Shown here piece by piece: positions 1-64,000 of a DNA stretch of 64,000 bases. The stretch comes from an uncultured Clostridia bacterium. GTDB lineage: Bacteria > Bacillota > Clostridia > Oscillospirales > JAAYOS01. The notes under the pieces were generated by a model. It had not been told where the DNA came from and made no database searches. It worked only from the letters and a program-made list of their open reading frames with translations. Position numbers and translations under genes: made by a program. Every line of letters begins with the position of its first letter. The stretch's first letter is position 1. The DNA lies in assembly GCA_947631015.1 (NCBI GenBank), contig CANRJS010000002.1:67726-131725 (forward strand), given 5' to 3'.

Positions 1-95
1 AAACTTAGAGTTCGCTCCAACTTATCCAAACTGATGTCCAAGACACTGCTGCGCCGTCCAAGACGGTCAAATTACTACATATATGAGGTGCAAAA

Positions 96-647
96 ATGCG
101 CAGCTATGTCAAAAATCTGACTCTTTCGGCCATGTTTATCGCTATCGGCTTTGTTCTCCCCTTCCTCACGGGTCATATCCCGCAGATAGGGTCTATGCTC
201 TCGCCGATGCACATTCCGGTCTTTCTCTGCGGACTTATCTGCGGCTGGCCCTACGGCGCGGTCGTGGGATTTCTCCTTCCGCTCAGCCGCTCGCTCATTC
301 TCGGGATGCCGCCGCTCTACCCGACGGCGCTTGCGATGTCGTTCGAGCTCCTTACCTACGGACTGGCAAGCGGTCTCATATACCGCCTCCTGCACCGCCG
401 CGGAATGCTCGCGGTGTATATAGCGCTCGTGGGCGCGATGCTCGCGGGGCGCGCGGTCTGGGGCGTCGCGCAGGTGATACTCCTCGGCATCGGCGGGAAT
501 GCGTTCACCTGGCAGGCATTTATGGCGGGCGCGTTCGTGAACGCCGTCCCCGGCATAATTCTCCATCTCATACTCGTACCCGCGATAATGTTCGCGCTCG
601 ACCGCACAAAACTCGTCAAGTTTGAAAAGGCGCCGACAGCGGCCTGA
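96..647 (+). CDS. ECF transporter S component (substrate unknown)
   Basis: 183 aa, very hydrophobic, LSAMFIAIG...PMHIPVFLCG...GWPYG pattern typical of ECF S components; GAGG RBS upstream; no A/T module adjacent. Confidence 0.8.
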   Translation: MRSYVKNLTLSAMFIAIGFVLPFLTGHIPQIGSMLSPMHIPVFLCGLICGWPYGAVVGFLLPLSRSLILGMPPLYPTALAMSFELLTYGLASGLIYRLLHRRGMLAVYIALVGAMLAGRAVWGVAQVILLGIGGNAFTWQAFMAGAFVNAVPGIILHLILVPAIMFALDRTKLVKFEKAPTAA

Positions 648-662
648 GCAAAATGCAACCGC

Positions 663-701
663 AAAAAAGCAGGTTCCCGAAAACCGGGAACCCGCTTTTT
701 T
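663..701. terminator. Bidirectional intrinsic terminator between convergent genes
   Basis: AAAAAA-GCAGGTTCCC-loop-GGGAACCCGC-TTTTTT. Confidence 0.75.
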
Positions 702-718
702 ATTTCTGTCGGAGTGGG

Positions 719-2449
719 TCAGAGCCGCGCCATGTCCTCCGTGCGGAACTGGAGGCTGTAGAGCTTCGCGTATGTACCGCCGCGCTCCATCAGCTCCGCG
801 TGCGTGCCCTCCTCGGTTATCCGTCCGCCCTCGACGACGACTATGCGATTGGCGTTCTTGACGGTCGAGAGGCGGTGCGCGACGACGAGCGTCGTGCGTC
901 CCTCGCACAGCTCGTCGAGCGCCCGCTGTATAAGTATCTCGGTGGTGTTGTCGAGCGCGCTCGTCGCCTCGTCGAGAATGAGTATAGCTGGGTTCTTGAG
1001 GAACACCCTCGCGATAGAGAGGCGCTGCTTCTGTCCGCCGGAGAGCTTCACGCCGCGCTCGCCTATCCGCGTCTCGTAGCCGTCCGGCAGGGACGCGACA
1101 TATTCGTCGATGTTCGCGCGCCGCGCGGCCTCGAGCATCTCCTCGCGCGTGGCGGACGGGCGTCCGTACATGATGTTTTCGGCTATCGTGCCGTCGAAGA
1201 GGAACACGTCCTGCTGGACTATGCCGATGTTGCGGCGGAGCGAGTCGAGCGTCACGTCGTCGATGTCCGTGCCGTCTATCGTGAGGCTCCCTTCGTCTCT
1301 GCGGTAGAAGCGCGGGATGAGGTGGCAGAGCGTCGTCTTTCCGCCGCCGGAGGGGCCCACGAGCGCGACCTTCTGCCCACGCTTCACGTCGAGCGTGATG
1401 TTGTGGACTACCTCGCCGTTCCCGTCGTAGGAGAAGGAGACGTTGTCAAAGCGTATGTCCCCGCGCACGTCCCGGAGCTCCTTCGCGTCCGGCCGTTCCT
1501 GCTCAGGCTCCTCGTCCATTATCTCAAGGAAGCGCTGGAATCCCGTGACGCCGTTCTGGAACTGCTCCACAAAGGATATGAGCGTCATCACCGGGCTGAT
1601 AAAGAGGTTTATCGAGACGATGAAGGTCGAGTAGTCCGCAAAGTTTATTCTGCCGGCGTAGAGGAAAAGTCCGCCCGCGATGAGCACCACGACGTTGAAA
1701 ACGTCGGTTATGAACGACGTGGAAGAGTGGAACTGAGCCATTACCTTGTAGCTCTTGCGGCGCGCCTCGACATACATCGAGTTGCCCACCTCGAACTTCT
1801 CGCTCTCCACGGCGGAGTTTGTGAAAGCCTTCGTCACACGGATGCCCGAGATGGAGCTCTCGAGCGCGGCGTTGACCACGGCGATGCTCTTCCGGCTCTC
1901 CATAAAGACGGCGTTCATCCTCTTGTTCAGCACGAGCGACACCGCAACGAGCAGCGGCACGCACGCGAATATTATGAGCGTCAGCGCGACGTCTATCATG
2001 CAGAGGTACACAAACGAGCCGACTATAGTTATCGTGCAGATGAAGAAGTTCTCCGGGCCGTGGTGCGCGAGCTCGGATATGTCCATAAGGTCGTTTGTCA
2101 TGCGGCTCATTATCTTGCCGGTCTCGTTGTTGTCGTAGTAGGAATATGGCAGCGTCTCGAGCTTGCGGAACATGTCCGAACGCATCTCCGCCTGCATCCT
2201 CACGCCGACGACGTGGCCCCAGTACTGCACGAAGTAGCGGAGTAGCATCCGTATGACATACACCGCGAGCAGTCCGACGCCGAATATCACGATAAGCCGG
2301 TAGTTCCTGTTGGGGATGAGGTCGTTGAGCATCGTGCGCGTCATGATGGGATAGAGCATACCTATCACCGAGATGAGGAGCGACGCGAGCATATCGAGCG
2401 TGAAGAGCTTCATGTGCGGCTTGTAGTAACTTATGAATCGTTTAAGCAT
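719..2449 (-). CDS. ABC exporter, fused permease/ATP-binding (MdlB/MsbA-like)
   Basis: N-terminal TM domain, Walker A GPSGGGKT, signature LSGGQ, Walker B ILILDEATS; GGAGG RBS. Confidence 0.92.
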   Translation of the reverse strand: MLKRFISYYKPHMKLFTLDMLASLLISVIGMLYPIMTRTMLNDLIPNRNYRLIVIFGVGLLAVYVIRMLLRYFVQYWGHVVGVRMQAEMRSDMFRKLETLPYSYYDNNETGKIMSRMTNDLMDISELAHHGPENFFICTITIVGSFVYLCMIDVALTLIIFACVPLLVAVSLVLNKRMNAVFMESRKSIAVVNAALESSISGIRVTKAFTNSAVESEKFEVGNSMYVEARRKSYKVMAQFHSSTSFITDVFNVVVLIAGGLFLYAGRINFADYSTFIVSINLFISPVMTLISFVEQFQNGVTGFQRFLEIMDEEPEQERPDAKELRDVRGDIRFDNVSFSYDGNGEVVHNITLDVKRGQKVALVGPSGGGKTTLCHLIPRFYRRDEGSLTIDGTDIDDVTLDSLRRNIGIVQQDVFLFDGTIAENIMYGRPSATREEMLEAARRANIDEYVASLPDGYETRIGERGVKLSGGQKQRLSIARVFLKNPAILILDEATSALDNTTEILIQRALDELCEGRTTLVVAHRLSTVKNANRIVVVEGGRITEEGTHAELMERGGTYAKLYSLQFRTEDMARL

Positions 2450-2664
2450 GTGTCCTCCGTGTGTTTTCCGTTTGCTGTGGTTTTCGGCGCTGTTACGCCA
2501 AGAGTCCGGGCGTGTCCGGCGTGACCCGCTTTCGCGCGGAACATACCGCCGTGGCCGGCGTCCGCGCGAAGTATGCCGTCACGTCCGGCGTCCGTGTAAA
2601 ACGCGCCGGAGCGGTTCGCGTCCGACGGAGCACCCGCCGCCGGGGTAAGCGAAACACCCGTGCT

Positions 2665-2693
2665 ATTTTAGCACACAAATCGCCGCCGTGCAA
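2665..2693 (-). promoter_or_regulatory. Putative sigma-A promoter of the ABC exporter
   Basis: TTGCAC-17 bp-TAAAAT with TG extended -10 on the minus strand. Confidence 0.55.
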
Positions 2694-2734
2694 ATAAAAT
2701 CTGCGGGCGGGGCCCGCAGATCGGCGCGGCGCAA

Positions 2735-3841
2735 TTATCGCCACGCAAGCTCTTTCAGCCTTGGCATGGCGTAGTCGAAGAACTCCCGGAACGCGGGGCA
2801 GAAGTAGTTCCTCCGCGCAGCGCCGGGTGCGAGCGGCTCGCAGTCGCGGCGGCAGCCGCCGCGGCAGACCATGAAGTACGGGCAGGACACACATTCCTCC
2901 CCCTCCGCCGCCGACTCCGCAAGGAAGCGCTGCGCCGCGTCCGAGGCTCGGAGCTCGTCGAAACCGTCCTCCCGAATATTTCCCATCCGCCACCCGTCGA
3001 GGCAGTAGAAGTCGCAGGGGTACACCGACCCGTCCGACTCCACGACGTTCTGGACGGCGCAGTGTCCCCAGAGGGTGCAGGTCTCCGGCGCGCGGCCCAT
3101 CAGCATCCCCACAAGGTTCTCGAAGTACCGTATATAGATGAAATTTCCCGCCTTTATATCCCGATACCAGAGGTCGAACAGCGTTTTCAGGAACTTCGCG
3201 TACTTCTCGGGGATGAGCGAGTACGGCGACGTCCCCCGCGTCTGCACGAGCGGGTCGAGGCAGGGTATGTACTGCTGATAGAGCAGGCCGGATCGCCGGA
3301 AGAAGTTGTATATCTTCGTTATCGAGTCAGCAGTCCTGCCGGTGACGACGGTGAGCACGTTGAAGTCTACCCTGTGCGCCGTGAGCAGCTGCGCCGCGTG
3401 CAGGACGCGGGAGTATGTCCCCCTCCCCTCCGCGTCGACGCGGTTGAGGTCGTGGACGTCCTTCGAGCCGTCGAGCGACAGACCCACGAGGAAGCGGTTC
3501 TTATGCAGGAACTCCGCCCACTCGTCGTCTATGAGCAGGCCGTTTGTCTGTATGGCGTTCGATATACGCACGCCCCGGACGTTGTACTTCTTCTGAAGCT
3601 CCACCGCCTTGCGGAAGAAATCCAGTCCGCGAAGCGTCGGTTCCCCTCCCTGAAAGCCGAAGGTGCAGTCCCGCGTCGCGTACCGAAGCGCCTTCTCGGT
3701 AAGTATCTCAAGCGTCTCCTCCGACATCTGTCCGTAGGAGAAGGTGTCGCGGTTCATCTGCTCGTCGTGGTAGAAACAGTACCGGCACCGCATGTTGCAG
3801 CCGCCGGAGGCGGGCTTTATAAGCAGGTTGAGAGACGGCAT
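2735..3841 (-). CDS. Anaerobic sulfatase maturase (radical SAM/SPASM, anSME)
   Basis: LIKPASGGCNMRCRYC (CxxxCxxC), FQGGEPTL, C-terminal SPASM cysteines; start moved to ATG 3841, 2 bp after the sulfatase stop. Confidence 0.92.
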   Translation of the reverse strand: MPSLNLLIKPASGGCNMRCRYCFYHDEQMNRDTFSYGQMSEETLEILTEKALRYATRDCTFGFQGGEPTLRGLDFFRKAVELQKKYNVRGVRISNAIQTNGLLIDDEWAEFLHKNRFLVGLSLDGSKDVHDLNRVDAEGRGTYSRVLHAAQLLTAHRVDFNVLTVVTGRTADSITKIYNFFRRSGLLYQQYIPCLDPLVQTRGTSPYSLIPEKYAKFLKTLFDLWYRDIKAGNFIYIRYFENLVGMLMGRAPETCTLWGHCAVQNVVESDGSVYPCDFYCLDGWRMGNIREDGFDELRASDAAQRFLAESAAEGEECVSCPYFMVCRGGCRRDCEPLAPGAARRNYFCPAFREFFDYAMPRLKELAWR

Positions 3842-3843
3842 AT

Positions 3844-5304
3844 CTATGACCTGCGGCAGTGCCGCGCGCGGAGGCGATCCGCGCCCTCCTTCCGCCCGGT
3901 CTCCTCGAGCCGACGGAGATACGGCGGGAGCAGCTTGTCCGAGGCGTGGTACGGGCCGCCCTCCGCAAGCACCGTCCACATCGGGTCGGGCGTGCCCGGC
4001 TGCTTTGCCATCTGCTCGTCCTGCCAGTCAAGGATTATCTTCGCGCCGAGGGCGCACAGCTCCGGGCACTCCTCCTTGAGGTCGTACTGCTCGTGCGGGT
4101 CGTCTGAGAGGTTGTAGAGCATCTCGCCGTCAAAGAGGTGGAAGCCGTCGTGGTAGGTGCGGACGTAGAGCCAGTCCCCGAACCGCGCCGAGCGCTGACA
4201 GACGTGCGCCATCTGGCTGATGACGAGGCTTTCGCGCCCCACGTCCTCGCCGCTCATCACGGCGTCCGCAAAGCCGGCGCCGTCCCAGTTGCCGCATCGC
4301 TCCACCCCGAGGAGGTCGGCAACGGTGGGCAGCAGGTCGAGGTTGTAGTGAAGCCCTCCGGCGGTGGCGCCCTTCGCGCCGCCCGGCCACTTCACTATCA
4401 GCGGGATGTGGCAGGTCGCCTCGTCCGCAAATCCGTGCTCGCAGTAGACGCCGAGCTCGCCCATGCTCTCACCGTGGTCGGAGGTGACGATTATGGCGGT
4501 GTCGTCGTATATCCCCTGACTGCGGAGCAGGTCGAGTATCTCCCCCACGAGCTTATCCGCGTAGCTTATACCGCAGTCGTATCCGTCGATTATCCGGCGG
4601 AGACCCGCCATGTCCGAGGCGCTCCCCGGCATTCTCGGGCATCCGGGTATCTCCGCGTCGTCGTACATATCCAGCTCGTTTACCGAGTGCGGGCCGACGT
4701 GCGCGCGGTGCCGCTCAAAGACCTCCTCGGTTATCCATTCGGGCAGAGGGTCGTTTTCAAACGGATCGCCGAAGTCCTCCGGCGCGCGGTAGGGCGTGTG
4801 CGGGTCCCAGAAGTGGACGTGCAGAAACCAGTTCTCGCGTCCGCGGTTCCGCTCGAGCCACCCGAGCGCCTCGGGCAGCACCTTCTCCCCCGACTCGAGA
4901 CCGCTTCCGCCGACGTTTATGCACTCGTGGAAGCCCGCATTGAACCACCACGCAGAGTGGCGCTCCGCAAAGGTGCTTATCGAAGCGGTGTACATCCCGG
5001 CTCTGCGGAAAATGTTGTGGAAGTTGTTCAGATCCACATAGTCCTTGAAGTCCCTGTCGCGGCCGGTGAGGCGGCGGTCCGCCGCCGTGCCGCCGTGACC
5101 GACGACTCCGCTGCGTATTCCGAACATCCCGCTCACGAGCGCGGCGCGAGACGGGAGGCAGGGCGCGTCGCTGCAATAGCATCGGTCGAAGCGGACGCCC
5201 TCACGGCACACTCGGTCGATGTTCGGCGTGGTGCGCCGCGCGTAGCCGTAGCAGGACATGTGGTCGGGGCGCAGAGTGTCGATGTCGATAAACAGAACTC
5301 TCAT
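3844..5304 (-). CDS. Cys-type formylglycine-dependent sulfatase (S1)
   Basis: IDIDTLRPDH, PCLPSRAALVSG (CxPxR), TSDHGE; start at ATG 5304 with AAGGAGG RBS. Confidence 0.92.
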   Translation of the reverse strand: MRVLFIDIDTLRPDHMSCYGYARRTTPNIDRVCREGVRFDRCYCSDAPCLPSRAALVSGMFGIRSGVVGHGGTAADRRLTGRDRDFKDYVDLNNFHNIFRRAGMYTASISTFAERHSAWWFNAGFHECINVGGSGLESGEKVLPEALGWLERNRGRENWFLHVHFWDPHTPYRAPEDFGDPFENDPLPEWITEEVFERHRAHVGPHSVNELDMYDDAEIPGCPRMPGSASDMAGLRRIIDGYDCGISYADKLVGEILDLLRSQGIYDDTAIIVTSDHGESMGELGVYCEHGFADEATCHIPLIVKWPGGAKGATAGGLHYNLDLLPTVADLLGVERCGNWDGAGFADAVMSGEDVGRESLVISQMAHVCQRSARFGDWLYVRTYHDGFHLFDGEMLYNLSDDPHEQYDLKEECPELCALGAKIILDWQDEQMAKQPGTPDPMWTVLAEGGPYHASDKLLPPYLRRLEETGRKEGADRLRARHCRRS

Positions 5305-5502
5305 CTTTTCCTCCTTATCTCCGTTGTTAGTGTTTGCGCAGGCAGTATATATCTGCTTTGATTTTATCATCAGACGCGTCGAAAGGCAATGACATTCCGG
5401 CGTAAAATCGGACAGAAAATCGGCGCGGAAGCATGGAAAAGCTCCCCGCGCGGAACCGTATACACGGTTCCGCGCGGGGAGCGCAGTCATATTCCCGCTA
5501 TT

Positions 5503-8166
5503 CTACCTCGCGTATTTAATAACAATGCGGAGCATGTCGCGGACGTTCGCGCGAAGGCGTTCGCGGTCGAGGCGTCCGTCGTTCAGCGCGTCGAGGATAG
5601 GCGTGACCTCGCGGTCGTCCATGCTTCCCGGCGCAACCCACGAGAGACCCGCCTGCGCGGGCGCGCCGCCGGCGCATCCGCTCGTGCCGCCCCAGTCGCT
5701 CATGACGTAGCCCTCGAAGCCCCACTCCTCGCGGAGTATGCCTTCAAGCAGGTCCTCGTCCTCGGCGCACCAGACGCCGTTTACGGCGTTGTATCCGGTC
5801 ATGACGGTGTCCGGCATATAGACCTGAAGCGCCTCCTCGAACACCCTGAGATAGACCTCGCGGGCGGTGCGCTCGGTCATTATCGCGTGGTTGGTGTTTC
5901 TCAGATACTCGGCGTTGTTTGCAAAGAAGTGTTTGAAGCTGCACGCCACTCCGCATGACTGGAGCCCGCGCCCCTCCTGCGCCGCCATGCGTCCCGCGAG
6001 GACGGGGTCCTCCGAGAAGTACTCGCTGTGGCGTCCGCAGAGCGGGTTGCGGTGGATGTTCGCCGCCGGCGCGAGGATGCACGGCAGCGCCATGCCTATC
6101 GCCTCCTCCGCTATCGCGCGTCCCTCCTCGTAGGAGAGGCGCTCGTTGAAGGTGGCGCAGACGACGTTCGAGACCGGGAAGCCGATGTTCGCGTCGTTCA
6201 TGTTGAGACCGTTGTTGCCGTCCGAGAAGTAGTACTCCTTCGGCAGTTCGTACTTCTCGAGCGCACCCTCGGCATAGAGCACGCCGGCAAAGCCGCTCTC
6301 TCCGTAGCCCCAGCCGACGCGTCCGCCGGCGGAGGCGCGGCAGAGCTCGTAGTCGCTCATCTGGAGGACGAAGCTGTCAAGCAGCGACGGGTCCTTCACG
6401 AGCATCGGATAGGTGATGACGCTCTCCGGCTTCTCTCCCCTGACCGGGCGAGCCTCCGGCGTGCGCTCGCGCTCGCGGCGGTACGGAAGCTCCTTCGACT
6501 TCACGACGGCGCTGTTCTGCCCCTTCGGATACGTCCCCTCCGGGTCGCGGCGGCTCAGCTCATGCACCTCTATCGGCGGCGTGACGCGATTCTTCACCTT
6601 TGAGACGACTATCGTCTCCGGCACGTCAAAGGACGCGGTCTCGGCGGCCTCCGCCACCGAGCCGCCGAGGTACAGTTTAACCGTGCCCGGCTCGACTATC
6701 CAGCTTGCGGTCTCCTCATCGTAGGAGTCGAAGCCGCGCGCCGTCACTCTGAAATGAAGCGTCTCGCAGGCTCCCGGCGCGAGAGTGTCGGTCTTTGCAA
6801 AGTCCACGAGGCGGCGGCTCGGCTGTTCGAGCTTGCCCTGCGGCAGCTCCGCGAAGAGCAGGACGCTCTCCTTGCCCGGGCGCGAACCGGTGTTCGTCAC
6901 GCGGACGTCCATCTCTACCTCCGCGCCGCAGCTTGCAAACCGCACGCACTCGCGCCTGAAAGTAGTGTAGCTCAGTCCGTGACCGAACGGGAACGCGACG
7001 GGATTTTCGAAGGTCTCGAAGTAGCGGTAGCCGACGTACAGCCCCTCCTCGTAGACCGTGACGTTGAAGTCGCGCTCCGCGCCGAAGCCCATCTGCGGGC
7101 CTCTCGGCGTCGCGCCGACGGCGAGGTTGTAGTTCTCGGAGGACGGTATGTCGCGGTAGTCTATCGCCCACGTGTCCGGCAGACGTCCGGAGGGCGAGAC
7201 CGTGCCGTCAAGTATCTCCGCGAGGGCGCGTCCGCCCGCCATGCCGTTGAGGCCGGTCCAGAGTATCGCGTCCGCCTCGTCCGTCCAGCCCATCTCAATA
7301 GGATAGCCCGTGTTCAGCACGACGACGAGCTTCTCGAATTTCGCGCGAAGCGACTTCATCAGCGCCCGCTCGTCGTCGGAAAGGTAGTACTCGCCGGGTC
7401 TGAGTGCGGTGTCCTCGCTCTCGCCGGTGGGACGGCTTATAACGAACACCGCCGTGCCGCTCGCGGCTCTCGCGCGCTCCACGGCGTCCTCCGGCGGGAG
7501 GACGTCGCGCTCGCCGCGGTAGAAGTCCGCAAGCTCGCGGTTGAGTTTGAGGGACGAATATTTCTCAATGCCCTCGACAAAGCGTATCCCGTAGCGGGGA
7601 TTTATCTTTCCCGCGCCGACGCAGCCGAGGCGGTAGGTCGCAACGCCGCTGCCGAACGCGTTAAGTGCGCTTCCCTTTGCGAGCGGGAGCGTGCCGTCGT
7701 TCTTCAGAAGCACCGCGCCCTCGCGCGCCGCCTGAAGGACGAGCGGGTCGTGCTCGGGGTACACCTCGCCCGGCTCTACCTTCGGAAGCGTGTGCACCGT
7801 CGCCTCGAACGGCGGTATCTCGCTTCCGTCCGCCGCCTTCATGCCCTCGAGGCGAACAGTGTAGTCATGGTCGTACTCCGTAAACCGGCTCCGCACAAAG
7901 ACGCCGAGCATCGTGGTGCCGAACATCTCGCCGCCTACGACCGGCGCGCCGACATACTCGCCGTCAACATAGAAGCGCCCGCCGGCGTCCTCCGCGAGCG
8001 GTCTGAGGCAGACGAGCCCGAGGCAGCCGCTCATGCGGTGATCCATCATGTAGGACTTGCCGTCCACGTCGTCGATGTTGTACACCGGCTCGCTCGAAAG
8101 CGATATGGCGGGCGCGTCCATGCCTCCCGCGTGACTTTCGTGAATGAGCTTCGATGTTTCGTCCAT
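5503..8166 (-). CDS. Glycoside hydrolase family 3 with permuted domain order (GH3_C, Fn3-like, then GH3_N)
   Basis: GAVLLKN, SGRLPDTW, YYEGLYVGYRYF-like and FPFGHGLSYT in the first half; NIHRNPLCGRHSEYFSEDP, KHFFANN and VMSDWG nucleophile near the C-terminus. Confidence 0.9.
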   Translation of the reverse strand: MDETSKLIHESHAGGMDAPAISLSSEPVYNIDDVDGKSYMMDHRMSGCLGLVCLRPLAEDAGGRFYVDGEYVGAPVVGGEMFGTTMLGVFVRSRFTEYDHDYTVRLEGMKAADGSEIPPFEATVHTLPKVEPGEVYPEHDPLVLQAAREGAVLLKNDGTLPLAKGSALNAFGSGVATYRLGCVGAGKINPRYGIRFVEGIEKYSSLKLNRELADFYRGERDVLPPEDAVERARAASGTAVFVISRPTGESEDTALRPGEYYLSDDERALMKSLRAKFEKLVVVLNTGYPIEMGWTDEADAILWTGLNGMAGGRALAEILDGTVSPSGRLPDTWAIDYRDIPSSENYNLAVGATPRGPQMGFGAERDFNVTVYEEGLYVGYRYFETFENPVAFPFGHGLSYTTFRRECVRFASCGAEVEMDVRVTNTGSRPGKESVLLFAELPQGKLEQPSRRLVDFAKTDTLAPGACETLHFRVTARGFDSYDEETASWIVEPGTVKLYLGGSVAEAAETASFDVPETIVVSKVKNRVTPPIEVHELSRRDPEGTYPKGQNSAVVKSKELPYRRERERTPEARPVRGEKPESVITYPMLVKDPSLLDSFVLQMSDYELCRASAGGRVGWGYGESGFAGVLYAEGALEKYELPKEYYFSDGNNGLNMNDANIGFPVSNVVCATFNERLSYEEGRAIAEEAIGMALPCILAPAANIHRNPLCGRHSEYFSEDPVLAGRMAAQEGRGLQSCGVACSFKHFFANNAEYLRNTNHAIMTERTAREVYLRVFEEALQVYMPDTVMTGYNAVNGVWCAEDEDLLEGILREEWGFEGYVMSDWGGTSGCAGGAPAQAGLSWVAPGSMDDREVTPILDALNDGRLDRERLRANVRDMLRIVIKYAR

Positions 8167-8225
8167 AGAAGTTGCTCCTCCTTATGTAAAAATTGCGTCA
8201 TATTACTGACGTTCTCATTACATAC

Positions 8226-8255
8226 ATTGTAGCATTCCCGGCACACACCTGTCAA
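8226..8255 (-). promoter_or_regulatory. Putative sigma-A promoter of the GH3-sulfatase-anSME operon
   Basis: TTGACA-18 bp-TACAAT with TG extended -10 on the minus strand. Confidence 0.6.
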
Positions 8256-8288
8256 CAGGAAATCGCGATACCCGCAAAAAGATTTTTG

Positions 8289-8345
8289 TTGACAGAGCTC
8301 TTCGTGCCGTGTTATGATTTAACCGTGGTATGAAAACTTTTTTCA
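8289..8345 (+). promoter_or_regulatory. Putative lacI-family promoter plus LacI-type operator
   Basis: TTGACA-18 bp-TATGAT (extended -10) followed by palindrome TGAAAA-CTT-TTTTCA at 8331-8345. Confidence 0.55.
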
Positions 8346-8360
8346 CAGGTGTGACCGACT

Positions 8361-9326
8361 ATGACAACTATCGAAGACATCGCAAAGGAAGCCGGCGTAT
8401 CCATAGCGACGGTGTCGCGCGTGCTGAACGGACGCGGGTACGTCGCGGAAGCGACGCGCGCCGCCGTCCTTCGCGCGGCAAGCAAGCTCGGGCGGAGCGT
8501 CGACCCGGAGTTTCTCCGCAAGCGCATACTCGTGGCGTGCGTCCCGTCCGGCCACGCGCTCGTCGAGCCGATAATGAAGGCGGCGGAGGGCTACAACCTC
8601 TCCCCGCTCTACAAAATAGTGTCCTCCGCGTCGCTCCGCGCGGACGACGTCGCCTTTGATGGCGACTTTGACGGCGTTCTGCTTATCGACGGCGTGATAA
8701 GCCGCGCCGAGCTCGAGAAGCTGCGTGCGCGCGTGCCGGTGGTGGAGTGCCGCAACTACAACGACGTTGAACGCGAGGTCTCGGTGATGGTAGACGACGT
8801 CGCCATGGGTTACCGGCTCACAAAGCACCTCACCGACACCGGCAAAACGCGCGTCGCGACGGTGCTTCTGAACGGCGGGATAAGCTCGCGGCCGCACGTT
8901 GTCGAACGCATGCAGGGATACCGCGCGGCGCTCGCCGAGGCGGGGCTCTCCCCCGCCGTCTCCTACCGGCGCGATTTTCCCGGCGGCGCGGACGGATTCC
9001 TCCCTCTGCTCCGGCGGGACGCCGGACGCGAGTGGGACGCGCTCATCTATCCCGAGCCGATGGACGAGCTTGCGGAGCTTCTGCGCCTGCTCCGAGCGGA
9101 CGGGCTGGATGTCCCGGGAAATGTCGCGCTCGCGTCCTTCGGCGACTCGCCCGCGCTCGAACGTGCCGGGATAACCGCAACGCGCCAGCCGCTCGAGGCG
9201 ATAGCGGGCGCGTCGCTCTTCATGCTAGACGGACTGATGAGCGGACGGCTCGAGGTCGCCGAGTCGATGCAGCTTCGCCTGCGCCCGGAGCTCAGTATAC
9301 GCGGGTCGTCCCAACCGCTTCTTTGA
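8361..9326 (+). CDS. LacI-family transcriptional regulator
   Basis: N-terminal HTH TIEDIAKEAGVSIATVSRVLNG and a sugar-binding-type C-terminus; divergent from GH3. Confidence 0.9.
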   Translation: MTTIEDIAKEAGVSIATVSRVLNGRGYVAEATRAAVLRAASKLGRSVDPEFLRKRILVACVPSGHALVEPIMKAAEGYNLSPLYKIVSSASLRADDVAFDGDFDGVLLIDGVISRAELEKLRARVPVVECRNYNDVEREVSVMVDDVAMGYRLTKHLTDTGKTRVATVLLNGGISSRPHVVERMQGYRAALAEAGLSPAVSYRRDFPGGADGFLPLLRRDAGREWDALIYPEPMDELAELLRLLRADGLDVPGNVALASFGDSPALERAGITATRQPLEAIAGASLFMLDGLMSGRLEVAESMQLRLRPELSIRGSSQPLL

Positions 9327-9388
9327 AGCGCTTTGGCGCTCTCTCAAGCGGCGCGGATTCGCGCCGAAGACATCCGCATAAAAGCGGG

Positions 9389-9424
9389 CAGCCGCCTGTC
9401 ACAAGACAGGCGGCTGTGTTTTTG
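9389..9424 (+). terminator. Intrinsic terminator after lacI
   Basis: CAGCCGCCTGTC-ACAA-GACAGGCGGCTG then TGTTTTTG. Confidence 0.7.
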
Positions 9425-9533
9425 CGGCGTGGACGTTCGCGCTGTACATAAAAAGAGGGGGCGGCGCATAAGCGCCGCCCCGTTGTCATTCAGTCATTTC
9501 CCGCGGAAGCTCCGCATTACACCTTTTCGACAA

Positions 9534-11285
9534 TTAGTCGTCGATGTACTGGAGACGTCCGTAGTAGCGGCTCAGAGCTGCCTGATACATATCGATGGCG
9601 GTCTGGATGCCTATCTGATCCTTCAACATCGGAACCAGCTCGGTATCGTAGGTATCTACGCTCTTCTCGCCGGTGATGACCTCGGCGGCCCATTCGACGA
9701 CCGCGCCGTTCGCGGAGGTCATGATGCCGCTCGCGGTGTTGCCTTCCTCAGCGGTGAGGGTGACGCCATCCGGCCACAGCCAGTCGCTGCCGACGGAGTC
9801 CCAAGTGTTGGCGGCGTCAACTTCCTTCTGGGAGAGGACGGTGAACTCACGGTCCCAGATGTAGAGCTGCGGGCCGTTGTGGATAGCGAACTTGTTCATG
9901 AAGTTCACGCAGGTCTGATACTTGTCCATCATCCACATCTGATAGACTTCCTCGTGTCCGTCGCCGTTGGCGTCGGTCGGGTCGAGGTAGTAGGAGGAGT
10001 TGGTGTCGCCCTCCTCGCCGACATACGGCCCCCAGTTGGAGGCGGTGATGCCCTCATCGGTCCAGATGAAGTCCTGATACTTGAGCGCTATGTCGAGCGG
10101 CTCGCAGGCGGTGGTGACGCCGAGCGAGTTGTTGACGCGGACGACGTTGAAGCTCTCACGGCAATGGAAGTCGGTCTCCCAGTTCTGGCTGGCGTCCAGC
10201 TTCGGGGTCGGGATAGCGACTATCTCGAAGTCGGGATCCGGATACTCGCCGGAGGCGTTGATCTGCTTGAGCATCGCAAGCGAGGCGTACATGACGTCGC
10301 CGCAGCCCATGAAGCCGTTTGCCCAGTAGTCATCCGGGCTGCCCCAGTTGTTCTCGGCAATGTAGTTCCTGTTGACGAGACCCTTCTGATACCAGTCGGC
10401 CATCTTTCCTATGAACTCCTTGTAGCCGGGCTCAAGAGGAGTGTAGACAGCCGTGCCGTCCTTGTTGAGGAAGGGCATCTGAAGAGGACCGGTCACGTTG
10501 TAGGAGCCGATCAGCGAGCCGGAATAGGTCGAGGAACCCGTGGAGAGGAAGAGCGGGCCCTGTCCCTCGGTGGTGTAGTCCTTGAAGACGGTAAGCGCGT
10601 TCTCGAGGCCGTCCATCGTCGCAACATCGTCGGTGGTGAGGCCGGCGTCGCTCAGCCAGTCGGCGCGGATGCCGGTGCCTATCCACGAGCCCTGCTGACG
10701 GTCGAGTATGCAGTGGACGCCCCAGAGGTTACCGGAGTCGCTGACGCACTGCATGAAGGTGTCGTCATTGCGGTAGACCTGCTTGAGGTAGTTCGGCATG
10801 TACTGCTCCGCCGGCTCATTGAGCCTGAGCAGGAATCCGTCGGCTATCGCCTTGTCAACGCCGCCGGTGTAGAAGCGCTGGACGTAGCTGACGAAGTCCG
10901 GATAGTCGTTGGAGAGCAGCATGGTCGAGAAGTTCTCATTCTCGCCGCCGGCGGGAGGCGTGAGCCAGTTGATGTGGACATTGGTCTTCTCCTCCATCCA
11001 CTGGAAGAAGACGTTGTCCGCGGTGCCGTTGTAGCCCTCGAAGCTGTAAGTGTCCGGGTGCCACCAGTCGAGAGTGATGACGTCCTCGCTCAGCGGGAGC
11101 TCTATCTCGGCTCCTTCATGGGCGGGAGGCTCGTCGCTCGGCTCCTCGGTGGCGGGCTCGGTGCTCGTGGTTCCGGTCGGAGCGGAGCTAGGCGGTGTAG
11201 AGGTCTTTTCCTCTCCTCCGCCGCATCCGACGAGCAGTCCGGCAAGCATCAACACGGCGAGCAGCAAGCATAGTGTTTTTTTCAT
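9534..11285 (-). CDS. ABC transporter extracellular solute-binding lipoprotein (carbohydrate-type)
   Basis: Signal peptide MKKTLCLLLAVLMLAGLLVGC with lipobox, S/T/P/E linker, WMEEKTNVHINW and IRADWL motifs; start taken at ATG 11285. Confidence 0.85.
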   Translation of the reverse strand: MKKTLCLLLAVLMLAGLLVGCGGGEEKTSTPPSSAPTGTTSTEPATEEPSDEPPAHEGAEIELPLSEDVITLDWWHPDTYSFEGYNGTADNVFFQWMEEKTNVHINWLTPPAGGENENFSTMLLSNDYPDFVSYVQRFYTGGVDKAIADGFLLRLNEPAEQYMPNYLKQVYRNDDTFMQCVSDSGNLWGVHCILDRQQGSWIGTGIRADWLSDAGLTTDDVATMDGLENALTVFKDYTTEGQGPLFLSTGSSTYSGSLIGSYNVTGPLQMPFLNKDGTAVYTPLEPGYKEFIGKMADWYQKGLVNRNYIAENNWGSPDDYWANGFMGCGDVMYASLAMLKQINASGEYPDPDFEIVAIPTPKLDASQNWETDFHCRESFNVVRVNNSLGVTTACEPLDIALKYQDFIWTDEGITASNWGPYVGEEGDTNSSYYLDPTDANGDGHEEVYQMWMMDKYQTCVNFMNKFAIHNGPQLYIWDREFTVLSQKEVDAANTWDSVGSDWLWPDGVTLTAEEGNTASGIMTSANGAVVEWAAEVITGEKSVDTYDTELVPMLKDQIGIQTAIDMYQAALSRYYGRLQYIDD

Positions 11286-11429
11286 GTGATTACTTCCCTT
11301 CATTTTATTTCGATACAAGTTGCCTTGTACTGATATGGTAATTATAACACCTTTCACAAAAAAGCGTCAAGCATTGCTCAGAAAAATAGCCAGTTTTACT
11401 TGTTTGGGATACGATTTTCCAAGGTATGG

Positions 11430-12119
11430 TTATTCGTACCGGACAAGCTCGCCGCGCAGCTTGTCGAGCGCTTTCTTCTCTATGCGCGAAACGTAGCTCC
11501 GCGAGATGCCGTAGCGCGCCGCTATCTCGCGCTGCGTGAGCGGCGCCGCGCCGTCGAGACCGTACCGGAGCGAGACTATCTCGTGCTCGCGCGGCTCAAG
11601 CACGCGCTCCATGACGTCGAGCAGGCGCGCCTTCCGCTCCTCGCGGCTGATGCTCTCAATCATCTCCTCGGAGCTATCGGCGATGGTGTCGCCGAGGACG
11701 AGCGGGTCGCCGTCCCCGGCGGCGTCGAGCTCGTCGTCAAGCGACAGCTCCCCCGCCGTCTTGCGGAGGCCCCGGAAGTGCATCAGTATCTCGTTTTCGA
11801 TGCACCGGCCGGCGTAGGTCGCAAGGCGGATGTTCTTCGTATGGTCGAAGGTGTCTATCGCCTTTATGAGACCTATCGTGCCTATCGAGATGAGGTCCTC
11901 CTGGTCCGCCGCGGAGGTGTAGTATTTCTTTATAACGTGAGCCACGAGGCGCAGGTTGTGCTCTATCAGCCTGTCGCGGGCCTGCTTGTCCCCCTCGGCG
12001 CGGAGCTCGAGGCAGCGGCGCTCCTCCTCGGCGGAGAGCGGCTTCGGGAACGTCCCGCCGCCGTTTATCCGCAGCGTCATGTAGAACCCGTGAAGTATCA
12101 GCCAGAGCGCTATGTTCAT
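11430..12119 (-). CDS. sigK: Sporulation sigma factor pro-SigK (uninterrupted)
   Basis: FPKPLSAEEE, LIEHNLRLVAHVIKKY, DLISIGTIGLIKAIDTF, LATYAGRCIENEILM, TQREIA...ISRSYVSRIEKKAL; GGAGG RBS. Confidence 0.9.
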   Translation of the reverse strand: MNIALWLILHGFYMTLRINGGGTFPKPLSAEEERRCLELRAEGDKQARDRLIEHNLRLVAHVIKKYYTSAADQEDLISIGTIGLIKAIDTFDHTKNIRLATYAGRCIENEILMHFRGLRKTAGELSLDDELDAAGDGDPLVLGDTIADSSEEMIESISREERKARLLDVMERVLEPREHEIVSLRYGLDGAAPLTQREIAARYGISRSYVSRIEKKALDKLRGELVRYE

Positions 12120-12147
12120 CAATCGAATCACTCCTCCCCTGTCGTAT

Positions 12148-12176
12148 ACGGTATTCGGGGAAGAGTGGCAATATTC
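12148..12176 (-). promoter_or_regulatory. Putative SigE-dependent promoter of sigK
   Basis: GAATATT-14 bp-AATACCGT on the minus strand resembles the SigE consensus (ATAtt-14-cATAcanT). Confidence 0.5.
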
Positions 12177-12178
12177 GT

Positions 12179-13091
12179 TTCGCGGGAAATTGGTAAAGGA
12201 GCGGGCAAAGCCCGCTCCTTTACCAATTTCCCGCGAAGCCGCCGGACAGAGCGGAGCCCTGCCGGCGGCAAACGCCGGTCTACGCTCCGCGCTTCGCGCG
12301 AAGCACGACCGGCGAGAGGTGTAAATTTCGCCGTACACGCCGCCGAAATTTACGGATTTGATTTATTTCGCGCCTGACGGCGCGAAAATCTGCGAGGCTT
12401 TTTTGTCGAGACTTGGCGCTTCTCGCCTCGCAGAGTTCGCCGCCGTAGGCGGCAAATAGAGTCAAATCTGTTTTTTCCGGCGGCAATGCGCCCGCCAATA
12501 TATACCGCATCATACCCTATACAGGGCGCATCAGACCTCGGCGCTCCGCGCCGACGTCCCAACATTTTGCAAACCGCAAGGCGTCGGAACAAACTCTTTG
12601 CGCGCAGCGTGCGTCGATTTTCCTCCGAAGGCGGAAAACTCGGCGCGTAGCGTAGCGTTGCTGTCGGCAAGGCTGCGCCTTGTCCGACAGTTTCACTTGA
12701 AATTGCGCCTGCGCAATTTCAAGTGAAAGCCTCGGCGCGAAAGGGTGCGCAGGGCGATTTATCGCCCGAGCACATTTCGCACCGAGACCTCTGCAAAAAA
12801 GCCTCGCAGAGTTTTGCCGCGAAAGCGGCAAAATAAAGTTCAATTCCGTAAATTTCGGCGGCGTGTATGGCGAAATTTACACCTCACGCCGTTCGCGCTT
12901 CGCGCGGCGGAGCCGCTTCCGCGCCTGTTCGCGCGGTTGAAGTTGGCGGCAAAGCCGCCAACTTCGCGCAGGGGCAATTCATTTGCCCCGAGCATGTTAA
13001 TTAAAAGGGCTCCCACGCGGTCGCTGACCGCGTGGGAAATTCAGAGCGAAGAACGGCGCTACCGCCGGCAGAGCTCGGCTCTGTCCGGCGG
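12179..13091. repeat. Family A palindromic mosaic, copy A1 (nested inverted repeats)
   Basis: 28-bp perfect hairpin 12179-12237; ~30-bp outer IR 12239-12268/13062-13091; ~90-bp inner IR 12316-12405/12794-12885; modules shared with 22.8-23.1 kb and 62.2-62.7 kb. Confidence 0.8.
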
Positions 13092-13133
13092 TCTCGCTGA
13101 AAATCGCGTCAGCGATTTTCAGCGAGATAAATA

Positions 13134-13170
13134 AGCACGGACGACGCAAGGTCGTCCGTGCTTTTTGTTT
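13134..13170. terminator. Terminator after the opp operon
   Basis: AGCACGGACGAC-GCAAG-GTCGTCCGTGCT with T/A runs, directly after the DUF3899 stop. Confidence 0.7.
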
Positions 13171-13587
13171 TTACTCTACGGAGTAGTACAGTACGATGAA
13201 CACCACCGCGACGGCGATGAATCCCAGTCCGCACCAGAAGAGGAAGCTGAACCCCCTCACGGGTCCCTTCTCCTCCTTGCGGGCGAGATAGTCACCGTAC
13301 TTCTCGCGCTCGCGGAGTCCCCTGCCGGGGAGCAGCATCCGCTTTATCGACTCGGCGGCGTATCCGAGGAACCTCAGCGAGCCCTCGTTTGTCAGCCATA
13401 TGAGCGCGCCGACGCAGACCATTATCACTCCGGGGACGGTAAAGGAGTTCGCAAGCGCCTTGTACCTATCCGCCGGGTCGTGCATGAGCGAGAAGTCGTT
13501 GAGCCAAAGGTACAGCAGCACCATCAGCCCGCCGACGGCGACCGTCGCGCCGTGCTTTATGAGGTTCCTTCGCAGCTTGTCGCTCAC
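13171..13587 (-). CDS. DUF3899-like small membrane protein
   Basis: 138 aa, 3 hydrophobic segments, NEGSLRFLGY motif; overlaps the oppF stop by 4 bp, a usual position in clostridial opp operons. Confidence 0.65.
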   Translation of the reverse strand: MSDKLRRNLIKHGATVAVGGLMVLLYLWLNDFSLMHDPADRYKALANSFTVPGVIMVCVGALIWLTNEGSLRFLGYAAESIKRMLLPGRGLREREKYGDYLARKEEKGPVRGFSFLFWCGLGFIAVAVVFIVLYYSVE

Positions 13588-14792
13588 AGTCCGAGTTCCT
13601 TCTTGTAGCGCTCCTCCTCGGGGTCGTTGCAGTAGACAAAGTGACCCGGGAGTATTTCGCGCATGGACGGCTTCAGGACCGAGTAGTCGTGCGCCGCTAT
13701 CGAGTTGTAGGTGATACGGGTGCGGCGCTTCTCCGCATGCGGGTCGGGCAGCGGTATCGCCGACAGGAGCGAGCGGGTGTAGGGATGCAGCGGGTGCGCG
13801 AACAGCTCGTCCGAGCTCGCGAGCTCCACCATCTTGCCGAAGTACATGACGCCGATGCGGTCGGAGAAGTACTTGACGACCGACAGGTCGTGCGCGATGA
13901 AGAGTATCGTGAGGCCGAGGCGGTCGCGGAGCTCGTTGAGGAGGTTTATCACCTGCGCCTGGATCGAGACGTCGAGCGCGGAGATGGGTTCGTCCGCTAT
14001 GAGCAGGTCGGGGTTCATGATGACCGCGCGGGCGATGCCGATACGCTGTCGCTGTCCGCCAGAGAACTCGTGCGGATAGCGGCCGGCGTGCTCGCGGACA
14101 AGTCCGACAAGTTCGAGTATCTCGTAGACCTTCTCGTCGATATACTCCTTGTCGCGGACGCCGTTGATGATAAGTCCCTCGGCGATGATCTCGCGAACCG
14201 TCATACGCGGGTTCAGCGAGGCTATCGGGTCCTGGAATATCATCTGTATCTTCGTTATCAGCTTGCTCTTGTTCGCGACTCGAATCTGCTCGCGCTTCTC
14301 GCGCTCGAGCGACGCGACCTTTGCCGCGTCGCCGCCGGCGGCGGCGATCTTCTCGTCGTACTCGCGCGCGGTCTCGTCCGCGAGGTGCTTTGCGTACTCC
14401 TCGTCCGAGTGGTTGTGGTCAAACTTTGCCTTCTTTATCTCCTCGTTGTTCTCGGAGATGATCTTTTCAAGCTCGGCCTTGCGGGCGGGGTCGGTGGTCG
14501 AGGACAGCTCCTTGCGGGCGGCCTTTATCGCATCCTTGTAGGAGCGGGTGCCGGCGCAGATGCGCTGACCTTTGAAGTAGACGCTGCCGGAGGTCGCGTC
14601 GTAGACCTTGATTATAGTGCGCCCCGTGGTGGTCTTGCCGCAGCCCGACTCGCCGACGAGTCCGAAGACCTCGCCGCGCTTGATGTCAAAGCTGACGTCG
14701 TCGACGGCCTTGAGCTCGCTGTCGCCCATTTTGAAGTACTGGCAGAGGTGCTCCACACGAAGCAGGGTCTCGTTGTTATTCACGTTGTTCAT
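13584..14792 (-). CDS. oppF: Oligopeptide ABC transporter ATPase with helical insertion
   Basis: GESGCGKT, MIFQDP, YPHEFSGGQRQRIGIA, IADEPISALDVS, HPYTRSLLSAIP. Confidence 0.9.
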   Translation of the reverse strand: MNNVNNNETLLRVEHLCQYFKMGDSELKAVDDVSFDIKRGEVFGLVGESGCGKTTTGRTIIKVYDATSGSVYFKGQRICAGTRSYKDAIKAARKELSSTTDPARKAELEKIISENNEEIKKAKFDHNHSDEEYAKHLADETAREYDEKIAAAGGDAAKVASLEREKREQIRVANKSKLITKIQMIFQDPIASLNPRMTVREIIAEGLIINGVRDKEYIDEKVYEILELVGLVREHAGRYPHEFSGGQRQRIGIARAVIMNPDLLIADEPISALDVSIQAQVINLLNELRDRLGLTILFIAHDLSVVKYFSDRIGVMYFGKMVELASSDELFAHPLHPYTRSLLSAIPLPDPHAEKRRTRITYNSIAAHDYSVLKPSMREILPGHFVYCNDPEEERYKKELGL

Positions 14793-16954
14793 GCGGTCTC
14801 CCCTCCTGCCTTCTTCATTCTCTCGATACGGTCGACTATCGCCTTGGGCGGGTCGATCTTAGGCGCATCCGGATGCAGCAGCCATGTCGCGGCCCAGTGC
14901 GTGTCGCTCACCGGGAACTGCGGCGGCTCCATTTCGAAGTCTATCTTGAGCGCGTACTTGTTGCGGTCTGCGAACGCGTCTCCCTTGGGCGGATAGATCA
15001 TATTCGGCGGGGTGCCGGGTATCGCGTCGAGCTTCTCCTTGGTGTCGAGGTCGGGCATCGACGAGAGCAGAGCCCAGGTGTACGGATGGCGCGGCTCATA
15101 GAAGATGTCGTCCGCCGTTCCGTACTCGACTATCTTGCCGGCGTACATGACGGCGATATCGTCCGCCATGTTCGCGACGACGCCAAGGTCGTGCGTAATG
15201 AATATGACCGAGAGCTTGCGCTCCTCCTTGAGGTTGTTGATGAGCTCGAGTATCTGCGCCTGAATGGTCACGTCGAGCGCGGTGGTCGGCTCGTCGCAGA
15301 TAAGTATCTCGGGGTCCGCCGCAAGGGCTATCGCTATGACGATACGCTGACGCATACCGCCGGAGAACTCGAACGGGTACTGACGGAAGCGGGTGCGCGG
15401 CTCTGGTATGCCGACCTCCTCCATCAGCTCTATCGCCTTCTCCTTGGCCATGCGCTTCGTGACCTTGTAGACGACCTGGCTCGCCTTGTCGCGGAAGAAG
15501 TCTATCATCGCGACGGCGCGCGCATGGTAGTCGATGTTCGCGGCGTCCGCTATGCGGGTCTCGTAGTTCTCTATCATGCGGTCAAAGACCGACACGATGT
15601 CCTGCTTGAGCTCGTCAAGGTCGTAGACGTTCTTCGGGATGACCTGCCAATCGACGGTCTTTCCCTTCGCGACGAGCTTTTCGCGCTTGGCGCTCTGCTT
15701 TGCAAAGCGCGCCTCCTCCTTCGGGTTCTTCTTCTGAGCGTTGAAATACTTGTTTATCTCGCTCAGAAGGCCCGTCTTGAAGGTGTACGCGACGCTGTCC
15801 TTGTTGACCTCGAGGCGGTCTATCGACTTCTCGACCTCCGCCGCGATCTCCTTCGCCTTGGCCTCGGCCTCGGCCTTTGTAAAGCTTCCGAGGTAGAACT
15901 CGCGCGCGGTGCGGAGCTTCGGCAGAACGTCCTTCTTGACGGCAAGGGCAACGGTCGCCGAATGCTCGATGCCCTTCTCGGCATAGCCGATGAACTCGTT
16001 CATGAAGTCGCGGTCAAGGAAGTCGAGCGCCTTCTCGTTGAGCTCCGCTATGTCGTACTTCGTGAGATCCTCGTTCGGGTTCTTCATCTTGAAGTAGCCG
16101 ACGCGGAAGAAGTTCACGCGGGTGTCGTCGATTATCTCCTTGAGGACGCCGCCGAGCTCCTTCAGTGTATCGAGGAAGTCGCTGTCTATAGGCGTCACGG
16201 CGCCCTTCTTCCCCTCGCGGTAGCTTGCACGGTAGCGGGAAATTATCGGCGAGTACTTCGCGAGGCGCTCGTCGTACTTATTCGTGAGGAGCGGATCCTT
16301 GAGCTCCTTCAGCTCCTTGAGGATCTCCGCGAGCTCCTCCTTCACGTTCTGCTTCTGGCGGTTTTCGGCCATGAAGACGAAGTCCGTGATGTCCTTTGCC
16401 ATGCCCTCGGCGGCACCGAGCGCGAGGTCGTAGTTGTTCTCGAGCCGAATAGCCTCGATGCAGAAGTTGTCAAACGTCTTGCACATCTCGCTTATCTTCG
16501 ACTCGGGGGCGGCCTTCGCCTCTATCATGCTCTTCTTGAGGAGCGCAAGGGTGTCGTTGAAATCCTTGCGTCCCGCGCGGCGGGTGCCGCGGTTCTTGAG
16601 GAGCATCGCCTCGGTTATCTGTCGGCCTATGCGGACGACCGGGTTCAGCGCGGAGAGCGGGTCCTGGAATATCATTGATATCCTGTCGCCGCGTATCCTG
16701 CACATCTCGTCCTCGGGTATCTTGAGGAGGTCCATGCCGTCAAAGAGTATCTCGCCGCCCTCGGTTATCGAGTTGCCGGCAAGGATGCCGAGTATCGCCT
16801 TTGATGTGACCGACTTGCCCGAGCCGGACTCGCCGACTATCGCGAGCGTCTTGCCGCGTTCGAGGTCGAAGGAAATGTTGCGGACGGCCTTGAGCGTTCC
16901 GTTCTGTGTGCGGAACGAGATCTTCAGATTCTTTACTTCAAGTATCTTATCCAT
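14789..16954 (-). CDS. oppD: Oligopeptide ABC transporter ATPase with ~370-aa insertion
   Basis: GESGSGKS, MIFQDPLSALNP, YPFEFSGGMRQRIVIA, ICDEPTTALDVT, HPYTWALL; start at ATG 16954 with GAGGAG RBS. Confidence 0.9.
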   Translation of the reverse strand: MDKILEVKNLKISFRTQNGTLKAVRNISFDLERGKTLAIVGESGSGKSVTSKAILGILAGNSITEGGEILFDGMDLLKIPEDEMCRIRGDRISMIFQDPLSALNPVVRIGRQITEAMLLKNRGTRRAGRKDFNDTLALLKKSMIEAKAAPESKISEMCKTFDNFCIEAIRLENNYDLALGAAEGMAKDITDFVFMAENRQKQNVKEELAEILKELKELKDPLLTNKYDERLAKYSPIISRYRASYREGKKGAVTPIDSDFLDTLKELGGVLKEIIDDTRVNFFRVGYFKMKNPNEDLTKYDIAELNEKALDFLDRDFMNEFIGYAEKGIEHSATVALAVKKDVLPKLRTAREFYLGSFTKAEAEAKAKEIAAEVEKSIDRLEVNKDSVAYTFKTGLLSEINKYFNAQKKNPKEEARFAKQSAKREKLVAKGKTVDWQVIPKNVYDLDELKQDIVSVFDRMIENYETRIADAANIDYHARAVAMIDFFRDKASQVVYKVTKRMAKEKAIELMEEVGIPEPRTRFRQYPFEFSGGMRQRIVIAIALAADPEILICDEPTTALDVTIQAQILELINNLKEERKLSVIFITHDLGVVANMADDIAVMYAGKIVEYGTADDIFYEPRHPYTWALLSSMPDLDTKEKLDAIPGTPPNMIYPPKGDAFADRNKYALKIDFEMEPPQFPVSDTHWAATWLLHPDAPKIDPPKAIVDRIERMKKAGGETA

Positions 16955-16958
16955 CGTC

Positions 16959-18542
16959 TCACTCCTCAACTCCACGCAGCGACGGGTTGAATGCGTCGCG
17001 CAGACCGTTGCCGAACAGGTTGAAGCAAATCATGAGCAGGCTCAGTATCAGCGCCGGGAAGAGCAGCAGATGCGGGTAGCTCGTCCAGATGCTCGCGGCG
17101 TCCGAAAGGAGCGTACCGAGCGACGTAGTCGTCGCGCTGCCGAGCTTGACTATGCCGAGGTAGCTGAGCATGCTTTCGCTGCCGATGACGCCCGGGATAG
17201 CAAGCACGCTGCCGGTGATTATCGTACCGAGCGAGTTCGGGAAGATGTGCTTCCAGATTATGCGGCGGTCCTTCGCGCCGAGGGTGCGCGCCGCGATGAC
17301 GTACTCCTGTCCCTTGAAGCGGTAGAACTGCGTCCTCACGCGGCTCGCCATGCCTATCCACCCCGTCAGGACGAACGCGAATAACAGACTTGGTATCGGT
17401 CCCACCTTTGACGCGAGGTGCAGCTGGAACAGCGTCGCGACGACGACGAACGGCACGCCGCTCAGTATGTCGCTTATACGCTCGAGCGTGAGGTCGACCG
17501 CGCCGCCGTAGTAACCCTCGACCGCGCCGTACATCGCGCCGATAACGAAGTTAATGGCGCAGACGGAGAGCGAGAGTATCAGGCTGAGGCGGATGCCTCC
17601 GGCGAGGCGCAGGCTCATGTCGTAGCCCTGGCTGTCGGTGCCGAGGAGGTATTCCGGTTCAAAGCCGTTGACGAAACGGTAGTAGTTGTAGTAGAGGATA
17701 CGGACCTTGTAGTGCGCGGTCTGGGCGTTGCCGCCGCCGGTGTACTCGTAGTATATCGGGTTGCCGTCAGCGTCGCGCTTGTAGTTGTCCTCGAAGACCA
17801 TATCCTCGCTGTACTTGAGGGTCTTGTCGACGTCGCCCCACTCGTCTGTGGTGACGGGCGTACCCTTGTTCGACTTGTACCAGTAGTTCGCGTCGTTCGG
17901 GTCGACGTTCCACTTGTTGTCCTCAACGAGCGGATAGAGGACCTGAATGCCGGTCTCGTTCTGCCAGTCGACTATCCTCTGGTACTCGCTCTGCTGAATG
18001 CTCTTGTACATGAAGCCGACCTCGAGATAGTTGTCTATCGAGGCGTTGTACATGACCTTCGGCTTCGCGCCCTTTATCTCGGCTATCTCCCACGAATCCT
18101 TGATATTGCGGATGGGCTGGTAGTAGTTCGCCATGCCTTCGGCGACGGATATGCCGCCCTTCCCCTCCGTGTCCGCCGCGCCGACTCCGACGGCGACGAA
18201 CTTCAGCAGACCCTTCTCCTCAAAGGTTCGGGTCGTCTGTCCGTTGGCGATGCCGATATTCATAAGGGCGAAGTTCTTCGGCGGCTTCTTGGCATAGAAG
18301 ACGTCCATGAACGTGGAGTCATAGCGGGTGTTCAGGAGCGGCACCGCTATCGAGAAGAGGACTATCAGCAGTATGATTATCGCCGCGACGATGGAACCCT
18401 TGTTGCGGCGGAAGCGGAGCCACGCGTCCTTAAAATAGCCGATAGGCTTATCCTCGAACTTCTTGTCGGTGATGCGCTCGCCGCGCTCGACCGGCTCGAA
18501 GAGCTCCTTCGGGATGTTGTTGTAATCAACTTTGTTTGTCAT
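16959..18542 (-). CDS. oppC: Oligopeptide ABC permease with enlarged extracellular loop
   Basis: FKDAWLRFRRNK, LLGTDSQGYD, EYVIAARTLGA...IIWKHIFPNS. Confidence 0.88.
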   Translation of the reverse strand: MTNKVDYNNIPKELFEPVERGERITDKKFEDKPIGYFKDAWLRFRRNKGSIVAAIIILLIVLFSIAVPLLNTRYDSTFMDVFYAKKPPKNFALMNIGIANGQTTRTFEEKGLLKFVAVGVGAADTEGKGGISVAEGMANYYQPIRNIKDSWEIAEIKGAKPKVMYNASIDNYLEVGFMYKSIQQSEYQRIVDWQNETGIQVLYPLVEDNKWNVDPNDANYWYKSNKGTPVTTDEWGDVDKTLKYSEDMVFEDNYKRDADGNPIYYEYTGGGNAQTAHYKVRILYYNYYRFVNGFEPEYLLGTDSQGYDMSLRLAGGIRLSLILSLSVCAINFVIGAMYGAVEGYYGGAVDLTLERISDILSGVPFVVVATLFQLHLASKVGPIPSLLFAFVLTGWIGMASRVRTQFYRFKGQEYVIAARTLGAKDRRIIWKHIFPNSLGTIITGSVLAIPGVIGSESMLSYLGIVKLGSATTTSLGTLLSDAASIWTSYPHLLLFPALILSLLMICFNLFGNGLRDAFNPSLRGVEE

Positions 18543-19501
18543 TTCTTCTGGCCCATCCTTATCCTAGGATCAATGAACCCGTAACTGATATCCACAAGTA
18601 TACCGGCAAGCAGGCCGATAAACGTGTAGAAGACGGTATCCATCATAAAGACGTCGTAGTCGAGCAGTGTTATCGACTGCATGTACAGCCGTCCGACGCC
18701 GGGTATCGAGAAGATCTGCTCAATTATCATCGAGCCGCCGAGAACGCCCACGAACTCGCCTATCAGCATCGGCAGTATCGGCACCATCGCGTTCCGGAGA
18801 GCGTGCTTGGTCGTGGCCTGTGCGCGGGTGAGTCCCTTGGTGCGTGCGAGCAGCATATAGTCGGAGGTCAGTGTCTCGGTAAGCTCGGCGCGGGTGAAGC
18901 GCGTAAGTCCCGCTATCGTGCCGAAACTCAGCGCGAGCACCGGCATTATCATGCTCCGCAGCATCGTCCACGAGAACCACGAGTTCCCCGCGTCCGCAAG
19001 GGACGAGACGATGAGCGGCAGCCAGCCGAGCTTGAGGTATATTATGTACTGGAGCAGGAAGGCGTAGACATAGCTCGGCACCGAGACGGCTATCATGACG
19101 CCGGTGCTGATCACCTGATCCTGCCATTTGTTCTTCTTTATCGCGGCGAAGATGCCGAGGCCGATGCCTACCGGTATCGCAAGAACGAGCGAGTAGACAT
19201 TGACGAGCACCGTGGGCAGAAGACGGCTCGTAAGAACGGTGAGAGCCGGAGCGTTATACTGTATCTGCCACGAGCTGCCGAAGTCAAACGAGGTGAAGAT
19301 ATTCTTGAGGTATATTCCGAACTGAACAAGAAGCGGCTCGTTGTAGCCGAGCGCATCCCAACGTGCGAGCACTGTGTCCCGCAGGTTGGGCTGGAGCGGT
19401 ATATCGCGCGGAAGCATTCTGATAAGCATAAAGCAGATCGCCATGATGACGAAGAGCGTAAATATCATCAGCCCCAGTCGTTTAAGTACATACTTTCCCA
19501 T
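18539..19501 (-). CDS. oppB: Oligopeptide ABC permease
   Basis: KYVLKRL, DFGSSW, RAELTETLTSDYMLLARTKGL...KHALRNA, IEQIFSIPGVG. Confidence 0.9.
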   Translation of the reverse strand: MGKYVLKRLGLMIFTLFVIMAICFMLIRMLPRDIPLQPNLRDTVLARWDALGYNEPLLVQFGIYLKNIFTSFDFGSSWQIQYNAPALTVLTSRLLPTVLVNVYSLVLAIPVGIGLGIFAAIKKNKWQDQVISTGVMIAVSVPSYVYAFLLQYIIYLKLGWLPLIVSSLADAGNSWFSWTMLRSMIMPVLALSFGTIAGLTRFTRAELTETLTSDYMLLARTKGLTRAQATTKHALRNAMVPILPMLIGEFVGVLGGSMIIEQIFSIPGVGRLYMQSITLLDYDVFMMDTVFYTFIGLLAGILVDISYGFIDPRIRMGQKK

Positions 19502-19570
19502 AACATCTCTCCTTTTCGGCCGTCATGATGATGCGTGGCCGAAGGTCTCGTGTGACAGCCGAATTGAGCG

Positions 19571-19600
19571 GCAGGGGGAGCGGAAGCACGCTCCCCCTGC
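19571..19600. terminator. Stem-loop between oppA and oppB (partial terminator or mRNA stabiliser)
   Basis: GCAGGGGGAGCG-GAAGCA-CGCTCCCCCTGC perfect 12-bp stem. Confidence 0.55.
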
Positions 19601-19654
19601 CGGATTTCAACCGCTAGGTTGCAGCGCAAAAGGTCTGCGCTTATAGATTATGGC

Positions 19655-22222
19655 TTATTCGTAATTGAGGGTGCCGCCCTGAGAAGCTACGAGCTCGGTC
19701 CACTCGGCGTCGGTGTAGTTCGGCTGATAGAGCTCCAGTCCGCCGTAACCGTACATGACGCTGTAGTTGAGGGTGTAGTAGCTGTACTTGTAGCCCATCA
19801 GCGTGCAGTCCGTCTTGCTCGCGAGCGGGATGCAGTAGAACTTCTCGAGGAACTGCTTCTCGAGCTGCGAGAGGATGTAGAGACGGGTCTCCATGGACGA
19901 GGTGGCGAACTGGCCGTTGCCGTCGAGCGACTGCGACCAGGCCTGCCAGGTCATGGTGACGTCCTGACCTTCGACGTTGAGGGTCAGAGTCTCGGTAGTC
20001 GGATCCCAGCAGCCTGCCTCGTGGATGGCCATGTAGCTCGGGTCGAGGTAGACGCGGAGGGTAGTGAACGGATAGAAGTATCCGCCGCCCCATGCGCCGT
20101 AGCCGATGGCGTACTCGCCGGCCGGAACGTCGTCATAGCGCTGCGAGCCCGGGACCTGAAGCGGCTCAAGGGTGATCTCGCCGAAGCCGGAGCCCTGTAC
20201 CGCCTCATTGAGCGCGTCCTGGATAACGCGGCACTGGTTCTGAGCCGCGCTGTCGATAGCGCCGCCGGACCAAGCCACACGGATGTAGATCGGCTCGCCG
20301 GCAACATAGTCGCCGCTCGCAACGAGCTCGTCGCACGCGGTCTTCATGAGCGCCTGCGCCTCGGTGAGGTTGTAGCCGTTGATGGACCTGTACGCATCCT
20401 CGAGGGTCGCATACGGGGTGCCGTCGCCGTACTCAACGCCGTACAGGTCGCAGATGCCCTGCATCGCGGCGTCGCTGCGGCGGTAGTTGGAGGTCGGGTC
20501 GTTCCAGATGTTATAGACGTAGAGGTTGTTGAGCAGGTAGGTAGCCGGAGCATAGCCCGGGGTCGCCTGGACATACTTCTCACGGTCTATCGCGAGGCTC
20601 ATGGCCTTGCGGAAGTTCACGTTGCTCATGACGACCGAGTTGGTGTTGCCCTTCGAGGCGTCCATTTCCTTCAGCAGATCCTTATTTGTGTTGAAGAACA
20701 GACGGTAGGTGTAGCTGTCCTCGGTCTTGACGAGCTGGTCGGAGGTCGAATAGCTGCTCGAAAGCTCCTCGGCGGTCGGGGTGTACCAGTCGAGCTCGCC
20801 CTTCAGGAATGCCTGATGCGCGGCGGAGTCCTCCATTATATCGACGACGATGCGGTCGACATAATAGCGGCGCTGAGCCTCGCCGTCAACCTCATAGTTG
20901 GTGTAGCTGACAAGGCTGCCGTTCTCGTCGGTGACAACATTGCCGCTCTCATCGCGCTCCCAGCCCCACCACTCGGGGTTCTTAACGTATGTGACCTGAC
21001 GGTCGGTCTGGTAAGACTCCATCATGTACGGACCGTAGGAGAACGAGGTCTCATAAGAAGTCATGTAGTTGGTGGTCTTCAGCTTGCCGGTGGCGTCGTA
21101 GCCACCCTCATAGAGCGGCTCATAGACGAGCCAGTCGCCGCTGATGTAGGTGCGCGCGTCGTTGCCGTCAAGGTACAGCTCGGTGACGTAGATAAGGGTG
21201 GTGTCGTCCGGAGCGTAAAGGCCGACGTTGTCCCAGGAGAAGGTCGGGTTGGTGTGGAGGTAATAGAGGTAGTTTACAGCCTCAGCCTCGGTCTCGCCCC
21301 AATCCGGAACGGCGGTGATGGCGGTCTGGAGGAGGGCAAGGTTTGCCTCGTTGAGCGGGACAAGGCCGTAATCGTCAGCCTCGGTATCGTCGCCCGTGAC
21401 CTGCTCGACAAGAGCGGTGACGGCGTCGTCATCGAGGTAACCGCTGCCGATGTAAGCCTCAAGCGTGTCGCCGCCGAGCCAGGTGAGCGCCTTCCCCGCG
21501 GCTATCATGACCTGCTCGCCGTCAGCAGTGGTGGCGCCGTCGGCAGTAACGGTGATGTCATCAAGAGTGAGGACGCCGCTGGTCTCTGCCCAGCCGGTGT
21601 AGCCGCTGTTGTAGTAGCTGAAAGCGCCGGCAATAGCGGCGTTGGCGCCGGTGTAGTAGTTGTTGGCGCGCATGTTGCGCATCTCCGGGTCGAGCATGAG
21701 CTTCATCGAATCGACGAAGTCCTGAGCCTTTATCGGAGTGCCGTCCTGCCACTTCAGGTCGTCACGGATCTTGATCTGATAGACATAACCGGAGTCGGTG
21801 TCCTCAGCCGTCTGACCGTCGGGAAGGATCGCGCCGAACTTCGTGAGGTCGTCGTGATGCTCTGCGGTGACATCCTGGAAGTCGGTGGCCATGTTGTAGA
21901 TCCACTGCCACGAGCCTTCCTCGCTGTCGAGAACCTGCATACCCATGAAGGTGTCAACGAGATAGCCGAGTATGGCGCTGTCGCCGTTGCTCTCCCAAGT
22001 GTGCGGGTTCCAGCCGGTGCCCAGAGATGCGGAATAGGAGTGATATGTATAGTTGATACCGTCACTCGGCTCCTCGCTGGGCTCGGTGCTGGTGGTGCCG
22101 CCGGGCTCGGTCGAAGTAGTTCCGGGCTCGGTGCTGGTAGCCGGGGTGTCGTTGCCGCCGCAGCCTACAAGAAGTCCGAAGCACATGACCAATGCCAGCA
22201 GCATTGCTATGAGCTTTTTCAT
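19655..22222 (-). CDS. oppA: Oligopeptide-binding lipoprotein (large, 855 aa)
   Basis: Lipobox LLVGC, TSTEPG repeats, KIRDDLKWQDGTPIKAQDFVDS, SYGPYMM, NFRKAMSLAIDRE; first gene of the opp operon. Confidence 0.85.
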   Translation of the reverse strand: MKKLIAMLLALVMCFGLLVGCGGNDTPATSTEPGTTSTEPGGTTSTEPSEEPSDGINYTYHSYSASLGTGWNPHTWESNGDSAILGYLVDTFMGMQVLDSEEGSWQWIYNMATDFQDVTAEHHDDLTKFGAILPDGQTAEDTDSGYVYQIKIRDDLKWQDGTPIKAQDFVDSMKLMLDPEMRNMRANNYYTGANAAIAGAFSYYNSGYTGWAETSGVLTLDDITVTADGATTADGEQVMIAAGKALTWLGGDTLEAYIGSGYLDDDAVTALVEQVTGDDTEADDYGLVPLNEANLALLQTAITAVPDWGETEAEAVNYLYYLHTNPTFSWDNVGLYAPDDTTLIYVTELYLDGNDARTYISGDWLVYEPLYEGGYDATGKLKTTNYMTSYETSFSYGPYMMESYQTDRQVTYVKNPEWWGWERDESGNVVTDENGSLVSYTNYEVDGEAQRRYYVDRIVVDIMEDSAAHQAFLKGELDWYTPTAEELSSSYSTSDQLVKTEDSYTYRLFFNTNKDLLKEMDASKGNTNSVVMSNVNFRKAMSLAIDREKYVQATPGYAPATYLLNNLYVYNIWNDPTSNYRRSDAAMQGICDLYGVEYGDGTPYATLEDAYRSINGYNLTEAQALMKTACDELVASGDYVAGEPIYIRVAWSGGAIDSAAQNQCRVIQDALNEAVQGSGFGEITLEPLQVPGSQRYDDVPAGEYAIGYGAWGGGYFYPFTTLRVYLDPSYMAIHEAGCWDPTTETLTLNVEGQDVTMTWQAWSQSLDGNGQFATSSMETRLYILSQLEKQFLEKFYCIPLASKTDCTLMGYKYSYYTLNYSVMYGYGGLELYQPNYTDAEWTELVASQGGTLNYE

Positions 22223-22444
22223 TTTAGCTCCTCCTAAAAAAATTTCACGGCGGGTGCGTCGCTGCTAGGGAAGGGTTCATCGCATCATTCTTCATTAAAA
22301 GAATGATGCACAAAGTGGCGCGCCACTTTGCCGCGTTTGAATTATTATATCACAGCGCCGCGCAAAACGCCATATAAACATTGTTTACGCGATTAACAAA
22401 GATTGTCACGCCGCAAAATACATTTTTGATAAAGTTGAACAAAT

Positions 22445-23090
22445 TGCCGTTTCAAAATGCAAAAAGAGGCGGCTTTCGCCGCCTCGCCGCCTCGGGAACG
22501 CCGCTCCGCGCGCCGCTTCGCGGGCGCGGAACGCGGGCGAGTCGCGGCGGATTTGCAAGTTCGCGCCGGGAATTATGCAAAATGTGGAGACACCGCTGTG
22601 CGCTGTCCGCCGACAGCGCACAGCGCCGGACGGCGGCGCGCAGCACACAAACGGGCAAAACAGTTATGTTTTGCCCGTTTGACGCGCAGAAGCGCGGCGG
22701 CAATGCGCCGCCGCGCTTCTGCAACTCAAACGCAAATGTCCGCCATAGGAGGACAGCAAAGAGGTAATAGTGAATAGCGAATAGCGGAGGTATTTTTCCC
22801 GACGTACACGCCGTCGGGAAAAATGATTCGATTTGTTTCGGCGCTTCGCACCGAAAGCCTCGCAGAGTTTCGCCGCCGAAGGCGGTGAAATAAAGTCAAA
22901 TCTGTTTTTTCCGGCGGCGTGTACGTCGGAAAAAACTCTTTGCGCGGAGCGCGCGTCGATTTTCCGCCGAAGGCGGAAAACTCGGCGCGAAGCGGAGCGA
23001 AAGGCACCGGCAGAGCTTCGCTCTGTCCGGTGCCCTCGGCGCAAAAGGGTACGCAGGGCAATTTATTGCCCGAGCACATTTTGCGCCGAC
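22445..23090. repeat. Family A palindromic mosaic, copy A2
   Basis: Chain of perfect hairpins 22585-22725 and the ~140-bp unit 22857-23000 also found at 12.4-12.65 kb and inverted at 62.25-62.4 kb. Confidence 0.75.
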
Positions 23091-23092
23091 TT

Positions 23093-24385
23093 CTATTTGC
23101 CGCTTATCGTCACACCGTCAAACGCGACCCACGGCATCACGCCGCCGCCCGACGACTCGGTATCGCTGCTTATCGCGCGGACGTTCTTCATCAGGTCGAG
23201 GAAGCTGCCGTTTATCATCGTCTCGTTCACCGCGCCGACTATCCTGCCGTTTTCCACGAGGAAGCTGTTCTTCGCGACGCCGGAGAAGTCGCCGTTCTGG
23301 GCGGGCTCGCCGCCGGAGAAGCGGTTGACGATTATACCGCGCTCCACGCCCGCTATTATCTCGGAGAGCGGAGTCGTTCCCGGCTCGACAAAGAAGCTGC
23401 CGGAGAGATTCTTCGCGCGCTCGAAGCCGGTCTTGCGCGCGCCGTAGTCCGAGAGCATAAAGCCCTTGAGGACGCCGTCCTCGATGTAGGTCATGTTCTC
23501 CGACTTGAAGCCGCCCGCGAACCGCTCGCCGCAGACGACCGCCGGGTCGAGCGGGCGGCTCGTGAGGGTGAAGCCCTTCGACGCGACCTGTTTGCCGAGC
23601 ATCGAGAGCCACGGGCTCGTGCCGTCGATTATCGTTCCGTTCGAGCAGAAGTTGCCGAGGACGGTGTACATGAAGCCCGAGAGCAGGCCGGGGCTCGCGA
23701 TGAGCGTTCCAGTGAACTTGCCGTCGACCGGCTTCGGGTAGAGAGAATCCGAGCTCTCGCGGAAGAGACGCCGGTGGGACGCCATGTCCATGAACGCGCG
23801 GTCGAGCGACGTAAACGCCGCGTCCGCGCCGTTGAAGGAGCCCGCGGCCTCGCCCTCGTGCGCGGAGAACATCGAGCTGAGGCCGTAGCATCCCTCCTCA
23901 AGCTCGAACTCGGTGCCGTTCGTGTTCATGTAGATGCCGCTCTCGTGGCGGTAGTCCGCTATGAACTGCTCCATTATTATCTTCGGGAACTGCTCGCGCG
24001 TGTCGCGAAGGAACTCCTCAATCCTGTCGTACAGCGCCGCGACGTCCGGCACGAGCACGCCCTGCGTGAACTTCTCCTTTCCCTCGAACGGAGCGATGCG
24101 CTCCGCCTCGTCCGGCTTCCCGTGCTCTGCGGAGGCTATGGCCGCCGCGCACGCGGCGTCGATGTCCTCCTTCGAGGTCTGGTTTATCGCGGCGGTGCCC
24201 TTCGCGCCGTTCTTTATCACGGAGAGCGAGACGCCGGTGTCAAAGAGTGTGCGCATAAGGCTGAACTCGCCGCCGTCGACGTTCAGCTCGTCGGTGGAGC
24301 TGTGGGAGACAGAGACCGCCGCCGCGTCCGCGCCGAGCTTTTCGAGCTTTTCGAGAGTGTATTCCGCTAATTTGCGATCGTTCAT
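23093..24385 (-). CDS. pmbA: TldD/PmbA family protein, PmbA (TldE)-like subunit
   Basis: TYIEDGVLKGFMLSDYGARK, NGDFSG...ENGRIVGAVNETMING; lacks HExxH; start at ATG 24385. Confidence 0.8.
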   Translation of the reverse strand: MNDRKLAEYTLEKLEKLGADAAAVSVSHSSTDELNVDGGEFSLMRTLFDTGVSLSVIKNGAKGTAAINQTSKEDIDAACAAAIASAEHGKPDEAERIAPFEGKEKFTQGVLVPDVAALYDRIEEFLRDTREQFPKIIMEQFIADYRHESGIYMNTNGTEFELEEGCYGLSSMFSAHEGEAAGSFNGADAAFTSLDRAFMDMASHRRLFRESSDSLYPKPVDGKFTGTLIASPGLLSGFMYTVLGNFCSNGTIIDGTSPWLSMLGKQVASKGFTLTSRPLDPAVVCGERFAGGFKSENMTYIEDGVLKGFMLSDYGARKTGFERAKNLSGSFFVEPGTTPLSEIIAGVERGIIVNRFSGGEPAQNGDFSGVAKNSFLVENGRIVGAVNETMINGSFLDLMKNVRAISSDTESSGGGVMPWVAFDGVTISGK

Positions 24386-24401
24386 TTTATCTTCTCCCCT
24401 T

Positions 24402-25793
24402 TCAGCGCCCGCCAATGTTTATCTTGCACTTGAGCGCCGGTCCGCCCATGCCGACCGGCATCGGCTGTTTCTTTCCGCAGAAGCCGGAGCTCACCCACAC
24501 GTCGTCGTCCGACAGGGCGGTGACCGACTTCAGCATCTCAAACGCCACGCCGGAGACGGTGGTGTCGCGTATGGCGCGGCCGAGCTTGCCGTTCTTTATC
24601 TCGAAGCCCATGTTCACGCCGAACATGAACTCACCCGTCGTGTCCGCCTGACCGTTGCCGGTCTCGGTGAGATAGTAGCCGTTCTCGATGGATGCTATCA
24701 TGTCCTCGAGCTTGGAGGTGCCCGGGACGATGCCGGTGTTCCGCATGCGGATGAGCGGCTCGTCCGAGAACGCGAAAGCGCGGGCGTTTCCGTGCGGCTC
24801 CATGCCGAAGTGCTGTGCCGACTCGCGGCTGTTCATGTAACCGACGAGTATGCCGTCCTTTATGAGGACCTCGTCGCTTGCGGGCGTGCCCTCGTCGTCG
24901 ACGTAGATGGGAAGCGGCGCCTGCTTGCCGCTCGAGAGAGTGTGGGCGTAGTCCACCATCGTCACGAGCTCGCTTGCGACCGGCTTGCCGAGCAGGTGCG
25001 CCGCGACCGAGCCGCCGAGCACGAGGTCCGCCTCGACCGTGTGACCGACCGCCTCATGCGCTATCATGCCCGCGAGGTTCGGGCCGATTATAACGTCGCG
25101 CAGTCCGGCCTCGGCGTAGACGCCCTCGGCCTTGCGCATGACTTTATTATACAGCCGGTCGATCTCGCCCTTGAAGGGCTCTATAGAGGTGTAGCGCTTG
25201 TCAAAGCATCCCGCGTCCTGCCCGCCTAAGACGGTGTAAAGCTCGACGGTGGAACCGTCGCCCGTCGGAGCGGTGAGGGTGACGTAGACGTAGCTTCGCG
25301 GGAGCATCGAATAGCCGTCCGCGCCGTCATTTGTCACGAGCAGTTTCTCCATGCTGTCGGCATATGCAGACACACTGCGGCTCGCGAGCGCGGGATAGGT
25401 CTTTTCGAGGTACGCGTCGAGCTCGAGCACGAAGTCGAGATACTTCTTCTGCTCCGGGTCGGTGAAGCCCGGGTCGAAGGTGAGCTTCTGCGAAGGTATC
25501 ACCGGCAGAGCGGGCTTTCCCTTGCCGACGCGGGTGTCCATGAATTCCGCGTTCCGCTGTGCCGCCGCGAGTATGTCGCGCACGGCCTCCAGCGAGTACT
25601 CCGCGCCGGATGCGAAGCCGTATACGCCGCTGCGGTACACGCGGGCGCAGACGCCCATCGTCTCGCTCCGCACGTTCGACACGACGTTGCCCTTGAGGAC
25701 GCCGACGCGCCGCGTCGTACTGCGCTGTGCGCGGATCTCGGTGTGTCCCGCGCCCATCAGTCCTTTCATTTCCGAGATGTGGTCACTGATCAT
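24402..25793 (-). CDS. tldD: TldD-family metalloprotease
   Basis: HEAVGH zinc motif, YVDDEGTP, HGNAR, IRMRNT, CGKKQPMPVGMGGP. Confidence 0.9.
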   Translation of the reverse strand: MISDHISEMKGLMGAGHTEIRAQRSTTRRVGVLKGNVVSNVRSETMGVCARVYRSGVYGFASGAEYSLEAVRDILAAAQRNAEFMDTRVGKGKPALPVIPSQKLTFDPGFTDPEQKKYLDFVLELDAYLEKTYPALASRSVSAYADSMEKLLVTNDGADGYSMLPRSYVYVTLTAPTGDGSTVELYTVLGGQDAGCFDKRYTSIEPFKGEIDRLYNKVMRKAEGVYAEAGLRDVIIGPNLAGMIAHEAVGHTVEADLVLGGSVAAHLLGKPVASELVTMVDYAHTLSSGKQAPLPIYVDDEGTPASDEVLIKDGILVGYMNSRESAQHFGMEPHGNARAFAFSDEPLIRMRNTGIVPGTSKLEDMIASIENGYYLTETGNGQADTTGEFMFGVNMGFEIKNGKLGRAIRDTTVSGVAFEMLKSVTALSDDDVWVSSGFCGKKQPMPVGMGGPALKCKINIGGR

Positions 25794-26739
25794 TGTTGTT
25801 CTTCCCCTCTTTCAGATGATTTTTCTGATCTTTTCCGCCGTTCCGTATCTGCTCCGGGATGGCGTTGAAGCCGTTGCCGACGACCTCCCGGGCGTTTGTG
25901 AGTATCATGAACGCATGGGGGTCGGCCGCCGCCACCACCCGCTTGAGCGAGAGCAGCTCGTGGGAGCGTATCGCGCAGAGCAGCGTGGTGCGCGGCGTCT
26001 TTGAGAACATGCCCTCCGCGTTCATCGCCGTCACGCCGCGCCCGAGGCGCGCAAACACCGCCTGCGATATCTCCTCCGGCCGGTCGGTGATGATGAACGC
26101 CGCGTTGCCGCTGTCCATGCCGCCGAGCATCGTGTCTATGGCAAAGCTCGCTATCGTCTGCATGACTATGGAATAAAGTATGGTCTCGAGCGCTATGCTC
26201 GGCGAACCGTTCGCGTAAGCGAAGCTCGCCGCGCAGATGATTATGCCGTTCAGCAGAAGCATGATGTTTCCGACGGTCCTGCCGGTGCGGAGGCTCACTA
26301 TCTTGCTTATGATGTCGGTGCCGCCGGTCGTGCCGCCGCGCGAGAAGATTATCCCCATGCCTATTCCGTGAAGCGCCCCGCCGAAGAGAGCGGAGAGCAG
26401 ACGGTCGCCGGTGTAGGCGGGCACGAACAGCTGGAAGACGTCCATCAGTATAGACGTCATCAGCATCGCCGCGCCGGAGCGTATGACGAAGCTCCTGCCA
26501 AGCTCCCGCCAGCTCCACAGAAAGAGCGGGATGTTGAGGATTATCGTCTGTACGCCGAGTGGCCATCCCCAGAAGAAGTTCGAGATCATCGCGAGGCCGG
26601 TAAGGCCGCCCACCGGTATCTCCGCCGGGCGCAGGAACATCACCATGCTCATGGCGTACACCACCGAGCCGGCGAGCATCACGGCGTAGTCGCGCACGAC
26701 TGCCGCCGGGCCTTGGGGTTTAGTCTTCGATGCAGGCAT
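25783..26739 (-). CDS. YitT-family membrane protein
   Basis: GGLTGLA, LNIPLF, GGTTGGTDIISK, C-terminal DPHAFMILTNAREVVGNGF (DUF2179-like). Confidence 0.85.
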   Translation of the reverse strand: MPASKTKPQGPAAVVRDYAVMLAGSVVYAMSMVMFLRPAEIPVGGLTGLAMISNFFWGWPLGVQTIILNIPLFLWSWRELGRSFVIRSGAAMLMTSILMDVFQLFVPAYTGDRLLSALFGGALHGIGMGIIFSRGGTTGGTDIISKIVSLRTGRTVGNIMLLLNGIIICAASFAYANGSPSIALETILYSIVMQTIASFAIDTMLGGMDSGNAAFIITDRPEEISQAVFARLGRGVTAMNAEGMFSKTPRTTLLCAIRSHELLSLKRVVAAADPHAFMILTNAREVVGNGFNAIPEQIRNGGKDQKNHLKEGKNNNDQ

Positions 26740-26907
26740 ATCTTTTCCCTCCGAGCGCCGCCCGCAATCCTAATAATACAGGCTTTGGACGGCAAAATCA
26801 ATAAATCAGCGCTTTAGTATTCATAAATTTTTGCTTGAGTATATTTTTTGCGGGTCTTGCATTGGTGTAAAGTGTTTTGCTTGTTGTTTATTCGCCTTTG
26901 TGAAGGC

Positions 26908-27333
26908 TTACTCCTTGTCGGAGCCTCCGTCGGCCTCGCGGGAGGCGAGTATCGCCGCGAATATCTCCTCGAGGCGGCCCCGTCTTCCCGAGAGCCACAG
27001 ATAGCCGAACAGCGCCTCGAGTCCGGTAGCCGCGTGGTATGCCGCGACCGGCGTGTGCTTCGGCGCCTTGGAGTGGGCGTTTCGCCCGCGGCGGAATACC
27101 TCCGTCTCCTCCTCGAGAAGTATATCCTTCACGCTCTCGAACGCCTCGGCCTGCGCCGTCGCGCTCACGAACTCCAGCGTGTGGCGGTGCATGTCCTCGT
27201 TCGAGGAGCCGAAGCGGTTTGCGAGGTGCGTCCGCACCATCAGCTCGTACACCCCGTCGCCGATATGCGCGAGCGCAAGCGGGCTGAGGCGCGTCACCTC
27301 CTCCCTGTCAAGCTGCGGACTTAACAATTCCAT
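26908..27333 (-). CDS. mrnC: Mini-ribonuclease III
   Basis: LALAHIGDGVYELMVR, VFRRGRNA, YHAATGLEALFGYLWL. Confidence 0.9.
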   Translation of the reverse strand: MELLSPQLDREEVTRLSPLALAHIGDGVYELMVRTHLANRFGSSNEDMHRHTLEFVSATAQAEAFESVKDILLEEETEVFRRGRNAHSKAPKHTPVAAYHAATGLEALFGYLWLSGRRGRLEEIFAAILASREADGGSDKE

Positions 27334-27337
27334 CCGC

Positions 27338-29764
27338 TCACCCCTTTACAAGAAACGCGGACGCGCTCTTGAGCATCAGCCGCTTCGTCGCGCCGCTGTC
27401 GAATTCTATCTCTATAAGCGCGTCTCCGCTCATCTGCTTTACCGACTTCACCGTGCCCGCGCCGAACGCCTTGTGCGTCACCCTGTCGCCCGGCGAGAGC
27501 TTCGGCAACGGCTTTCCGGCGGAGGCGACCGCCGGGCGCGTCTGCCGGAACGGATTTGCCTGCGGACGGCGGCGCGGAGCCGCGCCGAAGCCGTCATCGT
27601 CGTCAAACGAGAAGGACAGCGGGCGCGAGGACGCGCGCTCGAGAAGCTCGCTCTTCTTCTCCTCCACGCATTCCTCCGGCAGCTCGTCGACAAACCGGCT
27701 CGGCGGGTTGAAGCTCGTCTTGCCGAATATCATCCTCCGCCGGGCGCAGGTGATGTAGAGCTGCTTCTTCGCGCGGGTGATGCCGACGTAGCAGAGGCGG
27801 CGTTCCTCCTCGAGGTCGTCCTGCTCCAGAGCGGAGCGCATCCCGGGGAACATTCCCTCCTCCATGCCTATTATGAACACATTCGGGAATTCAAGCCCCT
27901 TTGCGGAGTGAAGCGTCATCAGCACCGCCGCGTCGGCGCTCTCGTCGTATTTCTCGATGTCTGTGAAAAGCGAGATCTCGTCGAGGAACCCGCCGAGCGA
28001 CGGTTCCTCTGCCGCGTCTTCATAGGATATGATGCTCGACTTCAGTTCGAGCACGTTTTCTATGCGCACCTTCACGTCCGGGTCATTCGCGCTCTTTGCC
28101 TCGAGCGCGAGGACGTACCCGCTCTTCTCTATAAGCTCGTCGTAGAGCTCGCTTACCGTGTGCGACGCCGCGAAGTCCGAAAGATAGTTTATCATATCCG
28201 CAAAGGCGTGGAGCTTCGCGCTCGCGCGCACGAGCGTCGGATATTCGCTCGCGCCCTCTATCACTTCGAACACCGGTATTCCGGCGGAGGCCGCGAGGTA
28301 CGCCGCCGCGTCCTGCGTGGTGTTTCCTATCCCGCGCGCCGGGACGTTGAGTATCCTCCCGAGCCGCAGGTCATCCGAGTGGTTATGTATCACCCAGAGG
28401 TAGGCGAGCATATCCTTTATCTCGGCGCGGTCGAAGAACCGCGTGCCGCCGATTACGCGGTACGGGACGCCGCTGCGCTTCAGCGCGTCCTCGACGCGGT
28501 TCATCTGCGCGTTCATACGGTAGAGGACGGCGTGGTCGCGGAAGTGTCCTCCAGCGGTGACGTTCGCGAGTATCTGCCGCGCGACGAAGTCCGCCTCGTC
28601 GTTGTCGTCCGCCGCCGTGTAGACGACGACACGCCCGCCGTCGTCATTCGCCGTCCAGAGCTCCTTGCCCTTTCTGCCGGCGTTGTGCTCTATCACGCTG
28701 TTCGCGGCGGCGAGGATGGTCTTTGTGGAGCGGTAGTTCTGCTCGAGCTTTATCACGCGGGTGCCGCGGTTCTGACTGTCGAAGCGGAGAATGTTCTCCA
28801 CCGTCGCGCCCCGGAAGCGGTATATCGACTGGTCGTCGTCCCCGACGACGCAGAGGTTTCCCCACCCTCCCGCGAGCGTGGACGCGAGCAGGTACTGCAG
28901 ATTGTTCGTGTCCTGATACTCGTCGATAAGGACGTAGCGGAACTTCCGCTGATAGTACTCCCGCACGTCGTCATGCGTGAGGAGCAGCTGCACCGTGAGA
29001 AGTATAAGGTCGTCGAAGTCGAGGGCGTTTGCGGCCTTCATCCGGCGCATGTACTCGGCGTAGGCCTGCGCGGTCTTTGAGGCGCGGTAGGCATTGTCGC
29101 CCGCAAACGCCGCCTCGTATTCCCCGGGGAATATCATCTTGTCCTTGGCGCGGCTGATGCTCGAAAGCAGCGTGCGCGGCGCAAAGGAGTTCTCGTCGAG
29201 GCGGAGGTCTGCGGCGATGTCCTTCAGCAGACGCTCGCTGTCCGCATTGTCGTATATCGTGAAGTCACGGGAGTAGCCGAGCTTCTCTATGTCGCGGCGG
29301 AGTATGCGGACGCACGCGGAATGAAAGGTGGAGGCCCAGACGTCCTCCGCACGTGGGCCGAGGCGCGCCGAAAGGCGCTCCTTCAGCTCCCCCGCCGCCT
29401 TGTTTGTGAACGTTATCGCAATTATGCTCCACGGAGATGCGGGGTCGAGCGCCGCAAGGCGCTCCGCCGCCTCGCGCTCCTCCTCGTTCGGGGAGGTGAG
29501 GAAGCGTTCGAGGAACTCGACGTCGCTCTCGTCGGTGAATTCGTTTATCTCGTCCGAGTCGCTTGCCCTGCCGTACTTTATGAGGTTTGCTATGCGCTGT
29601 ATCAGCACCGTCGTCTTGCCGCTGCCCGCCCCGGCGAGGACGAGGAGCGGTCCCTCGGTCGCCATGACGGCGCGGAGCTGCATATCGTTGAGCGCGGAGA
29701 AGTCGCGGGCGATGAGCTCGCGGCGCGCGCGCAGAAATCTTTCCTTCAGGCTTCCTGTAAGCAT
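27338..29764 (-). CDS. pcrA: ATP-dependent DNA helicase PcrA/UvrD
   Basis: AGAGSGKT, ITFTNKAA, LIDEYQDTN, VVGDDDQSIYRFRGA, LMTLHSAKGLEF, EERRLCYVGITRA, C-terminal RNAP-binding domain. Confidence 0.95.
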   Translation of the reverse strand: MLTGSLKERFLRARRELIARDFSALNDMQLRAVMATEGPLLVLAGAGSGKTTVLIQRIANLIKYGRASDSDEINEFTDESDVEFLERFLTSPNEEEREAAERLAALDPASPWSIIAITFTNKAAGELKERLSARLGPRAEDVWASTFHSACVRILRRDIEKLGYSRDFTIYDNADSERLLKDIAADLRLDENSFAPRTLLSSISRAKDKMIFPGEYEAAFAGDNAYRASKTAQAYAEYMRRMKAANALDFDDLILLTVQLLLTHDDVREYYQRKFRYVLIDEYQDTNNLQYLLASTLAGGWGNLCVVGDDDQSIYRFRGATVENILRFDSQNRGTRVIKLEQNYRSTKTILAAANSVIEHNAGRKGKELWTANDDGGRVVVYTAADDNDEADFVARQILANVTAGGHFRDHAVLYRMNAQMNRVEDALKRSGVPYRVIGGTRFFDRAEIKDMLAYLWVIHNHSDDLRLGRILNVPARGIGNTTQDAAAYLAASAGIPVFEVIEGASEYPTLVRASAKLHAFADMINYLSDFAASHTVSELYDELIEKSGYVLALEAKSANDPDVKVRIENVLELKSSIISYEDAAEEPSLGGFLDEISLFTDIEKYDESADAAVLMTLHSAKGLEFPNVFIIGMEEGMFPGMRSALEQDDLEEERRLCYVGITRAKKQLYITCARRRMIFGKTSFNPPSRFVDELPEECVEEKKSELLERASSRPLSFSFDDDDGFGAAPRRRPQANPFRQTRPAVASAGKPLPKLSPGDRVTHKAFGAGTVKSVKQMSGDALIEIEFDSGATKRLMLKSASAFLVKG

Positions 29765-29967
29765 TTTTCCTCCACATCACTCTTTATGAGGTCGATTATA
29801 CCGCTTTTTGACATCTGTTTCAAGCCGGATTTTGCGCCGTCCGGCGTCCGTTCTGTCCGCGAGCGGCGGACAGAACGGTCAAAACCGGCTCTGCCGCGCA
29901 GGAAAAGCTGTCCGCAATACGCGGACAGCTCCAAAAAATTTGTCCGCTGCTCGCGGAAAAATCATTC

Positions 29968-30213
29968 TCAGCAGACCTCTCCTCTGAGCGTAACGCGCCC
30001 CTCGTCCGGGCATTTCACCGAAAACTCCTTTGCGCGGACGTCGCCGCAGTCGAGGTCCGCGCCGTTCAACAGCGCAAAGACATAGGGGTAGGCCGCGTTC
30101 CACAGCTCGTGGCATAGCGGAGGACATATATCCCCCACCACGAATTCGTCACCCGCACGGAAGTACCCGCAGCGGCAGCGGCTCTCGGTTATCGTGAGCT
30201 TCACCTTTGACAT
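29968..30213 (-). CDS. TIGR04076-family small Cys-rich protein
   Basis: 81 aa, KLTITESRCRCGY...ICPPLCHELW...CPD pattern; GGAGG RBS. Confidence 0.7.
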   Translation of the reverse strand: MSKVKLTITESRCRCGYFRAGDEFVVGDICPPLCHELWNAAYPYVFALLNGADLDCGDVRAKEFSVKCPDEGRVTLRGEVC

Positions 30214-30410
30214 ACGCGCCTCCCAAAAGCATGTCCGTGCGGCTCCCCCGCGCGGACTTTCCCACGCCGCCGGGTGCGGGCGGCAGTCAAAACAATATCA
30301 AATTTTCTCACGCAAAACTCCCCTTCCCTTGCGAGACGGCCTTCGGCGGCGCGCAGCCTATCCGAATGATACCACAATTTAACGTTCCGTTCAACCGCGC
30401 ATTTTCCCGC

Positions 30411-30439
30411 TTGACAAACCGTCCTCAATGTGTTATACA
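30411..30439 (+). promoter_or_regulatory. Putative sigma-A promoter of the T-box-valS unit
   Basis: TTGACA-17 bp-TATACA with TG extended -10. Confidence 0.6.
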
Positions 30440-30461
30440 TTTAGTAACCGAACAAGGCAAA

Positions 30462-30719
30462 AGGCTTTTGACGGGGAGGAGTACGTCGGTCATCCTCTTT
30501 CAGAGACGGGGCGGTCGGTGCAAGCCCCGAGAGGAACGGCGGAAGGTCGCCCCCGAGCCCCGGAGCCGAAAGCGAAAGCAACTAAGCCCCGGCGGGTTCT
30601 CCCGTTACAGAGAAGCGGCGTTTCTGCGCCGCGTGAGGTGCGCCGCTTCTTTGCGGCGAATTTAGGTGGTACCGCGGTTCATCCGTCCTAAGCTGTGTGC
30701 TTTGGGCGGCTATTTTTTT
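30462..30719 (+). ncRNA. T-box riboswitch (Val specifier)
   Basis: AGAGA/GGTGCAA stem I motifs, GAAG-GTC-G specifier (GUC = Val) at 30546-30548, T-box AATTTAGGTGGTACCGCG at 30659-30676, then terminator and T-run, upstream of valS. Confidence 0.92.
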
Positions 30720-30778
30720 GCCGGGACCGCTCCCGCGCGGGGCGGAGAGGCAAAGTCATCATAAGAGGTGTATATTCT

Positions 30779-33403
30779 ATGGCACGAGAACTCCCGAAGG
30801 CATACGAGCCTCAGGGCGTCGAAAAGCGCATCTACAAGATGTGGCGGGACGGCGGTTACTTCAAGCCGTCCGACGACCCCGAAAAGAAGCCCTTCACCAT
30901 CGTCATACCGCCCCCGAACGTCACGGGTCAGCTCCACATGGGTCACGCCCTCGACGAGACGTGGCAGGACATCCTCGTGCGCTTCAAGCGCATGCAGGGC
31001 TACGCCGCGCTGTGGGTGCCCGGCACCGACCACGCCGGCATCGCCACGCAGATAAAGGTCGAGGAGTATATCCGCGAGAACGAGCACAAGACCCGCTACG
31101 ACTACGGGCGGGACAAGTTCATCGACCTCGTCTGGGACTGGAAGCGCCGCTATGAGGGACGCATCCACGAGCAGCTCGCGGCTCTCGGCTCGAGCTGTGA
31201 CTGGTCGCGCGTCCGCTTCACGATGGACGAGGGACTCTCCCGCGCGGTGCGCGAGGTGTTTGTCAACCTATACAACAAGGGCCTCATCTACAAGGGCAGC
31301 CGCATAATCAACTGGTGCCCGCACTGCCGCACCGCCCTCTCCGATGCGGAGGTCGAGTACAGCGAGCAGAACGGCCACTTCTGGCACATCCGCTACCCCG
31401 TCAAGGGCTCGGACGAGTACGTCACGATAGCCACCACCCGTCCCGAGACGATGCTCGGCGACAGCGCCGTCGCCGTCCACCCGGACGACGAGCGCTACCG
31501 TCACCTCGTCGGCAAGACGCTCATCCTCCCGCTCGTCGGGCGCGAGATACCGGTCATCGCGGACGAGTACGTCGAGAAGGACTTCGGCACCGGCTGCGTG
31601 AAGATCACTCCCTGCCACGACCCGAACGACTTTGAGGTCGGCAAGCGCCATAACCTCGAGGAGATACTTATCCTCGACGAGGACGCGCGCATCATAAACG
31701 GCGGCAAGTACAACGGCATGGACCGCTACGAGGCGCGCGAGGCGATAGTCGCGGACCTCGAGGCCGGCGGATACCTCGTCAAAGTCGAGGAGCACGTCCA
31801 CAACGTCGGCGAGTGCTACCGCTGCGGACACACCGTCGAGCCGATAACCTCCGCTCAGTGGTTCGTGAAGATGGCGCCGCTCGCGAAGCCCGCCATCGAG
31901 GCCGTCGAGAACGGCACGATACAGTTCGTCCCGAAGCGCTTCAACCGCACCTACCTCAACTGGATGGAGGGCATCCACGACTGGTGCATCTCCCGTCAGC
32001 TCTGGTGGGGTCACCGCATCCCCGCGTTCTACTGCGACGAGTGCGGAGAGGTCACCGTCTCTAAGGAGGACATCACCGTCTGCCCGCACTGCGGCGCGCC
32101 CGTCCGGCAGGACGAGGACGTGCTCGACACATGGTTCAGCTCCGCGCTCTGGCCGTTCTCCACGCTCGGCTGGCCGGAGAACACCGAGGACTTCAAGCGC
32201 TTCTTCCCCACCGACGTGCTCGTCACCGGCTACGACATCATATCCTTCTGGGTGAGCCGGATGATATTCTCGTCGCTCGAACACACCGGCCGCGAGCCGT
32301 TCCACACCGTCGCCATTCACGGTCTCGTGCGCGACGCGCAGGGGCGCAAGATGAGCAAGTCGCTCGGCAACGGCGTCGACCCGCTCGAAGTGATAGCAAA
32401 CTACGGCGCGGACGCGCTCCGCGCGTCGCTCGTCATAGGCAACGGCCCCGGAATGGACATGCGATTTACCGACGAGAAGGTCTCAAACATGCGGAACTTC
32501 GCAAACAAGCTCTGGAACGCGAGCCGCTTCGTGCTGATGAACCTCAACACCGAGGATACGACCCTTCCCGCCGACCTCCGTCCGGAGGACAAGTGGATAC
32601 TCTCCAAGCTCAATGCCCTCGCCGCCGACGAGACACGCAACCTCGACCACTACGAGTTCGGCCTTGCCATGCAGAAGATATACGACTTCGTCTGGGGCGA
32701 CTTCTGCGACTGGTATATCGAGCTCACGAAGCCGCGCCTCCAGTCGGAGGACGCGGCGGAGGGTGAGAACGCACAGCGCGTGCTTCTCTACGTCCTCGGC
32801 GAGGCGCTGAAACTGCTGCACCCGTTCATGCCGCACATCACCGAGGAGATCTGGCAGTACCTCCCCGGCCGCGAGACGCCGCTCATAGTTGCCGACTGGC
32901 CGCAGTTCCGCCCGGAGCTCGACTTCTCCGCATACGAGTCGGAGGTCGAGGACGTGATGGACGTGATACGCGCCGTCCGCGCGCGCCGCGCCGAGATGAA
33001 CGTTCCGCCTAGCCGCAAGGCGCACCTGCTGATAGTCGCGGAGAACGACGCCGTGTTCCGCGAGATGGACGCGCTCACGAAGCGCCTCGCATTCGCCTCC
33101 GATATCGAATACGCCTCCTCCGCGCCGGCGGACGTGAAGGGATACACCACCGCCGCCACCCCCGCGGCACACATCTTTATGCCGACGGGCGACCTCGTCG
33201 ATATGCAGAAGGAGCGCGAGCGCCTTTCCGGCGAGCTCGCCAAGGCGAGAAAACAGCTCGAGAGCACCGAGAAGAAGCTCGCAAACGAAGGCTTTGTGTC
33301 GAAGGCTCCGGAGGCCGTCGTCGCGGCGGAGCGTGAGAAGGCCGCAAACGCCTCCGCGCTCATCGCCCGCCTCGAGGAGAGCCTGAAGGCGCTCGAGAAC
33401 TGA
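30779..33403 (+). CDS. valS: Valyl-tRNA synthetase
   Basis: [35 protein letters not shown]-terminal coiled coil; start at ATG 30779. Confidence 0.97.
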
Positions 33404-33458
33404 AAGCCATCGGGGAGCTGCCGGCGCGGCTCCCCTCTCCGAGAAAGGACGGGAAAGC

Positions 33459-34745
33459 ATGAACTACGATGAGGCTCTTGAATATATACACTCGATAAAG
33501 AAATACAACACGAAGCCGGGTCTTCGGCGGATAGAAAACCTCCTCCGCGAGCTTGGGAACCCCGAGAAAAAGATGGATTACGTCCACGTCGCCGGTACGA
33601 ACGGCAAGGGCTCCGCCACCGCGATGAGCGCTTCGGTATTAGAGGCGGCGGGGTACAGGACGGGCTCGTTCATCTCCCCGTTCCTCGAGCGGTTCAACGA
33701 GCGGATGCAGGTCTCGGGCGAGCCTATACCGGACGACGCGCTCGTCTCACTCACAGAGCGCGTGAAGTCCGCCGCGGACCGCATGACGTCCCGCGGCCTC
33801 ACGCACCCCACCGAGTTCGAGTTCCTTACGGCGATGGCGTTCGAGTACTGGGCGGAGAGCGGGTGCGACTTCGTGTCGCTCGAGGTCGGCATGGGCGGGC
33901 GGCTCGACGCAACGAACGTCGTCTCCTCCCCCGCCGTCACGATAATCGGCCCCATATCCTTCGACCACACGCATCTGCTCGGGAACACACTCACCGAGAT
34001 AGCCTACGAGAAGGCGGGCGTGATAAAGTCCGGCGGCCGCGTCGTCTGCTACGTCGAGCAGGCGGACGAGGCGCGGCGCGTTATCGAAAGCGTCTGCCGC
34101 GAGCGCGGCGCGGAGTTTATCTCTCCTGACGCGTCAAAGATAGAGTACATCTCCGAATCTCTTGGCTCGAACCGCTTCCGCTACGACGGACTTGAAGTAA
34201 ACCTCCCGCTCACCGGCCGCCATCAGGTGAAGAACGCCGCCGGCGTCATCGAGGCGATGAGAATTCTCCGCCGCTGCGGGTATCACATCACCGATGAGGA
34301 CATCGTGCGCGGGCTGGAGCAGACGAAGTGGGTCGGGCGGCTCGAGACCGTCCGCCGCGACCCGCTCACGATAATCGACGCGGCGCACAACCCGGACGCC
34401 GTGCGCGTTCTCTCCGAGAGCATCGACACGCTGATGAAGGGCCGCCGGATAGTCGCCGTCATGGGAATGCTCGCGGACAAGGACTACCGCTGCTGCATCC
34501 CCGAGATAGCGAAGCGCGCGGACACGTTCGTCGCGTGTACGCCTACGAGCGGGCGCGCGCTCGACGCGGAGGACGCCGCCTCAGTCGCGCGGGAGCATTG
34601 CCGCTTGGTCGAGGTCGTGCCGGACATAGGCGCGGCGGTCGAGCGCGGACTTGAGCTCACCGGCCGCGACGACATTCTCCTGATATGCGGCTCGCTCTAC
34701 GTCATCGGCGCGGCGAAGACGCATCTGAGGACGCTCGACCGGTAA
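33459..34745 (+). CDS. folC: Folylpolyglutamate synthase/dihydrofolate synthase
   Basis: HVAGTNGKGS, SLEVGMGGRLDATNV, IIDAAHNPD; canonical position after valS. Confidence 0.95.
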   Translation: MNYDEALEYIHSIKKYNTKPGLRRIENLLRELGNPEKKMDYVHVAGTNGKGSATAMSASVLEAAGYRTGSFISPFLERFNERMQVSGEPIPDDALVSLTERVKSAADRMTSRGLTHPTEFEFLTAMAFEYWAESGCDFVSLEVGMGGRLDATNVVSSPAVTIIGPISFDHTHLLGNTLTEIAYEKAGVIKSGGRVVCYVEQADEARRVIESVCRERGAEFISPDASKIEYISESLGSNRFRYDGLEVNLPLTGRHQVKNAAGVIEAMRILRRCGYHITDEDIVRGLEQTKWVGRLETVRRDPLTIIDAAHNPDAVRVLSESIDTLMKGRRIVAVMGMLADKDYRCCIPEIAKRADTFVACTPTSGRALDAEDAASVAREHCRLVEVVPDIGAAVERGLELTGRDDILLICGSLYVIGAAKTHLRTLDR

Positions 34746-34859
34746 ATTTTGCATTAAAACGTCACCCGAAGGCAAATTTGTCCTGTGATTTGCCCTCGGG
34801 TGATGTTATAATTACTGTAAACAGTACCGTGCAAATAAGAATCGACAGGAGGAGCATTT

Positions 34860-36122
34860 ATGAAACTGCCGGAGGGATTTTTCATCGGCGCCGCGACTGC
34901 GGCGCATCAGGTCGAGGGCAACAACACAAAAAGCGACTGCTGGGCGGAGGAGCATCTTACGCACACGAGCTACGCCGAGCCGAGTGGGGACGCCGTCGAC
35001 CACTACAACCGCTACGCCGAGGACATAGCGCTCCTTGCGGAGGCGGGTCTCAACGCCTACCGCTTCTCTATTGAGTGGGCGCGGATAGAGCCGGAGGAGG
35101 GGCGCTTCGACCCTGCGGAGATTGCTCATTACCGCGAGGTCATAGAGTGTTGCCGCAGCCATGGCGTAAAGCCGATAGTCACGCTTCACCACTTCTCAAG
35201 CCCCGCATGGCTCATCACGCTCGGCGGTTGGAAGAGCGAGCGGACGCCGGAGCTCTTCGCGCGCTACGCCGCTCATGTCGCGCGCGAGCTGCTCGAGGGC
35301 GTCGAGTACGTCTGCACGATAAACGAGGCGAACATGGGCTTCCAGATACAGAAGGTCATGGAGGACATGATGAAGGCGTCGGCGCGCGAGGGCGCGGTGC
35401 AGGTCGGCATCTCCACCGACATGGAGGCGATAATGGCGGGCGCGGTCGAGCAGGCCTCCGCCTTCGGCGTCGAGCCGGGGAAGGTGAACACCTTCGTCTC
35501 CCCGCGCACGGCGGCCGAGGAAGAGCTTGTCATGCGCGCCCACCGCGCGGCGGTGAGCGCGATAAAGGCCGTCCGCCCGGAGATAAAGTGCGGGCTCACG
35601 CTGTCGCTTTTCGACTATCAGCCGCTCCCCGGAGGTGAGGAGCAGAACAACCGCCTCTGGCAGGAGGACTTCGGAAACTATCTGCCCTACATCGAGCAGG
35701 ACGACTTCCTCGGCGTACAGAACTACTCCCGCAAGCGCGTGGACGCCTCCGGCGCGCTCGAGCCCGCCGACGGCGCTCCCCTCACCCAGATGGGCTACGA
35801 GGACTACCCCGCCTCGATAGCGGGAGTTCTGCGCCGCGTGGCAAAGCATTTCCGCGGCGAGCTCGTAGTCACCGAGAACGGCATCGCGACCTCGGACGAC
35901 GCGCGGCGCTGCGAGTTCCTGCGGGAGGCTGTCGCGGGCGTCGCCGCCTGCGCCGCCGAGGGCATACCGGTGAAGGGCTACTGCTGCTGGAGCCTGCTTG
36001 ACAACTTCGAGTGGCAGCTCGGCTTCTCGCGCACCTTCGGCCTCATCGCCGTCGACCGCGCGACGCAGACGCGCCATCCCAAGGAGAGTCTGTCGGTGCT
36101 CGGGTCGCTCGCGAAGTCGTGA
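34860..36122 (+). CDS. Glycoside hydrolase family 1 (beta-glycosidase)
   Basis: GAATAAHQVEG, YRFSIEWARIEP, TINEA acid/base, VTENG nucleophile, WSLLDNFEW. Confidence 0.93.
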   Translation: MKLPEGFFIGAATAAHQVEGNNTKSDCWAEEHLTHTSYAEPSGDAVDHYNRYAEDIALLAEAGLNAYRFSIEWARIEPEEGRFDPAEIAHYREVIECCRSHGVKPIVTLHHFSSPAWLITLGGWKSERTPELFARYAAHVARELLEGVEYVCTINEANMGFQIQKVMEDMMKASAREGAVQVGISTDMEAIMAGAVEQASAFGVEPGKVNTFVSPRTAAEEELVMRAHRAAVSAIKAVRPEIKCGLTLSLFDYQPLPGGEEQNNRLWQEDFGNYLPYIEQDDFLGVQNYSRKRVDASGALEPADGAPLTQMGYEDYPASIAGVLRRVAKHFRGELVVTENGIATSDDARRCEFLREAVAGVAACAAEGIPVKGYCCWSLLDNFEWQLGFSRTFGLIAVDRATQTRHPKESLSVLGSLAKS

Positions 36123-36208
36123 CGCTTTGCAGTGTGGGCATCTTGAAATAAGCCTTTGAAATTCGGACGGTCGGAGAGCCTCGGGGCTTTCCGACCGTCT
36201 GTCTGTGA

Positions 36209-36237
36209 TTGACAGCGGAGCCGCCGTGTGCTACAAT
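36209..36237 (+). promoter_or_regulatory. Putative sigma-A promoter of pepF
   Basis: TTGACA-17 bp-TACAAT with TG extended -10. Confidence 0.65.
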
Positions 36238-36286
36238 CGTCACGGATGTACGATTTGACCGAATTACAACGTAAAGGAGTTTAGTT

Positions 36287-38089
36287 ATGACCGAGAACAG
36301 AGCCGATATACCCGCAAAGTACAAATGGGACCTGAGCGCAATCTACCCCGATATGGACGCCTTCAACGCGGACTACGCCCGCGCCGAGGAGATGATAGCC
36401 GCGTTCCCCGCGCATGAGGCGACGATGACGAAGTCCGCCGAGGGACTTCTCGCCGCGCTTGAGGACTCGCAAGCGCTCAGCCGTCTTATCAGCAAGCTCT
36501 TTGAGTACGCGAGCCTCAATTCCGACCTCGACACCGGCGACAATACCTTCCTCGCCCTCTCCGGCAGGATGATGAACCTCGCGAACGCCGCCGGCGCCTC
36601 AGAATACTTTGTCTCCCCCGCCCTCATCTCCATCCCCGACGAGACGCTTGAGAAGTGGTATGGGGAAAAGCCCGAGCTCCGCGCCTACGAGCGGACGATA
36701 TACGAGAGCCGCCGCTACAAGAAGTACACCCTCTCCGACGAGAACGAAAAGCTTCTCGCAAACCTCCGCCGCGGCATGGGCGGTCACTCCGGCATCCGCT
36801 CGGTCTTTGCGAACGCCGACCTCGACTTCGGCTACATCCGCGGTGAGGACGGCAAAAAGACCCACCTCACCGACGCGAACTACGTCGCGTTCCTGATGAG
36901 CCCCGACCGCCGCGTCCGCCGCGCCGCGTTCACGAAGATGTACGAGACCTACAAGCAGTTCGGCAACACCTTTGCCGCGCTGATGAACGAGTATGTCAAG
37001 GAGCGCACCACCGTCTCGAAGGTGCGCGGCTACGGCTCCAGCCTCCAGTGCTCCGTCTTTGACGACGAAGTCACGCCGGACATATACAACAACCTCGTCG
37101 ACACGGTGAACAAGAACCTCCCCGTCCTCTACGACTACTACAAACTCAAGAAGGAAGTCCTCGGCCTCTCGAAGTACCACCTCTATGACATCTACACGCC
37201 CCTCATCGGCTCGAGCACGAAGAAGTACAGCTACGAGGAAGCGGTCGAGGAAGTTCTCGACGCGGTGAAGGTGCTCGGAAGCGAGTATCACGACACCCTC
37301 GAGGACGGTCTGAAGAACCGCAAGTGGGTCGACGTCTACCCCAACCGCGGCAAACAGAGCGGCGCCTACAGCGCCGGCAGCTACGACACACAGCCCTATA
37401 TACTGATGAACTACACCGACACGCTCGAGGACGTGTCGACGCTCGCGCACGAGTCCGGCCACTCGATGCATTCCTACTTCTCAAAGATAAGTAACACCCC
37501 GCAGGATTCGCGGTACACCATCTTTGTCGCGGAGGTCGCCTCCACCGTCAACGAGCTGATATTCTGCCACAAGAAGCTCCGCGAATCTGCAAGCGACGAG
37601 GAGAAGCTTTCCATTCTCAACCAGATAATGGAGACCTACAAGGGCACCCTTTTCCGTCAGACGATGTTTGCGGAGTTCGAGCGCGACATGCACGCCATGA
37701 GTGAGGCGGGCGAGACTTTGACTAAAGACCTGCTCTGCAAGAAGTATTACGAGATAGTGAAGCGCTACTTCGGACCGGGCGTCGTCTGCGACGCGGACAT
37801 CGCTTACGAGTGGATGCGCATCCCCCACTTCTATATGTTTTTCTACGTCTACCAGTACGCGACCTGCATCTCCGCCGCCTCGAGTATTGTTGGGCGCATC
37901 GAGAGCGAGGGTGAGGCTTACATCCCTCATTATCTCGACTTCCTGCGCTGCGGCGGCTCGAAGAGCCCGCTTGACAGCCTCAAGGTCGCGGGCATCGACC
38001 TCACCGACCCCGCCGTCATTGAGGACGCCATCGCCGATTTTGCCGACACCATAAAGCAGTTCAGAGATATCTACAACGCCGCGAAGTAA
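36287..38089 (+). CDS. pepF: Oligoendopeptidase F (M3B)
   Basis: YKWDLSAIY, KQSGAYSAG, TLAHESGHSMH (HExxH), AEVAST, WMRIPHFY..FYVYQYAT. Confidence 0.93.
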   Translation: MTENRADIPAKYKWDLSAIYPDMDAFNADYARAEEMIAAFPAHEATMTKSAEGLLAALEDSQALSRLISKLFEYASLNSDLDTGDNTFLALSGRMMNLANAAGASEYFVSPALISIPDETLEKWYGEKPELRAYERTIYESRRYKKYTLSDENEKLLANLRRGMGGHSGIRSVFANADLDFGYIRGEDGKKTHLTDANYVAFLMSPDRRVRRAAFTKMYETYKQFGNTFAALMNEYVKERTTVSKVRGYGSSLQCSVFDDEVTPDIYNNLVDTVNKNLPVLYDYYKLKKEVLGLSKYHLYDIYTPLIGSSTKKYSYEEAVEEVLDAVKVLGSEYHDTLEDGLKNRKWVDVYPNRGKQSGAYSAGSYDTQPYILMNYTDTLEDVSTLAHESGHSMHSYFSKISNTPQDSRYTIFVAEVASTVNELIFCHKKLRESASDEEKLSILNQIMETYKGTLFRQTMFAEFERDMHAMSEAGETLTKDLLCKKYYEIVKRYFGPGVVCDADIAYEWMRIPHFYMFFYVYQYATCISAASSIVGRIESEGEAYIPHYLDFLRCGGSKSPLDSLKVAGIDLTDPAVIEDAIADFADTIKQFRDIYNAAK

Positions 38090-38163
38090 CCGGCGTGACG
38101 GCGGCATCGGATATCCGGCGGTAAGACCTGTCTTCCCGCCGTACAAGCGAAAGGATGTGACCC

Positions 38164-39609
38164 ATGCAGACGGCCGAAAAATGGCTCTCGCGCTGCTTTC
38201 TCGCGGCGTTTCTCATAGCGGCGGCATCGCTTCTGCTCCGCAGCTGGGTCTGCGCCGCGGCAAGCGTCCTGTGTGTCTTTGCCGTCCTGCTGAAGCACAG
38301 GCCGAAGCACTTTACGCTGTGGCTCGCGGCGGCGTGCGTGCTTGTGCGGCTTCTCGCCGTGCTCGTCATATCGCCGCCGATAATCACCGACTTTTCGCTG
38401 ATGTACAACACGGCGGAGGGACTTGTCCACGGCGACCGCTCCGTAATGGACATCGAGTATTTTCGCGTCTGGGCATACCAGACGCCGTTCGTGCTGTTCG
38501 AGGCGGCTCTGCTCTCGATATGGAACGACCCGATGTCGATAAAGCTCGTGAACGTGCTTCTCTCCTCGGGAACGGTCGTGCTTATGTACCGCATCCTCCG
38601 CGCTTATGTCCGTCCGGCCGCGGCGGAGACCGCAGGCCTTGCCGCCTGCGTGTTTCCGTTTTTTGTGACGCTGCCTACCATCCTCACAAACCAGATAGTT
38701 TCGCTTTTCTTCCTTGTGCTCGCGGTGTGGCTCCTCATCTCGCCGGATACCGGGCGGCTCCGTATGTGGCGCTTCCCGCTCTCGGGACTTTCCGCCGCCG
38801 TGGGCAACCTCATGCGGCCGGAAGGAATCATCGTTCTCACGGCGCTCGCCGTGTGGGCGCTCTTCAAGATCCTCTCCGACAGGCGGGCGCTGAAGCGCAT
38901 CGCCGCCGGGATGCTCGCCCTTATCGTCGTCTTTGTCTCGGCGGAGAAGGTGACTGACTTTGCCGTGCGGAAGAGCGGGCTCAACAGTCACGGCATCGAA
39001 AATCTCTATCCCGGTTGGAAATTTGTCCTCGGCCTCGATTTCAAGGACGGCGGCTCCTATTCCAATCCGTCGGTGACCTCGATGTGGTACAGGCTGCTCG
39101 GCACCTTCGACGACGATTGCCGTCCCACCGAGGCGACGTCTGTTCTGCAAAAGCAGCTCATCCGGGAAAACATGCCGCAGTCTCCGGGACAATGGTGCGA
39201 TTTCATGCTCGGCAAAATCGACTTCTTGTGGGCTTCCTCTGCGCTCTACTGGGTGACTCAGCACCTGGACAAAACGAGCTTCGTTACGGGTCAGATAGTT
39301 GAATTTACCGAGACCTTTGACCGCGCGCTGTTCTTCACGGCGCTGGCGCTCGCCGCGCTCGGCCTCGCGGCAAAGAAGCGCTCGGCGGATGAGCTGCTCC
39401 CCTACTTCGCGGTATTTGCGGCGTTTTTCGTGTATCTCTTTATCGAGGTGCAGCCGCGCTACGCGTACCTGCCGCAGATATTCGTATTTATGGGCATGGG
39501 CTTCGGGCTCGACTTCCTTGCGGAGAAGTTCGGCGGCGCCGTTGGAAACATAGCGGCGGCCGAAGCGCCTCGGCTCCCGGAGGACGGCTCCGCACATTCG
39601 GAGAAGTAA
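38164..39609 (+). CDS. Polytopic membrane protein, GT-C/PMT (GT39)-like glycosyltransferase
   Basis: About 11-13 hydrophobic segments, acidic residue in the first loop (ITDF), LMRPEG, EVQPRY motifs; family assignment from pattern only. Confidence 0.6.
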   Translation: MQTAEKWLSRCFLAAFLIAAASLLLRSWVCAAASVLCVFAVLLKHRPKHFTLWLAAACVLVRLLAVLVISPPIITDFSLMYNTAEGLVHGDRSVMDIEYFRVWAYQTPFVLFEAALLSIWNDPMSIKLVNVLLSSGTVVLMYRILRAYVRPAAAETAGLAACVFPFFVTLPTILTNQIVSLFFLVLAVWLLISPDTGRLRMWRFPLSGLSAAVGNLMRPEGIIVLTALAVWALFKILSDRRALKRIAAGMLALIVVFVSAEKVTDFAVRKSGLNSHGIENLYPGWKFVLGLDFKDGGSYSNPSVTSMWYRLLGTFDDDCRPTEATSVLQKQLIRENMPQSPGQWCDFMLGKIDFLWASSALYWVTQHLDKTSFVTGQIVEFTETFDRALFFTALALAALGLAAKKRSADELLPYFAVFAAFFVYLFIEVQPRYAYLPQIFVFMGMGFGLDFLAEKFGGAVGNIAAAEAPRLPEDGSAHSEK

Positions 39610-39691
39610 CGGCCTATGGCGCGGCGGGCGCGGCATCGCGCCCGCCGCGCTTTGCGTCCCGTCCTTTTTCGGCAGAATGACAAAATACGGC

Positions 39692-39720
39692 TTGCAAAAA
39701 GTCCTGTGTTAATGTATAAT
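39692..39720 (+). promoter_or_regulatory. Putative sigma-A promoter of the carboxylesterase
   Basis: TTGCAA-17 bp-TATAAT. Confidence 0.65.
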
Positions 39721-39781
39721 CGGTATAGTATTACGCGCACCCGAAAGTGCAGGAAATAATTATCGAGGAGGATCATCCGCA

Positions 39782-41341
39782 ATGGGAAAAACCTTTGTAT
39801 GCGACGAATCGACGACAGTAAAGACCAAGGCCGGTCTGCTTCAGGGCTTTAAGGTCGACGACATGTACGCCTTCTACGGCGTGAAGTATGCCGACGCCAA
39901 GCGTTTCCGGATGCCCACGCCGGTGGAGCCGTGGGAGGGTGTGAAGACCGCTCTCGCCTACGGCTACGTCAGCCCGATGCTCGGTCAGGACAACCCCTCG
40001 AACGAGCTGCTCGTCCCGCACCGCTACTGGCCGCTCGACGAGAACTGCCAGTACCTCAACGTCTGGACGCAGTCCCTCTCCCCGGACGCAAAGAAGCCGG
40101 TCCTCTTCTGGCTGCACGGCGGCGGATACGCGGCGGGCTCCTCAATAGAGCAGATTGCGTATGAGGGCGACAATATGAGCCGCCATGGCGACTGCGTCGT
40201 CGTCACGATAAACCACCGTCTGAACATACTCGGCTACCTCGACCTCTCCCCGTTCGGCGAGAAGTACAAGAACTCCGGCAACGCCGGCCATGCGGACATC
40301 GTCGCGGCGCTTCAGTGGGTGCATGACAACATCGCGCAGTTCGGCGGCGACCCGGACAACGTCACCGTCTTCGGACAGTCCGGCGGCGGCGGAAAGGTCA
40401 GCTGCCTGCTCCAGACCCCTGCGGCGGACGGGCTTTTCCATCGCGGGATAATCCAGAGCGGCGTCGCGAGCGGCAGCCTCCTCGGCGGCGGCGAGCGCAC
40501 CGAGGAGCAGAACGGCCGCGAGATAGTGAACGCCATGCTCCGCGAGCTCGGCCTTCCCGAAAACGACCCCGAGCCGCTTGAGACCATCCCCTACGCCGAC
40601 CTCGCCGCCGCGTACAACAAGGCGGCTCCCGCCATCCGCGCGAAGGGCGGCTACACCGGCTGCGCGCCGATAGCGGACGACTACTATGTCGGCGACCCGA
40701 TGATATACGGCTTCACCGAGCACGCAAAGACCGTTCCGATAATGGTAGGCACCGTCATGTGCGAGTTCCTCGGATTTGCCCCCGCCGGCCCGAACGAGAA
40801 CGACGAGGAGGCCACCCTTGCCGACATGAAGAAGATATTCGGCGAGTACGCCGACAGGGCCGTTGAGCTCTACCGCAAGGCGTTCCCCGGAAAGAAGCTC
40901 GCGTATCTCGCCAAGCTCGACGGACTCTTCCGCAAGGGCTCGTGGGAGTACGTCATGAAGAAGGCGGAGGTCTCGAGCGCGCCCGCCTACTCCTACATGT
41001 TTACATACGAGTTCCCGTATGCCGGCGGCAAGCCCGCGTGGCACTGCTCCGAGATACCGTTCGTGTTCCACAATGCGGAGCGCGTCGCGGTTTGCAGCGG
41101 CGGCGAGGACGTCGAGAAGATGCAGGAGAACATTTTCGAGTCGTGGATGTCCTTTGCGCGCACCGGCGACCCGGGTCACCCCGGCATTCCCGAGTGGAAG
41201 CCCTGCACCGGAGACGAGGAGCGCTGCATGAAGATGGATAAGACCTTCACGCAGGACACAAACTTCGACCACGAGCTGATGGAGATATTCCTCAAGCACG
41301 GCCCGAAGTTCGGCTTCGGCGAGGTCAAGGCCGAGCACTGA
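39782..41341 (+). CDS. Type-B carboxylesterase (PnbA-like)
   Basis: ENCQYLNVWT, WLHGGG, NHRLNILGY, FGGDPDNVTVFGQSGGG (GxSxG), AWHCSEIPFVF. Confidence 0.9.
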   Translation: MGKTFVCDESTTVKTKAGLLQGFKVDDMYAFYGVKYADAKRFRMPTPVEPWEGVKTALAYGYVSPMLGQDNPSNELLVPHRYWPLDENCQYLNVWTQSLSPDAKKPVLFWLHGGGYAAGSSIEQIAYEGDNMSRHGDCVVVTINHRLNILGYLDLSPFGEKYKNSGNAGHADIVAALQWVHDNIAQFGGDPDNVTVFGQSGGGGKVSCLLQTPAADGLFHRGIIQSGVASGSLLGGGERTEEQNGREIVNAMLRELGLPENDPEPLETIPYADLAAAYNKAAPAIRAKGGYTGCAPIADDYYVGDPMIYGFTEHAKTVPIMVGTVMCEFLGFAPAGPNENDEEATLADMKKIFGEYADRAVELYRKAFPGKKLAYLAKLDGLFRKGSWEYVMKKAEVSSAPAYSYMFTYEFPYAGGKPAWHCSEIPFVFHNAERVAVCSGGEDVEKMQENIFESWMSFARTGDPGHPGIPEWKPCTGDEERCMKMDKTFTQDTNFDHELMEIFLKHGPKFGFGEVKAEH

Positions 41342-41451
41342 GCGCGGCTCCAGAGTTTGTATTTTAACATCTGCCCCGCCGGAAGCGGTCTTCCGGCGGG
41401 GCTCTCAATTCGGGCGGAACTTCGTTCCGCCCACGGGAAGGAGGAACGGAT

Positions 41452-41670
41452 ATGTTGGCAAAGCTGAAAAAGATACTCAAAATAGCTCTCGAATATCTCA
41501 CCGCGATACTGCTCCTTGTCGCGTACATCTTCGGGCACGTCTTCAACTGGAAGAACTCGCCGTGGCTCATACTCGGCGTCGTCTGGGCGTGCGTTGCCAC
41601 GTGGGATCTTGTGCGCCTCATCCTCGCGGAGCGCAAGTTGAAGCAGGCGCAGGAGAATATGAAAAACTGA
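41452..41670 (+). CDS. Small hypothetical membrane protein (72 aa, two TM segments)
   Basis: Strong AAGGAGG RBS, host-like codon use, followed by a terminator. Confidence 0.65.
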   Translation: MLAKLKKILKIALEYLTAILLLVAYIFGHVFNWKNSPWLILGVVWACVATWDLVRLILAERKLKQAQENMKN

Positions 41671-41701
41671 AATGAGACGGCGCAGACGCGCTGCCGTTCA
41701 G

Positions 41702-41742
41702 AAAACACACGGAGAGGCGACGTTGCCTCTCCGTGTGTTTTT
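41702..41742. terminator. Bidirectional terminator
   Basis: AAAACACACGGAGAGGC-GACGTT-GCCTCTCCGTGTGTTTTT. Confidence 0.75.
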
Positions 41743-41762
41743 CTCCTACCCCGGCGGGCTGG

Positions 41763-43499
41763 TCACGGCTCCGTCACTATGCCGCTCTCGGTGAGGCGGA
41801 AGTCACTCACCGGCTCCGAGGAGACGGCGCATGTCTCGTCCGACTCGGTGTCAAAGCGCGTGAGTATGCCGGAGCGGTCCACGTAGAAGATGCTCCGTCC
41901 GTCGTAGGCGACGTTGCGGTTTGTGGGAATGTCGAGCGGGCTCATTCTCCCCGTGCTTATCTCCACGCGGCGGCCGCCCGTCCCCGGGACGTAGATATAT
42001 TCGTCGTCCACAATGAAGTCCGACCGGCCGAGCGGGTCCGGCGTGCCGCCGCCTATGTCTATCCCGAAGACCGTGTGCTGCGTGACCGTCTCGAAGACGA
42101 CCTCGGTTTTAAAGGTGTCGAGGTCGACACGCAGGAGCGAGGCGACATATGTCTTTCCCGAATCGTCTGCAAGGCTCCACCCGACGGACTCCGAGAACTC
42201 TCTTCGGAAGTAGACATATCTGCCCCGGGCGAAGAAATGCTCGATGTAGACCGCGCCGTCCACCGGAGCAAGCGGGTCGAGCGGAAGCGCCGTGACATTG
42301 CCGTCCCCGTCGCGCACGACCGGCCGCCCGTTCTCAGACGTGACCGTGAGGCCGCCGTACTCGTAAGCGGCGTTGTCGCGGCTGTTGTATATGACGTCCT
42401 CTTCCGGCGGCGCGGCGTCTCCGCACCCGCCGAGGAGAAAGCACAGCGCGAGGCCGAGCGCGGCGGTCTTCGGCAAAGCTCCGCGTCCGGCGGCGATATA
42501 GCCTCCGTACCGCCGTCGCAGCAGCAGGATGCAGACGGCGGTGACGAGCGCCGCGCCGAGCGCCACCGCCGCCGTCTGCGCCGCCGTCGCCTCGCGGAAG
42601 ACCGCGACGGTCTCACCGGAGGCGGCGTCTGCGGCGTACTCGCTGCCGCGCAGGAAGCCCACCGGCATCATCAGCGAGGACGGGAGCGGGAGCGCGTACT
42701 GCGTCTCCTGTCCGAGCCCTATCCACGGCAGGACGGCGGCGGCGCTCGCGAGGAACGCCGCGAGCGCGAACCGGCGGCAGTACGCCGAGAGGCAGAGCGT
42801 CACCGCCGCGAGCTCGAGCGAGCCGAGGAGCCGAAGCGCCGCCGCGAGCGCTTCCGCGCCGGCGAGCGTCAGCACCTTCTCCGCGCCGCCGAAGGCTTCC
42901 ACGCTCTGCATGGGGTAGTCCGGGTGCGGAAGGCCGTACTTCGCGGCGCAGAACACGAGGCGGATGAGGTCAGTCGAAAGCGACAGCGCGGCGGCCGCGG
43001 CGAGCGTGAGCGCCGTCTTCTGAAGGAGAAAGAGCCTCCTGCCGTTCCGCGAGGTGAGCGCGAGGCTCTCCATGCCGCTCGCCGCCTCGCCGCAGTATAC
43101 CGGCACCGAAAGAAGTATTATCGCCGCCGCAAGCGTCAGGTCAAGCGCTCGGTCGCGTAGGAGAGACGCCCAACCGTTTGCATCGAGGAAGAAGCGGTCC
43201 TCCTTTTCCTCGTTCACATAGCGGTACTGCTCGTAGATGACGTCGAGCCCCTCGGCGTACAGCCCGTCCGCGCCGCGAGCGGCCTCATGTTCGAGGAAGT
43301 CCGCCTTTTCGCGCGTCCACGCGCCGTCCACCTGCTCAAGGTAGTGCAGATACTGCTCGCGGTACAGCTCGGCGTCCGGGTTTGCGGGAAAGTCGGTAAG
43401 CACGCAGAGCAGCAGCTCCGCCGCGAGAAACAGCGCCGTCACGACCGCGCCCCGGTTCGTCCGGAGCAGCTTCCTTATCTCAAATCGCAGGAGCGTCAC
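41763..43499 (-). CDS. ABC-2-type permease fused to a C-terminal lipoprotein-like extracellular domain
   Basis: GTG start overlapping the upstream stop (GTGA); LLRFEIRKLL, GEAASGMESLALTSRNGRR permease motifs; internal LALCFLLGGC then ~220-aa hydrophilic domain. Confidence 0.7.
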   Translation of the reverse strand: MTLLRFEIRKLLRTNRGAVVTALFLAAELLLCVLTDFPANPDAELYREQYLHYLEQVDGAWTREKADFLEHEAARGADGLYAEGLDVIYEQYRYVNEEKEDRFFLDANGWASLLRDRALDLTLAAAIILLSVPVYCGEAASGMESLALTSRNGRRLFLLQKTALTLAAAAALSLSTDLIRLVFCAAKYGLPHPDYPMQSVEAFGGAEKVLTLAGAEALAAALRLLGSLELAAVTLCLSAYCRRFALAAFLASAAAVLPWIGLGQETQYALPLPSSLMMPVGFLRGSEYAADAASGETVAVFREATAAQTAAVALGAALVTAVCILLLRRRYGGYIAAGRGALPKTAALGLALCFLLGGCGDAAPPEEDVIYNSRDNAAYEYGGLTVTSENGRPVVRDGDGNVTALPLDPLAPVDGAVYIEHFFARGRYVYFRREFSESVGWSLADDSGKTYVASLLRVDLDTFKTEVVFETVTQHTVFGIDIGGGTPDPLGRSDFIVDDEYIYVPGTGGRRVEISTGRMSPLDIPTNRNVAYDGRSIFYVDRSGILTRFDTESDETCAVSSEPVSDFRLTESGIVTEP

Positions 43500-44701
43500 G
43501 CGAGCACCCCCTTCCGTATGTTGTTCCTGCCGCCGAGGAGCAGCGCGAGCGCGGCGGCGGTGAGGCCGAGGAGCACAGACATAACGAGCGCCGCCTGCCA
43601 CGTGAGCACCGGCACGCCGAGGACGTTTATAAACTCCGTCCTGCCGAAGAGCAGACGGTTTATGATAACGCAGTACGGGTTTACGGCTTTGAACAGAGCT
43701 TCGGACGAGTACCCCCATCGCACCCCCGCCGCCGTGCAGAGAATGAACGCCGCCGCGCCCGCGGCAAACGGCAGAAGTGCGTGCCGCCCCGCCTCGCTTA
43801 TGAGCAGGAACACCATCCCGAGCGCCCAGAAGCCGAGGGCGCGCGTAAGGGCGCTCACCGTGTAGAAGCCTAGAAGTGTCATCCCGACCGACGACGCCGC
43901 CATAGTCCCCTCCGCGTAGGCGGGGAGGCCGTTCGCTTCCGAGAGATTCAGAACAAGCCCAAAGCCGAGATAATCCACGGCGGAAAACCACAGCGGCACT
44001 GCGAGGGTGAACACCGTCGCCGCCGCGAGCTTTGCAAGGACGCTTGCCGCTCCGCCGCCGGGCGTCGCGAGCATCAGCTCGTCCATGCGGCATTCTCTGT
44101 CCCGTGCGAACGTCTGGCACAGCGCGTAGAGCAGGATGAGGAGCGCAAGCACGGCGGAGAAGTCGTAGGTGAGCAAGAGCCGGTACCCCTCGGTGTAGCG
44201 AAACTCCACGACGGCGCGGCCGGAATATATCCGCGCGACGGCGGCGTTCATCCGCGCCTCGTAGCCGCAGCCGAGGCGCGTGTACAGCGTCTCGTTCTCC
44301 CGCGCGAGGCGCACGACCGTCTCCGCGTCCCCGCAGCAGTTGTAGAAGCGACGCATCGGCGAAACGAAGTACCGCTCGAGCAGGTTGCGGTCGCTGTAAT
44401 AGTTGCCGGTGAGCGTTCCCTCCACGTCGCTGCGCGTGGTGGCGGTGATGTCGTTTGTTATCCACTCGAGGGGCTTGTAGAGGTCGAGCAGCGTGTTTAT
44501 CCTGTCAAGGGTTATCTCGCCGCTGTAATTGCCGTACTGCTCGCGGTAGACCCTTGCCCAGACCTCGTCGGTTCGCAGGAGAGAAGCGTCGTCCGCCACG
44601 GCGCGGATCTTCGCGAGGTCGAGGACGGTGAACACCGCGAGCGCTATGAACACCGGCGCGCGGAGAAAGAGCTTTCGGAGCTCAAAGCGGAAAAGTCTCA
44701 C
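43496..44701 (-). CDS. ABC-2-type permease
   Basis: MRLFRFELRKLF, RDRECRMDELMLATPGG..SVLAKL motif, multiple TMs. Confidence 0.8.
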   Translation of the reverse strand: MRLFRFELRKLFLRAPVFIALAVFTVLDLAKIRAVADDASLLRTDEVWARVYREQYGNYSGEITLDRINTLLDLYKPLEWITNDITATTRSDVEGTLTGNYYSDRNLLERYFVSPMRRFYNCCGDAETVVRLARENETLYTRLGCGYEARMNAAVARIYSGRAVVEFRYTEGYRLLLTYDFSAVLALLILLYALCQTFARDRECRMDELMLATPGGGAASVLAKLAAATVFTLAVPLWFSAVDYLGFGLVLNLSEANGLPAYAEGTMAASSVGMTLLGFYTVSALTRALGFWALGMVFLLISEAGRHALLPFAAGAAAFILCTAAGVRWGYSSEALFKAVNPYCVIINRLLFGRTEFINVLGVPVLTWQAALVMSVLLGLTAAALALLLGGRNNIRKGVLA

Positions 44702-45567
44702 AGTCCCGCCTCCCCGAAGTGCGCAAGAAACACGTCCTCAAGGTTCGGTTCCGCCGGTACCGCGTCGGGGTGCGGCTTTGCCCGCGAGACTATGCGGAGC
44801 ATGACGCCGTTCTCGCCACGCTGCATGTTGCTTATGATGCAGCGGTCGAAAGGAGCGAGGTCGGCGTCCTCCGGCAGAGCCACCGTCCAGACGAGCCCCG
44901 CGCACCCGCGCTCGAGTGCGCGCGGGCTGTCCTTGCATATCAGCTGCCCCTCCTTCAGGATGATGACCTCGTTTGCTATGAACTCCACGTCGGAGACGAT
45001 GTGAGTCGCGAGCAGCACCGTCCTGTCCTTCGAGAAGCGGGATATGAGGTTACGGAAGCGTATCCGCTCCTGCGGGTCAAGACCCGCCGTCGGCTCGTCG
45101 AGAATGAGTATAGCCGGGTCGGAGAGCATCGCCTGCGCTATGCCCACGCGCTGGCGCATACCCCCGGACAGCGCTCCTATCTTCTTCTCCTTTGCGTCCG
45201 AGAGGTTCACTATTTTAAGAAGCTCGTCCGCGCGCCGCCGTCCCTCCGCCGCCGGGATTCCCTTAAGCGCCGACATATAGTCGAGAAAGTCGGCCACGGT
45301 GAAGTCGCGGTAGAACTCCGGGTACTGCGGAAGATATCCAATCTTTGCGAGGAACTCCCGCCCGAGCGTTTTCACATCCGCTCCGTCGACGGTTATCCTG
45401 CCCGAGTCGGGCCGGTTCAGGCCGACGAGTACGCTTATAAGCGTTGTCTTTCCCGCGCCGTTTGCCCCGAGAAGTCCGCAGACGCCGTCCCCGAGCACGG
45501 CGGAGAAGTCGCGGAGGGCATACCTTCGGCGGTAGCTCTTCGAGATGTTTTCAAACCTTATCTCCAT
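44698..45567 (-). CDS. ABC transporter ATP-binding protein
   Basis: GANGAGKT, LSGGMRQR, ILDEPTAGLDP, ATHIVSD; start at ATG 45567. Confidence 0.92.
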   Translation of the reverse strand: MEIRFENISKSYRRRYALRDFSAVLGDGVCGLLGANGAGKTTLISVLVGLNRPDSGRITVDGADVKTLGREFLAKIGYLPQYPEFYRDFTVADFLDYMSALKGIPAAEGRRRADELLKIVNLSDAKEKKIGALSGGMRQRVGIAQAMLSDPAILILDEPTAGLDPQERIRFRNLISRFSKDRTVLLATHIVSDVEFIANEVIILKEGQLICKDSPRALERGCAGLVWTVALPEDADLAPFDRCIISNMQRGENGVMLRIVSRAKPHPDAVPAEPNLEDVFLAHFGEAGL

Positions 45568-45575
45568 ACCGCGCC

Positions 45576-47672
45576 TCACTCAAACGAGAGAGTGACGACC
45601 CGCGCGGGGACGTCCGCATAGCCGCCGAGCTTCACAAGGCACAGCTCAAGGTCGTCCATGAGCACCACGTTCGGCGCGCCGCCGAAGACGGCGCTGTCGT
45701 CGTCGGTTATGGTGTACTCAAGGCGAAGGCTGTCGTCCTCAGCGCCGTATATCCTCACCGTAAGTCCGCCGTCATAAGCGGTCGTGACGAAATACTCTCC
45801 GTCACGCGAGACGTACAGGTCTCCCCTGCCCTCCTGCGCGGAGTGCCCGAAGACCGTGTACGACAGGTCATTCATGTCGGCTATTGCCATCGCTCCGGAA
45901 GCGACGAAGAAGTTTTCGTTGAAGAACAGTTTCCCTCCGGCGTATCCCACCGCGCCCTGCGCGTCAAAGTCCTCAAACGACGCGCAGGCAAAACCGCTTC
46001 CGTCAATGCCGACGCTGCCGAAGCAGGAGCCCCCGGCAAAGATCACCCTTGAGGAATCCTCGCCAAACCACATATTTGTGACGAGCGTGAGGCCGCCGTT
46101 CTCCTCGCGGTGTCCGGCATCGACGGTGCGGAGGAGCGCCGCCTCCCCGCCGTCCCGGGCGAGGAGATAGATCCCTCCGTCCATGATGCTGAATGCGACG
46201 TGTCTGCCGTCCGGGGACACGGCATAACTCATGATGTGCCGGCCTTCGCCCGTGGGATCGGTGAGGGCAAACCTGTCGGTCTCAGCAAGCGTGGAGTCCA
46301 GGAACACGCAGACGGTTTCGCCGCGTGCGCCCTCTCCGAGCGCGACGGAGGCCGCCCCGCCGCTTGCCGCCTCTCCGACGGCGCAGAACCCGCCCTCCGT
46401 CGGGAAATACTCCGCGCCGGTAAGCTCGGGAAGCGAGCCTTCAGCTATGACCATGCCGGAGGCCAGGTCGTAAAGGCACAACCCGTCAGTTTTTCGTATC
46501 AGTATCTCGCTGCCCTCGCCGTACCACAGCGCGCGGACGGAGCCGTCCATAACATCCGCGAGGTCGAGGGGCGTGCCGGAAGGAGACGCTTCCGCCGGCG
46601 GCGCGGAGACGTCCGCGCCGCTTCCGCTCTGCCGCACAAATGCGAGCGAGCTGCTTTTTATGAACTCGGAGCGTCCCCCGCCGGATACTGCGGCGGCGTA
46701 GAAGGTGGTTATATCCCCAAGCTCGCTCACGCGGACGTCCGCCTCCACCCGCGCGACCTTGCCCTTCTCGAGCGTTATCTCCCAACAGTCCGCCGTCCCG
46801 TCGCCGAGCGGAGCGTGGTTTGCATAGAACGACACCTGTAAGGTCGTGCCCGGAACCCCGCAGAGCTCAAAGGCGACGCGGACGGTGTCCCGTCCCGTCA
46901 TATCGAGGTTGTCGTAGACCTTCTCGCCGTCGTAGCTGATAAACGTCAGAACCTCGGTATCGAGCCGGTCGAGCGGCGACTGTCCGCCCGAGGTCAGTCC
47001 TCCGCTTTCGAGGTTCCGCTCTATAAATTCCTCGGTCATGAGTTCGTTTGAGACCGCGACGTTTTCGAGCAGGACGTCCGCCGATACGTATGCACCGTCC
47101 TCTGGCGGGTCGGCTTTGAAAATGATGTCATATCCGGCGGACGCCGCGCCCTGATAGAAGCCGTAGCCGGAGGAATTTACCATATCCGGCTTGAATTGCG
47201 GGTAGTAGATGCTCGCTATCGTCGCCCTCACCGTCTCTCCGGCGCTTCCTGCGGCGGGAACAAAGGACAGGTCGAAGCGGTACTTCTCGTCGTCGTTTTG
47301 GAGATCGAAGATGTGCATATAGGCGTACTCGCCCTCTCCGTCTATCCGATAAGGCTGGGGGACGCCGTTCATGTACACGAGAAGACCGATGTTCTTTCCG
47401 GAACCGCTGCCGGTAACGTAGTAGGGAAGTTTGAGCTCGCCGCCGTCGTATGTAACGACACTCTCGCCGCCGTCCGGAAGGTCGATGCCGTGACCCATCG
47501 AGCCGAGCACGTCCGGCGGACCCTCGTAGTTGAAGGGGTTCTCCGCGGACGGTTCCGCGCTCTGCACGCCGCCGGGATCTGCCGACGGCTCCGCCTCGGC
47601 GGCGCAGCTACAGAGCAGAGCCGCCAGCACGCACACCGCCGCAATCATAATTGCCACAACATTTACTTTCAT
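45576..47672 (-). CDS. Large secreted lipoprotein, C-terminal beta-propeller-like, first gene of the ABC operon
   Basis: Signal peptide with LLCSC lipobox, AVSPDGRHVAF and VSRDGEY WD40/PD40-like repeats; AAGGAG RBS. Confidence 0.7.
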   Translation of the reverse strand: MKVNVVAIMIAAVCVLAALLCSCAAEAEPSADPGGVQSAEPSAENPFNYEGPPDVLGSMGHGIDLPDGGESVVTYDGGELKLPYYVTGSGSGKNIGLLVYMNGVPQPYRIDGEGEYAYMHIFDLQNDDEKYRFDLSFVPAAGSAGETVRATIASIYYPQFKPDMVNSSGYGFYQGAASAGYDIIFKADPPEDGAYVSADVLLENVAVSNELMTEEFIERNLESGGLTSGGQSPLDRLDTEVLTFISYDGEKVYDNLDMTGRDTVRVAFELCGVPGTTLQVSFYANHAPLGDGTADCWEITLEKGKVARVEADVRVSELGDITTFYAAAVSGGGRSEFIKSSSLAFVRQSGSGADVSAPPAEASPSGTPLDLADVMDGSVRALWYGEGSEILIRKTDGLCLYDLASGMVIAEGSLPELTGAEYFPTEGGFCAVGEAASGGAASVALGEGARGETVCVFLDSTLAETDRFALTDPTGEGRHIMSYAVSPDGRHVAFSIMDGGIYLLARDGGEAALLRTVDAGHREENGGLTLVTNMWFGEDSSRVIFAGGSCFGSVGIDGSGFACASFEDFDAQGAVGYAGGKLFFNENFFVASGAMAIADMNDLSYTVFGHSAQEGRGDLYVSRDGEYFVTTAYDGGLTVRIYGAEDDSLRLEYTITDDDSAVFGGAPNVVLMDDLELCLVKLGGYADVPARVVTLSFE

Positions 47673-47738
47673 ATATAGACGCTCCTTTCCTGTGTCTGAG
47701 GTCTATCATAGAAGGCAAAGGTCAAAAAACAGACAAAT

Positions 47739-48695
47739 TTGCGGGCGAAGTCCGCAACCGCTTCATTTGCGGAGTGAAGCTCCGCAGTTTAATGTGGAAC
47801 CAAGAGGTTCCGAAGGTTTGCGGGGGCTTCCCCGCAAACCTCCAGCGGGGAAGCCCCGCGGGCATTCGCGGGGCGAGACCCCGCGTCCCTGAGTGAGGCA
47901 GAGCCTCACCGACAGATGTGGGGCATGCACCCCACACTCCTCTAGCGGGGAAGCCCCGCAGGAATCTGCGGGGTCGACCCCGTGTCCCTGGTAGAGCGGA
48001 GCTCTACCGACACCTTTGCGGGGCTGTGCCGCCCCGCACCCCTGCGCTACTTTTTGCTCGCGCAAAAAGTAACCAAAAAGCGCGCTTAAGGGAGAGGGCT
48101 TCGCCCTCTCCCTTAATAATCCCTCTCCTGAATACGACACACAACCGCAACCCACATAACAGGGCACACTCTGTATCCAACAAATCTATCATCCGACCGG
48201 GTGAGTTTCTGGGGGTACAATATCCGACTTTCCCACCGTATTCTACAACATCGAACGATTCCTGCGTAGTAGAAATAAAAATCCGGTCCTACGCTCACAC
48301 TATAAGCGTAATGCAGATACTTCCCCGAGAAAACGGAACTTTCGGTTCTAGTCGAAAGTATAAGCGGGGAAGCTTGTACTAAGCTACGGGCAGACGTCCC
48401 GCGTCGCAGAGACTTTCCGGTCAAGGAAAGAGGGGTACATAGGGGAGAAAACTTTGTTTTCTCCCCTATGTGTGCTTTTTGGTTACTTTTTGCACAAGCA
48501 AAAAGTAACGCAGGGCGCGGGGATGCAATCCCCGCAAAGGTACCGGTGAGGCTCTGCCTCACTCAGGGACGCGGGGTCTCCCCGCGAATGCTCGCGGGGC
48601 TTCCCCGCTAGAGGAGTGGGGATGCAATCCCCGCAAAGTACCCGTGAGGCTCTGCCTCACTCAGGGACGCGGGCTCGCCCCGCACAACCCGCGAA
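47739..48695 (+). mobile_element. Family B element copy 1: REP-like hairpin arrays, ~97-bp inverted arms and conserved ~295-nt core (putative non-autonomous element)
   Basis: Left arm 48032-48128 is an imperfect inverted repeat of right arm 48425-48522; outer units 47844-48012 are mirrored at 48535-48690; whole structure repeated at 53.5-54.5 kb. Confidence 0.7.
48129..48424 (+). ncRNA. Candidate structured RNA (core of element B1)
   Basis: About 85% identical to 53897-54183 with substitutions switching between Watson-Crick and G-U pairs in three hairpins; no conserved ORF. Confidence 0.4.
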
Positions 48696-48824
48696 GTTTT
48701 ACTTCGTCAAAGAAAGTCGGCTTGCTTATAAGCCCATGATATGCTACAATACAGGCATCTACAAAGGACGCGGCGGCCGTCTTCGGTGCGGCACCGACGT
48801 CGATACACGAGAGGAGCGACAAAG

Positions 48825-49583
48825 ATGGAAAAGTTTGACAGAGTAGAGTTTTGCAGGAACAAGTATCATGAGCTGTTCGGCGGCGAGCCGGCGGGAAACG
48901 ATGGCACCGACCCCGAGTTCATGCGGATACTTCAGCGCTTTATCTTCGGCGAGGTCTGCGCCGTTGGGAGCCTCGACAACCGCATGCGCGAGCTGGTGAC
49001 GGTCACTGTCCTCGCGGTAAACCAGACGCTGCCGCAGCTCAGGGCGCACGTCGGCGCGGCGCTGAACGTCGGCTGCACCCCGCTTGAGATACGCGAGGCG
49101 GTCTATCAGCTCGCAGCGTTCGTGGGATTTCCGAAGACGCTGAACGCCATCTCTGCCATGAACGAGGCGTTCACTGCGGCGGGCATATCCCTCCCGCTCG
49201 AGGACACCGCCGTCACCGGCGAGGACGACCGCTACGAGAAGGGACTCGCGTTCCAGAGCGAGATATACGGTGACGGGATAAAGCGCAAGTACGCCTATCT
49301 GCCGGAGGAGTTCGCGGAGGCGATACCGAGGTTCCTCACCGAGCTTTGCTTCGGCGACCTTATGATGCGGCGCGGCCTCGACCGCAAAACACGCGAGCTG
49401 CTCACGGTAGTGATGTTTGCCGCCATGGGCGACTCCGCCCCGCAGATACAGAGCCACGCGCTCGGCGCCCGAAAGGCGGGCAACACCGACGAGGAGATCT
49501 ACGCCGCCCTCCTGCACGCTTTGCCGTACACCGGCTTCCCGCGCATCTTCAACGCGCTGAACGCCCTGAAGGAAGTCATGTAA
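48825..49583 (+). CDS. Carboxymuconolactone decarboxylase (CMD) family protein, two tandem domains
   Basis: LDNRMRELVTVTVLA...QLRAHVGAAL..G and LDRKTRELLTVVMFAA...QIQSHALGA..AG; GAGGAG RBS; TTGCTT-17-TACAAT promoter at 48722-48750. Confidence 0.85.
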   Translation: MEKFDRVEFCRNKYHELFGGEPAGNDGTDPEFMRILQRFIFGEVCAVGSLDNRMRELVTVTVLAVNQTLPQLRAHVGAALNVGCTPLEIREAVYQLAAFVGFPKTLNAISAMNEAFTAAGISLPLEDTAVTGEDDRYEKGLAFQSEIYGDGIKRKYAYLPEEFAEAIPRFLTELCFGDLMMRRGLDRKTRELLTVVMFAAMGDSAPQIQSHALGARKAGNTDEEIYAALLHALPYTGFPRIFNALNALKEVM

Positions 49584-49652
49584 GCGGAAATTCATACCGC
49601 GGAACAGATAAAGGGACGCCCTCTCGGGCGTCCCTTATACTTTGTCGGTTCT

Positions 49653-52388
49653 TTACCCGTCGTCCGGCTCGGTCGGGAACTCGGGGCTTGCGGGCGTGTC
49701 GGACGGCGGTGCGTCGCCCGGCGTGTCTGAGGGCGTGGTCTCGCCGGAAGGCGGCGCGTCCGACGGCTCGCCGCTCACGGGCGGCGGCGCGCTCGGCTCA
49801 CCGCTTGCCGGCTCGCCGGAGACCGGCGCGTCGGAGGGCTCGGTCGGGAACTCGCCCGCGTTCGGATCGTCGTTCGGGTCCTCCGGCTCCTCGCCGGGGG
49901 CGTGCAGCGTGCAGAACGCGTTTGCCGGGTCCGCGACGTTCACGGCGACGCGGTACATCACGTTTTCGTCCGGCTCCGCAGAGGGCTCCGTCGTCTCCTC
50001 GCCGCCGGAATCGTAGCCGAGCGGCAGCGAGTAGTCCACGCCGTAGGCGCGGATAGTGTACTGTTCGTCCGCGACGCGGATATTCGGCAGCGGGAAGCTG
50101 CGGTTCACCTGCATCATCGAGACCTGACGCCGTCCCTCCTCGGGACAGGCGGGGGTGGCTATCTTGCCGCTCTCGCCACACACGTCCACGAACCTGTGGA
50201 TGCTGCACACGTCGGTCGGCACGTCCTCCGCAAGGAAGGTGCCGGTGAGGACGCGGCTGCCGCGCACGTCCGCGCGGCACGCGTCAGTCGCAAGCATGCC
50301 GGAGTCACGGCAGTAGGCGACCTTCACTATCTCCGCAGTCGCGGGGGTGAAGAACTCGCGCGGCTCGAGGTTCTCGTGCAGCTTCTCCATCACCTGCTGC
50401 CAGAGCGGAACGGCGGGGCTGGTGCCGGATGTCGGATTTATCGTGTGATTGTAGTCAAAGCCGTACCAGACCGTGCAGGTGTAGTACGGGGTGTAGCCGC
50501 AGAACCAACGGTCGAAGTCGTCGTCGGTGGTGCCGGTCTTGCCGGCGGCTATCGAGTTCGAGAGGCGGGCGTACACGCCCGAGCCGTTCGCGACGACGTT
50601 CGTGAGGAGGTTATTCATATAGTACGCGGTACGCTCCTTTATGACCGCCGTACTCTTCTGTTCCTTCTCGATAAAGACGTCTCCGTTCGCGTCGAGCACG
50701 CGGGTGTAGGTGCGCGGCTCGTTGTAGACGCCGGCGTTCGGGAATACCGAGTACGCCGCCGCCATGTCGAGGACCGTGACGCCGTCCGTGAGGCCGCCGA
50801 GCGCCATCGACGGCGTGACCTGGTCGGTGAAGAACTGGTCGCCGCGGTACTCACCCTCCACAAGCGTCCGGAGGCCCATCTTGTACTTTGCAAACTCGAA
50901 GCAGTGCTCCGGGCCCATCGTCGTGACGAGCTGGACGGGTATCGTGTTGTTCGAGCGCCCTACGGCGTCCATCACGGTCATCTGACCGCGATAGATGTTG
51001 TCGTAATTCTTCGGGTAGCCGTTGCCGTTCTCGTCAATTATCTTCGGCATATCGGTAAAGACGTCGTAAGGGTCGATGAGCCCCGCCTCGATGGCGCAGG
51101 AGTAGACCGCTATCGGCTTTATCGAGGAGCCGGGCTGCTTTGTCATTGCCGTCGCGCGGTTGCGGGCACGGTTGACCGTCTTTTCGCCGAGGCCGCCGTA
51201 CATGCCGAGGACGTTCCCGGTGTACGGGTCCATGACGACTATCGCGCTCTGCGGCGGAGCCTCGAGCGTGTCCGCATCGCGGAGAGTCGGCCAGAGCTCG
51301 GGGTTAGTATAGACCTCGTCTATTACGGCCTGAACGTCCGGGTCCATGGTGGTGTATATCTTGTAGCCGCCGGTGAAGAGGTAACGCTCGGCGACGGCGT
51401 AGCTCACGCCGCGCTTATCCATGATGTCCCCTATCACGTCCTCGATGACCTGATCGCAGAAGTAGCTCTGCACCTTCGAGGTCGTGGTCGTCGTGGTGGT
51501 GGAGGCGGGCCTGTCACGCTTGAAGACAAGGCGCTGATTCTTGGTCCGCTGGTACTCTGCCTCGTCGATATAGCCCTGCTCCTTCATGACCCACAGAATG
51601 TTCTCCTGACGCTCCTTGTTGTGCTCGCGGTTCTGATACGGGTCGTAGTAGGTGGGCAGGTTCGTGATGCCGACGATGCTCGCCGCCTCCGCGAGGGTGA
51701 GATCCTTCGCGTCCTTGCCGAAGTAGGTCTGCGCGGCGGCCTGTATGCCGTAGCAGCCCTGCCCGAAGCAGACGAGGTTGATATACACCTCAAGGACGTC
51801 CTCCTTCGAGTACTTCTTGTCGAGGGCGAGGGCGCTGAATATCTCGGTGAGCTTTCGTCGGACGGTGACCTCCTTGTTTCCGGTCACGTTCTTGACGACC
51901 TGCTGCGTTATCGTGGAGCCGCCGAAGCTGGAACCGTCCCCGAGGAACATGGTGTACGCCGCGCCGAGAGTGCGGTACCAGTCGACGCCGTGGTGACGCC
52001 AGTAGCGCTGGTCCTCTATCGCCACGAGCGACTCGAAGACGTATTCCGGCAGCTCGTCATATTCCACCCAGACGCGGTTGTCAAGGAAAAGCTCCTGCAT
52101 GACCTCCCAGTCCTGAGTGTCCTTGTCGTAGTAGTAGATGAAGCTCGTCTCGTTGAGCGTAAAGTCGTCAAGGCTGATGTCCTGCCCCTCCGCGAGGAAG
52201 TTCTGACAGTAGACGACAAATATCAACGCGAACATCACGCCTGTGACGAGCGCTATCATTAGCAGCGTGCCGACGCTTGCGAAGACCCACTTCACGGTCT
52301 TGCCGATGACCTTCAGCGTCGTGAGCGCGACGCGCGCGCCGGTGCTGCGCTGTTTTTTCTTCGGAGTGTTTTCCGACAAACCTTTCAC
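49653..52388 (-). CDS. Class A penicillin-binding protein (PBP1A, transglycosylase/transpeptidase)
   Basis: VAIEDQRY, GGSTITQQVVKN, RKLTE, QPGSSIKP, SNNT, GKTGT; Cys-containing and P/S/E-rich C-terminal tail. Confidence 0.93.
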   Translation of the reverse strand: MKGLSENTPKKKQRSTGARVALTTLKVIGKTVKWVFASVGTLLMIALVTGVMFALIFVVYCQNFLAEGQDISLDDFTLNETSFIYYYDKDTQDWEVMQELFLDNRVWVEYDELPEYVFESLVAIEDQRYWRHHGVDWYRTLGAAYTMFLGDGSSFGGSTITQQVVKNVTGNKEVTVRRKLTEIFSALALDKKYSKEDVLEVYINLVCFGQGCYGIQAAAQTYFGKDAKDLTLAEAASIVGITNLPTYYDPYQNREHNKERQENILWVMKEQGYIDEAEYQRTKNQRLVFKRDRPASTTTTTTTSKVQSYFCDQVIEDVIGDIMDKRGVSYAVAERYLFTGGYKIYTTMDPDVQAVIDEVYTNPELWPTLRDADTLEAPPQSAIVVMDPYTGNVLGMYGGLGEKTVNRARNRATAMTKQPGSSIKPIAVYSCAIEAGLIDPYDVFTDMPKIIDENGNGYPKNYDNIYRGQMTVMDAVGRSNNTIPVQLVTTMGPEHCFEFAKYKMGLRTLVEGEYRGDQFFTDQVTPSMALGGLTDGVTVLDMAAAYSVFPNAGVYNEPRTYTRVLDANGDVFIEKEQKSTAVIKERTAYYMNNLLTNVVANGSGVYARLSNSIAAGKTGTTDDDFDRWFCGYTPYYTCTVWYGFDYNHTINPTSGTSPAVPLWQQVMEKLHENLEPREFFTPATAEIVKVAYCRDSGMLATDACRADVRGSRVLTGTFLAEDVPTDVCSIHRFVDVCGESGKIATPACPEEGRRQVSMMQVNRSFPLPNIRVADEQYTIRAYGVDYSLPLGYDSGGEETTEPSAEPDENVMYRVAVNVADPANAFCTLHAPGEEPEDPNDDPNAGEFPTEPSDAPVSGEPASGEPSAPPPVSGEPSDAPPSGETTPSDTPGDAPPSDTPASPEFPTEPDDG

Positions 52389-52497
52389 CCCTTGTGATTA
52401 TGATTTGAGATGCGGACGGGCGCGGAGATACGCCGTAGTCCGCATTTAACGGCTCGTCCCGCAGAAGAAGCCCGGCGGGACGGCTCGCCCGCGCGGC

Positions 52498-53370
52498 TCA
52501 GACGCGCTCCTTGCCGTAGAAGAAGATCGCGACGGTGCCGGGGCCGGAGTGCGAGCCTATGACCGGCCCGATGTAGTTCTTGATTATCTTGCCTATCTTA
52601 TACTTCGCGCGGAGCTTTTCGATGATGTAGTCCGCGTCCGCCTCGCAGTCGCCATGGCTTACGGCGATGCAGTCGAACTCGTCCGAGAGCTTGAGGGTAT
52701 CCATCCACTCGATAAGTCCGTCGAGCGAGCCGCGGCGGCCGCGCTTCTTCGAGCAGGCGCGGAGCTTTCCCTCCGCGTCAACGTCGAGCAGGGGCTTGAT
52801 GCCGAGCATCGAGCCGAGAACGGCCGTGCCCTTGCCGACGCGCCCTCCGCGTTGGAGGAACATCAGGTCGTCGACGGTGAAGAGGTGCTGTATGTGCTTC
52901 TTGTTGCGCTCGAGCCAGTCCGCCGTCTCCTCGATGGTCTTTCCCTCGCGGCGGAGACGGACGGCGTAGTGGGTGAGAAGTCCGCCGCCGAGCGAGGCGA
53001 TAAGCCCGTCGCAGACGATGAGCTTACGGTCGGGATAGTCGGGCGCGACGTCCGCCGCCGCGACGCACGCGGCGTTGTAGGAGCTGGATATGCCGCTCGA
53101 CATGGTGATAACGAGAAGGTCGCGCCCCGCTTCGAGGTACTTGCGGAACCACTGCTCGTAGGTGTCCGAATTTATCATGGAGGTGGTCGAGACCTGACCC
53201 GCGCGGAGCTTGGCGTAGAACTCGCCGTAGGGAGCGCTCAGTCCGGCGTCGTCAAGGTAGGTCTGGCCGTCGATCATGTAGGTCATCGGGATGAAGTCCA
53301 CATCGTTCTGCTCATAGAAGTCTCTCGGCAGATCGGTTCCCGCGTCCACCAGAATTGCGAAGTTATCCAT
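52498..53370 (-). CDS. DegV-family fatty-acid-binding protein
   Basis: VSTTSMIN, ITMSSGISSSYNAA, FTVDDLMFLQRGGRV, LGIKPLL, IGPVIGSHSGPG. Confidence 0.93.
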   Translation of the reverse strand: MDNFAILVDAGTDLPRDFYEQNDVDFIPMTYMIDGQTYLDDAGLSAPYGEFYAKLRAGQVSTTSMINSDTYEQWFRKYLEAGRDLLVITMSSGISSSYNAACVAAADVAPDYPDRKLIVCDGLIASLGGGLLTHYAVRLRREGKTIEETADWLERNKKHIQHLFTVDDLMFLQRGGRVGKGTAVLGSMLGIKPLLDVDAEGKLRACSKKRGRRGSLDGLIEWMDTLKLSDEFDCIAVSHGDCEADADYIIEKLRAKYKIGKIIKNYIGPVIGSHSGPGTVAIFFYGKERV

Positions 53371-53508
53371 AGTCTTTCTCCTCTCTCTTTACCCCGATGC
53401 ACGGTAGGCGGCGCTCGCCGCGCACTCTCTGCCGCAATCGGGGCAGGATATACCAACACAACATATAGTATACACTATTTTTTGCCGCGCCGCAAGGTTT
53501 TTTCTTTT

Positions 53509-54523
53509 TTGCGGGCGAAGCCCGCCGCACCTTTTTACGGGGCGAGACCCCGCGGCCAAGTGGGCAGAGCCCACACCCATCTAGCGGGGGAGCCCCGCGG
53601 GCAATCTCGGGGCGAGACCCCGCGTCCCTAAGTGAGGCAGAGCCTCACCAACACCTCACGGGGGCGCTGCCCCCGCACCCCCGGCGGGGCTGTGCCGCCC
53701 CGCACCCACTAGCGGGGAAGCCCCGCGGGCATACGCGGGGCGAGACCCCGCGTCCTTGGTAGAGCAGAGCTCTACCGACACCTTCGCGGGGCTGTGCCGC
53801 CCCGCACCCCTGCATTACTTTTTGCTCGCGCAAAAAGTAACCAAAAAGCGCGCTTAAGGGAGAGGGCTTCGCCCTCTCCCTTAATAATCCCTCTCCCGAA
53901 TACGACACACAACCGGAACCCGCATAACAGGACAACACTCTGTATCGAACAAATCTGCCATTCGACCGGGTGAGTTTCTATCCGACTTTCCCTAGGCGGT
54001 CGACAACATCGAACAGTTCCTGCGTAGTAGATATAAAAGTCTGGTCCTACGCTCACACTATAAGCGTAATGCAGAAGCTCACCCGAGAAAACGGAACTTT
54101 CGGTTCCAGTCGAAAGTATAAGCGGGAACGCTTGTACCAAGCTACGGACGGACGTCCCGCGTAGCAGAGACCTTCCGGTCAAAGGAAAGAGGGGTACAAA
54201 GGGGAGAAAACCAAGGTTTTCTCCCCTTTGTGTGCTTTTTGGTTACTTTTTGCACAAGCAATAAAGTAACGCGGGGTGCGGGATGCAATCCCCGCAAGGT
54301 GTCGGTATAGCTCCGCTCTACTAGGGACGCGGGGAAGCCCCGCAGATTCCTGCGGGGCTTCCCCGCTAGAGGGGCGTGAGGCACAGCCCGCAATGGTTCC
54401 GGAACCTCTTGGTTCCGCATACTCCTACGGGGTTTACCCCGTAAAAAAGGTGCGGGGGCTTTGCCCCCGCAAGAATCGTGAGGCTTAGCCCCACATGTGA
54501 AAAGGTTGCGGGCTTCGCCCGCA
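53509..54523 (+). mobile_element. Family B element copy 2 (same orientation as copy 1)
   Basis: Left arm 53800-53896, core 53897-54183, right arm 54184-54282, flanked by the same REP-like units. Confidence 0.7.
53897..54183 (+). ncRNA. Candidate structured RNA (core of element B2)
   Basis: Homolog of 48129-48424; hairpins GGAAC/GTTCC, GCTTG/CAAGC, GGAC/GTCC and long-range GGGTGAGTTTCT/AGAAGCTCACCC. Confidence 0.4.
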
Positions 54524-54525
54524 TG

Positions 54526-55065
54526 TCAGAGCAGCGCTTCTACTTTTGCTTTCACCTCGTCGAGCGAGTCGGTCGGTTCAAAGCGGGCGACGATCTCCCC
54601 GCTGCGGTCAATAAGAAACTTCGTGAAGTTCCACTTTATCTTGCCGTTCGTCTTGTAGTCCTTGTCCATCTTTTTAGCGACGCCCTTCAGTATCAGCCCC
54701 ATCGGGCCGGAAAAACCGCCGAATTCGGTGTTCTCCGTCAGATATTTGTAAAGCGGTATCGCGTTTTCTCCGTTTACGTCGATCTTTGCAAACTGCGGGA
54801 ACGTGATGCCGAACCGTCCCGTGCAGAAGGTGTGGATCTCCTCGTCACTGCCCGGAGCCTGCTCGCCGAACTGATTGCACGGAAAGTCAAGTATCTCCAG
54901 CCCGTCCTTTTCGTGAAGCTCATAGAGCTTCTGAAGGTCGTCATACTGCGGGGTGAAGCCGCACCCGGTCGCCGTGTTTACGATGAGAAGGACCTTGCCC
55001 CTGTAACCGGCAAGTGAGACCTCGCTGCCGTCCTGCGCCCTGACACTGAAATCATAGACGTTCAT
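54526..55065 (-). CDS. Glutathione peroxidase-family protein (Cys-type)
   Basis: IVNTATGCGFTPQY, FPCNQF, KWNFTKF; GGAGG RBS before ATG 55065; TTGACA-17-TATACT promoter at 55113-55141. Confidence 0.93.
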   Translation of the reverse strand: MNVYDFSVRAQDGSEVSLAGYRGKVLLIVNTATGCGFTPQYDDLQKLYELHEKDGLEILDFPCNQFGEQAPGSDEEIHTFCTGRFGITFPQFAKIDVNGENAIPLYKYLTENTEFGGFSGPMGLILKGVAKKMDKDYKTNGKIKWNFTKFLIDRSGEIVARFEPTDSLDEVKAKVEALL

Positions 55066-55183
55066 TGTACTGCCTCCATTCATCACGTAAGATTTAATAT
55101 CGTACTATTGATAGTATAATCCCCGGGGCAAAAGTTGTCAAGACGGTTTACAACAATTAACGGATTGTTCACAATTTACGGAT

Positions 55184-55216
55184 AAAGCGGGAGGGGCATT
55201 TCGCCCCTCCCGCTTT
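55184..55216 (-). terminator. Terminator after the SLH gene
   Basis: AAAGCGGGAGGGGC-ATTTC-GCCCCTCCCGCTTT. Confidence 0.7.
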
Positions 55217-55272
55217 GCCGCATTTTTTGTTGTGCAGTGTTTGTTCGTGCCGTGTTTTGCTTTGTGCTCCGC

Positions 55273-58200
55273 TTACTTCACGACACCCTCGCAGAAGCGC
55301 ATGAGTATCGTCGCTATCTGCGCGCGGAGGGCCCCGTCGGACGGCGCGAGCGTCGTCGCGTTGGTGCCCCGGATGAGCTCCGTGCCGACCGCCCAGCCCA
55401 TGGACGTGCTCGCCCACGTGCTGATCGTTCCGGCGTCGGTGTAACCGGTGAGGTCGGAGGTCTTCGTGACGTCGTACTTCTTGTACGCGGCGTAGCGATA
55501 GAGGATGGTCGCGGCCTCTTCGCGGGTGATGTCCTTCATCGGACGGAACGTGCCGTCGCCGTAGCCGGTGACGATCTCGTTCGCGGCGGCCCAGTTGATG
55601 GCATCCGAGTACCACTCGCCGGACGCAACGTCGCCGAACGGAATGTTCTTCGTCACGGCGGGCTTGCCGTCGAGGCGATAGAGGATAGTCACGAGCATCG
55701 CGCGGGTGGTCTGAGCGTTCGGAGCGAACGTCGTCTCGCCGGTGCCGTCCATGAGACCCTTCTCGACGACGTAGTCGACGGCCTCGACGAACCAGTCGGT
55801 ATCCTTGACGTCGGTGAACTTCGCGGACGGAGCGGCCTTCTTGTCCTCAACGAACGTGACCTTGACGGTCGCGCCGCCTGCGGGCATCGTGAAGGAGTAG
55901 GTCCCGTCAGCGTTCTTGGTGACGGTCACAGCGGCGTCGGTGCCGTTCTGGGTGACGGTGACGGTGTCGACCGAGTAGCCCTCCTTCGGGGTGGCGGTCA
56001 CGGTGATCTTAGTGCCTGCGGCCGCGCTCATGGGCGAGACCGAGACGGTGCCGTTCGGAGCAGACGGGACGGTCACGGTGTAGGTCGGGGTGACGCCGGA
56101 AGTGCCGCCGCCAGTGTAGGTCACGGTGTACGTGTTGGTCGTTTCGTCCTTGGTCAGCGTGTAGCCGCTGCCGGCCTCGATGGCGCCGATTTGGCCGCCG
56201 TCCTCAACCTTAACAGCGAAGGTAACAGCCTTGCTGACGACAACGTTCTCCTCGGAGCAGTCGCCGGTGACGGTGATGGTCTCGTTGTCCTTGACCGCGT
56301 TGACGGCTTCCTGCAGCGTTCCGTAATAGGTATTGCCGATGTTGGCAACAGGAGTCACGCCTGCTTCAAATGTGAACGGGCTCAGGCCGTCGGTGGAGAT
56401 GAAGGTGGCAACATTGTTCTCAACAGCAGCCTGATGATAATGCGCGGTGCCGCCGTCCTTGGTGTGCTTGACATAGACGGAGCTTTCTTCAGTGAAGCCC
56501 GAGGGCAGACCCACCTTCAGCTCAATAGGCTTGCTCACAGTGAGAGGCTGAGGATCTCCAATCGTGACGGCGTTCTTGCCGTTACCGCTGAGCTCGATCT
56601 GTTCAGCGGTCTTAGCAGTCGTGGCGACCAGATCGTATACGGCGCTGATATCCACAGAGAGAGTCTTGGAACCGCCGGAGGCAGTATCGTCCTCATAGCC
56701 CTTGATATCGAGAGTCAGGTGCGGCTGTACGAAGAAGTTGACCTCGTCTTCGGTCACATCACCGCTGCCGGTGCCTTTGACTCCTGCCTCTTTAAGTGCA
56801 GCCGCTGCGTCGGCCGGATCGGTGTCCAGAGTCACGCCCGGCTGTGTAACAGCTTCGGTAGCCAGCTCGTTAAGGGTGGTGTCGTCTTCTGCGGGCTTGG
56901 TCTCCTCGGTGATATTCTTTATGCCTTCATCGCCGAGCGCTGCCTTATCAGCAGCGGGCAGATTTTCAGTTTTCGCGTTCGTCTCGCCCGCGGCAACCTC
57001 GACCTCAACCACCGCAAAGTCAGCCTTAACGGTGAAGTCCGCGCCATTCTTCAGCAGCTTGAAAGCGGCGCCTTCGGTGCCGATGGTGACCTTGCTCCAA
57101 GTGCCGTCGGCAGCCTTTTCGACCTTGGCAGTGACCGTACCGGCGGTCTTGTCGGTGGTGTTGCCGAGGTTCAGAGTGACCTCGATCGTCTCGGTGGCCT
57201 TCAGGCCGGACGCGCTGCCGGTGACGGTGATCTCGTGGTCGCCGCTGAGCGTCGCCTCGGCGGTGACAACGGCCGTAGAAGCCTCCTCGCTGCCCTTGGC
57301 TGTCGCCGTGACGCTGGTGATGGCGTCGGTGACGTCCACGGCGGGCGCGGTGGCGGTCAGCTTCGAGAACTGGTGATTATCAGCTGCGATGCCGCCGTTC
57401 TCACCGGCCTTGATATCCGTATCCTTCAGCTGTGCGCCGGTGTAAGTATAGATCTCGAAGGCGTAGCTGCCGGTTCCGATACCGGGAGCGTTCGGCACCT
57501 GAGCGCCGTTCAGGTAGCTCCAGTAGAGGAAGGTGGCGGCTTTGTCGGTCCCAACTGTGGAGACCACACTGTCCAGATACTTGCCGTCCTTGAAGACAGC
57601 CACCACGTACTTACCGGCCTTGAAGTTGTCGCTCAGCTTGACGTACAGGGTCTCGGCCGCGCAGTCGGTGATCGCGGTCTCGGTGCCCTTGGCGGTCGTC
57701 AGCTGATCGTTGTCCGCGTCGTAGGTAAACCCGGCGTCGGTCAGCTTGATGTCGTCCATCTTCGCGCCGGCGAGGTCGACCTTTATGGTGTACGGGCCGG
57801 CGGCCTTCACGCCGTCTTTGTCTGTAAATGTCAGCGTGATAGTGTCGCTGGTAGTGCCCGTACTCAGGTCATAGTAGAAAGCAACGCCATTGACTCCCTT
57901 GCCGCCGACATCTTTTTCAAGCTCCTTGAGCTCGAAGCTCTTGCCCGCAAATGTGCCCTTAGCCGCTTCTGCCGTCTCGGGGGCCTCAACATAGAAGCCT
58001 ATCCAGTAACCGCCTTTTTCGTTGCCGTTCTGATGATACCTGACATCGGTGGCGGTGACCGTGACATCGTAGACATCGTTTTCAATGTCGTAGGTCGTTG
58101 CGACCTCGGCGTCAGCGGCAGGTGTAACCGGGTTCGCGCTGTGGTCTTCCGCCGCAGCCAGACCTATCGTCAATATTTCCGGAACCTTAACGACCTTGCC

Positions 58201-59772
58201 GTCCGTGCTGACGATCGTACCCTCCGCAAGGAAGTCCTTAAGGTCGGTTGCGGGGGTGCCGCCGGTGAACGTGCCGCCGGAGATTTCGATCGGCTTCTCG
58301 CTGGCGTCGGGCGTCGCGGCCTCCCCCATCACAGTGTAAGCCACGGTGGGGTTGCCGTTGATGTTGCCGTCGGAGACGGTCACCTTCTTATCGCCGCTCT
58401 TGTAGCCTTCGTTACTGTCCATGGTGATACCGGCGGCGGGGACGGAGTACCTCTCCCCATCTTTGGCGGCGTCACCCACGGTGATGTCTCCGGTGGCAGT
58501 GGCGATGATGTTGCCGCCCTTTACTTCCAGACCGCCGCCGCGAACCACGACGCCGGCGCCGCCCTTGACGGTTCCGCCGCTGACGGTCATTTTGCCGGCG
58601 GGCAGATACACGCCACAGGCTTTGTCGCCGCCGGTGACGGTGCCGCCGGTGACGGTGATCACAACATCCTTGCCATAGTTTTCATTCTGTGCGTCGTTTG
58701 TACCGTTGGTGCTGATACCGAAAGACGCGCCGGTAATGTTTGCTTTGTCACTGACAGTGACATTGGCCTTGCCGGCGGCAAAGATCGCGGCGCTGTTGCC
58801 GGTGATCGTGCCGCCGCTGATCTTGGCGGTCGTCTCGCCCATGAAATCAATGGCGCTTCCTCTGTCGTCGGAACCGTTGGACGTGATCTCACCGCCCGTA
58901 ATAGTCACCTCGGCCTTATTTACCGAAATGACAGCCGCGGCTTTGCCGGTGATCGTGCCGCCGTTTATGGTCGCAGTCGCTTTGGTATCTATGGCCGTGC
59001 CGTCGTCTTTCGTTTTCGCATTGACCTGAAGAGCTGCGGCATTTGAGGTGTCTTCTGTTTTGATTGTCGCTCCGTCCTCGACAATGAGACTCCCCATAAC
59101 CAACACGCCGCTGCTGTGATCGCTCGTCAGTGTGCCGCCGCTGATCGTGGCAGAGCCGCCGTTCTGCATACCGGGACCATTTTTCTCCGCGGTTCCCTTA
59201 ATGGTGCCGCCGGTGATCTTTACCGTGCAATCATCAGTTGTCAGAATACCGATGGAGCCGGTAACGGTACCACCTTCAATGTTCACACTATTCGTGACAT
59301 TATTTTCGATCGCCCAAATAGCAATGCGACTGCCGCCGTCGATCGTACCGCCCTTTACGGTCAACGACGAGTTGTTCTGTTGAAGCTGGAAAATCGGATA
59401 ATTTGTAATTGGCTTACCGCCATTTGCAGCAGTACCCGTACTGAATATTTTCCCGTCATCATTCCCGGTGATTACTACAGCGCCAGTCGGAACCAGAAGG
59501 CAGTTACCGGTATCCAATGTGCAGCTTGCAAGGTCGATTTCCATCGCACCTACGCCTTTAGCCGTAAACGCTGCGTCTGTAAGTTTTACATTGCCCGTTA
59601 ATGTAATCTTACCTGCTTGAGCCGTTGCCAGAAACTGAGCAACGGTCATCTCGCCGGAAGCCTGGCCGGTTCCTGCCATAGCTCCTGGTCCATCTACTGC
59701 GAACGCAGTTGTCGGCAGCAGCGTCAGCACCATGCAGAGCGCCAGCACAATGGATAAAACTTTCTTGCTCAT
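55273..59772 (-). CDS. Large SLH-anchored cell-surface protein (~1500 aa)
   Basis: Signal peptide MSKKVLSIVLALCMVLTLLPTTAFA; GGT-rich beta-helix-like N-terminus; three C-terminal SLH repeats (FTDVKDTDWF, TTRAMLVTILYR, ITREEAATILYRY). Confidence 0.88.
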   Translation of the reverse strand: MSKKVLSIVLALCMVLTLLPTTAFAVDGPGAMAGTGQASGEMTVAQFLATAQAGKITLTGNVKLTDAAFTAKGVGAMEIDLASCTLDTGNCLLVPTGAVVITGNDDGKIFSTGTAANGGKPITNYPIFQLQQNNSSLTVKGGTIDGGSRIAIWAIENNVTNSVNIEGGTVTGSIGILTTDDCTVKITGGTIKGTAEKNGPGMQNGGSATISGGTLTSDHSSGVLVMGSLIVEDGATIKTEDTSNAAALQVNAKTKDDGTAIDTKATATINGGTITGKAAAVISVNKAEVTITGGEITSNGSDDRGSAIDFMGETTAKISGGTITGNSAAIFAAGKANVTVSDKANITGASFGISTNGTNDAQNENYGKDVVITVTGGTVTGGDKACGVYLPAGKMTVSGGTVKGGAGVVVRGGGLEVKGGNIIATATGDITVGDAAKDGERYSVPAAGITMDSNEGYKSGDKKVTVSDGNINGNPTVAYTVMGEAATPDASEKPIEISGGTFTGGTPATDLKDFLAEGTIVSTDGKVVKVPEILTIGLAAAEDHSANPVTPAADAEVATTYDIENDVYDVTVTATDVRYHQNGNEKGGYWIGFYVEAPETAEAAKGTFAGKSFELKELEKDVGGKGVNGVAFYYDLSTGTTSDTITLTFTDKDGVKAAGPYTIKVDLAGAKMDDIKLTDAGFTYDADNDQLTTAKGTETAITDCAAETLYVKLSDNFKAGKYVVAVFKDGKYLDSVVSTVGTDKAATFLYWSYLNGAQVPNAPGIGTGSYAFEIYTYTGAQLKDTDIKAGENGGIAADNHQFSKLTATAPAVDVTDAITSVTATAKGSEEASTAVVTAEATLSGDHEITVTGSASGLKATETIEVTLNLGNTTDKTAGTVTAKVEKAADGTWSKVTIGTEGAAFKLLKNGADFTVKADFAVVEVEVAAGETNAKTENLPAADKAALGDEGIKNITEETKPAEDDTTLNELATEAVTQPGVTLDTDPADAAAALKEAGVKGTGSGDVTEDEVNFFVQPHLTLDIKGYEDDTASGGSKTLSVDISAVYDLVATTAKTAEQIELSGNGKNAVTIGDPQPLTVSKPIELKVGLPSGFTEESSVYVKHTKDGGTAHYHQAAVENNVATFISTDGLSPFTFEAGVTPVANIGNTYYGTLQEAVNAVKDNETITVTGDCSEENVVVSKAVTFAVKVEDGGQIGAIEAGSGYTLTKDETTNTYTVTYTGGGTSGVTPTYTVTVPSAPNGTVSVSPMSAAAGTKITVTATPKEGYSVDTVTVTQNGTDAAVTVTKNADGTYSFTMPAGGATVKVTFVEDKKAAPSAKFTDVKDTDWFVEAVDYVVEKGLMDGTGETTFAPNAQTTRAMLVTILYRLDGKPAVTKNIPFGDVASGEWYSDAINWAAANEIVTGYGDGTFRPMKDITREEAATILYRYAAYKKYDVTKTSDLTGYTDAGTISTWASTSMGWAVGTELIRGTNATTLAPSDGALRAQIATILMRFCEGVVK

Positions 59773-60243
59773 TGCTTTTCTTACTCCTTTCAAGTAATTG
59801 TTATTTTGCGGGGGGCTTTTTCGCAACTCTCCGCCCTCTCATACTCCGCCAGGACAACGGCACCGCAGGCTGCGGCAAGCCCGGATAACCGTTGTCCAAG
59901 CAGACTCTGAAAGGAGACGGAGAAGCCGTAAGAAAGCTCCTCCTCCCGACGCTCCGCTCTCCCTCGAAGCACCGGGAGCAGCTGCTTTCGTGATTTTACG
60001 AAAACCTCAACTTTTCTGTAATTCTGCCCTGGCATCGTTTTGCCTAATTATATCACTATCAAATCGAAAATGCTAGCCCTTTTCCATAAAAATTTTAGGA
60101 AATTTCAGCTCCTGTCCGCCGTAATATTTTGTGCCAAAAAATAGAGATTTTTGTAAATTTTCTCAGGCTGAAAATTGTCAAACCCGCCTGCCGGAGGCAG
60201 ACGGGTTTTGCTTTTCCGGAAAGCTCCGGCTCTTTTTTTGCAG

Positions 60244-60280
60244 AAAAAAAGGATGCTGTCACAAGACAGCATCCTTTTTT
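60244..60280. terminator. Terminator after tsf
   Basis: AAAAAAAGGATGCTGTC-ACAA-GACAGCATCCTTTTTT. Confidence 0.8.
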
Positions 60281-60293
60281 ATCGGTTTTTCGC

Positions 60294-61223
60294 TTACTTG
60301 CCGCCGACCATCTTGGCGACTTCCTCCGCAAGGTTGTCCTCGCGCTTCTCGATGCCCTCGCCGCGCTCCATACGCACGAAGCGGGTGACGGTTATCTTGC
60401 CGCCGAGCTCCTTTGCGACCTGCGCGACGTGCTGCGCGACGGTCTGCTTGTCGTCCTTGACGAACGCCTGCTCGAGCAGGCAGTACTCGCTGTAGTACTT
60501 GTTCATACGTCCGTCGACCATCTTCTCGATGATGGCGTCTGGCTTCGGCTTGGCGGACTGCTCGTTCTCGTTCTTCGCCTGGGCGAGCAGTATCTCGCGC
60601 TCCTGACGGAGGGTCTCCTCATCGACGTCCTCCTTGCGCAGGAACTTCGGGCTCATCGCGCACGCCTGCATGGCAATGTCGCGCCCAAGCTCGGTGACGG
60701 CCTCGGGGGCGATGCCCTCGAGCTCCATGCCGACGAGCACGCCGACCTTGCCGCCCGCGTGGATATACGGAACGGTGACGCCGCCCTCATAGCGCACGAA
60801 GCGGCGGACCTTGATGTTCTCGCCTATGACGAGGACCTTGTCGCGCTGCGCGTCGGCAACGGTGCCGCCCTCGGGATAGTCCATATTCATGAGCGCGTCG
60901 ACGTCTGCGGGGTTCTTCTCCGCGACGACCTTCGCGACGTTCGCGACGAACTTCTTGAACTCCTCGTTCTTTGCGACGAAGTCGGTCTCGCTGTTGACCT
61001 CGACCGCGACGGCGACGCCGTTCGGATAAGTCTCGGCAAGCACCATGCCCTCGGCGGCGACGCGGCCGGCCTTCTTCTCCGCGGCGGCGAGCCCCTTCTC
61101 GCGGAGATAAACTATCGCGGCGTCCATATCGCCGTTCGACTCGGTGAGCGCCTTCTTGCAGTCCATCATGCCGACGCCGGTCATCTCACGGAGCTTCTTA
61201 ACATCAGCGGCTGTAAATGCCAT
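60294..61223 (-). CDS. tsf: Translation elongation factor Ts
   Basis: VKKLREMTGVGMMDCKKAL, EVNSETDFVAKN, RFVRMERGEGIEK. Confidence 0.97.
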   Translation of the reverse strand: MAFTAADVKKLREMTGVGMMDCKKALTESNGDMDAAIVYLREKGLAAAEKKAGRVAAEGMVLAETYPNGVAVAVEVNSETDFVAKNEEFKKFVANVAKVVAEKNPADVDALMNMDYPEGGTVADAQRDKVLVIGENIKVRRFVRYEGGVTVPYIHAGGKVGVLVGMELEGIAPEAVTELGRDIAMQACAMSPKFLRKEDVDEETLRQEREILLAQAKNENEQSAKPKPDAIIEKMVDGRMNKYYSEYCLLEQAFVKDDKQTVAQHVAQVAKELGGKITVTRFVRMERGEGIEKREDNLAEEVAKMVGGK

Positions 61224-61259
61224 ATTTCGATTCCTCCAGAATTAGTTATTGTTGCGGGA

Positions 61260-62006
61260 TTACTCAGCTGCTTTCTCGGTCTCGGCCTCATCGGCGGGGG
61301 CGTTCTCGTCAAGAGTGACCTCCTCGCCCTGACGTCCCTCCTGGACGGCATTGGCCATGGTCTGGCTGATGAGCTTGATGGCGCGGATAGCGTCGTCATT
61401 GCCGGGGATGACATAGTCAATCTCGTCCGGGTCGCAGTTGGTGTCAACTATGGCGACGACCGGGATGCCGAGCTTCTTCGCTTCGGCGATGGCGTTGCGC
61501 TCCTTGCGCGGGTCGACGATGAACAGAGCGCCGGGCAGCTTCGACATATCCTTGACGCCGCCGAGGTAACGCTCGAGCTTCTCTATCTCAAGCTGGAGAC
61601 CCGCGACTTCCTTCTTGGGGAGCATGTCGAACGTGCCGTCCTCCTGCATCTTCTTGAGCTGGTTGAGACGGGCGATGCGCTGACGCATGGTCTTGAAGTT
61701 GGTGAGCATGCCGCCAAGCCAACGGGCGTTGACGTAGTACATGCCGACGCGGCTCGCCTCCTCGCGGATGGCCTCCTGCGCCTGCTTCTTGGTGCCGACA
61801 AAGAGGATGGACTCACCCTCCGCGGCGAGGTCGCGCACGAAGTAGTACGCCTCCTCGAGCTTCTTGACGGTCTTCTGAAGGTCAATGATGTAGATGCCGT
61901 TGCGCTCGGTGAAGATGTACGGAGCCATCTTCGGGTTCCAGCGGCGGGTCTGGTGTCCGAAGTGGACGCCTGCCTCCAGAAGCTGCTTCATGGATACGAT
62001 TGCCAT
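61260..62006 (-). CDS. rpsB: 30S ribosomal protein S2
   Basis: [54 protein letters not shown]; start at ATG 62006. Confidence 0.97.
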
Positions 62007-62011
62007 TCTGA

Positions 62012-62098
62012 TTTCCTCCTTAAGGTTTTTTCCTCCGCGCCCGCCATCAGGGCGGCCAACCGCTTTCCTGCGGACCTTTCGCCCACGGACGCGTGCGG
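62012..62098 (-). promoter_or_regulatory. Putative S2 autoregulatory leader RNA; promoter TTGCAA-17-TATCCT at 62126-62154
   Basis: CACGC...GCGGAGG...AAAACC..AAGGAGG layout resembles rpsB leaders of Bacillota. Confidence 0.55.
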
Positions 62099-62165
62099 AC
62101 TTGCGCGACTTTGTCGCGCTTATGTAGGATAACACATTTTTACGGGAATTGCAAGAGAAATTTCA

Positions 62166-62712
62166 AAACTTTCGCAATAAATAGTTCGAGGGCTTTGCCC
62201 TCGAACTATTTATTGCGAAGCCGACGGACAAGGCAAAGCCTTGCCGTCGGTAGGCGCTCCGCTACGCGCCGAGTTTTCCGCCTTCGGCGGAAAATCGACG
62301 CACGCTCCGCGAGAGGTATTTTCGGCGACGTACACGCCGCCGCCGAAAATGAATTTATTCTATTTTGCACCGTTGGCGCAAAACTCTGCGAGGCTATCGC
62401 TCCGCTATCCTCCTCGCGCCTGCGGCGCTCGACGCACGCTCCGCGAGAGGTGTTTTTCGTTTCAATTCACAGAAAGTCAGGACGTCGGCGCGGAAGCTTT
62501 CCCCAAGCGGCGTTGCACGCCGCTTGGGGATCCCTTTGATAGATATAAATGTAAATGCTCGGGGCAAGCACGAGGGCGCCGACATATTCCTCATTGGAAC
62601 ATATTCAGCCTTCGTGAGCTTTGCCCGCTTTGCGGGCAAAGCCAAACATTGATATAATCGCCCGCGCGATGTTGCCTGCGGCAACTTCAACCTCGCGAAC
62701 TGGCGCGGAAAC
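62166..62712 (-). repeat. Family A palindromic mosaic, copy A3 (inverted relative to A1/A2)
   Basis: 62265-62301 is the reverse complement of the 37-bp module at 22953-22989 and 12611-12647; further modules match 12541-12558, 12660-12690 and 12917-12990. Confidence 0.78.
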
Positions 62713-62713
62713 C

Positions 62714-62980
62714 TTAAAATAACCGTTTTTTCTCCTTCGGCGGCTTGGGTTTAAAGTCGAAGTCGACGAGGACGATGTCGTCCCCTATTCGGCAGATGGA
62801 CTCCCACGGGATGACATACTCGTCCCCGCCGAAGAGCGAGAATCCGCCGCCCGGCACCGTCACCGCCACGACGCGGCCGCACTCGGTATCGACGAGCACG
62901 TCCATGATATATCCGAGCCGCGCGCCGTCGCGCACGTTTATTACTTCCTTGCAGCGCAGGTCAGCCACCTTGCAGTTCAT
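62714..62980 (-). CDS. YlmC/YmxH-family sporulation protein (PRC barrel)
   Basis: DLRCKEVINVRDGARLGYIMDV...VIPWESICRIGDDIVLV. Confidence 0.9.
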   Translation of the reverse strand: MNCKVADLRCKEVINVRDGARLGYIMDVLVDTECGRVVAVTVPGGGFSLFGGDEYVIPWESICRIGDDIVLVDFDFKPKPPKEKKRLF

Positions 62981-63012
62981 GCCATCGCCTCCCCGCCTAT
63001 TATATGCGGGGA

Positions 63013-63999
63013 CTACTTAGTCATTACCGGCGAGCGGGTGAGATCCTCCCGCGCGGTGTGCAGTTCGGCGGACGGGCGCGCGAGCGCGTACAGGTCGCCC
63101 GCGAGCACCTCCGCGCGGAAGAGCCGCCGCGCGGAGACGCCGAGCGAGTTTATCTCCGCGCTCTTTGTTATGACCGGCAGGCGCGCCTTCGTCTTCATCT
63201 CGCGCAGAAGCTCGCGCCCGCGCGCGTTCGCGGCGAGGACGCGGAGATACTGCGGTTTGAGCGAGGTCAGTTCCGCGTCTATACCGAGGAACGCCGCGAG
63301 GAGTATTCGCCGTATCCGCGCGAGGGCGTAGCGCTTGGTCTTGGCGTTTGCAGCCGCCTCCGCCACCGTCCGTGCGGACGCGACGGCGCGCTCGAGGCGG
63401 TTCTCAAGTCCCTCGCTCACGTCGCTTATCTTCGCGTAGTCGGCGGCGGTAAGGCGGCGGAGCGCGCTCATCATTATCGCGTCCGCCATCGCCGCGACGA
63501 CCGGGCCGGAGCCGCGCGCCATCTCGCGGATGAACACCTCCGCCGCACCGTCCGGGATGTACTTCATAGCAGAGTACGCCGCGCCGGAACGCATCAGCTC
63601 GCGGATGTACGCGGCGGAGGCGTTGCTCCCTTCCGCGTAGGAGCTGTCGTGCTCCGCGCCCTCGCGGCGGACGGTGTAGGCGTCGAGCTTATATCCGCCG
63701 CGCTCCACCGCGCGCAGGTACTCTATCGCGAGGTTGTTGTTCGGCCCGCGCAGGAGCGCGGCGTCCGCGCCGAGCAGCTCGTCCGCCGCGCGCTGGCGTA
63801 CCGCCGCGTAGCTCTCCCCCGAGTCCATCAGCTCGCCGACGCGGCGGCTGAACGCCTCGGCGTTCATCGCGTGCGCCGCACGGCGGAGCGCCGCGACATC
63901 GCCGCACTCGCTGCCAAAGCTCACGGCGTCGCAGACGCCGGCGGCGTCGATAAGCTCCACGCCCGCCGTCGCGAACCGCTCCGCCGAGCTTATCGCGTA
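63013..63999 (-). CDS. tmcAL: tRNA(Met) cytidine acetate ligase (YlbM-family nucleotidyltransferase), 5' end outside the window
   Basis: SSAERFATAGV, SFGSE, GPNNNLAIEYL, SAAYIRE, EGLENRL, KTKRYALARIRR, YLRVLA.NARGRELL. Confidence 0.85.
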   Translation of the reverse strand, partial: YAISSAERFATAGVELIDAAGVCDAVSFGSECGDVAALRRAAHAMNAEAFSRRVGELMDSGESYAAVRQRAADELLGADAALLRGPNNNLAIEYLRAVERGGYKLDAYTVRREGAEHDSSYAEGSNASAAYIRELMRSGAAYSAMKYIPDGAAEVFIREMARGSGPVVAAMADAIMMSALRRLTAADYAKISDVSEGLENRLERAVASARTVAEAAANAKTKRYALARIRRILLAAFLGIDAELTSLKPQYLRVLAANARGRELLREMKTKARLPVITKSAEINSLGVSARRLFRAEVLAGDLYALARPSAELHTAREDLTRSPVMTK

Positions 64000-64000
64000 T

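Follow-up and report, generated by a model that had tools for sequence, protein, structure and literature searches.

Two non-coding stretches of about 1 kb share a common layout within a 64,000-nucleotide window of an uncultured Clostridia genome (contig CANRJS010000002.1, positions 67,726 to 131,725). What kind of element do they represent, and which of its parts is under constraint? The original prediction described a REPIN-like unit built around a conserved 'cargo' core of ~290 nt. The two same-orientation copies that it placed at 47739–48695 and 53509–54523 were confirmed, with the right boundary of copy 1 shifted to about 48706. In both copies, mirrored arrays of GC-rich REP-like hairpins enclose inverted arms, and the arms in turn enclose an asymmetric core of ~320 nt. 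The arms carry a motif that we call S1, which reads x – T-run – linker – TACTTTTTGC-N4-GCAAAAAGTA, where x is a segment of 4–7 nt just beyond the upstream T-run that base-pairs with the hairpin apex (x′). The features of the two copies are as follows.

Copy 1:
47739–48038, left outer array of 10 small GC-rich REP-like hairpins (hairpin list)
47839–47891 and 47939–47991, tandemly duplicated module of ~100 nt in the left array (direct-repeat family D4)
48040–48085, plus strand, left arm, S1 module in its A-rich version
48048–48071, plus strand, left S1 hairpin, TACTTTTTGC-TCGC-GCAAAAAGTA
48072–48080, plus strand, left-arm tail, AC-CAAAAAG
48081–48084, plus strand, left x, CGCG, complementary to the hairpin apex (C-GCG)
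48086–48116, left inner GC hairpin with a 14-bp stem, TTAAGGGAGAGGGC-ttc-GCCCTCTCCCTTAA, invariant in all copies
48117–48436, plus strand, asymmetric core of ~320 nt, non-coding and modular
48437–48471, right inner GC hairpin with a 16-bp stem
48471–48515, plus strand, right arm, S1 module in its T-rich version
48471–48474, plus strand, right x, TGTG, followed by C (48475), T5 (48476–48480) and the linker GGT
48484–48507, plus strand, right S1 hairpin, TACTTTTTGC-ACAA-GCAAAAAGTA, apex CACA pairing with x
48517–48706, right outer REP-like array, mirror of the left array

Copy 2:
53509–53805, left outer REP-like array (hairpin list, families D4 and D6)
53808–53884, plus strand, left arm and left inner GC hairpin
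53816–53839, plus strand, left S1 hairpin, with x = CGCG; left inner GC hairpin at 53854–53884
53885–54195, plus strand, core, with an 11-nt deletion relative to the core of copy 1
54196–54276, plus strand, right inner GC hairpin (54196–54231) and decayed right arm
54244–54268, plus strand, right S1 hairpin with a 1-nt insertion, GCAATAAAGTA, no match at up to 3 substitutions
54277–54523, right outer REP-like array

When 48020–48530 was aligned with 53788–54298, mean column identity was 94%. The arms are true inverted repeats of 56–63 nt that extend beyond the hairpin: in copy 1, 48040–48095 pairs with 48460–48515 (56 nt, 88% complementary), and in copy 2, 53801–53863 pairs with 54220–54282. 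Each flank holds 10–12 small GC-rich hairpins in mirrored order, and the mirroring of the two outer arrays of copy 1 is seen in the inverted pairs I2, I10 and I13. The order of these flanking modules recurs around copies in other species. The view of a symmetric, non-coding, multi-copy element with inverted hairpin-bearing arms inside REP-like arrays was borne out. With up to 3 mismatches allowed, the window contains 3 matches to the arm hairpin pattern, against 0 in 100 shuffles; the fourth arm, on the right of copy 2, carries its 1-nt insertion at 54258–54268. The left arms of the two copies had been predicted to differ at about 2 bases, and they do differ at 2 (GC versus AT, just 5′ of the hairpin), after which 81 nt are invariant. 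The compensatory change that had been reported for the right inner hairpin was confirmed (ACATAGGGG...CCCCTATGT versus ACAAAGGGG...CCCCTTTGT).

The arms hold a second layer of pairing that the original prediction missed. REP-like repeats are usually described as plain hairpins. The S1 hairpin is A/T-rich and 10–13 bp long, with a second copy of its T-run ~11 nt upstream, and unlike a plain REP hairpin it shows covariation between its loop and its flank, in a motif common to several phyla. A MAFFT alignment of S1 modules mis-registers x because linker length varies, and we therefore used anchored counts with permutations instead. A perfect 4-nt complement between x and the apex was found in 31 of 60 distinct (upstream, apex) combinations, against a permutation mean of 4.9 and maximum of 13 (5,000 permutations). 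The pairing comprises about 12 independent Watson–Crick pair types, and longer complements are found in isolates (TTGACC/GGTCAA, CTTGA/TCAAG and GAGAGAT/ATCTCTC). A single element can use different x/x′ sequences in its two arms (CGCG in one, TGTG/CACA in the other), each matched within its own arm. The lengths of the upstream and stem T-runs also match, being 4/4 in 13 unique motifs, 5/5 in 63 and 6/6 in 4, and five or more different stem sequences are represented among the 4/4 motifs. The foot pair of the hairpin co-varies as well; it is Watson–Crick in 96 of 103 unique motifs and occurs as T-A, C-G, G-C or A-T, and the position after GTA is variable. A flank that co-varies with its own loop, together with T-runs that change length jointly, suggests that selection acts on a higher-order structure of the single strand.

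The geometry of S1 is consistent with an H-type pseudoknot, formed in DNA or RNA, that includes T.A-T triples. Triple-helix pseudoknots of this type are found in telomerase RNA, in the SAM-II and preQ1-II riboswitches and in ENE-type U.A-U clamps. In its proposed fold, S1 resembles them in having a stem 1, a U/T-rich loop 1, a U:A stem 2 and no inter-stem loop, and its loop 1 is about as long as its stem 2. Its A-rich strand recalls the preQ1-I riboswitch, with an A-rich loop 3 after the hairpin and a second stem of 4–7 bp with the hairpin loop. S1 gave no sequence or covariance-model match to any of the Rfam families for these structures; it lacks the consistent gene association of a riboswitch, and it lies in repeats and in both orientations. 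The bases that flank the T-runs follow a direct repeat, and the mirror repeat needed for classical H-DNA is absent. It is possible, and we propose it only tentatively, that S1 is a previously undescribed structured nucleic-acid module found across phyla: a hairpin clamped by a pseudoknot of 4–7 Watson–Crick loop pairs and by T.A-T (U.A-U) triples, which may act as the single-stranded DNA recognition structure of a mobilising enzyme or as an RNA 3′-end block, and may have given rise to nested-palindromic repeat families, each specific to a lineage, in Bacillota, Bacteroidota, Campylobacterota and Pseudomonadota. If so, bacteria would contain a naturally occurring triplex pseudoknot, in their DNA or RNA, that is available in cultured carriers. 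The CTTTTTG boxes of the arm number two direct and one inverted and lie about one helical turn apart; this repetition may instead come from several binding sites of a single protein.

REP/BIME mosaics and REPINs consist of short GC-rich extragenic hairpins in alternating orientation with conserved linkers (PMC3116915, PMC3733652). The element resembles them in its inverted doublets, which behave as one repeated unit (inverted arms and outer hairpins recur together at the two window loci and in three other species), in its high copy number, in being strictly intergenic without a coding gene, and in a hairpin foot that is often CTAC...GTAG. The REPIN-like label held for the inverted hairpin arms as one unit, and membership of the REPIN class was not supported. 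REPINs are mobilised by RAYT (HUH Y1) transposases, whose genes are typically single-copy with the same REPs on either side, and no RAYT gene was found among open reading frames within 2.5 kb of S1 at about 230 loci. The element also differs from REPINs in its spacer, which is ~320 nt with two extra hairpins rather than tens of nucleotides (~410 nt from one S1 hairpin to the other, compared with about 100 nt for a REPIN overall), and in lacking their conserved unpaired GTAG/CGTC tag, its foot pair instead varying and co-varying. It differs from REPs in the A/T-rich arm hairpin, and the upstream T-run and loop-pairing segment are not described for REPs in PMC3116915 or PMC3733652.

Two other groups of mobile sequences offer partial likenesses. 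Bacterial MITEs (Correia/NEMIS, RUP, ERIC and bcr1) are sub-kilobase, intergenic sequences with terminal inverted repeats and possible terminator activity. The element is likewise small, intergenic, bounded by inverted repeats and devoid of a transposase; it departs from MITEs in that its arms show intra-strand covariation and its termini grade into REP-like arrays. Neither a target-site duplication nor a parent insertion sequence was found. In IS608, the enzyme reads a single-stranded DNA hairpin, and each end has its own pairing between a 4-nt guide and a 4-nt cleavage site; the separate x/x′ pairs of the two arms resemble this per-end pairing. The guide of IS608 lies at the hairpin foot and its cleavage site outside the hairpin, whereas the pairing partners in the element are the hairpin apex and the segment beyond the T-run. 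Arms that are true inverted repeats beyond the hairpin further distinguish the element from the palindrome-associated transposable elements (PATEs) of the IS200/IS605 family (overview in PMC6006769). PATEs have subterminal hairpins on one strand, ends that lack inverted repeats, and a specific tetranucleotide as target; no TnpA or TnpB gene was seen with the element.

On balance, we consider it about an even call that the element belongs, as a lineage-specific form, to a broad class of intergenic repeats that are non-autonomous and nested-palindromic and that are akin to REP/BIME mosaics, REPINs and MITEs. The two S1 arms would be the constrained and presumably active parts. As a single strand, DNA or RNA, S1 would fold as an H-type pseudoknot through x/x′ pairing, with the upstream T-run in the major groove of the T:A stem forming T.A-T or U.A-U triples, and with the A-run in the minor groove on the complementary strand. 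Two inverted S1 modules, each backed by a strong GC hairpin, bracket the ~320-nt spacer. The whole unit, within its mirrored REP-like arrays, has multiplied and occupies several intergenic sites, both in this genome and in three related rabbit-gut Clostridia species; copying would act in trans, through an enzyme that reads the single-stranded structure (HUH/RAYT-like or other). Judged from sequence, the element is of the REP/REPIN/MITE kind, and S1 gives a defined motif with which to look for the enzyme behind the copying of such elements.

We screened the neighbourhood of S1 by clustering open reading frames, running Pfam on the recurrent clusters and applying a crude HUH-Y motif screen. S1 loci had been collected by exact match to the 20-nt hairpin, a choice that in part builds in the identity of these 20 nt across phyla. 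Across about 230 loci, no transposase recurred within 2.5 kb; the recurrent neighbours were only housekeeping families, Helicobacter outer-membrane proteins and Elusimicrobia type IV pilins. No full-length insertion sequence with matching ends was found at these loci or in plasmid or phage collections, in which BLASTN with the element as query gave no match. Plasmid pFA12 of Fulvitalea carries two S1 modules and no annotated transposase. A search for autonomous versions with the same arms had been proposed, and arm pairs 1–4 kb apart (L010, L071 and L189) were considered as candidates. Between the paired arms lie housekeeping genes (for an outer-membrane protein, an HTH protein or pyrE/pyrB/pyrI), so each pair is two separate modules. 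The empty alleles and exact ends that the prediction called for were not encountered: exact-protein look-ups of neighbour genes and synteny with the rabbit-gut MAG loci yielded no empty allele, and the flanks of 11 copies showed no target-site duplication or sharp end. Similarity fades through variable REP-like modules, so the termini cannot be defined, and mobility can accordingly be read only from the dispersed copies.

The unit might instead be an ordinary MITE, an internally deleted DDE insertion sequence in which the arms and CTTTTTG boxes are duplex binding sites for a transposase. The inverted arms of 56–63 nt, a size of ~0.5–1 kb and the lack of an open reading frame all suit this origin, as do degenerate ACTTTC/GAAAGT boxes that are repeated inside the core (by eye), and all three CTTTTTG boxes change length together (T4, T5, T6), as if one protein reads them. 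Duplex binding, however, leaves unexplained both the complementarity of x and apex in about 12 versions and the covariation of the foot pair; no parent insertion sequence or target-site duplication emerged from the searches above, and S1 modules are commonly single. We regard a MITE of this ordinary type as unlikely.

Related copies lie at other loci in three related rabbit-gut Clostridia MAG species, and S1 recurs more widely, in Oscillospiraceae, Helicobacteraceae, Bacteroidota and Proteobacteria, including complete isolate genomes. Cultured carriers are Fulvitalea axinellae DSM 100852, Aureibacter tunicatorum NBRC 107587, Parabacteroides distasonis and Diaphorobacter sp. HDW4B. Scans of viral contigs with the arm and core patterns found none, and a shorter arm pattern matched once, in a 123-kb contig. 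Rfam had no match at the S1 sites of seven other loci, and a literature search for the motif as a string returned nothing relevant. Matches in Elusimicrobia and Paceibacterota lack x/x′ complementarity and were set aside as probably unrelated hairpins.

REP sequences in E. coli end or stabilise the transcripts of neighbouring genes, and the element could in the same way be a domesticated insulator or terminator cassette, kept for its effect on neighbouring transcripts and spread by recombination or gene conversion between hairpin arrays rather than by transposition. Its placement offers some encouragement: both window copies are strictly intergenic; the outermost right hairpin of copy 2 abuts the stop codon of its upstream gene, for a glutathione peroxidase, at 54526; among low-GC genomes, the upstream gene has the T-rich strand of S1 as its sense strand in 69 cases versus 28, and S1 is rare between divergent genes (4 of 138); in Parabacteroides, S1 lies directly 3′ of the HU gene; and one half-element persists at an orthologous site in two species. 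However, copy 1 sits between divergently transcribed genes, where a terminator role is not obvious, no T-run follows the S1 hairpin in either orientation, and the S1 of Aureibacter interrupts a cas operon at the junction of cas7d and cas5d. The orientation bias could be explained equally well by insertion that favours one strand. A cassette of this kind seems to us improbable.

If the arms are the active parts, what is the core? The 'conserved cargo' of the original prediction is the part of the element that is least conserved and evolves fastest. In 10 copies, drawn from 4 species, mean pairwise identity was 99% for the S1 hairpin, 93% for the rest of the arms and 80.5% for the core, and pairwise values ranged from 69 to 91% in the core compared with 89–100% in the arms. 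Between the cores of copies 1 and 2, blastn gives an identity of 86% (89% when ungapped aligned columns are counted), and the two differ by substitutions and by indels of 11, 1 and 2 nt. BLASTN and profile searches found relatives, with core homologues limited to the window genome and the three rabbit-gut Clostridia MAG species. A metagenome scan with a degenerate 24-base core pattern gave no match, and an nhmmer profile of the core run over all 240 loci returned known relatives only, leaving cores of the L009 type undetected. The absence of a transposase, reverse transcriptase or conserved open reading frame was upheld; no open frame is common to 11 copies, and no conserved peptide was found in the core. 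Each copy has open frames of its own, and the indel lengths are not divisible by 3, which also speaks against a decayed gene fragment.

The core might nevertheless be a structured non-coding RNA gene of ~300–400 nt, duplicated rather than mobile, with the arms and inner GC hairpins serving as outward-facing terminators or as protection of the RNA 3′ end. The right inner hairpin and T-run, read outward, score as an intrinsic-terminator-like site (48435–48473, plus strand, then GCTTTTTGGT), and the unit as a whole has a much better fold than shuffled sequence (z = −13), albeit one dominated by the arms. The core also contains conserved islands (TTCCTGCGTAGTAGA, CTATAAGCGTAATGCAGA, CTTTCGGTTC and GAAAGAGGGGT) and invariant islands of 10–18 nt; the invariant islands TTCCTGCGT.GTAGA, GCGTAATG.AGA, CTTTCGGTTC and GAAAGAGGGGT would suit such a gene. 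A simple consensus scan, however, placed no promoter-like site inside the element and one weak site outside it (47672–47644, minus strand), and by eye a TTGACC box on the minus strand has no conserved −10 after it; the core has no conserved promoter. Rfam release 15 at gathering thresholds identified only a T-box leader in the whole window (30458–30693), the core had no match, and at E values up to 10 nothing credible appeared over 47700–48720. There is no structural covariation in the core: the RNAalifold consensus of 10 cores had a covariation term of +2.58, with compensatory change in 4 of 65 pairs. For a sequence that evolves faster than its arms, is truncated at will and gives way to unrelated sequence in a sister family, we see only a slim chance of an RNA gene.

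The reading that we prefer, a repeat driven by its arms, leaves the core as a carried-along spacer that may drift close to neutrally, a view to which we give the same even weight as to the explanation as a whole. The 'conserved passenger' interpretation is weakened by the core being least conserved, by its narrow range, by the lack of covariation and by half-elements (arm plus partial core) that stand alone upstream of genes and stop at a recurrent breakpoint, which follows GGGTGAGTTTCT (~48210). For all that it catches the eye, the cargo probably matters least among the parts of the element and may have no function of its own, although the invariant islands are hard to square with pure neutrality. 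The half-element pair at the orthologous site has diverged by ~10% (by eye), compared with 13.6% at third codon positions of the adjacent gene. In the sister family (L009 type), the arms and layout are the same and the core is not alignable; homology of the two cores through a common AAGCGTAATGC was considered and dropped, as AAGCGTAATGC is not conserved within that family. Short-read contigs of the same species end inside both window copies, in keeping with their multi-copy status, and every copy of such an element interrupts the short-read assembly of gut Clostridia.

The element named in the original prediction is real: the window holds two same-orientation copies with one layout. Each runs from an outer array of small GC-rich hairpins (10-12 on each side) through an arm, a strong GC hairpin (stem of 14 or 16 bp) on the inner side of the arm and an asymmetric core of ~320 nt, after which the order of the parts is mirrored.

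47739-48706, element copy 1, same orientation as copy 2; neighbours are a gene for a 698-aa protein without Pfam match (minus) and a CMD-family gene (plus)
53509-54523, element copy 2, same orientation as copy 1; neighbours are DegV and glutathione peroxidase genes (both minus)

Given the strands of these neighbours, the genes around copy 1 diverge from each other, and copy 2 is flanked by the end of one gene and the start of the next. The copies are 94% identical in an alignment of the central ~510 nt, and substitutions and three indels (11, 1 and 2 nt) separate their cores. The left arms, described as nearly identical, differ at two adjacent bases and then match over 81 nt, and the compensatory change proposed for the right inner hairpin was borne out by comparison of the copies. 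In both copies the inverted arms are 56-63 nt long and 76-88% complementary, and each contains a perfect 10-bp hairpin, TACTTTTTGC-N4-GCAAAAAGTA, a pattern that 100 shuffled versions of the window did not contain. A 1-nt insertion disrupts the right arm of copy 2.

To find relatives, we scanned species-representative genomes with the arm hairpin pattern, and then conducted BLAST and profile searches with the core. In these searches, the core was confined to three 'uncultured Clostridia' MAG species from rabbit gut (CANPWY, CANQDU and CANRIN), in each of which several copies occur, none at a locus related to those of the window. Scanning metagenomes with a degenerate core pattern yielded nothing, and no match to the element was found in plasmid and phage collections. 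As predicted, no ORF is conserved: the 11 copies compared have no reading frame in common. In short-read assemblies of the same species, a 5.2-kb contig terminates within both copies; dispersed repeats usually leave this signature, which indicates a multi-copy element.

The core had been viewed as a conserved passenger, but it is the least constrained part of the element. Mean pairwise identity among 10 copies is 80.5% for the core (range 69-91%), compared with 93% for the arms outside the hairpin, a figure free of bias from the way in which loci were found, and 99% for the arm hairpins. A consensus fold of the 10 cores gained nothing from covariation, and no promoter-like sites were found inside the element. 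The arms are the constrained part, and the supposed passenger is probably a drifting spacer. It does contain some islands of 10-18 nt that are invariant among copies, which a drifting spacer does not readily explain. By eye, four or five ACTTTC/GAAAGT boxes can be seen in the core at 48211-48430 (CCGACTTTCCC, GGAACTTTCGG, TCGAAAGTA, GAGACTTTCCGG and GGAAAGAGG), faintly echoing TACTTTTTG of the arms. In a sister family from human-gut Oscillospiraceae (loci L009, L087, L049 and L066), the arms, inner hairpins and length are as in the window element; the core of this family does not align to that of the window family and was undetected by the core profile. The corresponding unit in a Chitinophagales MAG is a near-perfect foldback of ~700 nt.

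The core is modular, and half-elements consisting of the left arm, the inner hairpin and 100-225 nt of core occur alone, often ending after GGGTGAGTTTCT. One such half-element, with ~100-180 nt of core, is found at the same site in two MAG species (L105 ~1800-2005 and L079 ~6400-6630, the latter with an internal duplication of ~60 nt), where it abuts, on the upstream side, the RBS and ATG of the gene for an orthologous response regulator of the OmpR type; this position suggests that it may provide the 5' leader of the gene. Its divergence, read by eye from the alignment, is roughly 10%, versus 13.6% at third codon positions of the response regulator. In a related family, a half-element lies upstream of pyrE.

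The feature that deserves follow-up is the arm motif, which we call S1: it crosses phyla, and both its loop and flank and its run lengths covary. We collected more than 110 loci from the genome scan and 120 more from a second metagenome scan. In one orientation S1 reads x(4-7 nt)-[C]-T-run-G(G/C)(N)-TAC-T-run-GC-loop-GC-A-run-GTA-(N'), in which x is the reverse complement of the hairpin apex (closing base plus loop; x'). The x/x' versions include CGCG, TGTG/CACA, CGTG/CACG, CCTG/CAGG, GGCG/CGCC and AAAG/CTTT, and further CGAT/ATCG, CGCA/TGCG, TGAG/CTCA, GCGG/CCGC, CGCC/GGCG and TGGC/GCCA. Perfect x/x' 4-mers were present in 31 of 60 distinct combinations, whereas 5000 permutations gave 4.9 on average and 13 at most; where the upstream run has six Ts, the register moves by one base. 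The upstream T-run also matches the stem T-run in length. Among unique motifs, 4/4 (n=13, with at least 5 different stem sequences), 5/5 (n=63) and 6/6 (n=4) were observed, with 23 unequal cases that were mainly 6/5. At the hairpin foot, 96 of 103 unique motifs have a Watson-Crick pair N/N', and all four pair types are used. The arms of one window element carry different x/x' pairs, each matched inside its own arm, and pairing is therefore intra-arm.

These features suggest a triplex or pseudoknot, in DNA or RNA. The x segment would pair antiparallel with the apex, and the adjacent T-run would face the stem T-run and not the A-run, so that it would run parallel with the purine strand of the stem and antiparallel to its pyrimidine strand, as in a pyrimidine-motif triplex. 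The predicted H-type pseudoknot would have x and the apex as stem 1, the T-run and linker as loop 1 (7-8 nt) and TAC-T5 with A5-GTA as stem 2 (8 bp), with 0 nt between the stems and a loop 3 of 2-3 nt. Loop 1 would be as long as stem 2, as in triple-helix pseudoknots in which loop bases and pairs are in one-to-one contact. The mirror fold could form on the complementary strand: a hairpin, an A-rich loop 3 of 7-9 nt that could occupy the minor groove, and a second stem formed with the hairpin loop. Wobble pairs favour one strand in three cases and the other in two, which does not decide the strand. No Rfam family covers S1, and the REP papers PMC3733652 and PMC4690160 do not describe the motif.

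Carriers of S1 include Oscillospiraceae and other Clostridia from the gut of humans, rabbits, chickens and termites, as well as three Helicobacteraceae MAGs and one MAG each of Chitinophagales, Actinobacillus and Rudaea. Using BLAST against complete plasmid and chromid records of isolates, we identified further carriers: Diaphorobacter sp. HDW4B (x/x' CGCG), Fulvitalea axinellae (AGAT/ATCT and GAGAGAT/ATCTCTC), Aureibacter tunicatorum (CTTGA/TCAAG) and Parabacteroides distasonis (TTGACC/GGTCAA, with 4-T runs). On A. tunicatorum pAT6 (L240 2501-2533), S1 lies in the 244-nt gap from cas7d to cas5d in a type I-D CRISPR-Cas operon, on the strand of the genes. F. axinellae pFA12 (L241 19665 and 37810) has no annotated transposase and carries two S1 modules that have a ~120-nt upstream module in common; one of them lies between a Y-family polymerase gene and umuD. 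In Helicobacteraceae MAGs (for example, L004, L010, L014 and L048), S1 sits among other small hairpin repeats, some of which start with CGTC (CGTCATACTGAG... and CGTCATTGCGAG...) and are similar to the CGTC-tagged REP superfamily, which has no known transposase (PMC3733652). Matches in Elusimicrobia and Paceibacterota lack x/x' pairing and are probably unrelated hairpins, those of the Elusimicrobia type for this reason probably belonging to a different element. In the Elusimicrobia-type contigs (L015, L043, L076, L135, L147, L165, L204, L211 and L214), ~300 nt separate the same 20-nt hairpin from a gene resembling those of type IV pilins, whose L076 representative has N_methyl/ComP_DUS Pfam matches.

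The element was originally read as a REPIN-like non-autonomous element. Its nested-palindromic, non-autonomous character stands, but its membership of the REPIN-RAYT class is unsupported, as it lacks the short spacer and conserved GTAG tag of that class; it is best filed as a nested-palindromic non-autonomous repeat of the REP/BIME/REPIN/MITE kind. No transposase, RAYT or other, recurs within 2.5 kb of S1 at ~230 loci, no empty sites of the element were found, and its ends grade into variable REP-like modules, where no duplication could be seen. Arm pairs that are far apart enclose ordinary genes. In low-GC genomes, the upstream gene has the T-rich S1 strand as its sense strand in 69 versus 28 cases, and S1 is rare between divergent genes; these patterns fit insertion with a strand bias, a function at the 3' ends of RNAs or selection against promoter regions.

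The window contains a second, unrelated family of nested-palindromic intergenic repeats, with inverted pairs of 67 nt (93%) and 28 nt (100%) and with direct copies that match at 89-97%. Similar sequence, GCCTCGCAGAGTT..., adjoins a half-element in a rabbit-gut MAG locus (L093, ~6900-7100). Searching Rfam returned nothing for the element, and the only match in the window was a T-box leader elsewhere, directly upstream of a 902-aa ORF that presumably encodes an aminoacyl-tRNA synthetase.

12179-13104, second repeat family
22793-23089, second repeat family, partial copy
62216-62394, second repeat family, partial copy
30458-30693, plus strand, T-box leader (RF00230, 118.8 bits against a threshold of 93)
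30695-33403, 902-aa ORF
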